Notes under the pieces: generated by a model
What the model was told of the DNA's origin: nothing
The model's database searches: none
What the model saw: the letters and a program-made list of their open reading frames with translations, nothing else
Program-made: the position numbers and the translations under genes
In this document: positions 1 through 64,000 of the stretch, one piece after another
Layout: the number at the start of each line of letters is the position of its first letter
Numbering within the stretch: position 1 is the stretch's first letter
From: a virus
Direction: 5' to 3' (one strand)
UHGV virus genome: UHGV-0385297
Length of the DNA stretch: 64,000 nucleotides

Positions 1-136
1 AATACATTGTATACAAACTGGCTGAACTTCTATGTATATCAGATGACACCGTATCTGCTGGATGATGGGGAGTAGGAAGTGGCTTAATTACTAGGGTTTT
101 CGATTATTTTAGTAATTACTCCTAAAATATTATATA

Positions 137-163
137 TGGCATATCTTGGCATAATATGGCATA
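137..163. repeat. 3 direct copies of TGGCATA at exact 10-bp phasing (137-143, 147-153, 157-163)
   Basis: Read directly: ATATGGCATA TCTTGGCATA ATATGGCATA. One helical turn apart, which suggests phased protein-binding sites. Confidence 0.6.
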
Positions 164-176
164 GTTTGGTGACTTG

Positions 177-276
177 ATGGGGTCAAAATGGGGTCAAAGA
201 AATAGTCAATGGGGTCAAAATATAATTGATGGGGTCAACAAAAATTTTGAGGTTTTGCACCTAACAATGGGGATAA
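177..276. repeat. 4 perfect copies of ATGGGGTCAA (177, 188, 209, 229) plus a degenerate copy ATGGGGATAA (267)
   Basis: Read directly. The spacings of 11, 21, 20 and 38 bp are close to multiples of 10.5. This looks like an iteron or operator array, or an integrase arm site. Confidence 0.6.
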
Positions 277-395
277 AATTATACTTGCTATAAATAAGGA
301 CATAATTATATATTGTGTGTTTATTTATCCACAAAATCATAAAAAAGAACATGTCCGGGATAAAATATTTCGGGCATTTCTTTTATATCTTGACC

Positions 396-438
396 AGAAC
401 AAACGTTTGTGCTAAAATAAAAGCAGAACAAACGTTCT
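396..438 (+). promoter_or_regulatory. Two Cheo-type LexA boxes upstream of lexA: AGAACAAACGTTTG (396-410, imperfect) and GAACAAACGTTC (426-437, perfect GAAC-N4-GTTC)
   Basis: The Gram-positive LexA operator consensus is CGAACN4GTTCG. The site at 426-437 is a perfect GAAC-N4-GTTC palindrome. Both sit just upstream of the lexA start, consistent with autoregulation. Confidence 0.65.
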
Positions 439-458
439 TTGGAAAGAGGACTTATATT

Positions 459-1070
459 ATGTTAAAAACAGATGTAAAAAAGGCAAAGGCACAAGAAATA
501 TTAAATTATATAAAGAGTAAACGAGATAGAAGTTATCCACCCTCAATACGTGAAATTGGTGCTGCAGTAGGATTAAAATCTCCATCTACTGTAAAAGGAT
601 ATTTAGATGATCTAATTAAAGCTGGTCTTATCCACCGTGATCCATCCATCCCAAGAGGAATAGAAGTTATAGATTCGAAAGAGTCACATCAGGGAATAAT
701 CCAAGTTCCTTTGATCGGTACTGTGGCAGCAGGTATACCTATCCTGGCTGTCCAGAATATAGAAGAATATATACCATTTTCTTCCAGCATGTTACATGGC
801 TTGGAACATTGCTATGCGCTCCGTGTAAAAGGTGAAAGTATGATCAATGCAGGTATCCTTCCAGACGATATTCTTTTGGTTAATCAGCAACCCACTGTAG
901 AGAATGGTGAGATAGCAGTAGCTTTAGTGGATGACTCTGCCACAGTAAAGCGTTTTTATAAAGAAAATGGATATTATCGTTTACAGCCTGAGAATGATAG
1001 CATGGATCCGATCATAGTCGATCATGTTGATATTCTTGGGAAAGTGATAGGGTTGTACCGCCGCATATAG
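459..1070 (+). CDS. lexA: LexA repressor (winged-helix N-terminus plus S24 peptidase C-terminus). The ORF-track start at 315 is an upstream extension. An ATG at 459 follows the RBS GGAAAGAGGA.
   Basis: N-terminal winged-helix region PPSIREIGAAVGLKSPSTVKGYLDDLIKAGLI. AG cleavage site in VAAGIP. Catalytic motifs RVKGESM (Ser) and VKRFYKENG (Lys). Length 203 aa, typical of LexA. Confidence 0.85.
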   Translation: MLKTDVKKAKAQEILNYIKSKRDRSYPPSIREIGAAVGLKSPSTVKGYLDDLIKAGLIHRDPSIPRGIEVIDSKESHQGIIQVPLIGTVAAGIPILAVQNIEEYIPFSSSMLHGLEHCYALRVKGESMINAGILPDDILLVNQQPTVENGEIAVALVDDSATVKRFYKENGYYRLQPENDSMDPIIVDHVDILGKVIGLYRRI

Positions 1071-1147
1071 TTCAGTTGCATATAGTCACTATAATGATAA
1101 TTGCCATGATTGTAAATCCATGTTAAAATAAACAAGGGTGAAATGAG

Positions 1148-1465
1148 ATGGTCTATGAATTAACATTACAGTCAGTACAAATTAAAACAACCATATTTGA
1201 AACACCGGCTAAACTGATCAACTACAAGGAATTATCTTGTGCGGTAGGAATGGCTCAAAAGCAGGCTGGGCTTCCTATGGATCAGCTAGTAGAGATCGGT
1301 ACAAATATGAAAGATTTTAAAGAAAAAAGCATGGTTTTATTTCAGAACAAGGATATCAACGAAAAAATAAGATTTGTAATCGAGAGTTACATTCTAAAAC
1401 CTGACGAAGTATTTGACCAGGACGCACTGATCACAATGCAGTTAGGTTACGATTCAATCAAATGA
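1148..1465 (+). CDS. hypothetical protein (105 aa) downstream of lexA
   Basis: ORF with RBS AAGGGTGA. No recognisable motif. Confidence 0.4.
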   Translation: MVYELTLQSVQIKTTIFETPAKLINYKELSCAVGMAQKQAGLPMDQLVEIGTNMKDFKEKSMVLFQNKDINEKIRFVIESYILKPDEVFDQDALITMQLGYDSIK

Positions 1466-1482
1466 GAAGAGGAGAAGTTATA

Positions 1483-1635
1483 ATGGAGAAAGGCTTATAT
1501 AGCTTAGATAATAACGTACTACAGGAAAGAATTAGCCGCTTAGAAAAGTTGGTTGATAAAGAAACTGACCCTGTAGCTTTGAAGACCTTACAGCTCGAAT
1601 TAGAGCGTCAAAAAGCCTTTGTAGAGAGTATATAG
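1483..1635 (+). CDS. small coiled-coil protein (50 aa; MEKGLYSLDNNVLQERISRLEKLVDK...)
   Basis: ATG at 1483 preceded by RBS GAAGAGGAGAAG. TAG stop at 1633. Not in the ORF track because it is under 60 aa. Confidence 0.35.
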   Translation: MEKGLYSLDNNVLQERISRLEKLVDKETDPVALKTLQLELERQKAFVESI

Positions 1636-1644
1636 TCTAATATC

Positions 1645-1687
1645 AAAAAATCGTAAAAAATAGGGATACCGTTAATTTGGTATCCCT
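1645..1687 (-). terminator. bidirectional intrinsic terminator (stem AGGGATACC / GGTATCCCT, 1662-1687). On the minus strand it is followed by a T-run (1645-1661 on the plus strand).
   Basis: Hairpin read directly. On the minus strand it lies immediately after the toxN C-terminal stop at 1694-1696. Confidence 0.6.
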
Positions 1688-1696
1688 AAAATTTTA

Positions 1697-2229
1697 TTCT
1701 TCTGTGTCGATTTCTTCTTTAATAAGTATATTCTTTTTTGATAACCATTCATCTAATCCTTTCTCAAGTTCTAAAAATTTACAACAAACATCATAGAACC
1801 GATTAGTAGGATTAGTTCCAAATGAATATACGGTTTCCGCTCTTTTACGAATACGATCTAAATTATTTTTACAAAAGTATATTCTGAGTCAACAAGATCA
1901 GTATAATTAGATCCTTTTGTTTTTCTTAACCAAGCAAGGTCTAATTTAGTTAAATCTGCATCATCAACTGGAATCATATAAGCAAAACGTAAACTTCCAA
2001 GGATACGAGATTGATTCCCTTTTGTATCTAAAGCTTCTTTTATTGGCATAGATGTAGCATTTTTAACTTTTTTGGAAGATACTGGAACATAATAATTTTT
2101 ATCATTTACTGTTATCAAAACACCAAAAAAGAATTTATCATGTTCATCATATTCATAATTAGGCACTTGCTTATCATACAACTTCAAATGTTTTAAATAA
2201 TCAAAATCAACTGTGTAAAAAGCACACAT
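1697..2229 (-). pseudogene. toxN: ToxN/AbiQ-family type III toxin (endoribonuclease), frame-shifted. Frame A is 1858..2229 (123 aa). The C-terminal 64 codons continue in another frame (1697..1888). The shift maps to the A5 run at 1866-1870.
   Basis: FYTVDFDYLKHLKLYDKQVPN...KFFFGVLITVNDKNYYVPVSSKK and MIPVDDADLTKLDL match my recollection of the ToxN/AbiQ N-terminal and central motifs. The second frame, RIRKRAETVYSFGTNPTNRFYDVCCKFLELEKGL..., resembles the ToxN C-terminus. The joined length of about 178 aa matches full-length ToxN. Confidence 0.6.
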
Positions 2230-2250
2230 ATACTATTTCTCCTTTGTATT

Positions 2251-2279
2251 AAAAAAGAGCGCCTGTAAACGCTCTTTTT
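2251..2279 (-). terminator. intrinsic terminator between the repeat array and toxN (stem AAAAAGAGCG / CGCTCTTTTT, with a U-run on the minus strand)
   Basis: Read directly. A terminator between antitoxin repeats and toxin is the canonical type III TA layout. Confidence 0.6.
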
Positions 2280-2357
2280 ATTAAACCCCTCTATTGTTCG
2301 CCGAGGAAGGCATCGCATTAAACCCCTCTATTGTTCGCCGAGGAAGGCATCGCATTA
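2280..2357 (-). ncRNA. toxI: candidate type III antitoxin RNA (toxI/antiQ-like): 2 perfect tandem 37-nt repeats (2280-2316, 2317-2353) plus a 4-nt partial third copy
   Basis: The unit ATTAAACCCCTCTATTGTTCGCCGAGGAAGGCATCGC is repeated exactly. The repeats lie between a promoter and the terminator upstream of toxN on the same strand. Confidence 0.55.
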
Positions 2358-2368
2358 ATTACACTTAT

Positions 2369-2397
2369 ATTATATGCGACAATACAAAGAAAATCAA
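2369..2397 (-). promoter_or_regulatory. sigma-A-type promoter on the minus strand: -35 TTGATT (2392-2397), 17-bp spacer, -10 TATAAT (2369-2374). It drives the toxI repeats and toxN.
   Basis: Read directly from the reverse complement. Confidence 0.5.
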
Positions 2398-2451
2398 TAG
2401 TAAATTATGTATTCATAAGAAATAAATAGCTGAGTGGCGATCCAGCATTTT

Positions 2452-2646
2452 CTACTCAAACCATATGGTTTTCTGGTGACAGCCGCCTGTTCTGTCCTTA
2501 TTTATTTCTATGATGTGTTTATTTTTAGATCTTTCTTCCAGAATCTCAGCATATAGTTTCTGTTTAGCATTTCTCAATTCTTCCACGGACATTTTAAGAT
2601 ATTCTGGTGGAATATGAACTTTGTCATTTTCACAAACACAGATCAT
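2452..2646 (-). CDS. hypothetical protein (64 aa)
   Basis: ORF downstream of the lysis genes. No motif found. Confidence 0.3.
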   Translation of the reverse strand: MICVCENDKVHIPPEYLKMSVEELRNAKQKLYAEILEERSKNKHIIEINKDRTGGCHQKTIWFE

Positions 2647-2676
2647 TCCTTGTCTCCTACATAATTTCTTATATAG

Positions 2677-3216
2677 TTATTCTCTCCTTTCTCCGTGAAG
2701 AACTTCCTGATATTTTTCTCGAATAAATTCCATAGACTGTTCCACAACACCATTAGTCATATCATGATCCTGTAAGATTTTCTCATACTTATCATAAGTC
2801 TTAATAACATTCTCATATTGCTCAATATGACATTTCTTTCCATTGGCGACAGAATTAGAAAAATCAAGTATCTGCCAACGCATACGTTCAATCTTTTCAT
2901 CCAGTGCTTCTTTCTGCATAGCGTCTATGGCATCTGCGATTTTACTGATACTTTCCTGCAATGCCTTTTGGATCTCAAATGACTGCTCTCTGTCATGAAT
3001 TCTATTCTGTTCAAACTGATCGATTCTCTTTTTGCTATCCTCGATTGTTTCCAGTAATTCTTCCCTGTTTTTCCTATAATTATAGAAATAGTCCAAGATG
3101 GCAATCACCTTACCCCAATGTGAGATAACAAAAGTGATTACCATTCCGATTAAAATATATACTATGATAGCGCCTGGTTCATTTGCACCAAGCAACTGAT
3201 TTAAAAGCTCATCCAT
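2677..3216 (-). CDS. single-pass membrane plus coiled-coil protein (179 aa). Possible holin or lysis-associated protein.
   Basis: N-terminal TM segment AIIVYILIGMVITFVISHW followed by a long charged coiled coil. It sits immediately next to the endolysin. Only loosely like a type III holin. Confidence 0.3.
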   Translation of the reverse strand: MDELLNQLLGANEPGAIIVYILIGMVITFVISHWGKVIAILDYFYNYRKNREELLETIEDSKKRIDQFEQNRIHDREQSFEIQKALQESISKIADAIDAMQKEALDEKIERMRWQILDFSNSVANGKKCHIEQYENVIKTYDKYEKILQDHDMTNGVVEQSMEFIREKYQEVLHGERRE

Positions 3217-3243
3217 ACATTCCTCCCTCCAAAATATTAATTT

Positions 3244-4161
3244 TTAGATTACCAATCTATATTTTCTAAGATCAGGGTTCTCCGTATCCCACTGTGGCTC
3301 ATAGATACCTACAGCATTAAGCCAATAATACTTCTTGGATTTCGGGTCTTTGGATTTTACGTAGCAGGAAGTTGCCATGATGTTATCAGAATCGAAATAG
3401 TAGTCATTGCCCTTATAAGACAGCCAGGAACTCTTTAGGGCATAGCAGTCAGCACCGAAATAATACCAATGATTTTTATACTGATACCAGTTGTCATGGA
3501 CGGCAATGCCAGCACCATCAAAGAAACACCAACCAGTACCATCATTGTACCAATCATTCTTTACACACTCACCAGTATCGCCAAGATAGAATTTCCATCC
3601 GGTATCTTCCTTAACCCAACCTGATTTCTTGACAGTAGGAGAGGAGATTGCTTTCTTAAAATATTCCCATGTATACTTACCTGAGTTGTATACAAATGGA
3701 TTTGGGCAGATCTTACCAGTCACATCATAATGTCTGATCACATGATCAGGGGCAATATGATATTTCTCCATAAGAACTTTGGTCAATTCAATAGCAGCCA
3801 TGACTGTCTTATCTTCAAAGTACCAATCTCTTGATGTATCTGCCAGACTACCATGATTTCTTACACATAGCTCAATGCCAATACTATTTGCATTCCTACA
3901 TTCTGGATGTACATATTTCTTAGCACCACAATGCCATGCAATGTTTTTATCTTCAACAGACTGCCAGATAGACCCATCAAAATCTACATAATAATGGGCG
4001 CTGGCAGAACGATTTCCACCAGCATACCACTGACAATTTGCTTTTGCTCCTCCTAACGCTCCAACATAATGAATGACGATGTACTTTATTCGAGATACAT
4101 CGCCATTTGTATGATTATATGGAGTAAGGAGCTTATTTACTGTATTTAAAATATTACTCAT
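3244..4161 (-). CDS. endolysin: N-acetylmuramoyl-L-alanine amidase (Amidase_2/PGRP) plus C-terminal cell-wall-binding repeats
   Basis: IVIHYVGALGGAKANCQWYAG...SAHYYVD...NIAWHCG...NSIGIELC is an Amidase_2 signature. The C-terminus carries repeated GW/WYY motifs (GWKFY, NDWYNDGTGWCFF, NHWYYFGAD, NDYYFD) of CW_binding type. Confidence 0.8.
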   Translation of the reverse strand: MSNILNTVNKLLTPYNHTNGDVSRIKYIVIHYVGALGGAKANCQWYAGGNRSASAHYYVDFDGSIWQSVEDKNIAWHCGAKKYVHPECRNANSIGIELCVRNHGSLADTSRDWYFEDKTVMAAIELTKVLMEKYHIAPDHVIRHYDVTGKICPNPFVYNSGKYTWEYFKKAISSPTVKKSGWVKEDTGWKFYLGDTGECVKNDWYNDGTGWCFFDGAGIAVHDNWYQYKNHWYYFGADCYALKSSWLSYKGNDYYFDSDNIMATSCYVKSKDPKSKKYYWLNAVGIYEPQWDTENPDLRKYRLVI

Positions 4162-4177
4162 TTAAATGATCCTTTCT

Positions 4178-7100
4178 TTATACACCTTTAAGTCCAACTG
4201 TAATATCAATAGCAGGTTTACTATAAACAGAGAATCTAACACGATCATTAGCTGTTGTGCCGGTTCCTGAACAAATAATACCAAAAGCTTTATTATAAGC
4301 TTTCTGTGTATCAGGAGTTGCACCTGCAGCTAACATACTTACCATTACCGGATTATCATCTTCTGTAATTCCGTCTACTTTTACTGCCTGAGTATACGGT
4401 GCAGTTGTACCTGTCCAACCTGCCGCAGTAAGAGTTACGGATTTAATAGAATTTTGTCTATCTACATATCCTTTTGTGGCAACATCACTGTCAGAAGATG
4501 GTTCTTTTACCCCTGTAACAGTTGCTTTACCATTAAATACAATGTTTCCCGTTACAGGGGTGTCTTCCCAAGTACCATAAACAGGAATAAGCCCTTGTAA
4601 TTCCTCAACTAAGTCATTTGACCAATTTTCCAAAGTGCTATCTATATAGTTTTTATTGACTGCATCACCGTCTTGAACAGGCGTTCCCACGCCACGTATA
4701 ATCCAGTCACTTGATGAACCACCTAAATAAATCATTTGTTTATTCTTTTGAGGATAAAATGTAACATCTAAAGCTCCTGATGTTTCGGCATCTCCAGTTT
4801 CTAAATTAGTAGTAAAACTACTAGGAGTAAGTTCGGTTGTGCGTGTACCACTAGAACTTGAAGTTATAAGTCGCGAACCCGAAGGAGTATACCCCGCAAG
4901 ATACGTGTTGCCATTATCTGTACTACTTTGAATAATCGCACCAGTCATTGGATTATCTTTCGTAGTACCTTCCATTGGCACAAACCCACTGATCGTAGCC
5001 GTTCCAGTCTTATTATCGCCCTTAGTATAGGTAATAGTCTTTCCGCTTGCACTCAATCCTTTGATATAAGTAGTATTGATCTGCTGGTTTGCACTGTCTT
5101 TTGTTGCTTTTTCTGCAGAAGTCGCAGAACCGGAAGTATTAGCATATTTGACTGTACCTACGTCTACACCAGTTATAGTGCTTGTATACGCTTGATTGTG
5201 TAATTTTGTACCTGCATCAGCAACAGACGTATAAACCTCGTAAGAAGTTTTTTTGTCTGTAGTGGTGGTGTTATTTGTTTCAGAAGAATTGATAAATGTC
5301 CATGTTCTACCAATATTTCCTCTTGAACCTGATCCTAAATTTCTAATTGTGGTAGACCAATAAGTTCCTACAGTTTTGAAAAATGCATCTGCATAAGTAG
5401 AGCCGTCTTTTGTATACAAGCCAATCTGAACAGAATCTGCCGCAAGATCATAACGAACAAGCCATTCTACGGATGCCAAAGAAAGATCTTTGTTAGACTG
5501 GTTATTAGTACGTAAAACAATACGACAAATACCCCATCCACCGCCATTAAAATCTTGTGTAATTAAAAGATTGGTTACACGATCCTGATAACTGTCGGTT
5601 AAAGTATCTAATTTTGCAAACCTATGATACGGATAATTGTTTGCATTAGCAACAGCTATAATTGCATTATAAGCCCTCAACTGAGTGGATACATTTCCTG
5701 ATCCATCAAAGTTGAAGTTCATGATATAATCATCATTTGCTGCAATATTTCTCGCAGTTGCCAACTTAGTAGCGCTGTTTGCAACTCCACCTGCGGACGA
5801 ACTTCCAGCATAATTATGTGTATGTCCAACATCAGACTTGTTATCTAATAAGCTGTATACATAATCTACTAAGTTTGTGCCATCGTAATAGTAAACAGGA
5901 TGCTGAGATGTAAGACAAAGCTGATAAGCCGTGCTATATGTATTACCAAGATAAATATAATATTTACCCTTCGTAAAGGTCTGAGTAATACAAGTGGATG
6001 TTACCTGAAAATATCTATCAGAAGAAAGAGTACATTCAAGATAGATTGGTGCATTTGCAGTAAACTGAGTTGTTGTGCAGTTGGTAGAATATCTTAAGTC
6101 TGCAATACACCGAATCTGCCACACACTATAAGTGGAGGGAACTAAATTTCCATTAGTTGCATCATTATTCGCACCATAATAATAGATCGTTGCTGGTAAT
6201 CTGAATTTTGTAGAAGTATTAATAGTCTTAGAAGTGCCTGTACTACTAGAAGTAACAAAAGACTGCCATTTTCCTGTACTATCTAATGCAACAAGAGTGT
6301 ATCTCCAAATGCCATTTGTACCGGCATAAATTCGACCATTACCAAGAGAAATATCAGTGGTATTAGTTGAGTCGAAAGAAGATACATTCCACCAACCAGA
6401 ATAAGTTGTACCGCTGATAACGGCAGCAGTTCTGTAAACAAGTCGAATAACATATCCTGTACTGTAGTGAGTTGTTAATCTAGTGGTGCCCATATAATAC
6501 ATATTCTTTGCACCTGTAGTCGTTCCATCATCCAAAGTAAGATTTAATGTATCACCCGCACTTGTACCTGTGAATGGCACCCAATAATCAATTAACAGTC
6601 CATCATAAAGAGCGGAAACGCCTGATAACTTGCCTGTCCATGCATTGGTAGTAGTAGTATGCGTTCCAACTACGAAAAGTGCTCCTTTATCTTTGGCGGC
6701 TTTAGTATCTAATGCAGCCTGGACAATCTTATTTTGAACAGGGTTTGTTGAACTACTGGACATTACAGAGTCAACAGTGATTTTATTAGCACCTTCAGCA
6801 ATTCCATCCAGTTTCTTTTTGTCATTAACAGACATAAGGCCATGAGCTGACTGTGTTGCATCACTATATGTAGTGTCAGGTGGAACCTGCCATGTGCCAT
6901 CAGATCTAAGATATCGAGTGGCAGCACCTGCTACAGGAGCCGGAACTAAACCTGCCTTACCCGCAGCAGAAGTAGTAGCACCTGTCATGTTTCCATAGGT
7001 AGTGTTGGTATCAGTGTTGATATCACCAACCAGTGCATAATCAGTGCCATCGTAGATAAATTCATAAATTCTATTTGCTGCTAAAGCATCTGTACTGATC

Positions 7101-8878
7101 GCTGCACCACGATACTTAATTGACTTTGCTCCGGTACCATTTACGTTCAATGTAGGGTTAGCGGCAGTATTTGTAACGGTGAACTTTACTGCGACCTTTG
7201 CACCTGTAGCAAGATTAAAACCATTTAAGGTTACTGTTTTAGCAGCAGTAGCGGCAGCTGTTGAACATGTTCCATAATGAGTGATGTCAGCAGATCCATC
7301 GAAGTTTACACCGTCTACTTTGCGAATAGTCTGTAATTTTGTAGCTGAACCTGCATTACCTGATACATTAGTAGTGAGCATCTGTGTATTTGGTGTGTAT
7401 TTTAAATTATCACTGGATGCTCTTTTTGTCTCATCAGTTGAATTAGAGAACCAGACATGACGGGCTGCACCATCAGATGCAGTTCCGCTATTTTCTACAG
7501 CAGATGCCAGTGTAGCTTTGTTGGCAGTTGTTGCAGTGGTAGCGCTGTCAGCCTTGGTAGCAGATGTGGCTTTAGTTGCTGTATCGGCGTTACCTTTAAA
7601 ATTATTAGCATAGACAGCGTTCCATTTATGGCTAGAGTCTCCTAAATTAATCACATTAGATTGGTGTGGATACACATTTCCATATAATTCTCCGCCACCT
7701 TTATTTAGAACAGTGCCTTCAAGTCCTCCGACTAAACCTGTAATGGCAATCTGGGTGATAGCAGTCCACTCGGTATTATCATTACGATTATAAAAACTTA
7801 GTCTGATGGATCTTTTCTTGCCGTCCATACCTTTATGTGGATAAATTGTAACTACTGAACCACATGCACCAGAAATACTACCTTCTGTCTGCCAGTTCTC
7901 TTTATTGACATCACCTGCTTCAACAAGTAAGTCTCGAACCGTTTGTCCAGATGATCTAAAATAAATTGAATATCCAGTTTCATAATCTGCTGTTTCAGGC
8001 AATACAACTTCTACTTGAATCAGAATTTTTCGCAAGATGGCGCAACCTGAATATGTGTTTGTTGACCTCCTATAATTATCATACCAAATACTAGGATTCT
8101 CCAATGGATTTTTTCCAGTATTATCGGACAAGGCTTTAAACAATAAGTATGAATGTATATTTCCGTTATTCAACAATACAACAAAATCACCTTTTTTATA
8201 TTGCTTCGTTGAATCCCACGCAATTTGTTTTATATCGCAATAATCTTGAATACTTTCAAATCGAAGATATGTACTAGATTTGCCATCGAACAGTTGTTCA
8301 ATTGAACCTTGGTATATTGGTAATTCAAATCCATCAAATTTTACGCAACCTGAACCACCACGATGAATCGCATAACCCATACCGTTAATGCTTGGATTGA
8401 CAGAAATAGAATCATCAGAGTTTATAATAGAATTTATACCATTTTTAACTCTATTGATGACTTTTGTATTGTCGGTTACTGTATTTTTCAGCAGATTGAA
8501 ATCTTCAATTTTGGTGTATACCGAATTTGCTTTTGATTTAATATACTCCCAAAGTGCAGACATAGGACGGCGTTGGTAAGTTGTGGTGGTTGTTCCACCA
8601 CCTACATATTGTGATATATAATAATCATTATCTTTCGGAATAGAACCATTTGCATTTAACTTATTAATCATTTCGCTTAAATCATGTTCATGCCAAGCTG
8701 GTTTTGCCACATCATATTCCAAATCCGCCCAATGAGCTGTACCATCACCTGTCTTAGTCTGTCTTATATCAGAAGAGTAAGCAATCTCACCTTTAAGCAG
8801 AATAGGATTAGCATTAGCCCATTCCGCATCAGTTTTATAGGCATGTCGCACCCTTGCTTTTAAAATATTGTCTGCCAT
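4178..8878 (-). CDS. tail fibre / receptor-binding protein (1566 aa), paralogous in part to the upstream 1105-aa fibre
   Basis: Thr/Ser/Gly-rich fibrous protein. It shares a module of about 110 aa with 8946..12263 (VDGVNFDG...KFTVTNTAA.PTLNVNGTGAK.IKYR...DGTDY..GDINTDTNTTY). Its C-terminal domain of about 90 aa is shared with 26879..27799 (...QKAYNKAF...GLKGV). Confidence 0.7.
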   Translation of the reverse strand: MADNILKARVRHAYKTDAEWANANPILLKGEIAYSSDIRQTKTGDGTAHWADLEYDVAKPAWHEHDLSEMINKLNANGSIPKDNDYYISQYVGGGTTTTTYQRRPMSALWEYIKSKANSVYTKIEDFNLLKNTVTDNTKVINRVKNGINSIINSDDSISVNPSINGMGYAIHRGGSGCVKFDGFELPIYQGSIEQLFDGKSSTYLRFESIQDYCDIKQIAWDSTKQYKKGDFVVLLNNGNIHSYLLFKALSDNTGKNPLENPSIWYDNYRRSTNTYSGCAILRKILIQVEVVLPETADYETGYSIYFRSSGQTVRDLLVEAGDVNKENWQTEGSISGACGSVVTIYPHKGMDGKKRSIRLSFYNRNDNTEWTAITQIAITGLVGGLEGTVLNKGGGELYGNVYPHQSNVINLGDSSHKWNAVYANNFKGNADTATKATSATKADSATTATTANKATLASAVENSGTASDGAARHVWFSNSTDETKRASSDNLKYTPNTQMLTTNVSGNAGSATKLQTIRKVDGVNFDGSADITHYGTCSTAAATAAKTVTLNGFNLATGAKVAVKFTVTNTAANPTLNVNGTGAKSIKYRGAAISTDALAANRIYEFIYDGTDYALVGDINTDTNTTYGNMTGATTSAAGKAGLVPAPVAGAATRYLRSDGTWQVPPDTTYSDATQSAHGLMSVNDKKKLDGIAEGANKITVDSVMSSSSTNPVQNKIVQAALDTKAAKDKGALFVVGTHTTTTNAWTGKLSGVSALYDGLLIDYWVPFTGTSAGDTLNLTLDDGTTTGAKNMYYMGTTRLTTHYSTGYVIRLVYRTAAVISGTTYSGWWNVSSFDSTNTTDISLGNGRIYAGTNGIWRYTLVALDSTGKWQSFVTSSSTGTSKTINTSTKFRLPATIYYYGANNDATNGNLVPSTYSVWQIRCIADLRYSTNCTTTQFTANAPIYLECTLSSDRYFQVTSTCITQTFTKGKYYIYLGNTYSTAYQLCLTSQHPVYYYDGTNLVDYVYSLLDNKSDVGHTHNYAGSSSAGGVANSATKLATARNIAANDDYIMNFNFDGSGNVSTQLRAYNAIIAVANANNYPYHRFAKLDTLTDSYQDRVTNLLITQDFNGGGWGICRIVLRTNNQSNKDLSLASVEWLVRYDLAADSVQIGLYTKDGSTYADAFFKTVGTYWSTTIRNLGSGSRGNIGRTWTFINSSETNNTTTTDKKTSYEVYTSVADAGTKLHNQAYTSTITGVDVGTVKYANTSGSATSAEKATKDSANQQINTTYIKGLSASGKTITYTKGDNKTGTATISGFVPMEGTTKDNPMTGAIIQSSTDNGNTYLAGYTPSGSRLITSSSSGTRTTELTPSSFTTNLETGDAETSGALDVTFYPQKNKQMIYLGGSSSDWIIRGVGTPVQDGDAVNKNYIDSTLENWSNDLVEELQGLIPVYGTWEDTPVTGNIVFNGKATVTGVKEPSSDSDVATKGYVDRQNSIKSVTLTAAGWTGTTAPYTQAVKVDGITEDDNPVMVSMLAAGATPDTQKAYNKAFGIICSGTGTTANDRVRFSVYSKPAIDITVGLKGV

Positions 8879-8902
8879 TTATATTCTCCTTTCACATTAA
8901 TT

Positions 8903-8938
8903 GAAAAATCTCCGACAAGCTTTGACTCTCATCGGAGA
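8903..8938 (-). terminator. intrinsic terminator between the two fibre genes (stem TCTCCGA / TCGGAGA, followed by a T-run on the minus strand)
   Basis: Read directly. It is followed by RBS GAAAGGAGAA and the start of the 1566-aa gene. Confidence 0.5.
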
Positions 8939-8945
8939 TAGTATC

Positions 8946-11900
8946 TTAGATAGTACCGTCTAAAATCAGAGTATCGCTGGAAGCAATAGTCAGTTTTGCG
9001 GCATTTAAAGATGTTACATTCAGAGCTACATCAGCTGTACCATTGAATGAAATTGCAGAGGCAGTAGCACCACCTGTAATAGAGAAATTACGTGCAGTTG
9101 CTAACTTAGTTGCACTCCCCGCATTACCACTTACAGTTGTAGGTGTTGCAGGCATAGTCATTGTGGTTGTAGATGTAGAGGTAATATGACCCTGAGCATC
9201 ATAAGTAATGCTTGGCACTTTGAATGTGCCACCGAAACCTAATGTCTTAGAGTCATCACCCTTTACGGTACCGGCGGTTACGCTATTTGTATGGTTAATC
9301 GCGTTGCCAGAACCAATGGTGATACCTGTACCAGCCTTGTATGTAGTGTTGGTATCAGTGTTGATATCACCCATGAACAGGTAATCTGTACCATCATACA
9401 CGAACTCGTATACACGGTTAGCCGCAAGATAACCAGTGCTAATAGTAGAATCACGGTATTTGATTGCTTTAGCACCTGTACCGTTAACATTCAGAGTTGG
9501 AGACGCTGCTGTATTGGTTACGGTGAACTTAACAGTCACTCTCGCACCAGTCACTAAGTTGAAACCTGTTACAGCAACGGTCTTTGCAGCTGTACCTGCG
9601 GCAGTAGAGCAAATACCATAATGAGTGATATCTGTTGTGCCATCAAAATTTACGCCATCAATCTTACGAGCTGTTTCTAACTGTTTTGCCTTTGCAGTGG
9701 TTGCGCCAGAAGTGATAAATCCGCTATCGTTTGTAATCTGAGAAGTCTTGGTAGGAACAGTGATATTTACCTTGCGGCTTCCATCAGGTGCTACATCAGC
9801 GCCATTCTTCTGAATGCCAACGATGATATTTCTCTCTGCATTGCTCGGTGCGTGTGCAGACTGAGAGTGATCGTAAGCTTTTTTACCTCTTGCACCATCA
9901 AACGCAGTAGAAGATGTTTCACCTAATGCAAGAGTCTCGGAAATAACAGCATATTTACTGCCAGAGTAACGATAAGTCTTATTATTATTTAAATTTACAT
10001 AAATCTTACCTGTTTCTGGTGTGTATGCACTTGTCTTTCCAGAATCCTTATAGAATGCACTTAAGTCATCTGCTACATAACCTTCCAGGACGTCATCAAC
10101 ATAACTTGGGAGCTGTGCCGCAGGTACTTTACCATTTTCATCCAGAGATGCTACGCCATTAGCGACACCTTTCTGAGAAGTTGGAATGGCATCTACATCA
10201 CCGGCAGAAAGTGTAATATCACCGCTTAATGCTTTACCATTAACTTTTCTGGATGTCGGTACTTTACCGCCTAATGCACTATTTACTACCTTGTTCTGTA
10301 CAGGGTTAGTAGAAGTAGAACTCAGAGCACTATCTACTACAGTCTTATTTGCTCCTGTAGCGATGCCATTTAACTTCTCTAAGAGAGCAGTAGTGAAAGA
10401 TGCAGTAGTTGCATCAAGTACATCTTTGTTGCTGTGGCTATGAGAAGCCGCTTTGATTAAAGAATCCACCTCTTCAGGAGTTAAATTGACGAATGGCAGA
10501 TCAGGATAAGCAGTCGCACCATCACCGATCTTGATCTTTCTCGTAGAAGAGTCCACAAGAAATTCGCCTTTCAACCCGACAAATGTGGCGGCTTGCGCCC
10601 ACTCATCAGTGGTTTTGTTGTTTAAAATAATACGTGTTTTTAAAGTAGTATTCGCCATATTAATTTTCCTTCCATATGTAACGCTTAATCCGACATCATC
10701 TGTAGCCCTAACTACAGTAGTGCCGTCATAAGTGCGAATTGAGTTATAAGTTGCTATATCAGAATCTGTGAGAGGAGTTTCGATAGGAGTTTCGAGAGCA
10801 TACATTACTTCTCCACTATGTTCTTTGCAGGATTCGTTAATAGTTTCCGCATAATTTTCTTTTATAAGATATAAAAAGCCCATTTCTGGGTTGAAATTCC
10901 ACGTCTCTGAAGTAAATGTACTCCTGGCCTCGGCCATTTGATTCATTCCGCTAATTGTCTTCGCGCTTGGCAATTTTTTCAAATCCATATTGCAATATCG
11001 TCCTGCTTGCGAAAAAGTCACATCTTCTCCATCAACAATAATGGAATACACCCTCTGTACATACATTCTCCGCTCCAGATCCACCTCATCACAGATCCAT
11101 TGCTGGCCGTTCTCATCTGTATAGTTGCCACCGGATGATACCGGGATACCGGGCAGACTGGTTGGAGATGTGATGGTGATGGTCTGCGGGGTACGGTAAG
11201 GCTCGTAATCAGTGGCTTCCGATGCTTCTTCTACTTGCAAAAGCTCTGATTCTGTACATTCATGTAAAGTTGTTGTCCCGTTAGTCCATGAACCCGCAAT
11301 TCCACATACAAGGATTCCATCACTTTTTGCAATGTATGATTTTTTCAATGCATTATAGGTCATGCCGACAAATCCGAGCGCATTATTAATATCGATTGCT
11401 TTCTCTATAGTTTCGTATTCAGCCATGCCTATAGTTGCGTTTTTGTTTGGATTCGTCACAGAGATAACATAAGTTTTTCCTTTCTGGCATTTTATCACTT
11501 TGCAAACTCCAAAAGTTTCATATGTCGGAGCAAACGGCAGTTTAACTTCATTTTCCTTCCAATCTCCATTAATTTTCAACACATCATTTGAGTAGTTTGC
11601 ATAGTAAAATCTTCCACCAAAAAGGTTCTTTCCATGCACCACTACCTCGCCTTTTGCGTTCTTAATATCCTGCGGATAATCTGGACTTGGACTCGGCTTA
11701 CCGCCTGTGTATGGCTCCCACGGGAGGGCGGTGTCGCCGGCGTTAAGCATGACATACAAATAACACGAAATGTATTTACCTGCCGGAAAATTAACATATA
11801 TACTCAATGCTTCTTCCGTTCCATCTAATATAAACTTTATCGGTGTATTCAAAGTTGCGCTTCCAATTCCTGTCCATATTTGCTCAGAATTTACATCTGG

Positions 11901-12263
11901 ATTCGCTACCTTTGCCATAGCAAGACTTGCTGCGGTAGGAATTGCTCCATCTTTTGAAAAAGAAAGTGTATATGTGCCAGCCGGTAGTTTAAAATGCTCC
12001 GTTGGTTCCACGAGACGAATATTTCTTACGCCATCCGCAGTGTTCGTTCCTTCTAAATGCCATATACTTGATTCTTTTTGTGTTAATGTCACACCTGCAT
12101 TTGTATTTTTTATCACTGTTGATGCAAATAGCTGCGCACCCGTTGTTTTCGTTTGATTACTTCGTCCATATACAGTTAATCCTTGTAATGCCATCTTTGC
12201 ACTGTCATTCAGTATCGCAGGATTCCCAGTAACATTCGTTTTCTCAATTGAAAACAAATCCAT
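8946..12263 (-). CDS. tail fibre protein (1105 aa)
   Basis: Fibrous composition. It shares the module with 4178..8878, including a 29-bp identical DNA island (9343-9371 and 6999-7027). Confidence 0.7.
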   Translation of the reverse strand: MDLFSIEKTNVTGNPAILNDSAKMALQGLTVYGRSNQTKTTGAQLFASTVIKNTNAGVTLTQKESSIWHLEGTNTADGVRNIRLVEPTEHFKLPAGTYTLSFSKDGAIPTAASLAMAKVANPDVNSEQIWTGIGSATLNTPIKFILDGTEEALSIYVNFPAGKYISCYLYVMLNAGDTALPWEPYTGGKPSPSPDYPQDIKNAKGEVVVHGKNLFGGRFYYANYSNDVLKINGDWKENEVKLPFAPTYETFGVCKVIKCQKGKTYVISVTNPNKNATIGMAEYETIEKAIDINNALGFVGMTYNALKKSYIAKSDGILVCGIAGSWTNGTTTLHECTESELLQVEEASEATDYEPYRTPQTITITSPTSLPGIPVSSGGNYTDENGQQWICDEVDLERRMYVQRVYSIIVDGEDVTFSQAGRYCNMDLKKLPSAKTISGMNQMAEARSTFTSETWNFNPEMGFLYLIKENYAETINESCKEHSGEVMYALETPIETPLTDSDIATYNSIRTYDGTTVVRATDDVGLSVTYGRKINMANTTLKTRIILNNKTTDEWAQAATFVGLKGEFLVDSSTRKIKIGDGATAYPDLPFVNLTPEEVDSLIKAASHSHSNKDVLDATTASFTTALLEKLNGIATGANKTVVDSALSSTSTNPVQNKVVNSALGGKVPTSRKVNGKALSGDITLSAGDVDAIPTSQKGVANGVASLDENGKVPAAQLPSYVDDVLEGYVADDLSAFYKDSGKTSAYTPETGKIYVNLNNNKTYRYSGSKYAVISETLALGETSSTAFDGARGKKAYDHSQSAHAPSNAERNIIVGIQKNGADVAPDGSRKVNITVPTKTSQITNDSGFITSGATTAKAKQLETARKIDGVNFDGTTDITHYGICSTAAGTAAKTVAVTGFNLVTGARVTVKFTVTNTAASPTLNVNGTGAKAIKYRDSTISTGYLAANRVYEFVYDGTDYLFMGDINTDTNTTYKAGTGITIGSGNAINHTNSVTAGTVKGDDSKTLGFGGTFKVPSITYDAQGHITSTSTTTMTMPATPTTVSGNAGSATKLATARNFSITGGATASAISFNGTADVALNVTSLNAAKLTIASSDTLILDGTI

Positions 12264-13660
12264 ATTATCTTTTCACCGCCTTTCTTTTCTTATTGAACCT
12301 CACACCGCTAAAGCGGTGTGATTCTTGGGAACTTCTTAATATTGCAAGAATATTTACCAAGCTATCCCGACTGTTCCAGCCGTTCTTAAATTATTACGCT
12401 GCTAAAATTCTTAATCCTTCATTCAAGATATTCATAGCAGCATTTATATCACGATCATGATGTGTCCTGCGTTGTGGACAATCCCATTCACGGATACCAA
12501 GATTCTTTGTTTCTTTATTTACATATCCACAGATACTACATGTCTGTGAGCTTGCAAAGAATTTATCTACCTTTACAATATCCCTGCCATACCAGGAAGC
12601 CTTATACTGTAACTGTCGCACAAATTCAGACCATGATACATCGGAAATAGACCTTGCAAGTTTATGATTTTTAATCATATTCTTAATCTGTAAATCTTCG
12701 ATACAGACAACATCATTCTGCCTGATTAGTTCCGTAGATAATTTCTGTAAGAAATCTTTGCGTTGATTTGAAATTTTCTCATGAAGTCTAGCAACCTTAA
12801 TTCTTGCTTTATTACGATTTGAACCGCCTTTTGATTTTCGAGACAGTTCTCTTTGCAACTTGACAAGCTTGTCCAATGACTTTTTAAGATATTTCGGATT
12901 TGAAATCATTTCACCATCAGAGGTTATGCAGAACTCTTTAATTCCTAAATCAAGACCAATAGAATTACCAGTCTTTTCAAATGGTTTAATTTCCACATCA
13001 GTGCAGCACAGTGACACATAATATTTTCCGCTAGGTTCCTGTGAGACGGTAGCATTTAAAATTCTTCCATCTGGAACAAGCTTATTCTTTGTTTTAACCA
13101 TTCCGAGTTTTGGAAGTTTAATATGTTTACCATAATACTGAATATTTCCATTCACACATTTGGATTTGTATGAAAATCTATGCGTCTTCTTAGACTTAAA
13201 TTTCGGATAACCTGTATGTCTTTTAAAAAACTTTTGATAGGCAGAATCTAAATCTCTAAGCGAGGATTGAAGAGCGGTGGAATCAACTTCTTTTAGCCAT
13301 TCAAGTTCAGACTTCAAATTTTTCATATCATTGGCGCATTCGACATACGAAAAGGATTCTTTTTCTTTTTCGTATAATTCAATGCGTTTTGCAAGATATT
13401 TGTTGTATACAAATCTACAACACCCAAATATCTTCGCGATAATTTCTTTCTGCCTTTTATTTGGATAGATTCTGTATTTATAAGCCTTTTCCACTCTCTT
13501 CACATCACTTTCGTTTTTTGATTTTAATATACATATCCTCTACCGTGAATTACTTCCATGATTATCACCTCATATGTATATTCTCCATTCTAGCGGCGAT
13601 TCATCTCACCACTAAAGTGGCGAGTGTTCTCGCCTTCTGTCATAAAATAGACTGGAAATT
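12264..13660 (-). mobile_element. IS200/IS605-family insertion sequence, TnpB-only (IS1341-like), inserted between two tail genes
   Basis: A tnpB ORF is flanked by subterminal imperfect palindromes with TAAA loops. The RE-side hairpin is CACACCGC-TAAA-GCGGTGTG (12301-12320). The LE-side hairpin is TCACCAC-TAAA-GTGGCGA (13606-13623), with an adjacent GGCGAG-TGTT-CTCGCC (13619-13634). No tnpA is seen. Confidence 0.7.
12394..13503 (-). CDS. tnpB: TnpB (IS605 OrfB-family RNA-guided endonuclease), 369 aa
   Basis: Ruv[12 protein letters not shown], Ruv[15 protein letters not shown], zinc finger [23 protein letters not shown] and Ruv[15 protein letters not shown] are all present, so the catalytic D/E/D residues appear intact. 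Confidence 0.85.
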
Positions 13661-13930
13661 CTACTTCCCAGTCCCGTCAATAATTTCAATTTCGTTGTAA
13701 TCACTTCCTACTGTAAAATATTTCAGATTTGTATCATCCCATCGATAAACCTTATTTGCTGTAGTATCTACATAGAGACATTCAGGACTGCCGATAGTAG
13801 GAAAGTGCAAGTAGGAATCTTCATTGATTACAACCTGTTTTTCGTTTTCTTTTATTTGCTTGGATATATAGTCTTTAATCCAACCGTCATACCATTGAAG
13901 CCCATCCAAGCCAATATATATTTTTTCCAT
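13661..13930 (-). CDS. hypothetical tail-associated protein (89 aa)
   Basis: Its N-terminal motif IYIGLDGLQWYDGWIKDYI resembles the N-terminus of the neighbouring 427-aa protein. Confidence 0.4.
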   Translation of the reverse strand: MEKIYIGLDGLQWYDGWIKDYISKQIKENEKQVVINEDSYLHFPTIGSPECLYVDTTANKVYRWDDTNLKYFTVGSDYNEIEIIDGTGK

Positions 13931-13977
13931 GAGATGTCTCCAATCAGAAAGAGGACAGAAATAAATCCGTCCTCAAA

Positions 13978-15261
13978 TTATGCCTGAGCATTAGGGAACA
14001 ATGCCTTAATCTGCTCTTCGGTGGCAGCTACATATTCTACAGATTCAAGGTCAGAAACCTTGCCTTTTAACTCATTGATGCTTGCCTGAGCTGTAGCAAT
14101 TGCTTCTGTATTAGCCCGGATTTTGTTATAGGTTTCACCGCCGGTAGCCAGAGAAGCCTTACTAGCTGCAACATCTTTTTCCAGATCGGCAATATCAGCC
14201 GCCTGTAAAGCAGTATCAGCTTTGCCAAGAGATGCCTGTACATCTTTAGCCAGTTTTACCTTGGTGATGTTACTATCGGCAATCTTAACGGTAGTGATAG
14301 CACCATCGGCTAACTCAGTAGTGCCTACAGAACCTGCTACGATAGTTGCACTGATTTCTCTAGTTGCAGAGTCAATTGCTAACTGGATCTGAGCAGCATT
14401 CTTCTGGGCGGTATAAATATCTACCAGTTTACCAACATTGATATAAATTTTATCCTCAGTAGCATTTGCCAGTGTTAATACGAGATATGTACCTGCTGGC
14501 TGTCCAGTAGGATTGGTCTCTACAGCACCAGACTTAACTACCATATCCTTCGGGATGTCGATGGTTGCTACTTTCTTTCCACCCTGTTTGATGGTATAAG
14601 ACTTAGCAGCACCCTCGGTGGTAGTAGTGGTATCTACAGTTACCTTTGCACCGCCAGTCGCAGAGTCAACATCCTTTTTGACCTCAGTGATCGCACTAAC
14701 AAGGTCTCCCTTTGCGGTAGTAGTCAGATCATCTAAGTTACCAATCTTACCATCGACATCTCTTTTGTTGGCATCGATGTTAGCCTGCAGAGCATCTTTT
14801 GCGTCTTTAACAGCCTTTGCTACAGAACCCTCTGTAGTGTCAGAATCATTTAACTTAGTGATGGCATCTGTATTAGCCTTGATTTTCTTCTCAAGATCCC
14901 CTTTTGCAGTACCGATTTCTGCAGTTACATCAGAAGACTTTGCAAGGTCAGTCAGTTTAACACCACCATCAGAGATAGTGCCGTCTGCATTAGCAATTAC
15001 AACATCACCAACAGTAGCATTTTTGATCTTATGGATCAGGTCACTCAGATCTGCTTCTGGCAGTTCGATGGTGTATGCAGGTGCAGTAGAGCCAACCGGC
15101 TCTGCGACAGTGTAAAATTTAAGTGTATTACCTTCAATTGCAACGGTCTTTAAAGAACCTTTTACTGCATCAGAAATTTTTCCCTCGATAAACGGCTTCA
15201 GAAGACTATCATACTGCTGAAGGTTTTCCAGAGACACATAGGTAAATTTTGTTGTTGCCAT
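13978..15261 (-). CDS. fibrous tail protein (427 aa, Ala/Thr/Lys-rich, coiled-coil-like)
   Basis: Composition and position within the tail-fibre cluster. Confidence 0.5.
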   Translation of the reverse strand: MATTKFTYVSLENLQQYDSLLKPFIEGKISDAVKGSLKTVAIEGNTLKFYTVAEPVGSTAPAYTIELPEADLSDLIHKIKNATVGDVVIANADGTISDGGVKLTDLAKSSDVTAEIGTAKGDLEKKIKANTDAITKLNDSDTTEGSVAKAVKDAKDALQANIDANKRDVDGKIGNLDDLTTTAKGDLVSAITEVKKDVDSATGGAKVTVDTTTTTEGAAKSYTIKQGGKKVATIDIPKDMVVKSGAVETNPTGQPAGTYLVLTLANATEDKIYINVGKLVDIYTAQKNAAQIQLAIDSATREISATIVAGSVGTTELADGAITTVKIADSNITKVKLAKDVQASLGKADTALQAADIADLEKDVAASKASLATGGETYNKIRANTEAIATAQASINELKGKVSDLESVEYVAATEEQIKALFPNAQA

Positions 15262-15278
15262 ATTTCCTCCTTTATTTA

Positions 15279-16124
15279 TTAGAAAAGATAAGATATATCG
15301 GAAGCCTCTACTTGTGAGAAGCTTTCATTTAGTTTGAGATCAATCCGTTTATCAATAAGTGGTTCAAGATTTGCCAGAACTTCATTCTGGACATACTCAG
15401 CAACTTCTTCTTTTGTCATGAAATTCAAAGCTGCAATCTTTTCATTAACAGAAGCTTCTGTTACATAGCCTTGGGATTCGATCCATTCTCTTGTTGGGAT
15501 ATTAGTCTGAGAAACAATAGAATTTTCAGAAACGGTATAATCGATGATGTTGTGAGCTGTGATTTTACGAATAGCCACTTCCGTACCATCATGATCGACT
15601 ATAAAGAAATTATCATTAGAAGATAAGTAAGTAGTAATGTCTCCTAAACAGATCTTATACTGTCCACGAATTTTATAAATACCGGTTGCCAGGTCTGAGA
15701 TGGTAATCGGATTATCTAAAGTACCATCTAAGTTATCGATAGGTCTGTTACCTAGATTGTCATAGTTCAGAGTCTTAGCATCTTCACTTAACTTGGTTAC
15801 GTAATAAGAACCACCAGTATTTTTATTGACAATATAAGCAGTGTAAGCACCGTCAGTTAAGATAGCGACAATCTGACCTTCATATGTATCTGTGGCGGTA
15901 TTTAAAGATTTTTCAGCACTGGAAACATCTGAGAAACGGTAGATTTTAGAACGAATTGGATTGATAGACAGATCAGAGCCAATGAATATATTTTCATGAG
16001 TGTCTTTTGTGTAAATAATGTCGTTGGCATCTATGTTGCCGTTATTGATTAGCTTTGTAATATCTTCACGATTGACATAAGAAAATTTGGCTCTCTGCGT
16101 AGATTTTTTTGCAGCAGTAGCCAT
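15279..16124 (-). CDS. tail protein, unknown function (281 aa)
   Basis: ORF in the tail cluster. Confidence 0.4.
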   Translation of the reverse strand: MATAAKKSTQRAKFSYVNREDITKLINNGNIDANDIIYTKDTHENIFIGSDLSINPIRSKIYRFSDVSSAEKSLNTATDTYEGQIVAILTDGAYTAYIVNKNTGGSYYVTKLSEDAKTLNYDNLGNRPIDNLDGTLDNPITISDLATGIYKIRGQYKICLGDITTYLSSNDNFFIVDHDGTEVAIRKITAHNIIDYTVSENSIVSQTNIPTREWIESQGYVTEASVNEKIAALNFMTKEEVAEYVQNEVLANLEPLIDKRIDLKLNESFSQVEASDISYLF

Positions 16125-16789
16125 TATTCATTTTCCTCCCCGTATGTATTTACCAAAACCATACCATCTTCGGTGTTATCTGCGATTGCATCACCAAGAT
16201 CGCTAACTGAGATGCCGATACCTTTCTTAACACCATTGGCAGTGCCATAGATTTTCTTAGCATCAGTATCTAATTTGATGTCATCTAATTTGCTTTCTGC
16301 AATAGTAGACTGTAGATCAGCCATAGCTTTAATTGCCTGCTGGTTAGCAATGATACGCTGATCTAATGCAGACAGAGCAGAATCAGGCGCAGAGAACCAA
16401 TCTGCAATAGCGATAATCGGCATAGTAAACGTATCTGTCTTTCTTACAGGTGTTTCTACAATTCCATCATCAGTCATTTCAACATCAATGAAAGTCATCA
16501 TAAATTCCACATCACCCACTTCTGCAGTGAGATTGGTGTCAATTCTCATCTTATACAACAGATAATCGGTCTTATATTCAGCATCAGCAATCTCTAATTC
16601 GACATAGTTATGCTTATGCGTGATCGGAGTCAGATACTCCAAACGTGCAGAATACTGAGACATATCCAGTTCACCGTATAACTTTGGTACTACAATCTGT
16701 AATACGTCTACCAATTTGGAATTCTGCATGATGCGCTGACGCTCTGTAACATTGGCGCTGTTATCATTCTGAATTAAAACAGTAAACAT
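16124..16789 (-). CDS. tail protein, unknown function. The start was refined to the ATG at 16789, which follows RBS GGAGGAATGAA.
   Basis: The ORF-track start at 16843 has no RBS. The 16789 ATG is preceded by a strong RBS and by the stop of an upstream small gene. Confidence 0.4.
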   Translation of the reverse strand: MFTVLIQNDNSANVTERQRIMQNSKLVDVLQIVVPKLYGELDMSQYSARLEYLTPITHKHNYVELEIADAEYKTDYLLYKMRIDTNLTAEVGDVEFMMTFIDVEMTDDGIVETPVRKTDTFTMPIIAIADWFSAPDSALSALDQRIIANQQAIKAMADLQSTIAESKLDDIKLDTDAKKIYGTANGVKKGIGISVSDLGDAIADNTEDGMVLVNTYGEENE

Positions 16790-16790
16790 T

Positions 16791-16928
16791 TCATTCCTCC
16801 TTTCGTGTGATATATTCAAAATCCTGCTTCGAGATCTTTCCATCGGAGAGGAGTTTGTTCAACTGTTCCATTTTTAAAACCTTTTTATCCTGGTAAAGTC
16901 TTTTTAGACTCTCTACAAATTCTGTCAT
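16791..16928 (-). CDS. XkdX-like small phage protein (45 aa, MTEFVESLKRLYQDKKVLKMEQLNKLLSDGKISKQDFEYITRKEE)
   Basis: Its start (ATGA) overlaps the stop of the upstream gene. The pattern Y..G..T.EQL...V..GKIT.EEY..IT resembles the XkdX family as I recall it. Not in the ORF track because it is under 60 aa. Confidence 0.4.
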   Translation of the reverse strand: MTEFVESLKRLYQDKKVLKMEQLNKLLSDGKISKQDFEYITRKEE

Positions 16929-17242
16929 CACAGCACCCCCTGTTCAAACAAATTCATTGTATAATTGTCGATAATCTCTTCTGGTGACATGCAATGAGCC
17001 TGTTTCAACTGATTATATTCGTGCTCTGTAATTTCTTCTAAAGTTACAGTCGCAAAGTCATCAACAGGAAATGGCTCCAAAGAAGGAATATGATACGCTG
17101 TATCACCAGTAGAAGAGAGGATACCCTGTGCATGTTCCTCATCGCACAACAGGAGGATTTTGTGCTTTGGCTGAAACCTTACGAACTGAATAGAAGAGAG
17201 TACATCTATCACATTTCGATTTTTTATAACTTTGTAAAACAT
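16928..17242 (-). CDS. small tail protein (XkdW-position; 104 aa). The ATG at 17242 follows a GGAGG RBS.
   Basis: ORF. The start was refined from the RBS position. Confidence 0.4.
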   Translation of the reverse strand: MFYKVIKNRNVIDVLSSIQFVRFQPKHKILLLCDEEHAQGILSSTGDTAYHIPSLEPFPVDDFATVTLEEITEHEYNQLKQAHCMSPEEIIDNYTMNLFEQGVL

Positions 17243-17290
17243 AACTACCTCCATAAGAAAAGGGACGCACCGAAGTACGCCCCATAATTT

Positions 17291-20200
17291 TTAGATACTT
17301 AAAATGATTACAACTCCTGCTTCCTGGTTTGGTAACTTATATCCACTGGTAGAGCCATCTGAATTTACGGACCAAACGTAGGTGTTATATCCGATATTCG
17401 GAGATCTCAGCCAGTAAGATACAGCAGTACCAGTTGCATCCGTTCTAACTCTTGCTGTGTCAGAAGTAATGAATGGAATAACAGAGCCTTCATAATTGTA
17501 AGGCTCGAAGTTCATAGCACCCTCGACTTCGATAGCAGCAGGAATTGCTACATAGCAGTTGGAAGTAACCGTCTCACTGGATTTTTCACCAGCAGTAGAC
17601 TGGATCTTTGCCTGTTTAAGCAACTGTCTCCACTGTACAGGAATTGCATTGTAGAACCTGCCATTTAGGAACTTATTCAGATCCATTTTAGCCCAACCAC
17701 CGGCATTGGTAGAAGTTGCATTCAACCTCATCATGTTAGACAGAACGTGAGAAGAGACAAAAGACATAGAAGTACGAGAACCGGAGTTATCGCTGAGATA
17801 ATATCTCTTAAATGCATACATTTCTAATTCGATGCTTTCATGTGTCCATGCAGCTAAATTACGGCAAGCAGTATCACCTAAGTCTGCATTCCATAACTTG
17901 GCCCAGTAGATTGTTCCCTTTCCGTAATTCTCATAAGCACCATCATCTGCCTTAGAGCATCCAAACACGAGTGTACTGGTTGCAATAGCAGACTTATTAC
18001 TGGTAAGCTGAGAATATGCAATAGTTTCTTCTGGTAAGTTACCCTGATATACATGCAGAACTTTTTCACCAGCAATATGCCGAATTACAAGAATATCACG
18101 TTTACCAGTATTGGATACGGCTTTAGAAGAGGTATTCCAGTTAATCTGTGGCTGCGTGTTCTGCCAAAGTTTAAATCCGAGAGAACCATCAGACTTATAA
18201 CACTGCATAAGAGTAGAACCAGTGGTGTTATTTGTGGCAAACATATAGTCTACTGCCAGTACAAAGTCTTTATCTTCATCAATCAGAGATAACTTTGTAT
18301 CCACATAGTTACTTCCTGTAAATACAGTTTCCTGGTTGATCAGCGTATTCTCTTCAATATCTTCAAAAGTATAGTCAGTACCCATGTCAAATGAGATACT
18401 ATCTTTCTCAGATACAACTTCCTGTTCTTTTGTCAGTTTCGTCATGGCGTAAATTTCTACAGGGCGCATAGTGCTAATATCTTTGCCCTTGAAGTAATCC
18501 TGAACGTATTCACAGGAGTCGAATACTGCATTAATGTCCTTATCGCCAGTCACATAACCACTAGAGTCCCATCTGTCAAAAAGGTAATACTTATATGCAT
18601 TTTCCTCAGCAGTGTATACAGGAATATCCTTACTATAGAATACAGTGGAACCATACTCAGCGGTGATAGTTTCCTTAACTGTTCCCTTGGAAATGTAACG
18701 TACAGTGTACTTTCTGATAGTAGAAGTATAAGTTGCAGTGTAAACAGCGTCAGAAAAGGCCGCAATGAAATTTTTGTCCCATCCAGCGAATGTGAAATCA
18801 TTCTTAGCTGTGGACTTTTTCGTAGGCGTTGAAATCGGGTTTTCTTCCCTTGTCAGAGGATCGACAGGAGTTTCACCCTTATCTACGTACTGAGTATCAA
18901 GAATAGAACCATCATCATTTTTGAATAAAATAGTGAACTGTTCTACCAAAGTATCATATGTAAGTTCGAGATCAGGCCATGCCGCTTTGTACTCAGCAAG
19001 TTTCTTTTCTCTCATTACAGGAACATGAACTGCACCTGCAAGTACAGACTGATCAGTATTATATCCGTTACGATCAATACCTTTCATACCGTAAATCTTA
19101 TCTAATAGAGAAGTATCTGTCAGAGTCCAATTGATACCTGTAATTCTTACACGGTTTACGTTCTTAGATTTCTCAATCAGAGACTTACAATCTACGACAT
19201 TACAGTTCTCAAGAACCATAGTTGCGATCTTGTCATAACCTGCAATCTCTAAGTCTGTCAAATACATAAGGTTCTGCATCTTGATAGATGTAAGAGTATC
19301 TGGCAGAAGAGCAGTGGCAATTTTACCACCATTCGCAAACAGTACACCTGTTAAACCAGAACCAGTAGCATACAGTTCTTTCAGATTCAGACACTTAGAG
19401 AAGTCTAAGCTGGTTGTAAGATTTGGTGTATTTCTAATGTCGAGTTTTTCAAGGAGTTTATTGTTTCCAATAACAAGATTGGTTAAGAATGTGTTGGAGT
19501 ATCCTTCTGTAGTATTACCAATGATAAGTTCTTTCAGCTTTTCAGCTTTAGAGAAGTCATTGTCATGAATATAACATGTAGATACATCACCCATAGACTG
19601 AATTCTGGAAGCTGCATAAACCAGTACGGCAGTATCATCCATAGTTATGTAAGGACAAGTAATGTCATATGTCTGACCTGCTTTTGCTCTAATCTGTTTT
19701 ACAGAGGAATTACCGAACATTACGTCAAGATACATATTAGAATATGGGGTTAAGTGAAGTGTATAATCAGGAGATACAACCGCACCTACAGGAGTGTTAC
19801 AACGGAACATAATCTGATCAGAAGTAATAGACGTTCCGACAAATTTTGTTGCCATATAAATTTCCTGATCACGTTCAAACTGACGGCGCTGATATTTCTT
19901 CTTACCATTCATCATCTGTTCCAAGAAACGAGTGTTGCCATCACGATAGGTTCTTTCGTATTTACGAACATAGTCAAGTCTCCATAATTCCTCACACCAT
20001 TCGTTCTGCTTAGAATCGAACTGATTAATCAGAGATGTCGCACTCCAACATCCTTTTGACTCACAAGAAGCATACATAGTACGAAGCTGTGAACCCATAA
20101 GATTACGAATACGACAGAAAAATACACATTCAGCAGCATTGAAAACATAACCAGAAGATGGATCTCCTTCTGTACGATAATCAGTATCTTCCTTGCCATA

Positions 20201-23200
20201 AGTCATAGTAAGCTCGCCACTATTATTGATTCCCCAGCCTGTATCGTTGTCATAATCCCACAGGTCAAAACGATAGCCATTGTTAATTTTAGCCGCCGCA
20301 TCATCAATAATATAATAATTCGCTTTATCTCCCATTTCAGAGGCTTCTTCAGTTGTGATATAATGTTTCGCCCAATGATAGAATACATTTTTTGCGCGAT
20401 TATCAATCATTGTATATCTAAGAGTGTAAAGGTAAAAATAAGTTGCTGATTCTACAATAAACCAGTTTTTAAGGTTATTTACGAATTCTTCATCAGTAGA
20501 AGTAATAACAAATTCATAGAAGTCACGCCAAATTTGACGATTATTTGTTCTGATTTTCTCTTTTTCTTCATCGGAAGAAATTGACTGTCCATCTTTTGAA
20601 TCTCCACAACAATCATATCTGAATTCAAAAGAACCATCCCAATTATTATATAAAGAATCATAAGCCGTATTACCACTTGCCCATTCAGTCTTACTAATTG
20701 GATACTTTATAGTACCATCTAAGTTAGTTACACCAGTCTGATAAGTAGAGTTTGGAAGAGTGTTATCACTTACTTCAATGCAAAATTCCTTCATATCGTC
20801 AGGATCATAAGCTCTACTGATATCGGTTTTTTTTGAATCTCCCATATTTGCAAGCCCGTAAAAATGGTATTCGCAGTCCTGGAATTCTCTATGTGTAGAA
20901 ACATCAGGATCATTTTCTTTGATGAAAATAACACAGTTCACAAATTCCATATCGTTCTTAATTCGGGAATCTCTCCTTGTAGCAGGAGTGGAATATGGAA
21001 GATATGTATTGTAACGATTCTGAGAGTAAGCATTATTTACCATATCGGAAGAGGCGATATTTAATTTAAAATTCCACCAATTATTTGGAATAGAATTTCT
21101 TGTTAATGAAATTTTACCTGTTCCGTCTTCAATAACAGTTCCATCTCCTAATGTAAGTTTTGTTTTATAATCTGGATCAAGATCAATTTTACTGTTAATC
21201 TGATGTATACCATCTGCACAGCAAATAACATCTATGTTTCTTCCTGCTTGACCATACTCGTTTGAAGTAGTGCCTTGGCCTGCATGATAGCAGTTTTCAT
21301 ACTTCCAGTTATCAAGTGTTGGATCACCATTCTTATAAATACATTCCATAGAAGTATTCTTCACAAAGTTCTTTTTGTCGTTTGTAAAGTATGGTGCCTC
21401 AATCATGATAATACGCATATCAGGACAAGCTTCAGCAAGATGTTCAGGGGTAAGAGACTGGTTTTCATCATAAATCTGATTTCTCTTGTAACGATCAATC
21501 ATTTCTGTTGCAGTTCTTGCGTCACAGATAAAATTAGTCAGAATAGCCTGAGAAGAAAGGCTTGTATTATAAGCTTTCATTCTGTAAATTAAAACATCAC
21601 AGTCATCGGAACCGATAGTAATCGGAGCAGGTGTTTCCTGTGTGAAAGAATAATCAGATGTATAGCTCATTGGTCTACCAGGAGTACCATCCTCATACGC
21701 CATGACAATCGGAATATCCGTGTCCTTATTGATATTAAACTCCCATTCAATAATGTCTTCTTCGCTATATGGTACATACAGAGATTTTGCAGAAGATTTA
21801 ATATACGCTTCATGTACATTCATTTGTAATCCGATACCTGCGGATTCACAAGACAGAAAGGTAGCATCTGCTTTTGCTACGTTAGTGGTTTTGAAAATAA
21901 ACTTGAATTCTTTACCATTTCTACGTGCGTCATCAGCAAAAAGATTGTAAGAAATAGTGGCTTTTGTACCGGCTTTAATTCCGAAATACTGATCGCCGTT
22001 CTCATCAATCTGCCAACCGCCGTTTGCCCAGTCGAAGTTTTCAGATACAGTCATAGCCACATTACCGTCAGACCATAATCTGTTTGCATCGTTATTGGAT
22101 CTACCAACAGGATTAAAGTCAAACACCAGACCTGCAGTTACTGGTTCTACATCAATATCCAGTTTTTCTACAGTAGCATTGATAGTCTTTACGATACCAC
22201 GGCAAGTAATTGTCAGTACATGGTTTCCGATTTCAGTTGGCTTATATTGCCATACCTGTGTATGGGAATTCAATGTAAGAGTAGATGCCTCTTTACCATC
22301 AACAGCAAGAGTTACTACAGGACTTTCTGTAGTCGGATCGTAAACGGTATATTCGATATTTACAGTATCATACTGCTGTACATCAAGAGTCTGCTGTATA
22401 CATCCAATAACAGGTTTGTCACTTGTCGGATCATACCAGATAATATCCTTCTTAATGTGGTTAGATTCAATGGTTTCTCCATTAACCTCAGCTGTAAGAT
22501 ATACTTCTACAAGATGTGCTCCATGCTCCTGTGCAGCGATATTATAGGATATTGGAGTACCTGAAATTCTCGTTTCAACAGTGTACAGTTCTTTGCCATC
22601 TACCCAGAAATGGACTGTCTTATCTAGCGCACCATAAGGAGTATAGTCGAATGATACTGGTCCAATATTGTATGTCAGTTTGTCATTGAAAGAGGATTCA
22701 ATACGAACATCAAGAACCTGAACTGTCCAGGATTTAGTTACTAAAGTACCGGCATCATCCACGATACTTAACAGTAATTTCTGAGAGCCAGTAGAAACGT
22801 ACTGAGTGGCATCAAAAGTATTTTCTCCACTGATGGCAGTGCCAGTAGCGATAACTCTGCTTCCGATTTTCCAAGTATAAGTGCCTTCTGTTACCTGGTC
22901 GCCTGAAGAGTCAACACCTGAGAAGTTATATTTGATAATTGCCTTTCCTTCTGTAGTAATAACGACAGGCGAAGTGGTCACATACTCAATCTTTAAAGTA
23001 GAAGTAGTTCCACCACCGCCTGACCCGCCAGTAATCTTGAAACTGGACTTTGCAGTACGGACTTCCTTTTCATCGTCACCCTCGTGCTGGATTTCCCATA
23101 AGGTGAACTTCTCATCTTCATAAGTTGCATCATAGGTCTTTACATCATCTAATTCTCCGATGTTATCTACCTTTGTCTCAAGTTCAACAACCTTTTCTGA

Positions 23201-24466
23201 GAGAGTGGTAACATTCTTTTTATTTGCATTTGCAGTCTGTTCAATGGCATTTACAGTAGAAGAAAGAGAAGTAAGGTCAGAAGAAGATGCTTTCTTATCT
23301 AATAGTGCATCAACATCTGTTTTCTTATAATAATCTGTCTGTAAAGATTCTGGAATATTACCAATTTTCTTATCAAGGGCAGAAACTTTTGCATCATTTT
23401 CCTGTTTATAAGAAGTCAATGCTTCTGAAACTGGACTTACAGCAGTAGTGATTTTTCCATCAACAATCTGATTATAAGAATTCACCCATTCCGCAGTTGG
23501 ATTGGTGTTAATCTTAATGTCTTTGATTTTCTCTTCTCCATTGTAGAAGGAGAGAGTAGAAGTGGATTCTATATATTCCACATTAAATTTTGCTAGTCCA
23601 TCAATACTGTCAATCTTTTTGTATACATCCTGCAACTGATCTGAGACATCAATATTTTCAATCAGCTGATCAACTTCTTCCTTATTATAATAGGTAGAAA
23701 GTGTATCAGTGACAGTGTTCATAACTTCTGATTTAACGGTATCGGTTAAATCTGCGATATCTGTTTCTACATTATTGGCTGCGGTCTCAGCTCTAGTGGC
23801 AGCCGCATTTGCCTGATCAACATAGGCAGAAGCCTCACTGATTTTGGAGTTCATTGTATTGATGAAACCTGTATACCAGTCAGAGTCAGGCTTAATAATA
23901 CCGTTTCCTGTCAGAGACTCCATGACATTTAACTTACCATTAGGTCTTGAAATCCAACAGTAGTTATCACCTTTTTCATTTGTACCAGTTGCACGAATCT
24001 CAAAAGTAATGTCACCTGGAAGATAGGTAACGCCTTTGTCGATTAGCCATGCGAAGCGGATCTTATCTGCACTGTACTGGCAATTGACCACATTATCATA
24101 GTCTTCCTCTTTGTTTTTATTGATATAATGGATCTGAATTAACATCTCTGTTAAGTCGATACCATCATAATATCTGTCCATTTCAAAAGGGATAAACTGA
24201 GAGTTTTCTTCCTGAGAAATATTAATCTGAGAACTATCTACAGTAATATTTTTCTGTTCATCTATATATGATAATTTCTCATCCGTGTAGTTGTTATACC
24301 ACACATATTTGTCGCTTTTGGTGAAAGATACATCTGCATCTGCTGCCAATGCGACAGGTTTAATATCATCTGTACTATATGTACTCAGATTAACTGAGGT
24401 AGTAGTAGCAGATGACTTCATCTGTTGAGTCTGTTTCTTACAGGACTCACAAAAAGATAAAGCCAT
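17291..24466 (-). CDS. giant tail / receptor-binding protein (2391 aa) with Ig-like repeats and a C-terminal LamG/concanavalin-like lectin region
   Basis: Size and domain-like segments (for example FVLAVDYMFATNN...GSLGFKLWQN...ILVIRHIAGEKVLHVYQGN, which looks LamG-like). Position in the tail module. Confidence 0.55.
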   Translation of the reverse strand: MALSFCESCKKQTQQMKSSATTTSVNLSTYSTDDIKPVALAADADVSFTKSDKYVWYNNYTDEKLSYIDEQKNITVDSSQINISQEENSQFIPFEMDRYYDGIDLTEMLIQIHYINKNKEEDYDNVVNCQYSADKIRFAWLIDKGVTYLPGDITFEIRATGTNEKGDNYCWISRPNGKLNVMESLTGNGIIKPDSDWYTGFINTMNSKISEASAYVDQANAAATRAETAANNVETDIADLTDTVKSEVMNTVTDTLSTYYNKEEVDQLIENIDVSDQLQDVYKKIDSIDGLAKFNVEYIESTSTLSFYNGEEKIKDIKINTNPTAEWVNSYNQIVDGKITTAVSPVSEALTSYKQENDAKVSALDKKIGNIPESLQTDYYKKTDVDALLDKKASSSDLTSLSSTVNAIEQTANANKKNVTTLSEKVVELETKVDNIGELDDVKTYDATYEDEKFTLWEIQHEGDDEKEVRTAKSSFKITGGSGGGGTTSTLKIEYVTTSPVVITTEGKAIIKYNFSGVDSSGDQVTEGTYTWKIGSRVIATGTAISGENTFDATQYVSTGSQKLLLSIVDDAGTLVTKSWTVQVLDVRIESSFNDKLTYNIGPVSFDYTPYGALDKTVHFWVDGKELYTVETRISGTPISYNIAAQEHGAHLVEVYLTAEVNGETIESNHIKKDIIWYDPTSDKPVIGCIQQTLDVQQYDTVNIEYTVYDPTTESPVVTLAVDGKEASTLTLNSHTQVWQYKPTEIGNHVLTITCRGIVKTINATVEKLDIDVEPVTAGLVFDFNPVGRSNNDANRLWSDGNVAMTVSENFDWANGGWQIDENGDQYFGIKAGTKATISYNLFADDARRNGKEFKFIFKTTNVAKADATFLSCESAGIGLQMNVHEAYIKSSAKSLYVPYSEEDIIEWEFNINKDTDIPIVMAYEDGTPGRPMSYTSDYSFTQETPAPITIGSDDCDVLIYRMKAYNTSLSSQAILTNFICDARTATEMIDRYKRNQIYDENQSLTPEHLAEACPDMRIIMIEAPYFTNDKKNFVKNTSMECIYKNGDPTLDNWKYENCYHAGQGTTSNEYGQAGRNIDVICCADGIHQINSKIDLDPDYKTKLTLGDGTVIEDGTGKISLTRNSIPNNWWNFKLNIASSDMVNNAYSQNRYNTYLPYSTPATRRDSRIKNDMEFVNCVIFIKENDPDVSTHREFQDCEYHFYGLANMGDSKKTDISRAYDPDDMKEFCIEVSDNTLPNSTYQTGVTNLDGTIKYPISKTEWASGNTAYDSLYNNWDGSFEFRYDCCGDSKDGQSISSDEEKEKIRTNNRQIWRDFYEFVITSTDEEFVNNLKNWFIVESATYFYLYTLRYTMIDNRAKNVFYHWAKHYITTEEASEMGDKANYYIIDDAAAKINNGYRFDLWDYDNDTGWGINNSGELTMTYGKEDTDYRTEGDPSSGYVFNAAECVFFCRIRNLMGSQLRTMYASCESKGCWSATSLINQFDSKQNEWCEELWRLDYVRKYERTYRDGNTRFLEQMMNGKKKYQRRQFERDQEIYMATKFVGTSITSDQIMFRCNTPVGAVVSPDYTLHLTPYSNMYLDVMFGNSSVKQIRAKAGQTYDITCPYITMDDTAVLVYAASRIQSMGDVSTCYIHDNDFSKAEKLKELIIGNTTEGYSNTFLTNLVIGNNKLLEKLDIRNTPNLTTSLDFSKCLNLKELYATGSGLTGVLFANGGKIATALLPDTLTSIKMQNLMYLTDLEIAGYDKIATMVLENCNVVDCKSLIEKSKNVNRVRITGINWTLTDTSLLDKIYGMKGIDRNGYNTDQSVLAGAVHVPVMREKKLAEYKAAWPDLELTYDTLVEQFTILFKNDDGSILDTQYVDKGETPVDPLTREENPISTPTKKSTAKNDFTFAGWDKNFIAAFSDAVYTATYTSTIRKYTVRYISKGTVKETITAEYGSTVFYSKDIPVYTAEENAYKYYLFDRWDSSGYVTGDKDINAVFDSCEYVQDYFKGKDISTMRPVEIYAMTKLTKEQEVVSEKDSISFDMGTDYTFEDIEENTLINQETVFTGSNYVDTKLSLIDEDKDFVLAVDYMFATNNTTGSTLMQCYKSDGSLGFKLWQNTQPQINWNTSSKAVSNTGKRDILVIRHIAGEKVLHVYQGNLPEETIAYSQLTSNKSAIATSTLVFGCSKADDGAYENYGKGTIYWAKLWNADLGDTACRNLAAWTHESIELEMYAFKRYYLSDNSGSRTSMSFVSSHVLSNMMRLNATSTNAGGWAKMDLNKFLNGRFYNAIPVQWRQLLKQAKIQSTAGEKSSETVTSNCYVAIPAAIEVEGAMNFEPYNYEGSVIPFITSDTARVRTDATGTAVSYWLRSPNIGYNTYVWSVNSDGSTSGYKLPNQEAGVVIILSI

Positions 24467-24492
24467 AAGTGCTCCTTTCTTTACGTGTTATT

Positions 24493-24528
24493 TTAGAAAA
24501 AGTCCTACACCGTTGAAGATGCAGGACT
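24493..24528 (-). terminator. hairpin AGTCCT...AGGACT followed by a T-run on the minus strand, upstream of the giant gene
   Basis: Read directly. The 16-nt loop makes this a weaker call. Confidence 0.35.
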
Positions 24529-24535
24529 TGAATAA

Positions 24536-24664
24536 TTATTCTTCGATTAAATCTTCACATTCCAGATCGATTAACACCTGTTTTACCTGTGGTTTGATCT
24601 TGTCTGGAACCTGTTTATATGTTTTCTTTCCTTTTACAATAAGAGTTGCATAGATAACTGCCAT
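24536..24664 (-). CDS. small protein (42 aa, MAVIYATLIVKGKKTYKQVPDKIKPQVKQVLIDLECEDLIEE), tandem paralogue
   Basis: RBS AAAGGAGA. It is paralogous to 24705..24818. Confidence 0.45.
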   Translation of the reverse strand: MAVIYATLIVKGKKTYKQVPDKIKPQVKQVLIDLECEDLIEE

Positions 24665-24704
24665 AATTTCTTTCTCCTTTCTGGACATAAAAATAAGCAG
24701 TAAG

Positions 24705-24818
24705 TTAAGCATTTAAGATTGCCTCAACTTCTGCCTTGATTTTTTCCGGTACTTCATTAATTGTTTTTTTACCTTTACGGATTAAATCCGCATATACGGT
24801 TGCCATATAACTTGCCAT
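24705..24818 (-). CDS. small protein (37 aa, MASYMATVYADLIRKGKKTINEVPEKIKAEVEAILNA), tandem paralogue
   Basis: RBS GGAGG. Both paralogues share the KGKKT..VP.KIK..V motif. Confidence 0.45.
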   Translation of the reverse strand: MASYMATVYADLIRKGKKTINEVPEKIKAEVEAILNA

Positions 24819-24820
24819 AA

Positions 24821-25165
24821 TTAAGCCTCCTTCATTTCGTATAACTCTGTTAATGCTAACTGAGTATTTGTAATTTCATCATCCTGAGACAGGTTTGTTT
24901 CATACTGTTCAGTCAGTGCCAGCTGTGCTTCTGTAAGCTGATCTTCTAAATCAGACACCTGTTTTTTTAATTTCCCAATATCTGATTCTGGAAGATAATT
25001 AAAAATAGGTTTTGGATTTTTTGCATCAGTTACATCGATTTTATCTAATGTTGCTCCATCCGGGACATCGACAAATATAGATAATAATCCCTGTGGAGCT
25101 TTTTCTTCTCCATAAATAATTGACCAGATTTTTCCAGTCGTATCATAAATTACTAAAGCTTTCAT
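24821..25165 (-). CDS. hypothetical tail protein (115 aa from the ATG at 25165, which follows RBS AAGGAGAG)
   Basis: The ORF-track start at 25204 has no RBS. The internal ATG does. Confidence 0.4.
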   Translation of the reverse strand: MKALVIYDTTGKIWSIIYGEEKAPQGLLSIFVDVPDGATLDKIDVTDAKNPKPIFNYLPESDIGKLKKQVSDLEDQLTEAQLALTEQYETNLSQDDEITNTQLALTELYEMKEA

Positions 25166-25182
25166 ATAAACTCTCCTTAAAT

Positions 25183-26040
25183 TTAAACTGCTTGAACACC
25201 CCAAGTTAAAATACCAGTTCCCTGTTGTGTAAATACTAATTTTAATTTTCCTTGCCTTGAAGCATCATATTGATAAGACATTCGTGTATATGAGCCTGAT
25301 GTTGTATAAAAAGTACATAACAACCTCGAATTGCCACTAGAATCTATTCTATAAATTCCAACACTTGCGCTTGAAAACGCCGAAGACTTTGCAATATCTA
25401 CAAATACATGGGTATATCTTCTCAAATCAATCATAGATGGGGTAGTAAGTGTATTTGAAACTTGGCTGCTATCGTTAGAATATACTTGTCCAAGACTTCC
25501 GAATCCCAATTGTCCTTTTCCGACAACGCCACCTACATTTCCACTATTCCAAAAATATGTAGTAGTAGGTGTATATCCTTCCCATGTACCAGTAACACTT
25601 TGATTATAGGTAGTAATAGTTACACCTTTTTTAATAACATTGGCTGGCGCCATGGAAAATCCTGGAATTATAATATCACTTGTCATTCTTTTACCTGTAC
25701 AAGCAATCGTCTGCTGAGAAGCACCAGGAGTATAAGTTCCACCTGCCATAGACTGAATTCCCATTGCATTAAGTGCAGAGGCGTTTGTACAGGAAATTTC
25801 TGGATACCCAGAAATTGTATTGGTAACATGTGCTCCATTATGCATTCTTAAGTATAAATCTGTACTATTGGCTGCAACTGAAACAGCAGTATCGTAAGCA
25901 CCAATATTTTTCATAGTTCCAACAACAGGATCTCCATCTTTATCAATAATTATCTTTTTTTCCAAAACATCGTCAGCAGAAGCAGTGATTGAATCTAAAT
26001 CAACATAACTTCCACATCCTGAAGATAATATTTGTCCCAT
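25183..26040 (-). CDS. tail fibre-tip / receptor-binding candidate (285 aa), tandem paralogue of 26060..26878
   Basis: About 45% identity with its neighbour (IPGF.M.PA..IKKGVT...Y..SVTGTWEGY.PTT.YFW...GQVYSN). Confidence 0.5.
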   Translation of the reverse strand: MGQILSSGCGSYVDLDSITASADDVLEKKIIIDKDGDPVVGTMKNIGAYDTAVSVAANSTDLYLRMHNGAHVTNTISGYPEISCTNASALNAMGIQSMAGGTYTPGASQQTIACTGKRMTSDIIIPGFSMAPANVIKKGVTITTYNQSVTGTWEGYTPTTTYFWNSGNVGGVVGKGQLGFGSLGQVYSNDSSQVSNTLTTPSMIDLRRYTHVFVDIAKSSAFSSASVGIYRIDSSGNSRLLCTFYTTSGSYTRMSYQYDASRQGKLKLVFTQQGTGILTWGVQAV

Positions 26041-26059
26041 ATAAACTAAATTCCTTTCA

Positions 26060-26878
26060 TTATTCTATATACTGGATACCCCATTGCCAAAGCCCCGTTC
26101 CTTGAAGCGTAAATACTAATTCTAATGTTGCAGGCCATGAAGCGTTATAATCATAATAATAAGTTGCTCCATCTGTTGAGTCATGCGTAAAACTACGCAT
26201 GAGCACTCTCCGACCATTTGAATATTTTGCATATATAGCAACACCACTACTCTCAAAAGGTTCACTTTTATTGATATGTACGAAAATACGACTGTACTTC
26301 CTCAAATTAATCATTTGAGGAGTTGATAATGTATTACCATAAGTGCTATTGCTATTTGAATAAACTTGTCCCAAATCACCAAACCCTAAATCTCCAGTCC
26401 CGACAAGGCCACCTATATTGCTGTTGCCGCCCGGTGTAGCCTTCCAAAAATATTCAGTGGTAGGCGAATAGCCTTCCCATGTACCCGTTACAGAATGACC
26501 ATATATCGATACTGTCACACCTTTCTTTATAGCGTCAGCGGGAGGCATAACAAATCCTGGAATAACAACGTTTTCCGTCATATATTTACCTTTACAATTT
26601 AATGTCTGTTGAATTGTTGACGGAATAGGTGTCCATCCAGGCTGTGGTTGTATAGTTCCGGTCCTTTTTGTATGGGCATCTGTACTATAATAAGTTTTAC
26701 CAGCAAGAACTTGGTTATCAACTGCTGTGCCTGTTAATTCCAGTGTGCCTTCCACAACTTCATCATCAGACCCATTAAAAAGAGCAGTCTTCCCCTTTAA
26801 AATATCATTAGCTGTGGCAGTACAGTCTTCAGAATAGACACCATTACCGTCACCACCAGGAAATAAAACTTGTGACAT
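26060..26878 (-). CDS. tail fibre-tip / receptor-binding candidate (272 aa), tandem paralogue
   Basis: See 25183..26040. Confidence 0.5.
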   Translation of the reverse strand: MSQVLFPGGDGNGVYSEDCTATANDILKGKTALFNGSDDEVVEGTLELTGTAVDNQVLAGKTYYSTDAHTKRTGTIQPQPGWTPIPSTIQQTLNCKGKYMTENVVIPGFVMPPADAIKKGVTVSIYGHSVTGTWEGYSPTTEYFWKATPGGNSNIGGLVGTGDLGFGDLGQVYSNSNSTYGNTLSTPQMINLRKYSRIFVHINKSEPFESSGVAIYAKYSNGRRVLMRSFTHDSTDGATYYYDYNASWPATLELVFTLQGTGLWQWGIQYIE

Positions 26879-27799
26879 TTAAACTCCTTTCAATCCAATT
26901 GTGAAATCCATCACGGGTTTCTTGTAAACTTTGAATGTAATTTCCCCGTCAGTAATGGTGTTTGTACCCGCTGCTAAAAAACTGAAAGCCTTGTTATATG
27001 CTTTTTGTTCTGTAACAGAAGCACCATCTTTCAACAACTTCACTGCCAAAGGATTATCAGTAGATCTTAAATTTTGAACAGATACTGTTTGAGAATACGG
27101 GGCAGAATCGCCAGACCAATCAGAACTCTTAAGAGTAACTGTCAATAATCGACTATGATCAAAAATCTCATACCAAGAATTTGTATCTAAAGAAGAACGA
27201 TAAAAGATCTTTCCATCAGAATAAATTGTTTGTAAGTAAAAATCACCCATCCTGACTACATGCAACATGCCAGGACTATCAGTAGAATATGTTGGTGGAA
27301 GATTGGATAACATTTTCGCAACGTACTCATTCCATCGATACCATTTATTACATCCTTTTTTGTCACCTATCAGTTCATCAATATCTGCTTCGTCAGCAAG
27401 AGTTTCTGGGTTTAATAAATTATGAATTTTCGTTATAGAATAAGAATTTGTATCGGCTCCAACATCGCCCATATTTAAATTATCATCAATGCCAATGGTA
27501 GCATTTGATAATCCATTGATATATGTTTTTACATCATCTTTGAAAAATTGCTGGACAGCTTTAATTCCGTCCATCAGCTGATTAAATTTTTGTGCATTGA
27601 ATAAAATACGATCTAATTCAGGATATGCAGAAAGATATTTAGCAGCTTCTGTATATTTCTTTTCCTGAATTAAATTGTTGTATGCTAAAGCAAGCGGAGC
27701 AGTAAGAGAATTGATATCCTGCATATTATCCCAGTTATCAACCTGTCCTGGAAATTGACTACGAGGATACTGCTCGTATTGTGTTATTGTTTCACTCAT
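26879..27799 (-). CDS. tail fibre-like protein (306 aa). Its C-terminal domain of about 90 aa is shared with the 1566-aa fibre.
   Basis: ...SAPYSQTVSVQ...DNPLAV...QKAYNKAF...F.VY.KP..DFTIGLKGV corresponds to the C-terminus of 4178..8878. Confidence 0.5.
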   Translation of the reverse strand: MSETITQYEQYPRSQFPGQVDNWDNMQDINSLTAPLALAYNNLIQEKKYTEAAKYLSAYPELDRILFNAQKFNQLMDGIKAVQQFFKDDVKTYINGLSNATIGIDDNLNMGDVGADTNSYSITKIHNLLNPETLADEADIDELIGDKKGCNKWYRWNEYVAKMLSNLPPTYSTDSPGMLHVVRMGDFYLQTIYSDGKIFYRSSLDTNSWYEIFDHSRLLTVTLKSSDWSGDSAPYSQTVSVQNLRSTDNPLAVKLLKDGASVTEQKAYNKAFSFLAAGTNTITDGEITFKVYKKPVMDFTIGLKGV

Positions 27800-29322
27800 G
27801 TATTATTGTTCACCAACTTTCTATTTTTACGGTTATATACGTATGAAAAATCTTCTAAGAATTTATAAAGAGTTACAGACATTGTTCCAGATCCGAAAGA
27901 CCATGAAAAATTTTTGATAATATATTGGTTTTTCTTCTTATTATATTGCGCTGTATATTCCACTTTCATATTGACATCGATCCACGGAACGACCAGAGTA
28001 TTCAGATTGATCGTATCCATCATTGCAGTAGACTTATATGTAAGATACTCAGCCTGATTATAACAAGCAGCATCATCGCTCAGATTGCTATAATCCACAG
28101 GATTTACAATCTCATAACCAAGATTAGTAGTAGAGAAAGGACAATCCTTAGATGTCTCTTCATACCTGCCTTTACACTGATATTGTCCAAGAAGATATAG
28201 AGAAGCTACAATATTATTAGACTCATCTACGGTCATTCTTCTATATCTAAATACATAGATAGTATCTTTACTCAGTACCTTTTCTGTCAGAGCATTCCCG
28301 TTACCATCAACTATAGGAATAGGAGAGAAGTTACCAATCGTAAACTGGGGTTTTTCTTCATTCTCTGCTGGAATTTTTATGGCAATCATAGTCAGGTTAT
28401 CCAAGTTTTCCCATTTTTCATATTCGGCAAACTCTACTTTATATATATTATTCTCATATGTACAAGTTTCAGCATATCGATCCGTATTGCTCAACTCTAA
28501 AACCTTTCCCCATACTTCCGTTACATTGTAAATACCTGTAAATGAAAGACTTGGATTCTCATCGATAACAATATCTTGCATAATGTCGTCAGAGAGAATG
28601 ACCGGATCATCTAAACAAGTAGGGATCTTTCTCCAAGTAAATACACCATCTGCATCGAAGAAGTATTCCCAACTATCATAAAGTTCACAGACTTCTTTCC
28701 ATACATCAGCATAAGTAGCGCCTGTATTAAATTCCAGGTCATAAGGAATTTCTTTCTCGATATCCTCTACAACATAGGAAGTGATACCTGCGGCATCTAA
28801 TGTGGCAATGATTGACTTTCTTATATCTTCACCCGCCGGTATCTTTAAGCCTGTGGTCGCAATAATTTCAGTATTTCCATCACCTGAATTGGTAGAACCA
28901 TATCCTGGCATTTTGCCATTTAAGGTTCCATCATATAAAGACATTAAATCACTGCAGGAGAGTGAAAGCTTTCTCTCAGTCTGAGAAAATGTGTATTTCA
29001 TGTCCGTATATGCGAATGTGCCAATGCGATACCAAATAGTTTTTCTTCGCTTAATTGACCATACTCCGTAGTAAACACGAAGTCTTTTGTTATGCCAGAT
29101 TTTTTTATCGGGGCCAATATCAAAAGAAGAATCTGTAATTGCAATATCACAAGTGTATGATCTTCGTTGCTGAGAGGAATTATCTACAGAATAAGAATCG
29201 GTGAGAATTACACCTGTCAAAGAATCCAGAATTTTAAGAGAGGAATCACATAACTCAACTTTTAGATAGATTGTCTGCGAACCTTGTCGCAAAATATCTA
29301 TATCATCTTGCGTTACAATCAT
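27796..29322 (-). CDS. baseplate protein (508 aa; possibly baseplate-J-like)
   Basis: Position after the tape measure in a PBSX-like order. No clear motif. Confidence 0.35.
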   Translation of the reverse strand: MIVTQDDIDILRQGSQTIYLKVELCDSSLKILDSLTGVILTDSYSVDNSSQQRRSYTCDIAITDSSFDIGPDKKIWHNKRLRVYYGVWSIKRRKTIWYRIGTFAYTDMKYTFSQTERKLSLSCSDLMSLYDGTLNGKMPGYGSTNSGDGNTEIIATTGLKIPAGEDIRKSIIATLDAAGITSYVVEDIEKEIPYDLEFNTGATYADVWKEVCELYDSWEYFFDADGVFTWRKIPTCLDDPVILSDDIMQDIVIDENPSLSFTGIYNVTEVWGKVLELSNTDRYAETCTYENNIYKVEFAEYEKWENLDNLTMIAIKIPAENEEKPQFTIGNFSPIPIVDGNGNALTEKVLSKDTIYVFRYRRMTVDESNNIVASLYLLGQYQCKGRYEETSKDCPFSTTNLGYEIVNPVDYSNLSDDAACYNQAEYLTYKSTAMMDTINLNTLVVPWIDVNMKVEYTAQYNKKKNQYIIKNFSWSFGSGTMSVTLYKFLEDFSYVYNRKNRKLVNNNT

Positions 29323-29336
29323 ATAACTCCTCCCTT

Positions 29337-30248
29337 CTAAAATGTCGTAACATCTGTAAATCCGTTATAATTTAATTCTTTTGCATCGTATGGGTCTGCA
29401 CACTCAACCCAACTAAATTTATTTGTTACCAATTCATAGTTCTTACTTCCATCATAAACAGCCTGACGTTCAGACTCCTCAATATTATCTGTAATGTTGA
29501 TCATAAAGAGTTCACCTTCGTATGACTTGATGAGTTTCGGCTGACCATTTGTAAGCATCTGAATAATCTTGTCTCTGTACTGGTACGGAAGTAATCCATC
29601 ATTCTCTATGCCATCACAAGGCAAGTTCAAGAAGATACATTCAAATGTTCCACTCCTATAACCTGTGATACCATTTACCACTGTAATAGGATATTTCCTG
29701 TTCAATGGCTTAACGGCAGTAGCGCCATAATTGTATGTATCACTGCGAACCACATTTAAGATACATGGATAAGATGTGTCGTTATCAACCAAGAAGTAAT
29801 AGTCGAATTTAGACTTAACAGAATTGGTAATATAGTTATCTTCTGCACCAGAAATAACAGGAACATAAGCATATTCCACTTCATCTACTGGTTCAAGATA
29901 ATCAATAAATTCGATTGCCAAGTCTTCCTTTGTATTAATTGGCTTCTCAAAAATAGTTTGGAATTTAGAATCTTTGGAAGTCTTTTTCTTGATACGTACC
30001 TGTTCTACGATGCTTTCTGTAAAGTTTACATTACCACCGTATAAATTACCTTCTAGCTTTGTATACAATCTGGTATCAAAAGTCCATGTTGTATCAAACG
30101 TTCCATCAAAGGTATCATATATTTTATTCGTAACTAGAATAACATCAAAGTGTGCATTTTTGATTTCAAGAACATCGACCTGATTATCTTGTGAGAGAGT
30201 AGAAGATGCAGAGTCCGTATCGCCTGCATATGTTAATCCTAAAAACAT
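29337..30248 (-). CDS. baseplate/tail protein (303 aa)
   Basis: Position. Confidence 0.35.
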   Translation of the reverse strand: MFLGLTYAGDTDSASSTLSQDNQVDVLEIKNAHFDVILVTNKIYDTFDGTFDTTWTFDTRLYTKLEGNLYGGNVNFTESIVEQVRIKKKTSKDSKFQTIFEKPINTKEDLAIEFIDYLEPVDEVEYAYVPVISGAEDNYITNSVKSKFDYYFLVDNDTSYPCILNVVRSDTYNYGATAVKPLNRKYPITVVNGITGYRSGTFECIFLNLPCDGIENDGLLPYQYRDKIIQMLTNGQPKLIKSYEGELFMINITDNIEESERQAVYDGSKNYELVTNKFSWVECADPYDAKELNYNGFTDVTTF

Positions 30249-30250
30249 GC

Positions 30251-31324
30251 CTATCCCTCACTTTCTGAGTCTTCAATTAAGACCAAATGTAAATCATAAT
30301 AATTCCCTACACGAACGATATATAGAACAAAGCTCTGATTATCTGTAGGAAGTGTAACAAAGTTACTCATTGCAACTTGTGCAAATCCTGAAAAGGCTGA
30401 CTGCAATTCAAAATATGCTGCCTTACCATTTGAAGAAGCATATTCGCCTTCTCTGTAATACACATTTGCAATATTTGTTCCAGTTTCATCCTGGAATTTA
30501 ATAATACTTTTATTTATAAAAGGATTTTTGATTACAAAGATTTTTGTGAAGTCACCTTCGACTACAAAACCAGAGTCGAAGACAATTCTATTATCAAATA
30601 CATTTGCACCGCTAGGATGGGTATAATCTACTGGTTTATCAGACCAACCTTCAATTGACACGATATTACTTCTGATTTCCACGCCACCAACTTTGGGTAA
30701 GTTATTGGCTTCGATAACAGACATGATATGTCGTTTCTTGTAAGCAACAACAATATGGATATAACCAGTATCCAGCATCATTCCATGAAGAGTAGTACCG
30801 GTTGCTCTGATATAATAATCGGTAGCATTTTCCAAACCTGTGAACATAGCTTTCATAGAAGTAGTGTCATATAATGTATTTGTCGTTTGTAAAACGTTCT
30901 TTTGGTAAGAACATAAAGTTATTTCGTAGGAGTTTAATACCTCATCCTCACTCTGAGAGTAGGAGAGTGTGAATTCATATTCAGAAGCTTTAATAACGGT
31001 ATCATCTACTACAGACAAAGAAAAAGAAGGAGTAGAGAAGCAGTAGAAAGGAGTTCCAATATCCTGTTCGTCTGATTCATTATCATCAGCATCAAAGACA
31101 GTGATCGTAGCAACATAATATTCACCATTCACCAAATCTGTATCAGCTGGAATTACATACTCTTTCTTCATAGAAGATACTGTTTCGTCATAAACGACTT
31201 CACCAGAAGAATTTAATTTGATTTTACATCGAACTTTAAAAATCTGGTTTCCATTCCATGTAAAACTAATAGTAGAACCAACCGACCTGTCAAATGGTTC
31301 TATTGGATTTATAATCGCATACAT
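30251..31324 (-). CDS. baseplate/tail protein (357 aa)
   Basis: Position. Confidence 0.35.
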   Translation of the reverse strand: MYAIINPIEPFDRSVGSTISFTWNGNQIFKVRCKIKLNSSGEVVYDETVSSMKKEYVIPADTDLVNGEYYVATITVFDADDNESDEQDIGTPFYCFSTPSFSLSVVDDTVIKASEYEFTLSYSQSEDEVLNSYEITLCSYQKNVLQTTNTLYDTTSMKAMFTGLENATDYYIRATGTTLHGMMLDTGYIHIVVAYKKRHIMSVIEANNLPKVGGVEIRSNIVSIEGWSDKPVDYTHPSGANVFDNRIVFDSGFVVEGDFTKIFVIKNPFINKSIIKFQDETGTNIANVYYREGEYASSNGKAAYFELQSAFSGFAQVAMSNFVTLPTDNQSFVLYIVRVGNYYDLHLVLIEDSESEG

Positions 31325-31351
31325 ATTTCACCACCCTTTATTTTATTTTCT

Positions 31352-31897
31352 TTACAGCACCTTCACCATACTAATATTCCCCTGGGAATACTGGATCACG
31401 TACACGTTCCCCGTCATATTCATAGGATATAGTGTCAGCGTACCATAATTAGAATTATCTCTTTCTTTGCCACCATTTCTGTGAGGTATCCATAGGAAGT
31501 TATACCAGCCTTCTGGGATAGAAACATTCTGATAAGTACAATCGTCTACATACACTGAACCGCACTGTCCATAACCTTCTTTGAGTTGATTAATTGCGTT
31601 TAATACACTTCCTGCGTTCAGCTCCCCTGCATAGAATACTTCATCACTCTGAATATACAGCTCATTCCATTTATTCTGCGGCGCACATACAGTAACAATC
31701 TTACCTGCTTCCAATGGTGTCTTACATCTGGCACTGTAACGTTTGCCCTTGTATTCAATCTCGTATACGCCGTCTTTCTTCTTATCTATAACAATAGCTC
31801 GGAATGTCTTGTCATAAGCGGCTTTGTTGATAGACTTACTAATCATTTCCTGCACCATAGAAATAACATTCTTAAAAATCTCTGTATAGTTTTCCAT
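31352..31897 (-). CDS. tail protein immediately downstream of the tape measure (181 aa)
   Basis: Position. Confidence 0.35.
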   Translation of the reverse strand: MENYTEIFKNVISMVQEMISKSINKAAYDKTFRAIVIDKKKDGVYEIEYKGKRYSARCKTPLEAGKIVTVCAPQNKWNELYIQSDEVFYAGELNAGSVLNAINQLKEGYGQCGSVYVDDCTYQNVSIPEGWYNFLWIPHRNGGKERDNSNYGTLTLYPMNMTGNVYVIQYSQGNISMVKVL

Positions 31898-31951
31898 AAA
31901 TTCTCCTTTAATTAAAGAAGAGAGTACCCATTTCTGGATACCCTCTATATA

Positions 31952-34900
31952 TTAAAATCTTGCCAATGCCTGTCTTGCAAGCGGAACAAAATCTCTACCC
32001 ATAGCCTTGGCAAAACCGTCCACATCTCTTACATCTGTCAGTTTCACATCACCAACTGAGACATTAACTACATTCGGCTTTGTATTAACAGTGGTAGAAG
32101 GATACATGTTCTTTATCCATGAATTATCAGGAACGTATGCCGTAGCACTAAAACTTGCTACAAGCTTTTCCATCTGTTCAGGAGTAAAGACCATTTCCCC
32201 ACGTTCTAGTACTGCCGGTATCTCATTTGGCTCTAGTTTCTCGGCTTCAAGGACTCTGATCTTATCTGTTTTGTCAGCAGAAGAACTACCCACAGCACCA
32301 CTGAATACACCACTATGATGTTTCTCAACACCAGGACCATGACTAGAATCACCTGTTTCTCTACGACTACTTGTACTTGGTGCATTGGAACTACTGCTAT
32401 GTTTCTTACTTCCAGAATCATCATCATCTCTGTCACGTTCTGTATCTTTCAGATTATCCTTTACATCTTCCAAAATATCTTTGATACTTTCTACATTATT
32501 AGTCAGCTGTTGCCAACTGCTCATAGATTCAGAGATAAGACCTGCATTCGCCTGATACTGCTGTAAAGATGAGATCAGCTGATCGCCAGATTCCTTAAAT
32601 GCTTTCTGAATACCACCAAATACCGCATCACCATCTGCGGCAGTGTCATATACCTTACCCATGTAATTATAGATATTCTGTAGGTTGTCCATTGCAGACA
32701 TTTTCTGGTTCATCTGTGATACGAGATCATGAATACCGGCCTGTGCCTCTTCATAAGTAAGAGTGCCTGCCTTATAGGAGTCAATGTATTCTTGGATTAA
32801 AGAAGAGATATGTTCTGTAGAGTCAATCTGCTCCTGATACTTGTTGATCTGGTCTACATTATCGGAATACAGCTTGCTAAACATCTGGAAAATATCAGCG
32901 TCATTGCCGCTTAGAACCTTATCTTTCCAGTTCTTTCCAAGAATATCAGTGGCAGTCTTTTCGTTATCTGCTTGTTCCTTCTTAGATGCGATTTCAGACC
33001 ATTTATCACTGATTTTCTGTAAAGAATCCAGAGTATCTTGTAACTTATCATTGTAATCATCTAAAGCATCATCTAAGGCATCCATCTGGTCTTGAAGTTC
33101 CTGCTTCTTTAATGCAGCAAGAGCATCCTGAACAGATTCCTGTGCATTGCGGAGATTATCAGCATTAGATTCATAGGTCATTTCACCATTTCTTATAACC
33201 TTTTCAGTCTTTTGAGTGGTGGCATTTTCAAGATCATAGAGTGCCTGTTCATACTGAGCTTGCAGTTTCAGCTTCTCATTCTGCTTATCCAGTAAGTCCA
33301 TTCTATCTTGTAGAGCTTCCTTCTGGTCGTTGATTGTATCCTCATAGGCTTCCTTTTCGTCATTCAGGCGGTCAATTTCATCACTGATAGCACCTGTTAC
33401 AGCACTAATGACGGTCTCATGCTCACTCTTAACATCATTCAGTCCATCAACAATCTTACTCAGAGAATCAGATGCATCTGAAATCTTCTGAATAGGAAGA
33501 TTTAGTAGCTCTTCATTCCACTTATGCATGTTCTGTACAAGAGAAGAGATAGAAGAGTTACACTGTTGTAGCTTATCATTCATCTCATTCCAGTTGTCTG
33601 TACCAGGGGTATAATCTTCTATAACATCCTGAATAGCTTCAATTTCTTCCTTATAATTAGAGATAGAAGTATTAGCATTGTTAATGAGTTTCTGATAGTA
33701 GTCTGCATCCAATGTCTTGCCGGAGGCTTCCATTTCAGCGCCCCAGTTCTGAATTGTATCTAGGATGTTCTGGTAGATAGTGCCTAACTTCTCAAGATTG
33801 GTGATGGGGAGTTCACGGAGCTGTTTTTCAAGATTAGCCTGTTCTTTCTCGAATGACTTAACCTGTCCTTTTGCTTCCATAATCGCAGCCATGATGTTAT
33901 ACCATTCTTCAGTGCCAGCTTTTAAAGGATCGTCCTCATCATTCATACGGGCATAGAGTTCATCTTCTCTTGTTTTCTGAATCTGTTTGTACAAATCAAT
34001 CTGCTGCTCTGTATTAGACATCATTTCTTCATACATGTCCACAGATACAATAGAACCTTGAGTATTTAACAGGTCAATTTGCTTCTGAATTAGATCATTG
34101 GCATCAGCAAGCTTCTCATTTTCTTTAGTAGCTTTATCTACAATGTTGTCATAGTATGTACCTTTTTCATCACGGATTTTCTTTTGAAGTTCTTTGACGT
34201 TTTCTTCTGAATCTTTCCAGCTGTCGAATGCTTTCATTGCATTTTCTATCAGAGTTTTCTGGTCTCCAGTGAAAGTCTCAATGTCAATTCCACCATGCTC
34301 AATCTTATCTCTGTATTCTGGTACTTTAGATACAAGATCTTCATATGAATTTTCATAATAATCAAGTGACTGTTTTGCTTGCTCTAAGCTCTTTTTGTCA
34401 GCTTCGATCAGCTTTGTGAGAATACTTTGACGGGATTCCAGCCCACCATTCTCAGATAACTTTTGCAGTTCACCAATGGATATACCAAGCTTACTTGCAT
34501 AGTCCATCAGTTCATCTACTTCTTTAGAGTCTGGTGAAAGTGGCATATTGAACAGTTCTTGTACACGTTCTATATCTTCCTCAGATAAACCTGTATACGC
34601 TGTCCATGTATCCTGTAATGCGGTTTCCAGACGCTTACTTTCACGTTCTAATAAGTCGGCACTGCGGGAGATCCAGTCGATTGTTGAGTTATCTTTGGCA
34701 CCTTTGGAGCCTGACGAACCCTTTTGCGGATTGGTAGACTTTGGACCAGTATAGTTGCTGACTTGGACGTTCTTTAACTGTGCATCAATCTCACCTTGTA
34801 ACTGATTTGCACGTATTTTTGCAATATCTTTATACTGGTCAATAAGTTCCTGATTTGACACAATACTTCCATCTTCATTGTATGAAGTCTCACCACTATC

Positions 34901-37345
34901 ATAAATCTGCTTCATACGATTCATGGCAGCATAATAACCAACCCATGCATCACTTGCAATTCCTAATGTTTTAACAATAGCTTTTAAATTTTCAATACTT
35001 GCAAGAGGATCAAATGGTGTTTCGGCAAGAATTTTTTTTGCTTGGTAAAGCTCAAATGCCTTTTGCCCATCACCTGTTGCTTCGCTTTCTTGTGCTAAAG
35101 CTGCAATTTCATCATAAGTTGCATTAGATAAATCTTGAGCGTTCCAAGCAGCTTCGGCATGTACTTGAGCAAGAGCAGAAGTAACAACTTGATCTGCGTT
35201 TTGAACACCCATCAGTTCAAGATATTGCTTTGCCACATCAGCGTTATCATCACTTAGACCTTTAATAACCTTTGAGTTATAAATGAATGCAGAAGTCAGA
35301 TTATCAAAAGCACTCTGACAAGCTGTAACATCTTTAGGACTATTGGTGATTGCATCTATAAACGCTTGATATTCTGCTGTATAATTTTGAAAATTATCTT
35401 TAAATTTCTTATCATCCAAAAGAGAATAATCAAATTTCTTATCCTTATCCTTCATGGATGTCATGATCTTATCAAGCTCTTCAAAACCTTCTGACAGACC
35501 ATTTATTTCGGAAATCATATCTTGCTTGGAAAGAGGAGAGAATACTTGCTCTGTTTTCTTACCTATATTGCCTGATATATAACCAAGTTTAACTAAGTCA
35601 TCTACGACTTCATCAACGCTCTTACCTGCTTTATCTGCTGCTTTTTTTAGAGTGTCAATAGCACTTTTTTTACCAGCGGCATCACCATACTTCTTATTTA
35701 AAACGTCAATCTGCGCACCAGAATCCATTAAGGCTTTAACTTCCGTATCTGTCATGCCTTTTAATTGATTGCCAGCATACGCTAACTCGTTATCGTTTTT
35801 TAAATGCTGGTAAAATTCATAAGAAGAAGTATCTGCTTGAGAAAATACATCATCGATAACTTTTCCATAATTCTGCCAATCATCTGAATTAAGAAGCTGT
35901 TCTTTTTGTGTTTGCATATTTTTATATGCATTTGCTACTTCTTCATCGTTAAACGGATCAGAACTTTTTAATACAGCTTCATTATATTTTTCTACAGAAG
36001 CAGTAGCATTGTTCATGCTAGAAGACATTTTTTCATCATCTGCAATTTCGGCTAATTGCTTTTTCTTAAAAATATCTCCCCAATCATCGATAGTATCTTT
36101 TGATTGTTTTAATGCATTACCGGAAAGTGTAATAACATCATCAAAAATATGCTCGTCACCGAGTTCTTTTGCCTTATGCCGAAGGTCAGTGATAAACTTA
36201 TTGAGAGTGTCATATGCTTGTTCTGGATCAACATCTTCAAGTCTAAGCTGGAATTGATCTTCACCAACGGAATTAATCTTTATACCTTGATCTTCGTATT
36301 TTCCAGCAATTTCTTTTAATGCTTCACTAGAATCTAAGCCATTTATATTTTCTCCACTAGAAAGATTAAATGACTTTTTCTCAGTCATTTTCTTTTCAGC
36401 TAATTTTAAAGATGTTGCATTATCAGGATCATTTAAGTATTCCTCTGCTTTTACTTTACTTAAATTCTTTATTGCATCAGCTTGGTTCTTGTAAGCATCA
36501 GTTACCAAGTCAAGTTTGCCAGCTTCATCGCCGTACTTATCATTCAGCTCTTTTTGTAATTCTAAAAGTTGCTGTTTAATTTCATATATCTTTTCTTCAT
36601 CACCAGAAGCAAGACTCAGTTGAGAATGAAGATCTTCATATTTCTTGACATAATCATCAATTGCGGAAGTTTCACTCGAATAAGCTTCTGCAGATGCCTG
36701 AGTCTTTTCACGCAACTCATCAATATGTTTATTGTATTTTGATATACCCAAAACTACTGAACCGAGTGCTGCGCCTATCGCAACACACCATCCGACAGGA
36801 TTTGTTGTCAACCAAGCAGCCGTTGCAGTAACTTCCGCCCAAATAGCCTTAGTAGCAGCTGTTATCATTGCAATCCATTTTGGCATGACGGAGGCAGTTT
36901 GAACATTAATTGCGCCAGACACACCAAGAATTGCTGCAATTTGTGCGGCTTCTGCCGTAGTCAAAGTACCTGAAGCCACAGCCGCCTGTAATTTCTTAGT
37001 AGTTAAAATAACAGTAGAATTACCTTCTGCATCTGTAGCTGTTTTAAGTCCCATCTTGGCTACAATAGCAGAAGTATCGGCATCAGAACCAAGAACTGTT
37101 TGTAAAGTCTGTTCCATAGTAGCAGCAGTAACAGTTTTCTTTGATGCCAGCAATCCCGCATCGGCAAGAGCCTGATATTGTTCTGCTACCGTCAGTTTCT
37201 CATGAGTATCAGCATTGGTTTTTAATGCTAATGTATTCATTATCTGTTCATTGGTAAGACCCTGAGTAGATAATGTTAGTGCTGCCTGAGCAGGAGTTAA
37301 TTGTTCAAGAGCTTTCGCATAATCTTGGTACTGACCAATATCCAT
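31952..37345 (-). CDS. tape-measure-like giant protein no. 2 (1797 aa): N-terminal hydrophobic segments, long coiled coil, globular C-terminus
   Basis: TM-like AMITAATKAIWAEVTATAAWLTTNPVGWCVAIGAALGSVVLGI. More than 1200 aa of heptad-rich E/K/Q/L sequence. It is followed by baseplate genes. A stop-free in-frame extension of 72 codons lies upstream of the ATG. Confidence 0.6.
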   Translation of the reverse strand: MDIGQYQDYAKALEQLTPAQAALTLSTQGLTNEQIMNTLALKTNADTHEKLTVAEQYQALADAGLLASKKTVTAATMEQTLQTVLGSDADTSAIVAKMGLKTATDAEGNSTVILTTKKLQAAVASGTLTTAEAAQIAAILGVSGAINVQTASVMPKWIAMITAATKAIWAEVTATAAWLTTNPVGWCVAIGAALGSVVLGISKYNKHIDELREKTQASAEAYSSETSAIDDYVKKYEDLHSQLSLASGDEEKIYEIKQQLLELQKELNDKYGDEAGKLDLVTDAYKNQADAIKNLSKVKAEEYLNDPDNATSLKLAEKKMTEKKSFNLSSGENINGLDSSEALKEIAGKYEDQGIKINSVGEDQFQLRLEDVDPEQAYDTLNKFITDLRHKAKELGDEHIFDDVITLSGNALKQSKDTIDDWGDIFKKKQLAEIADDEKMSSSMNNATASVEKYNEAVLKSSDPFNDEEVANAYKNMQTQKEQLLNSDDWQNYGKVIDDVFSQADTSSYEFYQHLKNDNELAYAGNQLKGMTDTEVKALMDSGAQIDVLNKKYGDAAGKKSAIDTLKKAADKAGKSVDEVVDDLVKLGYISGNIGKKTEQVFSPLSKQDMISEINGLSEGFEELDKIMTSMKDKDKKFDYSLLDDKKFKDNFQNYTAEYQAFIDAITNSPKDVTACQSAFDNLTSAFIYNSKVIKGLSDDNADVAKQYLELMGVQNADQVVTSALAQVHAEAAWNAQDLSNATYDEIAALAQESEATGDGQKAFELYQAKKILAETPFDPLASIENLKAIVKTLGIASDAWVGYYAAMNRMKQIYDSGETSYNEDGSIVSNQELIDQYKDIAKIRANQLQGEIDAQLKNVQVSNYTGPKSTNPQKGSSGSKGAKDNSTIDWISRSADLLERESKRLETALQDTWTAYTGLSEEDIERVQELFNMPLSPDSKEVDELMDYASKLGISIGELQKLSENGGLESRQSILTKLIEADKKSLEQAKQSLDYYENSYEDLVSKVPEYRDKIEHGGIDIETFTGDQKTLIENAMKAFDSWKDSEENVKELQKKIRDEKGTYYDNIVDKATKENEKLADANDLIQKQIDLLNTQGSIVSVDMYEEMMSNTEQQIDLYKQIQKTREDELYARMNDEDDPLKAGTEEWYNIMAAIMEAKGQVKSFEKEQANLEKQLRELPITNLEKLGTIYQNILDTIQNWGAEMEASGKTLDADYYQKLINNANTSISNYKEEIEAIQDVIEDYTPGTDNWNEMNDKLQQCNSSISSLVQNMHKWNEELLNLPIQKISDASDSLSKIVDGLNDVKSEHETVISAVTGAISDEIDRLNDEKEAYEDTINDQKEALQDRMDLLDKQNEKLKLQAQYEQALYDLENATTQKTEKVIRNGEMTYESNADNLRNAQESVQDALAALKKQELQDQMDALDDALDDYNDKLQDTLDSLQKISDKWSEIASKKEQADNEKTATDILGKNWKDKVLSGNDADIFQMFSKLYSDNVDQINKYQEQIDSTEHISSLIQEYIDSYKAGTLTYEEAQAGIHDLVSQMNQKMSAMDNLQNIYNYMGKVYDTAADGDAVFGGIQKAFKESGDQLISSLQQYQANAGLISESMSSWQQLTNNVESIKDILEDVKDNLKDTERDRDDDDSGSKKHSSSSNAPSTSSRRETGDSSHGPGVEKHHSGVFSGAVGSSSADKTDKIRVLEAEKLEPNEIPAVLERGEMVFTPEQMEKLVASFSATAYVPDNSWIKNMYPSTTVNTKPNVVNVSVGDVKLTDVRDVDGFAKAMGRDFVPLARQALARF

Positions 37346-37573
37346 GCCAAATTGCTCTTTAGGACTTACAGAATAAATTTCTGCAAGAGTTGTTTTAATT
37401 TCCTGAATTTTGGAAATGTATTTGTTTATTTCGTCAGAATTAATATCTTTAAATAATTCTAATTGCGGAGCTTTAAAATTACTTGCATCAATTGATGTTT
37501 TTGCAAATTCTTGTAAAACTGGCGTAATAGAAGTTATAGTAGATTGAATATTTTTGATTTTCTATTTATGAGA

Positions 37574-37602
37574 TTGAATATAATTTTTTATCTGATATAA
37601 TT
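37574..37602 (+). promoter_or_regulatory. promoter on the plus strand: TTGAAT, 16-bp spacer, TATAAT, driving 37635..37961
   Basis: Read directly. Followed by RBS GGAGGG. Confidence 0.5.
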
Positions 37603-37634
37603 GTAAATAAAATAACATATATTGGAGGGTATAT

Positions 37635-37961
37635 ATGAGAGATGTTAATGTTGTTTTGGAAGGAAGATATAAAGGTGAAAAGATAGTGTATAGTAGCAAA
37701 CAAGTTGTAATACACTGGGGTATAGATAAATCCGTTATTTCTTCTTACACAGTTATTGATGAAACCAACAAAGATCAATATTCCTTCTGGAAAGGTGCTT
37801 TAGGCGTAGCACTTTTTGGAGGTATTGGAGCAATTGCTGGTTTAAAAGGTAAAAAGTCCAAAGAATATCTTGTTGCTATTCAGTGGAAAAAGACTGGTGA
37901 AAAATCATTAATATGTATTGATGAAGACTGTTATAAAACATTAGTGAAGATTATGTTTTAA
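37635..37961 (+). CDS. small protein with a central glycine-zipper membrane segment (108 aa)
   Basis: GALGVALFGGIGAIAGLKG flanked by beta-rich regions. Strong RBS, plus its own promoter and terminator. Confidence 0.5.
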   Translation: MRDVNVVLEGRYKGEKIVYSSKQVVIHWGIDKSVISSYTVIDETNKDQYSFWKGALGVALFGGIGAIAGLKGKKSKEYLVAIQWKKTGEKSLICIDEDCYKTLVKIMF

Positions 37962-38030
37962 GGATGAGAACTGCGGATATACGTGGTAGTAATGTATTAG
38001 TAGAAGAACAGTATACAAAATAATTTTATC

Positions 38031-38066
38031 AACAAAAAAGGAAGGTGGATTAAACCTTCCTTTTTC
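38031..38066 (+). terminator. strong bidirectional terminator (AAGGAAGGT-ggattaa-ACCTTCCTT, then TTTTT)
   Basis: Read directly. Confidence 0.7.
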
Positions 38067-38221
38067 ATACATGTTTTACGGGACGGTGGGTGAACCAGAA
38101 CATCCCGTTTAGAGAATAATAATTCACCTGATATTGTAGCTCTCCTGAGCGCTGCCATCAAATGTACAACTAAGAAGCTACGGTATCCTTACGGTCACTT
38201 CTTATATTATTATAGATTATT

Positions 38222-38437
38222 TTATGCTGTTTTCCGCAGATAGCATTGCCAAACGGATTCAGCCCATACTTCTATTGGATCATGATTTACATATTTTCCA
38301 AATTTTTCAATAACAGCATCCATATTTGCTAAAGAAATGGCTTTGTAAGCGCATTTCTCATCTGTATGGTATAAATCAATTATTGTACTAACCAGATAAG
38401 CATAAAAAGAAGCTATATCTTTCTTACTCATAACCAT
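38222..38437 (-). CDS. small protein (71 aa), DUF3791-like partner of the upstream gene (their ORFs overlap by 10 nt)
   Basis: Size and genetic coupling. The family assignment is from memory of the DUF3990/DUF3791 pairing. Confidence 0.35.
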   Translation of the reverse strand: MVMSKKDIASFYAYLVSTIIDLYHTDEKCAYKAISLANMDAVIEKFGKYVNHDPIEVWAESVWQCYLRKTA

Positions 38438-39084
38438 TCCTCCTTTTCATCTATGGTAAGTATATCACATCCCTTATATCTTATGCAAGAGTCAATAAAA
38501 TCTTTATTGTGAAAAGAAATTTGATACGCTTTCGTTTCAAAAGGAACACTTTTGCCCCATATAGTTTTCATATAAGTTGTTTTGAAAGGATGTATTACTT
38601 TTAAGAACGAAGTTGATAAATCATAATGATCTTCTTTAATTTTTATACCAATATCAGACATTATACCATCAGCGGTTAAACCGAGTACAATATCATACTG
38701 GAAACTGGTATTATGATCATAATCAGGATGTTTTTCCAAAACTTTTTCATACCACCTATTTGTACATACAAATTTTTTCCATTCTAAATTTTCACCTTTA
38801 AATTCTTTTATTTTCCATTTAGAATAATCTGCATTTTGTAATTTCAATTTTAAAACAACAGGTATAGATACATTAGTGTTTTTTAATAACTCCTGCCTGT
38901 ATCGAAGAAGCGCAGTGTTCTTAGCAAGTGCATAACTATCTGTGACATAAAATCCCTTTCCAAAATCAGCATGTATATTTAACTTATTAAAATCTATTCC
39001 ATTATTAATTATATTCTCTGCACGATCCATTAGTGTTCCATGAAAGAGCACTTTGCTTAATTTATCCGTTAGTATTGATTCCAT
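38428..39084 (-). CDS. DUF3990-like protein (218 aa), predicted ADP-ribosyltransferase-fold (H-G-T ... GFY motifs)
   Basis: LFHGTLMDRAENIINNGIDFNKLNIHADFGKGFYVTDSYALAKNTA matches the pattern (L)YHG(S/T)...DFGKGFY.T...A that I recall for DUF3990. Confidence 0.4.
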   Translation of the reverse strand: MESILTDKLSKVLFHGTLMDRAENIINNGIDFNKLNIHADFGKGFYVTDSYALAKNTALLRYRQELLKNTNVSIPVVLKLKLQNADYSKWKIKEFKGENLEWKKFVCTNRWYEKVLEKHPDYDHNTSFQYDIVLGLTADGIMSDIGIKIKEDHYDLSTSFLKVIHPFKTTYMKTIWGKSVPFETKAYQISFHNKDFIDSCIRYKGCDILTIDEKEEWL

Positions 39085-39158
39085 TTTAATGTTTCCTATA
39101 ATATGATTTATATATTATATAACATAAAATGAAAACATTCTACCAGAACATATGTACA

Positions 39159-39284
39159 TCAAGTCAATATGGACACTACTAATGCAATTATGGAAATAGC
39201 TAATGGCATGTTAGGATGTTTTCTTGCGAAATCGTTCATTGGTAAAATAATTTTATCATCTATAAAGTTGTTTAGTTTTTGCAT
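39159..39284 (-). CDS. small C-terminally membrane-anchored peptide (41 aa, MQKLNNFIDDKIILPMNDFARKHPNMPLAISIIALVVSILT)
   Basis: RBS AGAAAGGA. The ATG at 39284 lies within the longer track ORF. Confidence 0.4.
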   Translation of the reverse strand: MQKLNNFIDDKIILPMNDFARKHPNMPLAISIIALVVSILT

Positions 39285-39335
39285 AGTGATCCTTTCTGTG
39301 ATAGAAGAGTAGTACGATAGAAATATTTTCAAATT

Positions 39336-39372
39336 GAAAAAGAGCATTACCACCGGATGATGATAATGCTCT
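39336..39372 (-). terminator. intrinsic terminator after the DUF262 gene (AGAGCATTA...TAATGCTCT, then TTTTTC on the minus strand)
   Basis: Read directly. Confidence 0.6.
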
Positions 39373-39452
39373 TTAACTCCGTGAGCCACACACTTAAGTT
39401 CTACTAGACACCCCAATGGTGCAGTAACTTATAAGCAGGACTCTGTTTATTA

Positions 39453-40442
39453 CTACTGTAAATTATCAACAGCATCTTTCCAATAATTAAATCTTGCCTG
39501 TACATTAGGCTGATTATTTACACCTGATTGCAAATACAGTTTGTATTCTTCATTATTGTCATAATTATTGATAAACTCAGTGAAAATTTCTTTTAATGCA
39601 TCAAAAGACTTATTTTCAACAACACAACGATAACAGCAGTAGATAATCATCGGAACAGTCGTTTGCTTAAAACCAATTTTCTTTTCATCTTCATATAAAG
39701 TATTGAGATTATCCATTGCTGTCTTTAATGTATCAATTTGATTTAATGCATCTTTACCATGATTGCGCACAAAATCATTTATGTCTTCAGAACGGAAAGA
39801 TGTATAATCATCTCCATTTGTTGAGCAAATCAGCATTAATGCCAAAATAATCACGTCTCGATCAAAGCCTTTAATAATCTGAGCCTTGGTCAACAATTTC
39901 TCTATAACAGGATGCTGAGAAAGTTCGTAAACAGCACTTCTGAAAGCAGGATCAGAAATAGCACTGCGCTTCTGGCTATTATTTAATGGACGTCCCATAT
40001 TAATACGAGAGAAGATTTCACAAAGCTCTTCCTCTGTTGCATCTTCCAGGATAATAAGTGTGATATTTTTATCATTAAATCGGATTTGGAGTTCTTCGTC
40101 AAGTTCATCGAATTTTTTACCAGCAATTTCATATTCAACACCATCGATAATAACTGGTTTTAAATTCTTATCCAAAGCAAATTTATTATTCTTATAATCA
40201 TAGAACGCTAAGAATCTCTGTTTGAAATCTACAACATCCAAGGTCTTTGAACCTGTATGTTTGTTTAATAAAGCCGGATAAATAGGCCATCCACGAAGTA
40301 CGGTGTCAATTAATAAACTCTTTTCACCTTTCTTCCAGACACCAGCATGTCTCTGAATATCAAGATCAAAATTATATTTGTTTTTTCCTATTCCTGAACA
40401 GATTGAGTCTAAGCTTTTATTTGTTGGACTTAAAACATTCAT
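39453..40442 (-). CDS. DUF262 (ParB-like / GmrSD N-terminal domain) protein, 329 aa
   Basis: YNFDLDIQRHAGVWKKGEKSLLIDTVLRGWPIYPALL matches the DUF262 signature (D/E)xQR..vW......LIDSil.G.PIP. RBS GGAGG. Confidence 0.6.
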   Translation of the reverse strand: MNVLSPTNKSLDSICSGIGKNKYNFDLDIQRHAGVWKKGEKSLLIDTVLRGWPIYPALLNKHTGSKTLDVVDFKQRFLAFYDYKNNKFALDKNLKPVIIDGVEYEIAGKKFDELDEELQIRFNDKNITLIILEDATEEELCEIFSRINMGRPLNNSQKRSAISDPAFRSAVYELSQHPVIEKLLTKAQIIKGFDRDVIILALMLICSTNGDDYTSFRSEDINDFVRNHGKDALNQIDTLKTAMDNLNTLYEDEKKIGFKQTTVPMIIYCCYRCVVENKSFDALKEIFTEFINNYDNNEEYKLYLQSGVNNQPNVQARFNYWKDAVDNLQ

Positions 40443-40594
40443 ATTCCTGCCTCCTTGAAAAATGTAATATTTTTACTATTTCCAAAGTAGCATAATATTA
40501 AAAATATGTAAATAGTTTCTGTGCAAATATTTTGAAAAATTGCCGATATTATTCGACAGAAAACGTGTGTTCTGATTTATTTTTGATGTATAGA

Positions 40595-40814
40595 TGATAT
40601 AATAGATATATCCGAATTATATCCTTAGAACCACCAAAGGATGCACTTGCGGTAATTTGGATGGCGAGGAGCCGGTGGTAGTGTTTCGACACGAACCGAA
40701 AATGGTACACCATGTACCAGAAAGGACGTTCTATAGTGAGTTTTCACTTCTTTGGGAGTTCTCCCGTTATTACCACGCCTTTCTTGTATTACCAGTACAG
40801 AAGGGAGGTGAAAA
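40595..40814 (+). promoter_or_regulatory. extended -10 promoter (TGATATAAT, 40595-40603) plus a structured 5' leader of about 205 nt upstream of a 52-aa membrane ORF
   Basis: Hairpins ATCCTT...AAGGAT (40622-40643) and GGTACA-cca-TGTACC. Long-range ACCACC/GGTGG pairing. GC-rich relative to its surroundings. Confidence 0.35.
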
Positions 40815-40973
40815 ATGAAGAACTCAAAACTAATCAAACATATTGTTACATGCGTAACAGCAGCTGTAATTGTATCGATTATTGTTTATCCAGGCAACCT
40901 GCAGAATCTGCGTCTGCTGATTAACCCAGATAGCAGTATTGAGATCGAGGCTAACTTTTACCGTGTACAATAA
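40815..40973 (+). CDS. small membrane protein (52 aa, MKNSKLIKHIVTCVTAAVIVSIIVYPGNLQNLRLLINPDSSIEIEANFYRVQ)
   Basis: RBS GAAGGGAGGTG at 7-nt spacing. TM segment. Followed by a hairpin and a T-run. Confidence 0.45.
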   Translation: MKNSKLIKHIVTCVTAAVIVSIIVYPGNLQNLRLLINPDSSIEIEANFYRVQ

Positions 40974-41132
40974 TATCCATAGAATATGTCCTCGTTTTTG
41001 GTTATTTTTTTCGATTTATTCTTTTTATTCCTTAAAGAGAGTCGGTCTGACCACCTGCTCTCTTTTTTGTTTTTGTATAAATTCAAAACATATGTTATAA
41101 TATTGCCATTATACGAAAGAAGAGGAATAGTC

Positions 41133-41561
41133 ATGGCAGATAATAATTTATTCACCCAAGAACAAGTTAATAAATTTGCGGAATCCATTAAAAGCCCAGA
41201 ATTCCAAAATTATCAAATGCAGCAAATACAAAAATCAATGAAAATTGATCCATATATTCCTGAAATTGCAAATCCAATGGTGACGCAGCAGAAGATTACT
41301 AATCAAAAAATTGCTGAACTAAAAAATACTATTGAATCAATTCGCTTCCAAAACATGAAGCTAAATGCACAAATTGAAGTCCTCAGTAAAACTATAGAAT
41401 CTGATAGGTCAGAAATTGAAGAACTTCAAAAAGCTAATGCGAATTTAAAAGTTGTAAATAAAACATTAGAAGAAAACAATAAGCATTATTGGCGCAATAC
41501 AATGTTGATTAGCACATTTGCTTCTATACTAGGGGTTGTACTTGGAATTATTTTAAAATAA
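41133..41561 (+). CDS. coiled-coil protein with a C-terminal TM anchor (142 aa). The track ORF from 40986 is an upstream extension.
   Basis: RBS AGAGGAA plus the ATG at 41133. Heptad-rich KIAELKNTIESIRFQNMKLNAQIEVLSK. C-terminal LISTFASILGVVLGIIL. Confidence 0.5.
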   Translation: MADNNLFTQEQVNKFAESIKSPEFQNYQMQQIQKSMKIDPYIPEIANPMVTQQKITNQKIAELKNTIESIRFQNMKLNAQIEVLSKTIESDRSEIEELQKANANLKVVNKTLEENNKHYWRNTMLISTFASILGVVLGIILK

Positions 41562-42094
41562 CATAAAAGAAAAACAATCCCAAATCCTAATAAACTGCCT
41601 AATAATGCCGGATTTATTCGATATATACCTTTCATACCAGGCATAGTTATATTCTCCTTTTTATATTTTTATATTTTATTCAATCTCATTCTATGCTACT
41701 TCTCGAATATAATTCTTGCTGGTCTGATTACCAGCGAGCATAGACTATTAGATATCCTCCAATATCTATATAGAAACTAGACTGTCCTTCCGTATCTACG
41801 AGAGATACCGTTCCTTCCAGTCGTTTGGCCTTCACCCTATAAAATAGGAGAGTAGTTTCCACACTACTCGTAAGCTTGGCTACGGATTTTATTTAATTGT
41901 GTTTGTATGCCTATTACAAACTGATCACTTAGCATTATTGGTTAGCATATGATCAAACATTATCTTTTTCCCGTCTTTCGACACAATCATGTATATTGTT
42001 ACCAATATATACTTTAACGATAATGTTATTATAAATATTTCCCATATTTGGAACCCATCTTTATTTTACTTGGCGTTGCAATATAGCGTCACCA

Positions 42095-45000
42095 CTATAC
42101 AGGACAAAATTGTTGTTTTAATTTATCTCTACCAAGAAATCCTAAAAATCCAACACCCGCAATTTTTACAAGTCCGATTTTTTCAATCAGAAAGCCTAAA
42201 GCTTCTGACACCTTAGTTATTCCGTCAATTGCGATTCCTAAATCTCCACGATCTATGATTTCCTGAGCTGTCCCAACCCAAGTCTCTTTCAATCTGTTTA
42301 ATTTGTATTCAAGAGAAGACTCTACAACCTGCATCTCGCGGTCACTTGATCCAGCGCTTTGCTCCATTTCCTGAAGTGCCTTTTCGACAGCACTGAAGTT
42401 CTTGATAAGTGAAGCTCCACCTTGCGCTTGTGTACGACCAAAAGCCTGTAATAAGAAGTCATTTTGCTGCTTCTGTGACATTTCATCCCAGATATCATGA
42501 ATTTCTCTGAAATAATCTACAAGGCTCTTAAACTCTGTCGTAGAACCAGGTTTAAAAACAGATACACCTTGGGCATGTTGTGCTGTCTTCGTTAAATCAA
42601 TTAATTTACCAGTGATATTTTGTAAATCTTCAGAATATTCACCTGTTGACTCATCAAAGCTTCGTAGTCTAAGTGCCACAGAACGAAGGGATGTACCGGC
42701 TTTTTCTGACGATTGTAGAACCTCTTGCATTCCTGAAAATAGCGCAAAGGCATCTTTATATGACGTACCAACAGCAGCTAATGCAGCAGCAGATCGTTCC
42801 ATACCATCTACAATATCCTGATTACTTTCAGCCATTGTATTACCCAGCTGATTGATGTTTGACATGATTTCTTCTTTAACATCTTCTACAGGAATCGACC
42901 AGGCCTTCATAATTGAAACGAGGCCTTGTTGGGCATTGTCGGTACTCATGCCAGGAGAAATAGAAGCAAACTGAGAACTAAGTTTTGCCATTTCAGTAGA
43001 AGCCTGTTGAGTACTGAATCCTAAACGGCTCCAGGCGCTTGCCTGCTCAATAATCTGCTGAGTGCTTACACCCATCTGCTTGGCTACATCATTAGCATCA
43101 AAGTAAAACTCTTTTAACTGAGAAGAAGACATGGTAGTAGTTTTCTTTAAGTCTACAAGAGCAGTATCAAGATTAATAACAGTCTGAGCTGCCTGTTTTC
43201 CATACTGAATTAAATCATTCAGTCCAAAGTATGTACCAATCGTTCCCGCCAGTCCATACCAAGCTTTCTCTTTAACAATGTCCCAAAACTTCTTACCTTC
43301 CTGACCAGCTTCTCTAATTCGTTGTGATACCTTGAAGAATTCATCAGCAATATTGGTTACATCAGCATTAGCACCTAACGCTTTAAGTCTCTGAATTAAC
43401 CCCTCTAATTCACCTTTGAACTCCTTAGACATAGAAGTATTTTTCTTCATGTAATCAGAAATTCTAGTAATCAACTTATCACGAGAGATAGCAGAAGAAC
43501 CTTTTTCAATACCTTTGAAACTTGTCGCAGCTTTATCCAGCTCCTCACGCATGGATTTGAGCTTCTTGATCTCTGCCTCGTCTACTAACTCAGGAGACCT
43601 TTTTACTTTATTTAATTCTTCGCGATAATCATTAAGAGCTTTCTGATAAGTGGTTAAGGCTTGTGTATAATCAGAACTACGATCTTCTGTCTTGCGTTTA
43701 TTGAAATCACGCATTTTAGCTTCATAGTCATCAAGCCCCTTAAGCATAGATTGAAGTTGTTTTTCGAGTGAATTGTCAGATTTAGTATTTCGTTTAATCT
43801 CTTCCTCAGAAATTTGCTGTGTAGTCTTTAAGCCAATCTGCAATAACTCATTTAAACGTTTCTGGGAATCATATAAATCAGAATTATTTTTTAGAATTTT
43901 TGTAGCAGATAGATATTGTTCCTGATATACTTTTTTCTGTTCTGTTAATTCTGAGATAAGGCTTTCGTCATCCGTATTTGCAATCTTTTCACGAATACTT
44001 TGAATTTGCTTGTAGGCATATAATTGATCTTTTAGCGCCTGGTTAACTTCCGATTTTCGATCTTGTTCTTGTAATTTCTGTTTTTCGGCAGATAACTCAC
44101 GAATAGTCTTTAACTGATTTTGATATGATTGATTTTGATCCTTGAATTTTTGAGAATCAATATGACTTGTCCAAGCAGTAGCGTTTCCATCTTTATCCAT
44201 ACTGTAAGAAGTAGTATAAGTGGACATACTGCCATTCTTGTCAAGAACTTTCATTTGCGTCTTTACAAGATTGTCGTTTGAATCATAAAAATCAGTTATA
44301 TCTTTTATAAAAGAATTAGCACTGTCAATATTTGCAATGATTTCAGATTGTAATTCTTTTAGCGCATTGCCTAGTTCTTTTTTGTTTACAACCTTTTTCT
44401 CATTATCATGATTTCCAGTATCATGTGCTTTGTATCCTTTTTTCTGATATTTTTTAATACCAGTTGGTTCAGATACTTCCGAATGATCAGAAGTTAAATC
44501 AGAATTAAGTGACACGTTACTTTCTTTCGCACTTGCAGCAACCTTGCCATTCGCTTCAACAAATTCTTTCTTTGCATCTGCCGCTTTTTTTGCGCTTTCG
44601 GCAATCTGATTCATCAATTCAGCTTCGAGTTGAAGAGGAGACTTAGATTCATCTACGGAAGTCTGGACACCGGCATTAGCTTTCGCAAAATCTTCTTTTG
44701 CCTGCGCAGCCTGATTAGTGGCCTGCTGTACCTGTTCCATGGACGTAGATTCAGATGAAAGATTCGTTTCAGAGGACGGGAGAGGAGTAGAAGATTTTAA
44801 AGAAGTGAGTTCTGTTTCAAGAGCCTGTACTTTCTGAGTTAAGGTCTCAATCTGCTGTAATGAATCATTTAACTGAATTCCTTCACCTAAAGATGTTTTG
44901 ATGTCCGCAGCTGCACTAGAAACCTTACCTAGCTCAGTTACGATAAGTTTTAACTGCTCTATAACTTCTGTTAAATCTGTTTTTCCACCAAACAAATTAT

Positions 45001-46486
45001 CCAATGGAGAACCTTCTGAATCAGCCTTCATGGCATTTCTAACTTTAGTTATTTGACCATAAGCCGCAGAAGCTTTATTCCAATATGATTTATCTGAATC
45101 CTCGTAAAGTTTATCATGACCATAATTTTCTTTAATACTAGCTCTGAGATTTTCGATAAATTTCTTATATCCTTCGATTTTACCGATTGTTGTATCAAAC
45201 TGACTTGGATCAAATTTATAAAGAAGCTCAGAAGTATAATTATCTCCTCTATAAGTACGGAATAAATGTTCCCGTAAATTCTCATAAGCTAATAAAGCAT
45301 TAGATGCCTTCTTCTGTAGTTCTTGCTCCATTTCATTATCAGAACCGACATCAATATTCATATTAAATTTCATATTGAGATTGCTTACTGCTTCTGATAC
45401 TTTTTCAATTGTTTTTAAAAGAGGAGAGAGTTCTTCACCATCACCAACATCAGAAATAACAGAACGGAGAGAAGAGAGATGATCTTTAATGTCTCCAAAT
45501 ACATTTAAAACAGATTTAAGCTGTTCTTCGTCAAATAATACCTGACCAGATTTTTCAGAAGATTGGATATTTTTCATATCATCTGGAAGAGTATCTAATT
45601 TTCTATGAAAGTCTTCTACAGTAGTTAGTACCTGATCTAATGTATCCTGAAAAATTCTTAACTGTTCTAACCCGAAAGTATTATTAGAATTTTTAAAACT
45701 ATCTTCTAAAAGATAGCCATATTCTGCTTTAAATTTAGTAATTGCTTCCTGAGCAGACATGGACCCATTTTCAATAGCATCAAAATATTCAGAGAACTTA
45801 CTGGAATCGTAATAACCCCATTCGTCCATTCGTCCGATATTATTAAGTTTTAAAAATGCTTCAAAAGTTTCTTTTGCTCCATCTGTAAGATTATTTAGCT
45901 TGCTTCTTAAATCACTGACACCACTTGCATTTTCAGCATCCCTAAGTTCATCGCGTAAAGCAGAAACCTTATTTCTATAACGTTCAATTGTTTGTGCCTG
46001 CTGCTCTAATTGTTTAGAAAGCTCAGAAAAATTGCCTTTTGCTCCAAGTTTTCCAAAAATCTCTTCAATATCAAGCCCATATTCTTTAAACTGATTTAAA
46101 GCAACAAAAACATCTTTAAAATCCTGAACTTTAATAATACCTCTAAGTCCTTTTGACTTTTGTTCTGCCTTTTCAATTACAGTTCCAATTTCTTCAAAAT
46201 TAGGTACAAGAGAAGCTGTATCTACTTTTAATGCTTTTAAAATATTATTTATATTTACAAGATTTTTTGCATCAGTATCCGACATACTTCTGTTAAATTT
46301 TTTATATGCTTCTTGTAAATCATCCAGAAGAGTATCAGTACCTTTAAAATACTTTGAAATGTTTTCACCGCTCAAAGATGTTTCAAGTGTTTTTAATACT
46401 GCGTTTAATTTTCTTTTATCTAAAATAGTCTCGACATCGACTACTTGTTTTAATTTATTAAGATCAATTGTGCCGCCGTCAGCCAT
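42095..46486 (-). CDS. tape-measure-like giant protein no. 1 (1463 aa): long coiled coil plus a C-terminal TMP-core-like region with hydrophobic segments
   Basis: WYGLAGTIGTYFGLNDLIQYG and the surrounding 300 aa resemble a TP901-family TMP core. Strong GGAGGG RBS. Translationally coupled to 46501..47091. Confidence 0.55.
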   Translation of the reverse strand: MADGGTIDLNKLKQVVDVETILDKRKLNAVLKTLETSLSGENISKYFKGTDTLLDDLQEAYKKFNRSMSDTDAKNLVNINNILKALKVDTASLVPNFEEIGTVIEKAEQKSKGLRGIIKVQDFKDVFVALNQFKEYGLDIEEIFGKLGAKGNFSELSKQLEQQAQTIERYRNKVSALRDELRDAENASGVSDLRSKLNNLTDGAKETFEAFLKLNNIGRMDEWGYYDSSKFSEYFDAIENGSMSAQEAITKFKAEYGYLLEDSFKNSNNTFGLEQLRIFQDTLDQVLTTVEDFHRKLDTLPDDMKNIQSSEKSGQVLFDEEQLKSVLNVFGDIKDHLSSLRSVISDVGDGEELSPLLKTIEKVSEAVSNLNMKFNMNIDVGSDNEMEQELQKKASNALLAYENLREHLFRTYRGDNYTSELLYKFDPSQFDTTIGKIEGYKKFIENLRASIKENYGHDKLYEDSDKSYWNKASAAYGQITKVRNAMKADSEGSPLDNLFGGKTDLTEVIEQLKLIVTELGKVSSAAADIKTSLGEGIQLNDSLQQIETLTQKVQALETELTSLKSSTPLPSSETNLSSESTSMEQVQQATNQAAQAKEDFAKANAGVQTSVDESKSPLQLEAELMNQIAESAKKAADAKKEFVEANGKVAASAKESNVSLNSDLTSDHSEVSEPTGIKKYQKKGYKAHDTGNHDNEKKVVNKKELGNALKELQSEIIANIDSANSFIKDITDFYDSNDNLVKTQMKVLDKNGSMSTYTTSYSMDKDGNATAWTSHIDSQKFKDQNQSYQNQLKTIRELSAEKQKLQEQDRKSEVNQALKDQLYAYKQIQSIREKIANTDDESLISELTEQKKVYQEQYLSATKILKNNSDLYDSQKRLNELLQIGLKTTQQISEEEIKRNTKSDNSLEKQLQSMLKGLDDYEAKMRDFNKRKTEDRSSDYTQALTTYQKALNDYREELNKVKRSPELVDEAEIKKLKSMREELDKAATSFKGIEKGSSAISRDKLITRISDYMKKNTSMSKEFKGELEGLIQRLKALGANADVTNIADEFFKVSQRIREAGQEGKKFWDIVKEKAWYGLAGTIGTYFGLNDLIQYGKQAAQTVINLDTALVDLKKTTTMSSSQLKEFYFDANDVAKQMGVSTQQIIEQASAWSRLGFSTQQASTEMAKLSSQFASISPGMSTDNAQQGLVSIMKAWSIPVEDVKEEIMSNINQLGNTMAESNQDIVDGMERSAAALAAVGTSYKDAFALFSGMQEVLQSSEKAGTSLRSVALRLRSFDESTGEYSEDLQNITGKLIDLTKTAQHAQGVSVFKPGSTTEFKSLVDYFREIHDIWDEMSQKQQNDFLLQAFGRTQAQGGASLIKNFSAVEKALQEMEQSAGSSDREMQVVESSLEYKLNRLKETWVGTAQEIIDRGDLGIAIDGITKVSEALGFLIEKIGLVKIAGVGFLGFLGRDKLKQQFCPV

Positions 46487-46500
46487 TTATTTCCCTCCAA

Positions 46501-47091
46501 TCATAATAAAGAATATAAAGATTCCGTGTATATCCTTAAAAAATCTTTTTGCATTTTTCCATTCTGGTATCGTTCTAACCTATTTTTAAAATCCTCTAAC
46601 GGAGAAAGTTCTTCATATTCCGCAGGTCTTCCCCAATGTTTATAGTATGGATAAGGAGTTCTCCAATATATATCTCCGTTATGATAAGCGCCACCATGAT
46701 AACCACCTCTAAATATGGTGTTGTATAATCCTGATTCACCTCTTGAATAAGAACCCGCAGAACGATGACTATATGTAATTTTATTAGGATTAAAATCATA
46801 GGAATATTCTTGTGTTGCTTTATCATATTTTGTCTCAAGCAAGTCGTATAAACTTCCACGTCTATTATAGAATTCTGGATTATATGATCCATAAAATTTA
46901 TCTATTGCAGATTCATACATATTTTTTATTTGAATATCAACTGAATTTATAAACTTTGGAAATGTTTTCTCTATAGCCTTATTATTAAGTTCGATAATCT
47001 CATCTTTAACATACTTTTCAATGTTCTTTTCAAACTGAGCAAACTGACTTTTTAAGTTGCTTCCCATTTCTTCCTCCCGATCCTCATTCAT
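46501..47091 (-). CDS. hypothetical protein (196 aa), Tyr/Gly-rich C-terminus
   Basis: ORF immediately upstream of TMP no. 1. Possible tail assembly chaperone by position. Confidence 0.3.
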   Translation of the reverse strand: MNEDREEEMGSNLKSQFAQFEKNIEKYVKDEIIELNNKAIEKTFPKFINSVDIQIKNMYESAIDKFYGSYNPEFYNRRGSLYDLLETKYDKATQEYSYDFNPNKITYSHRSAGSYSRGESGLYNTIFRGGYHGGAYHNGDIYWRTPYPYYKHWGRPAEYEELSPLEDFKNRLERYQNGKMQKDFLRIYTESLYSLL

Positions 47092-47141
47092 ATAAAATAA
47101 AAGACCCTACGAGCTGTGACACCCGCAGAGCCTGGTTAATA

Positions 47142-47169
47142 TTGTAATAAAATTTCAATGTGCTATAAT
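47142..47169 (+). promoter_or_regulatory. promoter TTGTAA, 16-bp spacer, TATAAT on the plus strand
   Basis: Read directly. It drives a structured leader of about 150 nt and the 26-aa ORF. Confidence 0.45.
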
Positions 47170-47326
47170 AGTAGTGCAAGAGCTTGCGATTTACTGTAAC
47201 CCGTCAACCATCCTATTCACGTACCATTTGGTACAGAAAGGCGAAGGTGATTTTTATACTTCGTATAATTTACACAAAGCAGCTTACTCTACCAAATTTC
47301 GTGTCCACACCATGAAAGGAGGTTTT

Positions 47327-47407
47327 ATGAGTGAAGCTGTATTAGTTTCTCTGATTAACGGAGCGACAGCAATTATTGTTGCAGTCATTGCTCTGTTTAA
47401 AAAATAG
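47327..47407 (+). CDS. 26-aa hydrophobic peptide (MSEAVLVSLINGATAIIVAVIALFKK). Type I toxin-like (Fst-like) small membrane peptide.
   Basis: Strong RBS GAAAGGAGG. TM helix with a KK tail. The 77-aa track ORF at 47174 is a spurious upstream extension. Confidence 0.45.
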   Translation: MSEAVLVSLINGATAIIVAVIALFKK

Positions 47408-47518
47408 GGAACAAATTAATAATGAATAGGAGTTGAGCTAGATGACGATCTAGTTCGTAGAAGAGAAGTCCGTATCAAACCAGGTGCGGCTTTTCTGTTT
47501 TTATAGCACATTGTAAAT

Positions 47519-48112
47519 TTATTTCACCCTCTTTAAATCAGCACCGCTACCTGCATACTTCTTGAATACACGGTCCAACGTCTTGCCCATTTTCTCTACA
47601 GTAGCATTATCTAAATTCTTCACCTCATCAGCCAACTTACCAATTACAGGATCGAGAAGAGTCCCAATCAGAGTCCCAAACCTTTCCACCTGACCTGCAA
47701 TAAATGCATGAGGCTCATAAGCGTTGGTTCTTACATCTTCACGAGCCATACTGATTACAGTGTTTAATTCAGCCATTTCGCCTTCAGGAATTTTTACCAT
47801 AATCTTATCCAGAATACCTGACTCTTTAAGTAGATCATATTCCTCATGGAAATTTTCACCGATAGTAATATTAGTATAGTTCTCAAGAACGATACGACAG
47901 AAGAGGAGATACTGTGCGGCGGAGTTTACGTGAACATTCTTGTTCTTGTCGTACATAGTCACTTCCATTAACTTTTCTGCGAGTGTTACCTTTAAGTTAA
48001 ATGGAATATACTTCTTAATTTCCAGAGTATCTTCTAAATACTGATCCTTTAAATTTTCGTTAGCTCTGTTGTTATATTCAGTTGCAAGTTTTTCAATTGT
48101 AATCTTTGTCAT
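47519..48112 (-). CDS. hypothetical protein (197 aa)
   Basis: ORF overlapping the rusA-like gene stop. Confidence 0.35.
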   Translation of the reverse strand: MTKITIEKLATEYNNRANENLKDQYLEDTLEIKKYIPFNLKVTLAEKLMEVTMYDKNKNVHVNSAAQYLLFCRIVLENYTNITIGENFHEEYDLLKESGILDKIMVKIPEGEMAELNTVISMAREDVRTNAYEPHAFIAGQVERFGTLIGTLLDPVIGKLADEVKNLDNATVEKMGKTLDRVFKKYAGSGADLKRVK

Positions 48113-48720
48113 TCCTTTTTCTCCTTTACATCAGGCGTATATTTATCACATTCTCCATCGTGGATTTCAGGCTGGATACGTCCTTCAATTGCTTTTTTCA
48201 GTAAACTACAGTTTCGTTTGTATCTTTTACATCCGATGCAGCGGGATTTGAATTCTTCCAGCTGTGGGGCATCGTCAAAAACCCCGATGTAATTCACAGG
48301 TCGTATCGTCAACTCTATTCGTGGATTCTCTGAATCGTAGTAGATGCGCTGCACACGTTCGCATGTCACGTTATCATCGACCCAAACAAGTCCTGTTTCT
48401 GTAATTGCATCAAGTAGGCATTTAAAATAATTATTTGGGTCTCGATCTATACGATCAAAATAAAAAACAGCATCTATATAAAAATGCTGTAGTGGATCTG
48501 GTTTTAAATTATAACCTTGTTTTTTAACTTCTTGTATTACATATTCTTTAAAATCTTTTTGATATTTTACCGCTTCAGGAGTCTTATAGCTCATAGCCAT
48601 AGGTTTACCATTTTTCATAATAGCTCTGTAGGCTAAATAATGATTAACCGAAACTCCTAGAGGCGATGTTAATTTTAATGCATTACTCATTTTTCTCCAA
48701 AATAAAAATGCCCTTACCAA
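48109..48720 (-). CDS. rusA: RusA-like Holliday-junction resolvase with a C-terminal zinc-ribbon extension (203 aa)
   Basis: FYIDAVFYFDRIDRDPNNYFKCLLDAITETGLVWVDDNVTCERVQ...IELTIRPV aligns with my recollection of E. coli RusA (...[51 protein letters not shown]). C-terminal CIGCKRYKRNC...HDGEC. Confidence 0.6.
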   Translation of the reverse strand: MVRAFLFWRKMSNALKLTSPLGVSVNHYLAYRAIMKNGKPMAMSYKTPEAVKYQKDFKEYVIQEVKKQGYNLKPDPLQHFYIDAVFYFDRIDRDPNNYFKCLLDAITETGLVWVDDNVTCERVQRIYYDSENPRIELTIRPVNYIGVFDDAPQLEEFKSRCIGCKRYKRNCSLLKKAIEGRIQPEIHDGECDKYTPDVKEKKE

Positions 48721-49186
48721 AGACTGGTAAAGACATTTATAATATGTTATAATATTTTTGCACTCACCGATCTTATGTCTGTAATTTCAGAAGAAAGTTT
48801 TGGTGAAGTTCTATGCATATGTGTATTTATCCGTATCTAGTACACGTCAGCGCTTACAACCGTTTTCGTTTAGGCAAATGGGAATGTGTCTGTGAGCACT
48901 GGCGGTCTTATCCTAACCGATAGATAATTGAGCGTTCTGTAGCCGGGGTCAAACTTTCATGTTCTTTTTATTGACACGTCTACCGTGGGAGAGGTGAGTG
49001 CATTTTTTAATAACACAACTTTCTTTCGCCAAAGCTGAGATGGATTATGGTAAGTTGCCACCTTTCTCGAACCTCCGCAGTCGCCGCATTCCATCACGGG
49101 TTCTGCTTCTCAGGTAATGAATGCATTTTAATGAGTGTGTGTCTCAAATCCTTTTATTCATATATATATATAGAGAGAGGGTCGAT

Positions 49187-49492
49187 CTAATCCATCGGCT
49201 CTCTATAATTTATAATCTTTCCTTGTTTCTTTCCCAACAAATCTTCCATGTAATCGAACCAATGTATATTAGGAAATATTTTTTGATAATCTTTATACAT
49301 TAACTTCTCATTATAATTCATATGTATCACATAGATGATCACATTCTTCATATGTCCACATATTCTCATGAAACCATCTACATCATGCCAATTATCAGCA
49401 TTTCTCTCTATTAATATCCTGGTATTTATATGCGAAGTATCTATTGCTAATAACTTTACATATCCGTTTGAAACAACTCTTTCTTCTGCCAT
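49187..49492 (-). CDS. hypothetical protein (101 aa) in the orphan patch
   Basis: ORF with RBS GGAAGGGG. Confidence 0.3.
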   Translation of the reverse strand: MAEERVVSNGYVKLLAIDTSHINTRILIERNADNWHDVDGFMRICGHMKNVIIYVIHMNYNEKLMYKDYQKIFPNIHWFDYMEDLLGKKQGKIINYREPMD

Positions 49493-49598
49493 TTATTATC
49501 CCCTTCCATAATTTTGTAGTGTAATTATACCTTTGGAAATATATGGTTTCCATACCAAAAATATGGAAGAATTGGAAATAAATGGAAGAGCATTTTTG

Positions 49599-49627
49599 AT
49601 TTGACAAAACTCTCCTTTATGAATATA
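49599..49627 (+). promoter_or_regulatory. near-consensus promoter: TTGACA (49599-49604), 17-bp spacer, TATACT (49622-49627)
   Basis: Read directly. Confidence 0.55.
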
Positions 49628-49696
49628 CTTAATAGTGCATAAGCAGGTACGCATACTTATGAAACTTTCGGCACATAAGAAGAAAGGAGAGTTCTG

Positions 49697-49801
49697 CTAT
49701 GCAATTTGATTTGCAAACCATTTACTACATTACAATGATCAGCGTTACGGTTGTCAGACTGATACGTGACATTGTTAAAGACATCATGGATCGACATAAG
49801 T
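49697..49801 (+). CDS. 34-aa peptide (MQFDLQTIYYITMISVTVVRLIRDIVKDIMDRHK), hydrophobic N-terminal half with a charged tail. Toxin-like.
   Basis: Strong RBS AAAGGAGAG at 7-nt spacing. The 5' UTR contains the inverted repeats CATAAG/CTTATG. Confidence 0.4.
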
Positions 49802-50467
49802 AACTAATTAACAATAGATTTTATTTAGCATGAGTTCAAGTATAAGGAGTCTGACCAATTCCTCCGAATAGCAAATATCTTATGTATAGATACAGAAGTA
49901 GAATTGCTAAATAAAATCACCTCTTGAATTTATCAATAATTAGTGGTATATTAAATATGTAGTAAATATGCAGAACTCAAAAGTTCGTGAACTGGTCATT
50001 CACGAGAAGAGTAGTAGAAATAAGCATCCAAGTGTATTGGGTGCTTATTTCTGTATTATAGGAGAGCAGCAGATCTTCCTGACTATTTTTTCACTGTTCA
50101 TATCCAGTACCTCATCACAGGTATATCATCTGTTTTTACAGCCATTGTCTTGGCTAACCGTTATAATTTATGTTCACACCAAAGCTTATAAAGTTCATTC
50201 ATCTGTGGAGATTTTTTCCATACAAAAACGATTCTATTTTCATTTCCACAAATGATATCCACTAACTGACCAGCAGACAAAGATGAATTTAAATATTTAT
50301 AATTCTGCTGCATATTAGGAATATACCTTACTTCTTCGGTTTCATATTCAGTTTGAAAAATATCACTATATTCTTTTATATCCTGTCACTCCTTTAAAAT
50401 CGTAAAAAATAGGCTATACTGAAATACTGAATAGTAAATCGGCATAGCCTACGACCTTAATAACTCA

Positions 50468-50821
50468 CTATTCAATATCATTCTTTTTTACCTCATCTGT
50501 TTTAACAGATACAGGCTTTTTATACATAACTTTCTGAACCGTTTTCTTAGGTTCGTCCTCTTTTAGAATTTCTTTGACGACACGTTTTACGTCCGCATCA
50601 AAAGTTTCTAATTCACTTAAATCACATCTTGATAATTCATTTTTTGCTTTAGCTTTATTCTTTGTCTTTGTATACTCAGATAAAACTAAGAAAATCATAT
50701 AATGATCTCTAGTATCGGTAACAGTACGCCATGGTGTAAAAGAAGTAATTTCTTTACATGTATGACACACATGATATCTTTTACCACAGATACTACATGT
50801 TGCATTTAATTCTTCTGACAT
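50468..50821 (-). CDS. zinc-ribbon protein (117 aa; CSICGKRYHVCHTCKE)
   Basis: CxxC...CxxC motif. It lies downstream of the putative major tail gene. Confidence 0.35.
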   Translation of the reverse strand: MSEELNATCSICGKRYHVCHTCKEITSFTPWRTVTDTRDHYMIFLVLSEYTKTKNKAKAKNELSRCDLSELETFDADVKRVVKEILKEDEPKKTVQKVMYKKPVSVKTDEVKKNDIE

Positions 50822-50833
50822 GGTTTCCTCCGT

Positions 50834-50871
50834 TAATAATAATAAACCAGGAGAGAAATAATCCCTCCTGG
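50834..50871 (-). terminator. hairpin CCAGGAG...CTCCTGG plus a T/A-rich run after the 265-aa gene
   Basis: Read directly. Confidence 0.45.
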
Positions 50872-50881
50872 TAGATCTAGT

Positions 50882-51679
50882 TTAGTTTTCGGAAACTAAG
50901 ATAGAGAACAGTTTTGCATCATCGTCACAATATGCCTTCTGGAGATTGTAAGAAACTGCATGTTTTCCATCAGAAGTCAGATTTAATTCGACACTAGATG
51001 GGTCAACCTGTGCTCTTGGACAGTAGATAGCTCCTGCGAACATTTTATTGGTCTCGCATGGATCTCTAAAGATTGCATGAATTAACAGGGATTTTACCTT
51101 TGGTACACTATCAGTAGTCTTATCAACCTGAACTGCTGCTTCACTTTCTCTTGTATAATTTACAAATACACGACCAGTTACGTCTTCTGGTAAAGTGATT
51201 TTCTTACTAGCTGCATCGAGAGTAAATTTGCCATCACCAGCAACAGCTGCTACTTCATAGGTTTTTCCGAAAGTATTATCGCCGTTAATTACTTTGACAT
51301 ATTTTACTTCTGCGCCCTTTGTACCAACAGGAACATACTTTAAGGTTACAGTATGGTCAGATCCAATAGCAATTGTCTCAGATACTGGAATCTTAATCTT
51401 ATTATCAGCAGAAGCAACAATCTTTTCTGTACCAAACTGAGATGCTGCCAGGTCAAGAGAGAAGAGTGAGTTACTAAAGCCAAAAGTACCAGTCTGAGCA
51501 TTATAGAAAGTAGTAATCTTTGCTCCCATAGCATCAGTTACATCAGTACCATCTGCACTTGTCTGTAAACTTGGTTCCTCGATCTGAGTATATCTACCCT
51601 GTAATTCGTTTGTTGATGGATCGTACTCTTCAACACTTCTAATTCTTTCAAGAACTAATTCATTAGGATTAAAAGCCAT
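50882..51679 (-). CDS. putative major tail (tube) protein (265 aa)
   Basis: Position. Followed by a terminator, as expected for a high-abundance gene. Composition. Confidence 0.4.
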   Translation of the reverse strand: MAFNPNELVLERIRSVEEYDPSTNELQGRYTQIEEPSLQTSADGTDVTDAMGAKITTFYNAQTGTFGFSNSLFSLDLAASQFGTEKIVASADNKIKIPVSETIAIGSDHTVTLKYVPVGTKGAEVKYVKVINGDNTFGKTYEVAAVAGDGKFTLDAASKKITLPEDVTGRVFVNYTRESEAAVQVDKTTDSVPKVKSLLIHAIFRDPCETNKMFAGAIYCPRAQVDPSSVELNLTSDGKHAVSYNLQKAYCDDDAKLFSILVSEN

Positions 51680-51721
51680 TATAATTTCCTCCTTTAAATT
51701 TTTGTAATAAAAAAGAGAACC

Positions 51722-52486
51722 CTATTCGAGTTCTCCTAACCAATCTAGTTGCTTATTGCTTATGTCTTTTAGATTCACTCCAAAACCGGAATAACCAGAC
51801 TGCAATAGCAAACTAGCATTTTTGATTTTTCCGATTCTTTTTACAGAATCCATAAATGCATTTATTTTCATATCCCAAATTTGGGAATGATTATATTTGA
51901 ATCCTTCACTATTAATCATAGCTGAGATTAAATTTTTAAGTTGTGAATGATAAGGCTTATTTTTTGCCAATGTCATTTCTTCAATTGCATCCTCAATAAG
52001 AACCATTTTTGTTGATTCGTTAGCAGGATACTTAAAGTCTCTCTCAATAAAATGAGCTTTACTTAAATAATCGCAGATAATGTTATATGTAAATTCATCT
52101 ATTGCAACAAGATCATCATCTACAATTTGATATAAAAATAAATCGTCAGAATCGACTCTTTTTTGAATTTGGAATTTTGTAAAATCCAAATCTCCAAATA
52201 GAAGAGAAGTTGCCTCTACTGGATAAATTTTACATATAAAACCTATAAAAAGTCGAAATGGAGTAATAGTAGTATAATCTATACCAGCTTGCCACAACTG
52301 TGCTTTCATTGATGCAGGAGTTGATAACAAACTATGGACCATAGAATAATATTTTTGTTCACTATAATCACAGATTTCGCCCAATGTAGGTTGATGTATT
52401 TTGATATGCTTTGATACTACAAAATCTTCTCCTCTATAAATTTTAAGTTCATCGTTGTCAAAATACTGTTCTTTTTCTACTGCCAA
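51722..52486 (-). CDS. tail/structural protein (254 aa)
   Basis: Position. Confidence 0.35.
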   Translation of the reverse strand: MAVEKEQYFDNDELKIYRGEDFVVSKHIKIHQPTLGEICDYSEQKYYSMVHSLLSTPASMKAQLWQAGIDYTTITPFRLFIGFICKIYPVEATSLLFGDLDFTKFQIQKRVDSDDLFLYQIVDDDLVAIDEFTYNIICDYLSKAHFIERDFKYPANESTKMVLIEDAIEEMTLAKNKPYHSQLKNLISAMINSEGFKYNHSQIWDMKINAFMDSVKRIGKIKNASLLLQSGYSGFGVNLKDISNKQLDWLGELE

Positions 52487-53115
52487 TACTCGTTATTCCT
52501 TATTAAAGGGTTTTCGTTAAATGGAGTATAAGTAATTCCATTTAGATCTAATAATTGGAACACAAGAGTCCTTACCAAATAATGACTATCCGTAGTAGAC
52601 TCTTTTGAGGAGATTAATTTTGCCTGCATTCCGAATATATTTGACCAATTAAAGCGTTCACGAATAATTGATCCAATAAGATCATGACGAGAAATACCAG
52701 TTTTAGAATCAAGTCGATCTGCTTCCTGGCAGAAAATAGTAAAGGTGATTTCTGTATATTTCTGAATATTGTTATAACGTGGTAACTCATCGAACATTAC
52801 CTGATAACAAACATAATTTTTCACCTTCGTCTGCGTATCAGGAATAAAAAGAGCAGGTCGGATATTTGCTGAGTCACCAAAATATTTATCCCATTCCCCT
52901 AATGGTTCATGAGTTTCTGGGTCCCAATTTATATTCCCGTCTTCATCAAAAAGTTCAGACTCTAATTCTTTTTCATCCATTGCGTATAGCAATTCAGGAC
53001 AGTAGAGTAGAGCATTTTTGATTTTATTTTTATATCGAATTGTTTCATCATCAGGAGTTTCACAATAAGCCCGAAGTTTGTTTAAAAGATCATCTTTTGT
53101 TATTAATTCAGCCAT
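52477..53115 (-). CDS. structural protein (212 aa)
   Basis: Position. Confidence 0.35.
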   Translation of the reverse strand: MAELITKDDLLNKLRAYCETPDDETIRYKNKIKNALLYCPELLYAMDEKELESELFDEDGNINWDPETHEPLGEWDKYFGDSANIRPALFIPDTQTKVKNYVCYQVMFDELPRYNNIQKYTEITFTIFCQEADRLDSKTGISRHDLIGSIIRERFNWSNIFGMQAKLISSKESTTDSHYLVRTLVFQLLDLNGITYTPFNENPLIRNNEYWQ

Positions 53116-53126
53116 GTGCCACCTCC

Positions 53127-54383
53127 CTAGACGATTAACTGCAGTTGCAGTAGTTCGGAATCAAAAGATACATCACCTTTGATAACAGTACAATTAAATG
53201 TAATCAGTTTAGTTAGTTGTGATCTATCATCAGGAAACTTCACTTTCATCCGATTATAAGCTGCTGGACGCCAGGTTACTTTATCAGTCCAATCTTCATC
53301 ATCTATGCTGCAAGACCAAGTAAAGGTTGCATCAGAATATTCTTTTGTAATATCATCATCGGAACCTTTAAAGATATTGAGCGTAAGCGTTTTATAACTG
53401 CCACCAACTTTAATGGAATCTGTAGATGCTGAAATTTTAGAATAGATAGATGGTAGGAGAGTGGGAGTAGAAGGATCGGTAGGTGTAACACCATCACTGA
53501 AATAATCAGCCCACATACCTATAATATAACCATCGGAATCCTTTTCGATATAATCATGATTTTGTTCAAAGAAAGTCTGATATAAAGTAAGACGTTGAAT
53601 TCCTAATGGCTGAGAATTCTCAACCTTACTGATTTTCCATGCTATAGGATGGTCTGTAAAAGCACTTACGAGTACACGCATAGTTTTACTCTGATCATCG
53701 GTATACCAAATTTTGTCAGTAATTGAATTTAAAGGTAATAAAACTTTGTCCTGATTTTCTTGCGTTGTAAATCTAAGATCCGTCCATAAACCACTGTTAT
53801 ACGAGTTTTGGCTTTTTAAAACAGCCCACATCCTACGTTTAATACGTTCTTTACCATTGCGTTCTATCCACATAAAATTGTAATTAATTGGAAGAACCAA
53901 ATACTTTGTGAACTGATTTGCTGGTTCACTAAGAATAATCATCCATTTCCTATAAACTCCCTTTTCATCAGGAATATCACAGTACAAACCTGTTGGAAAT
54001 TCAGCACCGTATTTTCTTCGGAAATCCTGTTCGTAGTAATACAATTCGTCTTTTTTTGTAAATTCCACAGGCTGACTTGGTTTAAATTGAATGTAATAAT
54101 CTACCTGATCTTTATCAATAGACTGATAGGATTTAACAATAAATTTCGCATCAATACAAGTTTTAGTGGTGTTTTCATATGTCATATGGTCTTTTTTATC
54201 TGGCTGATCATCATGATAATAATCGTAGATATAACAAACCTTGGATTGAATGTTATGATCCCAATACTGTTCCATATAGAAATCAGAATCTGCTTTTAAT
54301 TTTTCTCCAAATGTAGGATAATTTTTACCTGTCGAATAAGAATCAATTCTCATTCTTCTTTGATAAGAATCATACACTGACAT
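53127..54383 (-). CDS. structural protein (418 aa; possible sheath-position gene)
   Basis: Position only. Confidence 0.3.
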   Translation of the reverse strand: MSVYDSYQRRMRIDSYSTGKNYPTFGEKLKADSDFYMEQYWDHNIQSKVCYIYDYYHDDQPDKKDHMTYENTTKTCIDAKFIVKSYQSIDKDQVDYYIQFKPSQPVEFTKKDELYYYEQDFRRKYGAEFPTGLYCDIPDEKGVYRKWMIILSEPANQFTKYLVLPINYNFMWIERNGKERIKRRMWAVLKSQNSYNSGLWTDLRFTTQENQDKVLLPLNSITDKIWYTDDQSKTMRVLVSAFTDHPIAWKISKVENSQPLGIQRLTLYQTFFEQNHDYIEKDSDGYIIGMWADYFSDGVTPTDPSTPTLLPSIYSKISASTDSIKVGGSYKTLTLNIFKGSDDDITKEYSDATFTWSCSIDDEDWTDKVTWRPAAYNRMKVKFPDDRSQLTKLITFNCTVIKGDVSFDSELLQLQLIV

Positions 54384-54742
54384 TAGTGATCACCTGCTTC
54401 CTTCTGCCAAAGCAATGCTCCAGCATCAAAAACAAGTTTCTTATATCGATTAAAATCAAAATGATCTGATTTCAAAATATATAAGGCTGATTCTAGTGAT
54501 GTAATAATTTCTACAAAATCTTTAGGGTAGAGCAGTAATTCGTTATATCTGGAAATTTCAAAAAGAAGATTCTCATGATACTTAACTACATTTACATCTC
54601 CAAAATCATCTTTAGTATTCTGATCAGTATAAAGTACCAACCAGAAAATTTTCTTTCTTAACTTTTTTTGATAGTATTCAACCTGTGAAGGTTTAAATTC
54701 TCCATACTTATGTGGAACCATATTATCCATTTGTTCCACCAT
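54383..54742 (-). CDS. head-tail joining region protein (119 aa)
   Basis: Position. Confidence 0.3.
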   Translation of the reverse strand: MVEQMDNMVPHKYGEFKPSQVEYYQKKLRKKIFWLVLYTDQNTKDDFGDVNVVKYHENLLFEISRYNELLLYPKDFVEIITSLESALYILKSDHFDFNRYKKLVFDAGALLWQKEAGDH

Positions 54743-55184
54743 ACTCTCCGAAGTAATAAGAATGACGAGTTAATTCTAATTCCCATTCTCTTTTTAAATC
54801 ATCGAGCCTTTCCATATTTTTTGAATAGTTATTATTAGCAAGATTTTTTTCTTCTTTTCCACCAACGATCATGATGAAGTTTTTATCTTGTTCAAGTTTT
54901 GTGGGGAAATAACTAATAATAACACCTTTTGCCATAATAGCTTTCACATACTCTATGTCATAATATTCATCTACGCTATTAACCAACTCAAATGATAATT
55001 GCATAATTTCATCATCTAAAACATAGCTGGTAAATTTTTTGCGTAGAAGAGTATAAGAAGAAGCAGTATGTAACCACTGTTTTAAGGCTTCATAAAAATC
55101 ATCTTTTGTATAAGTGGCGAGTTTTAAGTCATCAATCATACTCAGAGATTTTTTATAAATATCTTCATAATTAACAGAAGGCAT
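54723..55184 (-). CDS. head-tail joining region protein (153 aa)
   Basis: Position. Confidence 0.3.
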   Translation of the reverse strand: MPSVNYEDIYKKSLSMIDDLKLATYTKDDFYEALKQWLHTASSYTLLRKKFTSYVLDDEIMQLSFELVNSVDEYYDIEYVKAIMAKGVIISYFPTKLEQDKNFIMIVGGKEEKNLANNNYSKNMERLDDLKREWELELTRHSYYFGEYGGTNG

Positions 55185-55201
55185 AAACTATACCTCCTTT
55201 A

Positions 55202-55759
55202 TCAATCTTCAATATTGATCATTTTTGCAAAATCTGTATGACAAACTTCATCAATAATTTTAATCTTTTTAATAGAATCGAAGCTTCCGTCTTCAATACG
55301 TTTAGCAACTTCAACAGTAATTGCTTTCTGTAAACCCTTTGGAAGAGATTCAAGAGTGGATTTAAAATATGTATAAGATTTATTTAAGACCTCATCAATA
55401 TCATCCATCCCATATACTTTATCAGAATAAAAATCTGCAACATCTTTCCAACGTGGATTCTCTAAAAGATCTTCATCTTCAATAACAAATAATGGGTCAT
55501 AAATATAGCTTGAATGTCTATTTTTTAATGCAAATAAATCTCCATATTCAATTTCGGCTTCATCACCATAATTAGCAAATACGTAATACATTCCAGATTT
55601 TCCAGGAACACCTAACCAACCTGGTGTTACAGAACGGCATAAAACTGGTTCCGTCTGTGTAAAGGTTTTTACTTTCTTTTTTTCTTCAACCTTTTCTTCA
55701 ACCGTTGTTTTCTCAATTTCTACTTTAGGTGAAGTATTTGTTTTCTTAGTTACTGGCAT
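55202..55759 (-). CDS. structural protein (185 aa from the ATG at 55759, which follows RBS AAAGGAA)
   Basis: The start was refined. The ORF-track start at 55825 has no RBS and lies inside a terminator hairpin. Confidence 0.35.
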   Translation of the reverse strand: MPVTKKTNTSPKVEIEKTTVEEKVEEKKKVKTFTQTEPVLCRSVTPGWLGVPGKSGMYYVFANYGDEAEIEYGDLFALKNRHSSYIYDPLFVIEDEDLLENPRWKDVADFYSDKVYGMDDIDEVLNKSYTYFKSTLESLPKGLQKAITVEVAKRIEDGSFDSIKKIKIIDEVCHTDFAKMINIED

Positions 55760-55776
55760 AACAATTCCTTTCTTTC

Positions 55777-55815
55777 CATATAAATAAAGGTGAGAAGTGC
55801 ATGACCTCTCACCTT
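55777..55815 (-). terminator. strong hairpin (AAAGGTGAGA...TCTCACCTTT, 10-bp stem) plus a T-rich run, directly after the 368-aa gene
   Basis: Read directly. Confidence 0.6.
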
Positions 55816-55826
55816 TAAAGCTCATA

Positions 55827-56933
55827 TTAATCTACGATCTTCCAAGTTGCGAAGTAACGTCCAATAATAGTACCTACACCAAGCTTGGTCAGATATTTGA
55901 ACTCGTATGTCATATCGTTCTTCTCAGTAGAATCAGTTACTTCCTTAATCTGAGAATCGCCCTCATATACAAGTTTTACGAACTTATTATCTGCAACAGG
56001 CATAATTAACAGAATATTAGGATCTACCATCTTGGTAGTAGTATCATTCTTTGCAAATACCTGTGGAATTTCTACAATACGAGTACCTTCCCAGATACCA
56101 AGGCGACCCAGATTTCTACGATCTTTCTTATCATCTTCACTAATCCAAGATGCATCTGCTAAACCATATAATCTGGATAGAGCAGTCTTTGTACCCATAA
56201 TTACAACTTCTGCGCCACGGTTTGCAGCCTGTACATCTTCTACCATAGTGATAAAAGTAGACTTAGCAGCAGCATTAAGAGCAGCGGTCTTGTAGAACTG
56301 TTCAGAACCTGGAAGAACCTGGGAACCTGCTGAAATTACAGCCTTATAAACCAGTTCGTTTACATAGTTATCCATCGCTTCATAAATCTTATTTACAAGC
56401 TTTGTCCAATCAGCACGGCCAGTCATAACTCTTTCAAATTCTTCGTATACACCTAGACCTACCCAATATGTAGGAATACGGAATGTTTCACCGATACCTA
56501 ATCTCTGGCGATCAATATCCCAATGATTTCCTGAAATTCTACCTACTGTTAAAACAGTCTTATCTTCAGATTCAAATTCATTAGTATCATCCATACCAAG
56601 ATTCTTTACTTCAACAAAATCATGGAAGAACTCATTATCCTGCCATCCAGAAGTCAGCATATCTTCAACGGTATCTTCAATAACTTCAAAGATCTCATTT
56701 TTATTACGTCTGATTGCTCTACGAATTTCTTTTGCAGAAGCCTTTTCGTCAACGCCCATAATCAGTCTAAAGGTGTCTTTAATTTCCTTATCTGCATCTG
56801 CTTTAGAAATTCCACCTTCAAACTCTCCACGAGTATAATCCTTTAATAATTTAGAAAAACCTAAATATCTATTTTCGTCATTCTCAAATGCAGATTTTAC
56901 ATTTGTACTAAAATTTAAGAAATTGTTCTTCAT
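55827..56933 (-). CDS. putative major capsid protein (368 aa)
   Basis: Position after the portal, scaffold and 170-aa genes. Followed by a strong terminator. Confidence 0.45.
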   Translation of the reverse strand: MKNNFLNFSTNVKSAFENDENRYLGFSKLLKDYTRGEFEGGISKADADKEIKDTFRLIMGVDEKASAKEIRRAIRRNKNEIFEVIEDTVEDMLTSGWQDNEFFHDFVEVKNLGMDDTNEFESEDKTVLTVGRISGNHWDIDRQRLGIGETFRIPTYWVGLGVYEEFERVMTGRADWTKLVNKIYEAMDNYVNELVYKAVISAGSQVLPGSEQFYKTAALNAAAKSTFITMVEDVQAANRGAEVVIMGTKTALSRLYGLADASWISEDDKKDRRNLGRLGIWEGTRIVEIPQVFAKNDTTTKMVDPNILLIMPVADNKFVKLVYEGDSQIKEVTDSTEKNDMTYEFKYLTKLGVGTIIGRYFATWKIVD

Positions 56934-56956
56934 TGTTAGTTGTCCTCCTTTGTAAA

Positions 56957-57469
56957 TTAGCCGTTCTTACGAACAAGTACCTTATAGAAAGTACCGCCAG
57001 TACGCTTAATAGCCTCAATAACTTCACCGTAGAAAGCATTAGTAGAAGTTTCTCCTTCAATAACTTTCATTCCATATCCGTCTGCTTCAACAAGCTTTCC
57101 TACAGCAACTGTTCCTGCGAGACCATTTGCTGAGATAGTAAATCTGTCACCTGCAGCTAATTCATAAACTCTCATGATTTCGTCTTTGCCGTTATAGAAG
57201 TTATATTCATATGTAGCTGCTAACGGTCTTTCGTCTGGACCAACAGGAACAGAAAGAATTAAACCAACACGAGAAGTAGCGGTAGGCTCAACCATTGTGT
57301 AATATTCATTTTCCTTGTACTTCATTGCATCAATATTTACTAACTTTCCATTATCAATATCTTCAGATGCTTTTACGTTAAAAATATGTCTTCCGTAATT
57401 AGTAGCAGTAAGGTTAGTAGATTCTGCTACAATATGCTTATCTACTGCTTTTAAATATGCGTTAACCAT
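56957..57469 (-). CDS. head protein (170 aa; possible scaffold or decoration protein)
   Basis: Position. RBS AAGGAGGA. Confidence 0.35.
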   Translation of the reverse strand: MVNAYLKAVDKHIVAESTNLTATNYGRHIFNVKASEDIDNGKLVNIDAMKYKENEYYTMVEPTATSRVGLILSVPVGPDERPLAATYEYNFYNGKDEIMRVYELAAGDRFTISANGLAGTVAVGKLVEADGYGMKVIEGETSTNAFYGEVIEAIKRTGGTFYKVLVRKNG

Positions 57470-57494
57470 TAAAATTTCCTCCTTGTTTTATGAG

Positions 57495-57522
57495 CAATAA
57501 AAAAGACCGATCATTCGGTCTT
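57495..57522 (-). terminator. intrinsic terminator AAGACCGA-tcat-TCGGTCTT followed by TTTTTT on the minus strand
   Basis: Read directly. Confidence 0.7.
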
Positions 57523-57543
57523 ACATTGCGTATGTATTTTGTT

Positions 57544-59232
57544 TTACTTATTATATTTTTCAAAAATTCCACCATAAGGTGATTTCTTTTTGGTTTCTTC
57601 TTCTGAATTAGAATTAGACATAAAGATCATAGATTTTTTAGACTTTTCTTCGTTAAAAGAAAAATTAGAATGTTCTGCGACATAATCAGAATGTAATACT
57701 TTAATCTTTGTTTCAAAATCAGCAAGAGAGTAATTATCCATATCAGATACTAACTGTGCAAATTCAGTATTCACAAAATTGCCATTATCATCTTTTTCTG
57801 TCAATACAGAATATTTATCAGAATTGATAATAGCTTCTTTCTGGGAATGTAACTCATTCTTTTCTACATTTTCTTTGAATTCCTTAAGTGCTGCATAATT
57901 CTGACGCATTGCTTCAAGTTCAGCCTTTTCACTTGCAGTTAAAAGTTCACGGAATAATTCGATACGTTCTCCTTCAAAAGCAATAGTATTATTTTCGTCA
58001 CTCTTTGTATAACTTTGTTTATAAATTTTTGACTCATCATAAGATTCATAAACAAAGTAAGAATCGTAAACGTCAGAAATCCAATACCATGTATTGTCAG
58101 ATTCTTCAAATGCCTCTAAGAGCTGGTAAAGTCCATAACGAATATCTTCATGACTTAATTCAAAAGAGCGAACCAGATTCTCTTCAAAATTCTGATTTTC
58201 TCCTTCATCACCAACGGAATTATTTTCTGGTGCAGAACCTGTTTCGCCATTATCTTCTCCATCATTGGAAGAAGAGCCATCAGATTCTCCATTGCCGGAA
58301 TCATCACTAAACATTTCTGCAAATTTTGCTTCAAGTTCTTCGTCTGATAATTCAGCGTAATCAAAAGTTACATCTTCAATTGACTTACTATATTTAGCAA
58401 GTAATTCTTCAAATTTTGTCATGCTATCATTTATTCCTCCTTCCTTTGATTGTTCTTTACTGAAACAAGTAGTCTCTAACTTTTCGAGTCTTTCTTGTAA
58501 TTCATTCATTTTTGATTCATAATCTGAAAATAAGCTATTATTATCTGCGCTAAAATCAGAAATATCTAACCTGGCATTTTTCATACCTTCTTCGACATTT
58601 TCGAGAGTATTTGGATTCTTTCCTAATAAAGTAGCACCCATAATATCCACATCAGATAAAATTAAAACTTTAGAAGCCACGTCATATGAGAGTTCGTTCA
58701 CTGCCAATTCTACGCTAATTTTTGTTCCGCCTTTTCTTTGAATAATAGCAGCTGCATCTGTATAATCCGTTGGAATAGCACATTTCCCGTATAAAAAGTT
58801 ATGACCTGTTTCTTCTTCAATTTCAAAATATGGTTCATCCGCAGTAAAACAACCAACCTGCTTTTCAATATAATTAACGCCATCATCAGTTAATTCCATG
58901 TCGTGAGATGTAAAATCCTTCAAAACTTCGCCAGTATTTTCATCAGTGTATTCCATAAAATTTGCTAAAATTGGTTTATAAGCTAGTTGTTTACTTGCTT
59001 TGATCAAAGCTTCATCTGTAACAGAAGATTTATTTCTATTTTCTCCTGAATGCATAAGCTTTACAGTGCAGAATAATAATATGTTATCTTTTTCTGATTC
59101 ATCTACTTCAAACTGAGCAGGAACCTGAACAAAAATTTGCTGTCCTGTTTCTTTTGAGCTAAATGAACATGTTTTATTTTGATTTACATAGAAACTATAC
59201 AAATCATCATATGATAATAATTTTTTCTTCAT
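57544..59232 (-). CDS. head morphogenesis protein (562 aa): N-terminal globular domain plus an acidic coiled-coil C-terminal half (scaffold-like). Possible prohead protease/scaffold fusion or Mu-F/SPP1-gp7-like protein.
   Basis: Position right after the portal. Acidic low-complexity stretch DDSGNGESDGSSSNDGEDNGETGSAPENN. The start was refined to the ATG at 59232, which follows RBS AAAGGAAG. Confidence 0.35.
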   Translation of the reverse strand: MKKKLLSYDDLYSFYVNQNKTCSFSSKETGQQIFVQVPAQFEVDESEKDNILLFCTVKLMHSGENRNKSSVTDEALIKASKQLAYKPILANFMEYTDENTGEVLKDFTSHDMELTDDGVNYIEKQVGCFTADEPYFEIEEETGHNFLYGKCAIPTDYTDAAAIIQRKGGTKISVELAVNELSYDVASKVLILSDVDIMGATLLGKNPNTLENVEEGMKNARLDISDFSADNNSLFSDYESKMNELQERLEKLETTCFSKEQSKEGGINDSMTKFEELLAKYSKSIEDVTFDYAELSDEELEAKFAEMFSDDSGNGESDGSSSNDGEDNGETGSAPENNSVGDEGENQNFEENLVRSFELSHEDIRYGLYQLLEAFEESDNTWYWISDVYDSYFVYESYDESKIYKQSYTKSDENNTIAFEGERIELFRELLTASEKAELEAMRQNYAALKEFKENVEKNELHSQKEAIINSDKYSVLTEKDDNGNFVNTEFAQLVSDMDNYSLADFETKIKVLHSDYVAEHSNFSFNEEKSKKSMIFMSNSNSEEETKKKSPYGGIFEKYNK

Positions 59233-59289
59233 CGCTCTTCCTTTCTTAAAAAATGACAAAATAAAAGTCACTCAAGATTTGAAGAGTGA

Positions 59290-59469
59290 CTAAATACTTA
59301 GCATATTGCTATATTTAATTTTTGATTTATCAATATCTTTTGAAAAATGTAATTTATCAGTATTCAAAAAAGTATATATACCATTACCTTCATCGATCTT
59401 TTGAAAACCAAGAGATAATAATTTTTCAGCAGTATATGAATCGGATACTTTTAAAAATTTTTCTTTCAC
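59290..59469 (-). CDS. small protein (59 aa, GTG start; VKEKFLKVSDSYTAEKLLSLGFQKIDEGNG...)
   Basis: RBS GAGGTGA. A terminator hairpin (59267-59290) overlaps its stop. Confidence 0.3.
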   Translation of the reverse strand: MKEKFLKVSDSYTAEKLLSLGFQKIDEGNGIYTFLNTDKLHFSKDIDKSKIKYSNMLSI

Positions 59470-59480
59470 AAAATCACCTC

Positions 59481-61151
59481 TTATCCATTGGCTTTTGTGC
59501 CTTCATTTTTATTTCCGTCACGAGTAGCAGCCCCTTCGTCTGATATATCATCACCTTTAGTTGGTGCGCCACCTGTATTTTCTCCATTGTTGGCAGAATC
59601 TGTATATGTTGTTTTAAGTGGAACAAGCAAATCTCTAATACCAGAATTCATACTCATTCTTAAACCACATTCTATTTCATAAGGAGTTTGTCCAAGAGAA
59701 GTGAGATAGAGCATAGGATTATTACCTAATGTTACACTATCCTTTAAAGAATTAATATAATCCTCACGGTTGTACCAAGTTTGTCGATGGAAATTGAATT
59801 GATAGTTCTCATATCCGTTTTGACTAAGCCAGTAATTAAAATTGTGCTCTAATCTGGCAATCCAGGTAAAAGTAAGAGATGCATCATTAGCAATTGCTTG
59901 TTTAAGACCAATTGAATTGGTACTAGACCCACCAGCGACCACTAACTGAGATGCGCCACAGTTATTAAATACATTTTCAATGGATTTCGAAAGCATATCT
60001 GTATCAGAAGTGGTATTGGATTTTTCAAAATCAACAACATCAAGATCCATAGGAGATCTGACTGCTCCAACGTTCTCAGGAAGAATTTCATCAATCATAT
60101 TTTGAAATACTTCTGTCATTTCAAGTGATAATTTAAAATCATCAACCGCTGCTTTGTCTCCATCCATTAATGGAATTTTGCTTACTAATAATTTATAATT
60201 TTCCAATGCTGTTTTATCAGCCATAATATCAGCATAATCTTCACAGTCCATTAAAAGAAGAAAAATTCCAAGAAAAAAAGGAAGGCACAGATCAAATTCA
60301 TCATCAAGTCCTGCTAACAAACATATAGTTCGTTCAGTCGGAATATAAAAATAACGTTTATTTTGTTTATCAGATTGATATTCGTTCCAGGCATCAATGA
60401 ATAATTGATCCCAACATCCGGTAGTATCACCATCAACCCCTTCTACAAATTCCGAATTAGAACCTTGAGAAAAATAACTCATATCAAAAGCAATAACCCA
60501 GTTCCCTGCTACATCTTTTCCTTTGATTTTACAATACTGAGGGTCTAATGAATGAAAGAATAAACCATCATCGTTATCATAAACAAAACCATAATATGCT
60601 CCATTTAAAATTGCTAATGCGATCATTTGAGCAAATTCACTTTTAAAATTAATTTGCTGCATTTTTTGAATGACTGCATTATAATTTTTCATTGATTTTG
60701 AAGCATTATATGTTTTTTTAAGATCGATTTTCTCAGTCAGGTAATAATTATACGTAGGCATACAAGCGTAATATAGAATGATCTTTCTATATAAAGTATT
60801 AGATCTAAATAAATATTGAGACAGACCACGGATACGATCCTTATTAGTCTGTGGATTTTGCATATATTGTTTTACAAGGGATTTTGTATACTGAGTAAAA
60901 GAACGAGAAGTAGATTTAGAAACATTTTGTAAAAGAAGTTGTTTTGCCTCTTCAAAATTTAACATTCTTGGACGAGACGAAAACTGAACTGCCCGTTTTG
61001 GTTTTTCTTTTACCAATAACTCGGATGGTTTAGTTTCAATCTCATATGATTTTTTCTCTGGTAATGTAGTAATGTTTTTTTTAGGTCTTCCACGTTTTCT
61101 CTTAGGCGGAGAAACAGTAGAAGAGTGAGATTCTATTTTATTTTCGTCCAA
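59481..61151 (-). CDS. portal protein (556 aa; TTG start after RBS AAAGGAGA)
   Basis: Position immediately after the large terminase. Size. Gly/acidic C-terminal tail. An N-terminal basic AT-hook-like segment KRKRGRPKK. Confidence 0.6.
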   Translation of the reverse strand: MDENKIESHSSTVSPPKRKRGRPKKNITTLPEKKSYEIETKPSELLVKEKPKRAVQFSSRPRMLNFEEAKQLLLQNVSKSTSRSFTQYTKSLVKQYMQNPQTNKDRIRGLSQYLFRSNTLYRKIILYYACMPTYNYYLTEKIDLKKTYNASKSMKNYNAVIQKMQQINFKSEFAQMIALAILNGAYYGFVYDNDDGLFFHSLDPQYCKIKGKDVAGNWVIAFDMSYFSQGSNSEFVEGVDGDTTGCWDQLFIDAWNEYQSDKQNKRYFYIPTERTICLLAGLDDEFDLCLPFFLGIFLLLMDCEDYADIMADKTALENYKLLVSKIPLMDGDKAAVDDFKLSLEMTEVFQNMIDEILPENVGAVRSPMDLDVVDFEKSNTTSDTDMLSKSIENVFNNCGASQLVVAGGSSTNSIGLKQAIANDASLTFTWIARLEHNFNYWLSQNGYENYQFNFHRQTWYNREDYINSLKDSVTLGNNPMLYLTSLGQTPYEIECGLRMSMNSGIRDLLVPLKTTYTDSANNGENTGGAPTKGDDISDEGAATRDGNKNEGTKANG

Positions 61152-61165
61152 TCGGTTTCTCCTTT

Positions 61166-63229
61166 CTAAGAATATTTAGTTGATTTCTTTGGTGGTCTTA
61201 CATGGAAATATTTAGATATATCAGATGTGGTAGAAGTGCGTTGACGCTGAGTAATAACTTTTCTACGTTCACACATGAGCGCATGTGAGGCAAGGCATGC
61301 CGTATAGGCACGGTCGTCATGGAGCTTATTTGCTTTTTCAGGAGCGAGTTCAAATGAGTCTTTTCCTGAGTCTCTTTTTTTCCTCACAATATTAACAAGC
61401 TCCTCTTTCAATGCGTCAATATTCGCTAAAGCAAGTTTATCCATCCAATCCAGTTTTATAATCTTTGTTTTTACAGATTGGATTTTGTTTAATTCTTCGT
61501 CCAATTTCTTTTCATAATCAGATTCATTTAAATCTTCCTTTTTAAGACGTTTAACAATTTCTTCTTTTTCTTTATCAAATTTCTGTTGATCAACATCAAA
61601 TACGGTTAAATGATCCTTTCCATCATAAGAAGCGGTGAAACTTATTTTATTTTGATTCATAAGTTCGATCATTGCTTCGTACATTTCAGATTTATATTTA
61701 GCTGGATTTATAAGATGGACTTTATCAACGGCGTTTGGAAATTTTCTTATATATTCAGCTGAATATTCTTTGTCAATTAAACCTCTATGAATAATACCTG
61801 CAGCATCCGTCCAATCTGGCATAAGATAATCGGCTATATTAACACCACCACCACCAGATCCGGCATCAATATATATACCAATAATGTTGCCATAAGCATC
61901 GGCTCCACCATTGTAGTCAAGAATAATTTTTTTTAAATATTCAATCTGGTCAGGCGTCTGCATAGGTGACTTTATTTTTTTTCCAACATCAACAAGATTA
62001 ATACAATTTACTAATCGCATTCTAGTGTCAATACTTCCATCTACTTGTTCGAAATCATAAATTTCTCCAACTAGGATTACAGAATTATCTCTTGAACGAG
62101 CAGGGTCATAAGTAATTACAAATTTCTTATCACCAGTGTCATTGTAAAGAAGAGGTTTTCTAATTTCTTCATTTCTAGTGATTACTCCACGTTTAATGAC
62201 GGCATCATTACCAAGATCTGTACTAAACTGACAATAATATTCTCTTCTTGCTTTTTCTGGATTAGTTCTCATTTCTGTTTCTACGGTATTTCTGGATAGA
62301 AGAGGAGTAACCAATTCTCCTTTTAAAGTAGGTTTAAAAGCCTGTTCACAATCAATATGCAAAACGCAATAATCAGGATTTCCCATAATTTGTTGTTTTG
62401 CAAAATCTCTATACAATCTCCAGAATTGAGTGTCTGTAGAAGAAGCAGAACTTATATAGTATTTTTGATATGGCAAATCTCGTGGAATACATCGTTGTCT
62501 AATTGGATCAATTGAATTTCCATCAGAATCTTTACCTGTTTTTAAGCTCCTGTTTACTGCTGCAAATGCTCCGTAAACATTCATCATTTCATCTGACAAA
62601 AAGCCACTTTCGTCAAAAATTACGGTGCCGCGACTACCTCTTTTCGCATCTACGTTGCTATTTAATGTTTTTGTCATTGATCCGTTATAGCAAGAATAAG
62701 AAAAGCCGTTAGACGAGTGTGAAAAACCATCTCCTGCGGCATTTTTGATTTCTATTTCATTTTTAAAAATCGACCCTGTAGATCCATAAAATGTATCAAT
62801 ATTGTCATTTGCAAGTCGTTCCAATGTGGTAAAAGTTTGTTCGGCTTGTCCTCCTGTTCCGCTGGCAATATATGTCCATACATTACAGAAGCACATATCT
62901 TTTGCCATAATCTCTAAGTCTATAACTGTACTTTTACCATATCCACGGGTGCAAACAGCCAAAACATTAGGACAAATCCAGCTTCTTTGAACCAATAAAG
63001 CTTGTCCATCAAGTAGTTCTATATTGAAAAATAAATCTATCGCTTTTGTAGGATTACATTGCAGATATTTTTGGATATTTGCGATTTGAATATAAGAATC
63101 AATTTTTCGAGAAGAAATAGAATAACCATGAGGTTTTATATATATACCATATTGATTATAAAAATCTTTATCGTAATCCAATAATTCATTATTATAATAG
63201 TTTAAAATTATTTGTCTATTTTGATTCAT
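61166..63229 (-). CDS. terL: terminase large subunit (687 aa from the ATG at 63229, which follows RBS AAGAGGAGG)
   Basis: Walker A VCTRGYGKST. Walker B VIFDESGF. C-terminal nuclease-like region (ITYDPARSRDNSVILVG, IYIDAGSGGGG). Confidence 0.8.
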   Translation of the reverse strand: MNQNRQIILNYYNNELLDYDKDFYNQYGIYIKPHGYSISSRKIDSYIQIANIQKYLQCNPTKAIDLFFNIELLDGQALLVQRSWICPNVLAVCTRGYGKSTVIDLEIMAKDMCFCNVWTYIASGTGGQAEQTFTTLERLANDNIDTFYGSTGSIFKNEIEIKNAAGDGFSHSSNGFSYSCYNGSMTKTLNSNVDAKRGSRGTVIFDESGFLSDEMMNVYGAFAAVNRSLKTGKDSDGNSIDPIRQRCIPRDLPYQKYYISSASSTDTQFWRLYRDFAKQQIMGNPDYCVLHIDCEQAFKPTLKGELVTPLLSRNTVETEMRTNPEKARREYYCQFSTDLGNDAVIKRGVITRNEEIRKPLLYNDTGDKKFVITYDPARSRDNSVILVGEIYDFEQVDGSIDTRMRLVNCINLVDVGKKIKSPMQTPDQIEYLKKIILDYNGGADAYGNIIGIYIDAGSGGGGVNIADYLMPDWTDAAGIIHRGLIDKEYSAEYIRKFPNAVDKVHLINPAKYKSEMYEAMIELMNQNKISFTASYDGKDHLTVFDVDQQKFDKEKEEIVKRLKKEDLNESDYEKKLDEELNKIQSVKTKIIKLDWMDKLALANIDALKEELVNIVRKKRDSGKDSFELAPEKANKLHDDRAYTACLASHALMCERRKVITQRQRTSTTSDISKYFHVRPPKKSTKYS

Positions 63230-63875
63230 TTTTATCCTCCTCTTGGGAAGATTCTTCTGAATCACCAAATACAGAATATAAGTCTCTTAAATCTTTTAAT
63301 GCATTTTCATCTAGTAAATCTTTTTCTTTTAAAGTATCTCTTAAATCAAGATTTTCACGTAACAATATACGGTTAATTTCTTGATAAGCATCTTTTTCTC
63401 TACGAAGACTTGTATTAGTAACACGCATTTCTGCAATCATATCTGACCATTCGGATTCATCAAGTGCTAATTGTTTCATAATAGAAGCATCGCTGATTTC
63501 TTGAACCTGTTGCATACCACGGCAAGTATCAATATCGAATCCATTCACTTCGGCATCTCGTAAGTTTAATGATTTGATCTTTTTAATTTTCCCCGTCCAA
63601 GTATTTTCACCTTTTTTGGCGTTTTTATTATGTTTTAAAGAGATACAACTATCCTGCGCAAGACTTGTAATAACAGAAGTTATTTTCCCTTTGCTTTCCT
63701 GCAAAGATTTAATTGTTGCCGAATTTTTTTCAATATTAGAAACATCACACATTAATTTAGCAACAGTATCATCAATTTTTGATTGCTGTAAAAATCCTCG
63801 AACAATAGAAATAGCGGAAGATGTACGCATCATATCTTCATTTGCATCCTCACTAGAATCAAGAAGACCTAACAA
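63216..63875 (-). CDS. possible terminase small subunit or DNA-packaging protein (219 aa; the N-terminus may extend beyond the listed start)
   Basis: Overlaps the terL start by 14 nt. No motif recognised. Confidence 0.25.
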   Translation of the reverse strand: MLGLLDSSEDANEDMMRTSSAISIVRGFLQQSKIDDTVAKLMCDVSNIEKNSATIKSLQESKGKITSVITSLAQDSCISLKHNKNAKKGENTWTGKIKKIKSLNLRDAEVNGFDIDTCRGMQQVQEISDASIMKQLALDESEWSDMIAEMRVTNTSLRREKDAYQEINRILLRENLDLRDTLKEKDLLDENALKDLRDLYSVFGDSEESSQEEDKNESK

Positions 63876-64000
63876 TTGAGAATATAAAAATGGTTGATCT
63901 GAAATATCCTCTTTCTCAAACGGATCATAACTGAGTAATCTAATAACATCTTCTTTATTTTTTAAAAAGCTATCATATGTATCTAAGCCTGCATGAGTTT

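Follow-up and report, generated by a model that had tools for sequence, protein, structure and literature searches.

A probable ToxIN-family type III toxin-antitoxin cassette with a broken toxin gene at the end of a prophage-like block from human-gut Lachnospiraceae

The window analysed in this study is a 64,000-nucleotide stretch of the virus genome UHGV-0385297. The question raised by its positions 1645-2397 is whether they hold a complete type III toxin-antitoxin (TA) locus and, if so, what its broken toxin gene represents. A complete ToxIN/AbiQ-type cassette with a frameshifted toxN had been described in an earlier note made from the sequence; family, architecture and broken frame were all borne out, and the locus is very probably an accessory ToxIN-family (ToxN/AbiQ) type III TA, or abortive-infection, cassette in which toxN is frameshifted. 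The order on the minus strand is promoter, toxI repeats, terminator, toxN and bidirectional terminator, and the individual features are listed below.

2369-2397, minus strand: predicted sigma-A-type promoter (-35 TTGATT at 2392-2397, 17-nt spacer, -10 TATAAT at 2369-2374)
2280-2358, minus strand: toxI array (antitoxin RNA), two complete 37-nt units followed by a closing TTAAT (TRF)
2251-2279, minus strand: intrinsic terminator or attenuator in the toxI-toxN gap, AAAAAGAGCGTTTACAGGCGCTCTTTTTT, predicted by folding
2227-2245, minus strand: ribosome-binding site AAAGGAG and toxN ATG (2229-2227), conserved in L001-L004
1858-2229, minus strand: toxN N-terminal frame, 123 aa (119 native residues, then VKII; stop TAG at 1858-1860)
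1873-1876, minus strand: frameshift site at codons 119/120 (Phe-Cys), sense T4 (plus-strand A4) where intact alleles have T5
1694-1872, minus strand: toxN C-terminal part in the -1 frame, K121 to E178, from translation (stop TAA at 1694-1696)
1661-1688, both strands: bidirectional terminator serving toxN and a convergent 57-aa gene
2421-2506, minus strand: skipping-rope RNA (Rfam RF02924; score 45 bits, gathering score 36.7), a neighbour outside the TA module

The toxN C-terminus was found in a second frame, as claimed; it ends at the TAA, and the joined product is exactly 178 aa. The HMM search suggested in the earlier note for a joined product of ~178 aa gave an end-to-end alignment with PF13958 (positions 3-159 of 159, 128.5 bits at a cut-off of 25, E 3.5e-37), and the PADLOC AbiQ model was matched with 118.7 bits. 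The 123-aa N-terminal frame alone covered PF13958 positions 3-117 (E 6.5e-28) and the C-terminal part positions 119-159. The top sequence matches of the joined ToxN in the PDB were 4ATO (E 1.7e-18), 7D8O, 2XD0 and 4GLK. A structure model of P0001, a protein 93% identical to the repaired ToxN, had a pLDDT of 86 and was superimposed on all four of these solved ToxN/AbiQ structures with TM scores of 0.67-0.80. The catalytic residues are Lys33, Thr52, Ser53 and Lys55 in ToxN-Ec/Pa and Ser51 in AbiQ (PMC8860590; PMC5086642); their equivalents K32, S51, S52 and K53 (alignment to 2XD0 and 7D8O) are present and lie in the N-terminal frame, with K32, S51 and S52 invariant in 11 relatives. The C-terminal part encodes the end of a helix at 107-122 and helices 124-139 and 152-177 (P0001 model). 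Cys120 is invariant in the 11 relatives, down to 35% identity; K121 aligns to the RNA-contacting Arg122 of E. coli ToxN, and N123 is nearly invariant.

Two other type III identities were considered and rejected. CptN (4RMO) gave a TM score of only 0.53 and a Foldseek E of 0.18, and the repeat is 37 nt long as against the published cptIN range of 40-48 nt. For TenpN, ToxN_toxin was the sole significant Pfam family and the 37-nt repeat compares with a published tenpIN range of 39-57 nt. A Pfam scan of the joined ToxN at E up to 1 detected no CptN or TenpN family.

The claim of 2.1 tandem copies of an exact 37-nt repeat was reproduced with TRF, which reported 2280-2358 at 100% identity. The units occupy 2322-2358 and 2285-2321, each TTAATGCGATGCCTTCCTCGGCGAACAATAGAGGGGT, and are closed by TTAAT at 2280-2284. 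Published toxIN repeats are 31-62 nt long and present in 1.9-5.6 copies (PMC3401426, Table 2), so both length and copy number fall within the known ranges. A homologous 37-nt array was found upstream of toxN in every relative examined, and the core GCCTTCCTCGGC...AATAGAGG was invariant in arrays upstream of toxN relatives of 52-93% identity. The number of toxI copies varied from 1 to at least 5 among near-identical loci, as counted in short-read assemblies in which some arrays hold scaffold gaps.

A pseudoknot with GCC/GGC and CCUC/GAGG stems is proposed for each unit. Its partners paired in 100% of 91 cells and in 29-59% when they were slid. Being almost invariant, the stems showed only two one-sided changes and no compensatory change. 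The minimum free energy of a nested fold of a single unit was no better than that of shuffled sequences, and an Rfam search of the repeats detected no known antitoxin RNA family, only chance-level sRNA matches that overlap them. A UAAU motif stands at every edge of a full unit, and its conservation at the edges of units and arrays suggests UAAU as the putative site of ToxN cleavage. Over the 168 nt that run from the -35 box to the ATG, 5 differences separate the window from L001, and dS in the adjacent toxN is 0.53; the toxI RNA region is far more conserved than the synonymous sites of toxN.

The promoter claimed as TTGATT, 17 bp and TATAAT was seen at 2397-2369 on the minus strand; it matches the consensus at 10 of 12 positions and is the top-scoring promoter match of the region. 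Two relatives with unrelated flanks have a promoter in the same place (L014, TTGCAT-17-TATAAT; L018, TTGACA-17-TATTAT), and alleles without toxIN are devoid of the promoter stretch 2369-2397. An intrinsic terminator between repeats and toxN was likewise recovered: positions 2251-2279 form a predicted hairpin followed by a U-tract (-13.6 kcal/mol, z -5.45, with none of 200 shuffled sequences as stable). A terminator pattern scan missed it because extension of the stem consumed the T-run; the hairpin was recovered by folding. Relatives also have a hairpin and U-tract at this position, with different stems (L014, GAGGGTAT/ATACCCT; L018, GGACG/CGTCC; L019, GGGC/GCCC). The bidirectional terminator claimed past toxN was detected on both strands at 1661-1688 (-16.6 kcal/mol, z -5.06).

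In this design two full 37-nt toxI units lie under a consensus promoter, and the terminator stands between them and toxN, a ToxN-fold gene with its own ribosome-binding site. By analogy with characterised ToxIN systems, an intact cassette would work as follows. The terminator would keep toxI in excess over toxN. ToxN would cut the toxI precursor within single-stranded UAAU linkers on either side of each full unit, and each 37-nt pseudoknot would bridge ToxN monomers into a closed, inactive complex. If an infecting phage halted host transcription, the labile toxI RNA would decay, and the freed ToxN could cleave RNA, abort the infection and so protect sister lysogens.

The same design of promoter, 37-nt array, terminator and toxN is kept in relatives down to 52% toxin identity. 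Searches with the cassette DNA against GenBank phage records returned no match, a scan of species-representative genomes recovered only relatives of 26-32% identity with an unrelated 41-nt repeat, and an IMG/VR search returned one relative. The carrier is a human-gut Lachnospiraceae bacterium. The cassette is an accessory module; a large prophage-like block lies next to lexA, and the cassette is found at the end of that block where the lysis genes are. That it is a moron, as had been proposed, is supported by the presence or absence of toxIN among otherwise near-identical prophages, the cassette being absent from 7 of the 10 contexts compared. At the left edge of the polymorphism, the terminator at 1661-1688 is common to filled and toxIN-less alleles and the indel starts at about 1696; at the right edge, their identity resumes at the 3' end (hairpin) of the skipping-rope RNA. 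A prophage-free lexA site was sought in order to place the attachment site, and all of the 20 contexts listed carry the phage block.

The frame break of toxN had been placed at an A5 homopolymer (plus-strand T5, 1866-1870). This position was incorrect, as none of the intact relatives differs from the window in the length of the A5 run. The actual lesion is the loss of one base from the neighbouring sense T-run, which goes from T5 to T4 (plus-strand A4, 1873-1876): intact near-identical alleles read ACT TTT TGT AAA AAT and the window reads ACTTTTGTAAAAAT. The toxN frame, which ends at 123 aa in the window, is uninterrupted in the near-identical L025-L032, and the repaired ToxN is identical to an intact protein (P0076) present in 67 collection blocks. 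The frameshift destroys the invariant Cys120, and the missing helices include conserved positions aligned to RNA contacts. As sequenced, the window ToxN is disabled, stopping after 119 native residues with two and a half helices gone. A search of the literature on ToxN truncation returned nothing relevant.

Could the 123-aa fragment be partly active, as a Kid/MazF-like ribonuclease core or as a dominant-negative ToxI binder? The beta-core and the catalytic-site equivalents do lie within residues 1-95 (alignment and P0001 model), and Blower et al. 2012 (PMC3401426) describe several type III loci in which the repeat array is full but the toxin is short, its activity being unknown. We consider such activity very unlikely, however: the segment that is lost has a confident structure in the P0001 model (pLDDT 95-97), is under purifying selection (w about 0.2) and has residues aligned to E. 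coli ToxN RNA contacts (K121 = Arg122; N123), and a toxic fragment that escaped neutralisation would kill its host.

The earlier note had also offered a slippery homopolymer as an option. At the actual lesion, ribosomes would have to slip by -1 on U UUU G, with tRNA-Phe re-pairing one base back, to yield a little full-length ToxN, and the site would be a regulatory frameshift; a shift after UUU in ACU UUU GUA would indeed lead into UGU AAA AAU, the wild-type frame (Phe-Cys-Lys). U UUU G is, however, not a canonical X XXY YYZ heptamer, and the frameshift is absent from the relatives, every one of which is in frame, all 178-aa alleles having either T5 or TTC TGT. Programmed frameshifting was rejected because it is not conserved among relatives, and we regard it as exceedingly improbable.

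A third reading is that the organism carries an intact, working toxIN of the common allele and that the frameshift is a homopolymer error of sequencing or of the assembly consensus. The remainder of the 731-nt cassette is 100% identical to the intact L025, L027 and L029, which are three independent metagenome contigs, and for this reason the break must be a consensus error if it did not arise very recently. Homopolymer length is altered by a single base; one NCBI contig is the sole recorded source of the 123-aa product, an exact look-up on other contigs and assemblies having returned none; and the NCBI assemblies L026 and L030 of the locus have many clear indel errors in neighbouring genes. 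Against an error, the window has no other split gene, its ORFs of 7.2, 5.4, 4.7 and 4.4 kb (2391, 1797, 1566 and 1463 aa) being intact, and the toxN indel is the sole coding indel in 5086 aligned nt of a 99%-identical alignment. Short-read assemblies of different samples also yielded broken toxN alleles that are independent of this one (L033/L034/L053 and 170-aa forms). Three other homopolymer indels lie upstream of lexA, where the closest host-side lineage compared is only 98.6% identical. A real mutation is plausible because the long ORFs are intact, the coding indel is single, broken alleles have arisen independently and toxN-deleted derivatives recur. On balance we lean towards a real mutation; a consensus error keeps a considerable, if minority, chance.

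If the mutation is real, it has parallels within the clade. Intact toxN has dN/dS values of 0.07-0.17, with both halves of the gene constrained, and is under purifying selection. At the same time, toxN has been lost repeatedly in the clade through further frameshifts and deletions, and the series comprises intact alleles, three independent homopolymer frameshifts, two precise toxN deletions that leave toxI, and the variable presence of the whole cassette at a prophage end. Sister prophages without toxIN retain a single decayed toxI unit, without promoter and without flanking UAAU, and L078 has two decaying units. Orphan toxI was also found as a promoter with 1.1 unit beside a MobA relaxase, and as an array of 2.1 units whose promoter, TTGACA-17-TATAAT, is perfect. 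In one orphan sub-lineage the -10 box is degraded from TATTAT to TACTAC, and the orphan unit diverges at 5 of 37 nt, compared with about 13% in its flanks. Two further loci from a metagenome pattern scan (L073, L079) were set aside as apparent chance matches.

These loci bear on the proposal that, with toxN dead, the window locus serves as a toxI-only decoy against related ToxN from other elements, in an anti-addiction or anti-abortive-infection role. The promoter, array and terminator of the window are untouched, and toxI without toxN has turned up repeatedly (as the prophage solo unit, as the MobA-adjacent 1.1 unit and as the 2.1-unit array). There is also a precedent in Pectobacterium phage PhiTE, whose pseudo-ToxI repeats mimic the host ToxI and whose repeat expansion was experimentally shown to defeat ToxIN (PMC3475682). 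However, an antitoxin that outlasts its toxin is the neutral decay to be expected in TA pairs generally, the solo unit of the prophages is without promoter and flanking UAAU, the -10 box of an orphan sub-lineage has degraded, the divergence of the orphan unit is similar to that of its flanks, and the lesion of the window is too young for selection on a new role. A decoy function of the window locus is accordingly rated as quite unlikely. The wider proposal, that some toxN-less toxI units are decoys kept by gut mobile elements against the ToxN of competitors and that a linked skipping-rope RNA marks points of defence-cassette exchange, is speculative and a shade less doubtful. Like the PhiTE pseudo-ToxI, the sister prophages hold toxN-less ToxI-like repeats in a phage genome; their unit is single and downstream of late genes and, by comparison with PhiTE, looks like a remnant of decay.

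The window toxin shares fold and family with the toxins of ToxIN of Bacillus thuringiensis pAW63 (4ATO), Pectobacterium atrosepticum (2XD0/2XDD) and E. coli (7D8O), and of AbiQ/antiQ of Lactococcus lactis (4GLK). Common to the window and the characterised toxIN systems are the Ser/Thr-Ser-Lys catalytic motif, the order of promoter, tandem repeats, terminator and toxin, and repeats of 34-37 nt in 2-3 copies (ToxI-Bt 2.9, antiQ 2.8; PMC5086642). In its proposed pseudoknot the window repeat would also fit the published ToxI template, in which two stems of 3-4 bp are nested and the third loop is long (8 nt here, the 'group II' of Blower et al.; PMC3401426). Structural alignment gave the toxin of the window clade only 21-26% identity to solved toxins, however, and its closest annotated plasmid and phage relatives are at 37-38%. 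The repeat sequence is unrelated to ToxI of the characterised systems, stems 2a and 1b of the proposed fold would have a 0-nt loop between them where 1-2 nt are usual, and UAAU, the likely cut motif, has a lower A content than the sites published for ToxN (AA/AU, GAA/AU and A/AAAA). The cassette is also found at a prophage end instead of a plasmid, and its toxin is frameshifted in this copy. CptIN (4RMO) and TenpIN follow the same general type III logic, in which an endoribonuclease toxin is accompanied by a terminator and by an antitoxin of repeat RNA.

Blower et al. 2012 reported toxIN loci in gut Lachnospiraceae and Ruminococcus genomes, together with one phage-borne toxIN, that of Clostridium phage D-1873 (printed as 'D-783') (PMC3401426), and according to a 2025 survey no further phage-borne toxIN had been described. 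Their loci are of the same family and host group as the window locus and likewise include complete repeats and terminators with shortened toxin genes (PMC3401426); by comparison, the break in the window is traced to one specific base, and the intact allele from which this copy derives has been identified. The locus leaves the understanding of how type III systems work unchanged. It offers a well-resolved natural allele series for one toxIN clade in mobile elements of human-gut Lachnospiraceae, and with it a tractable case for following abortive-infection modules on prophages and their decay, phage-borne toxIN being scarcely described. In annotation, the locus should be labelled as a ToxIN-family type III cassette with a disrupted toxN, and the toxI array and terminator should be marked because gene callers miss them.

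The skipping-rope RNA adjoins the toxI promoter in the prophage. At an unrelated locus, a skipping-rope RNA flanks an ATPase/Toprim-like gene pair, beside an orphan toxI array.

The cassette was read on the minus strand. Each element described in the earlier note, namely the promoter, the repeats, the terminator, the toxN ORF with its second-frame continuation and the bidirectional terminator, was recovered as given there, from 2397 to 1661; the list below starts with a neighbouring RNA outside this span:

2421-2506, minus strand: skipping-rope RNA (RF02924; Rfam, 45 bits; gathering score 36.7)
2397-2369, minus strand: promoter TTGATT-17-TATAAT, the best promoter-like match of the region (10/12)
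2358-2322 and 2321-2285, minus strand: toxI array, two identical complete 37-nt units and a closing TTAAT (TRF)
2279-2251, minus strand: hairpin with U-tract (-13.6 kcal/mol, z -5.45)
2229, minus strand: ATG, preceded by an AAAGGAG ribosome-binding site
1860-1858, minus strand: stop TAG of the 123-aa ORF
1696-1694, minus strand: TAA that ends the second-frame continuation of toxN
1688-1661, both strands: bidirectional terminator (z -5.06)

The array (2280-2358) was scored by TRF as 2.1 copies at 100% identity. Its 37-nt unit and copy number fall within the ranges published for toxIN loci (repeats of 31-62 nt, 1.9-5.6 copies; Blower et al. 2012, PMC3401426).

The joined reading is 178 aa long. 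Its assignment to the ToxN/AbiQ family, proposed earlier for a translation of about this length, was upheld by a Pfam search, in which it covered the full ToxN_toxin model (positions 3-159 of 159; 128.5 bits, E 3.5e-37), the N-fragment matching positions 3-117 and the C-fragment 119-159. PADLOC labelled the joined product AbiQ. The closest solved structures by sequence were those of Bacillus thuringiensis ToxN (4ATO, E 1.7e-18), Escherichia coli ToxN, Pectobacterium atrosepticum ToxN and AbiQ. A structure model was made of a 93%-identical relative (P0001; pLDDT 86, pTM 0.82) and compared with these four structures (TM 0.67-0.80); cptIN membership was rejected, as CptN reached a TM of only 0.53. 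This comparison assigns the toxin to toxIN rather than to cptIN or tenpIN. In sequence alignments to the solved toxins, K32, S51, S52 and K53 are the equivalents of the catalytic Lys33, Thr52, Ser53 and Lys55 of ToxN (PMC8860590); AbiQ likewise has Ser at the first position of the catalytic Ser/Thr-Ser pair (PMC5086642). The mechanism is predicted by homology, and the anatomy of the cassette shows no departure from the known one.

The frame break had been placed at an A5 run. DNA alignment with relatives did not support this site, the sense-strand A5 being equally long in every intact allele. Near-identical intact alleles read GAATATAC-TTTTT-GTAAAAAT and the window reads GAATATAC-TTTT-GTAAAAAT, so that one T was lost from a sense-strand T5 run (plus strand, A4 at 1873-1876; A5 in intact alleles). 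The lesion falls at codons 119/120 (Phe-Cys), and Cys120 is unchanged across 11 relatives with identities as low as 35%. As judged from the P0001 model, the truncated product lacks the last part of helix 107-122 together with the whole of helices 124-139 and 152-177, the best-predicted portion; the lost segment includes positions that align with RNA-contacting residues of E. coli ToxN.

Apart from the missing T, three independent contigs from metagenomes (L025, L027 and L029) were 100% identical to the 731-nt cassette (1690-2420). The repaired product is identical to P0076, which is intact at 178 aa and is listed in 67 collection blocks, and the truncated 123-aa product was recorded from one NCBI contig only. 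Since the cassette is otherwise identical to intact alleles and the short form is confined to that contig, the break would be either very recent or a consensus error. A genuine mutation is somewhat favoured: the window ORFs of 2391, 1797, 1566 and 1463 aa are unbroken, and 5086 nt of 99%-identical alignment hold no other coding indel. Set against the nearest other assemblies, the stretch upstream of lexA has three non-coding 1-nt indels (near 129, 216 and 275; those near 216 and 275 lie in A-runs), and the window's variant at two of these sites was absent from all other fetched loci, at a best flank identity of 98.6%. Window 1-460, mainly 134-238, also carries short tandem repeats with periods of 10, 11 and 20 (ATGGGGTCAAA-type). 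By contrast with the window, split genes are common around toxN in two error-prone NCBI assemblies of the same locus, L026 (GCA_027494435.1) and L030 (GCA_041324515.1); they include the ligase, pseudouridine synthase, amidase and tail fibre genes, a pattern that uncorrected long reads would produce. Both assemblies nevertheless have an intact toxN; one 36-nt spacing in the L026 array is probably an error.

Other broken toxN alleles were found in the same 90% cluster (loci L033/L053, L034 and L055; proteins P0079/P0082, P0081 and P0085). Loss of a C from AAATTCTTTTTTGG gives T8 and splits toxN into 37 + 141 aa (L033, which is the same contig as L053, and L034), and was seen in one MEGAHIT and one Logan assembly from different samples. 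On two protein backgrounds, a 170-aa product results from an A6-to-A7 change close to the toxN 3' end. A metagenome pattern scan returned eight orphan contigs (L058, L060, L061, L069, L070, L072, L075 and L080) that correspond to an L018-like cassette stripped of units 2-3, of the terminator and of toxN except for 26 nt. Six of them were aligned for comparison of the junction, and all six were collinear with the intact L018 toxIN on both sides, with a common deletion junction (L018 315/959). The orphan loci keep a promoter, 1.1 unit and a terminator beside a MobA/MobL relaxase (e.g. L080 6352-6700), with the -10 box degraded to TACTAC in one sub-lineage. A ToxN HMM run on all frames of the orphan loci detected no toxin; every canonical locus was positive. 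Toxin loss with the antitoxin retained is the expected decay route of toxin-antitoxin pairs, so a genuine frameshift in the window would be unsurprising. Alleles of sister prophages that lack toxIN keep one diverged toxI unit (GCGAUGCCUAUCUUCGGCGGAUAAUAGAGG), without promoter and without UAAU flanks. This solo unit (GCGATGCCTATCTTCGGCGGATAATAGAGG, with GGT in one variant) sits on the sense strand, with the skipping-rope RNA to one side and the shared terminator to the other, in L035-L038, L040, L041, L043, L049 and L062; two decaying units were found at L078 8850-8910.

The same 37-nt unit, in which the core GCCUUCCUCGGC...AAUAGAGG is invariant, is found ahead of toxN in relatives at 52-93% identity, whose settings differ widely and include other prophages, a DUF5662/SIR2 neighbourhood and an element with MobA/ArdC. 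Two nested stems, GCC/GGC and CCUC/GAGG, agree with the ToxI template in the literature, which has two stems of 3-4 bp and a long third loop (PMC3401426). The pairing is possible in all 13 distinct units; the stems hardly vary, no compensatory changes were seen among these units, and the nested fold of a single unit is unremarkable. UAAU is present in every full unit and at both ends of every array, and known ToxN enzymes cleave single-stranded A-containing linkers (AA/AU, GAA/AU and A/AAAA). On these grounds we infer that UAAU is a putative processing site, and the "2.1 copies" would represent two releasable units and a closing site.

Within the clade, the dN/dS of toxN was 0.07-0.17, with constraint both before and after codon 120. 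From promoter to ATG, 5 of 168 nt differ between the window lineage and L001, at a dS of 0.53 for the adjoining toxN; the non-coding antitoxin region is therefore conserved at least tenfold more strongly than silent sites. The sole repeat difference between the two (C/T) occurs in all copies of each array, which indicates concerted evolution. Copy number was compared across L025-L032, L048-L057, L010 and L019-L024. Near-identical loci carry 1, 2, 3 or at least 5 units, and arrays of the P0006 clade (named for its ToxN protein) 1 to 5, counts that are unreliable where taken from short reads, because several arrays hold N-runs or scaffold gaps or lie at a contig end. The differences hint at real variation, and some may reflect assembly collapse.

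Flanking housekeeping proteins are identical to ones recorded from Clostridium sp. AM22-11AC and from MAGs of Enterocloster sp., which identifies the host as a human-gut Lachnospiraceae-type Clostridia bacterium. Blower et al. (2012) listed toxIN for several strains of gut Lachnospiraceae and Ruminococcus, noted some loci with full repeats yet short toxins, and found one phage-borne toxIN (PMC3401426). According to a 2025 survey, apart from that case no phage type III systems had been reported before its own tenpIN matches. Members of the present 90% cluster carry the NCBI label [quoted passage not shown], and among annotated relatives the nearest, from plasmids and phages, share only 37-38% identity. 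Three Enterococcus MAGs (L007, L008 and L009) encode distant ToxN relatives (26-32% identity) in the same promoter-repeats-terminator design, but their repeat is an unrelated 41-nt unit in 2.2 copies with GUUAAAGGA on its flanks.

All sizeable genes from 1858 to the window end share the minus strand and a phage-like character (amidase, tail fibres, very large ORFs). In 7 of 10 distinct contexts of the neighbouring DUF3837 gene the phage block is kept and toxIN is absent, a distribution that marks toxIN as an accessory cassette and backs the earlier suggestion of a moron. By alignment, the polymorphism runs from the shared bidirectional terminator (~1696) to the 3' hairpin of the skipping-rope RNA (~2417). 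Two separate indels lie between filled and toxIN-less alleles, so the difference is not one simple deletion. No prophage-free lexA(-DUF3837) locus was found in 2 x 24 contigs, all 20 contexts listed having an adjacent phage block, so that the cassette may lie on either side of the true attachment site; the phage block may be fixed in the species, or lysogens may be over-represented in the sample. At 1-1700 the host-side flank, with lexA and DUF3837, reaches at most 98.6% identity to fetched loci, and the cassette (1690-2420) is 100% identical to several; spread or recombination of the cassette or of the phage seems to postdate the divergence of the flank. Another mobile element (integrase, Tn916-type Xis, SH3/3D protein, dUTPase) replaces metA directly upstream of lexA in L038 and L056, giving lexA mobile DNA on both flanks.

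The skipping-rope RNA overlaps the 3' end of a 64-aa late gene and leaves 24 nt between its own end and the toxI -35 box. The polymorphism has its right-hand breakpoint at the 3' hairpin of the RNA, and the RNA is retained in filled and toxIN-less alleles. It was also located at L001 5680-5765, L040 5582-5667, L062 2726-2811 and L078 8740-8825, and was absent from the toxIN contexts of L014, L018, L019, L076 and L080. An association of this RNA with particular neighbouring genes has been reported (PMC5737381). A second, independent instance of skipping-rope RNA beside toxI is provided by an unrelated locus (L064 4947-5026 and 7938-8018, both minus strand; L066 985-1064; L071 2019-2099), where an orphan 2.1-unit toxI-type array with a perfect TTGACA-17-TATAAT promoter and no toxN is preceded on its own strand, at a distance of about 200 nt, by the RNA. 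The second copy in L064 lies upstream of an AAA_21 ATPase and Toprim/DUF4276-like gene pair.
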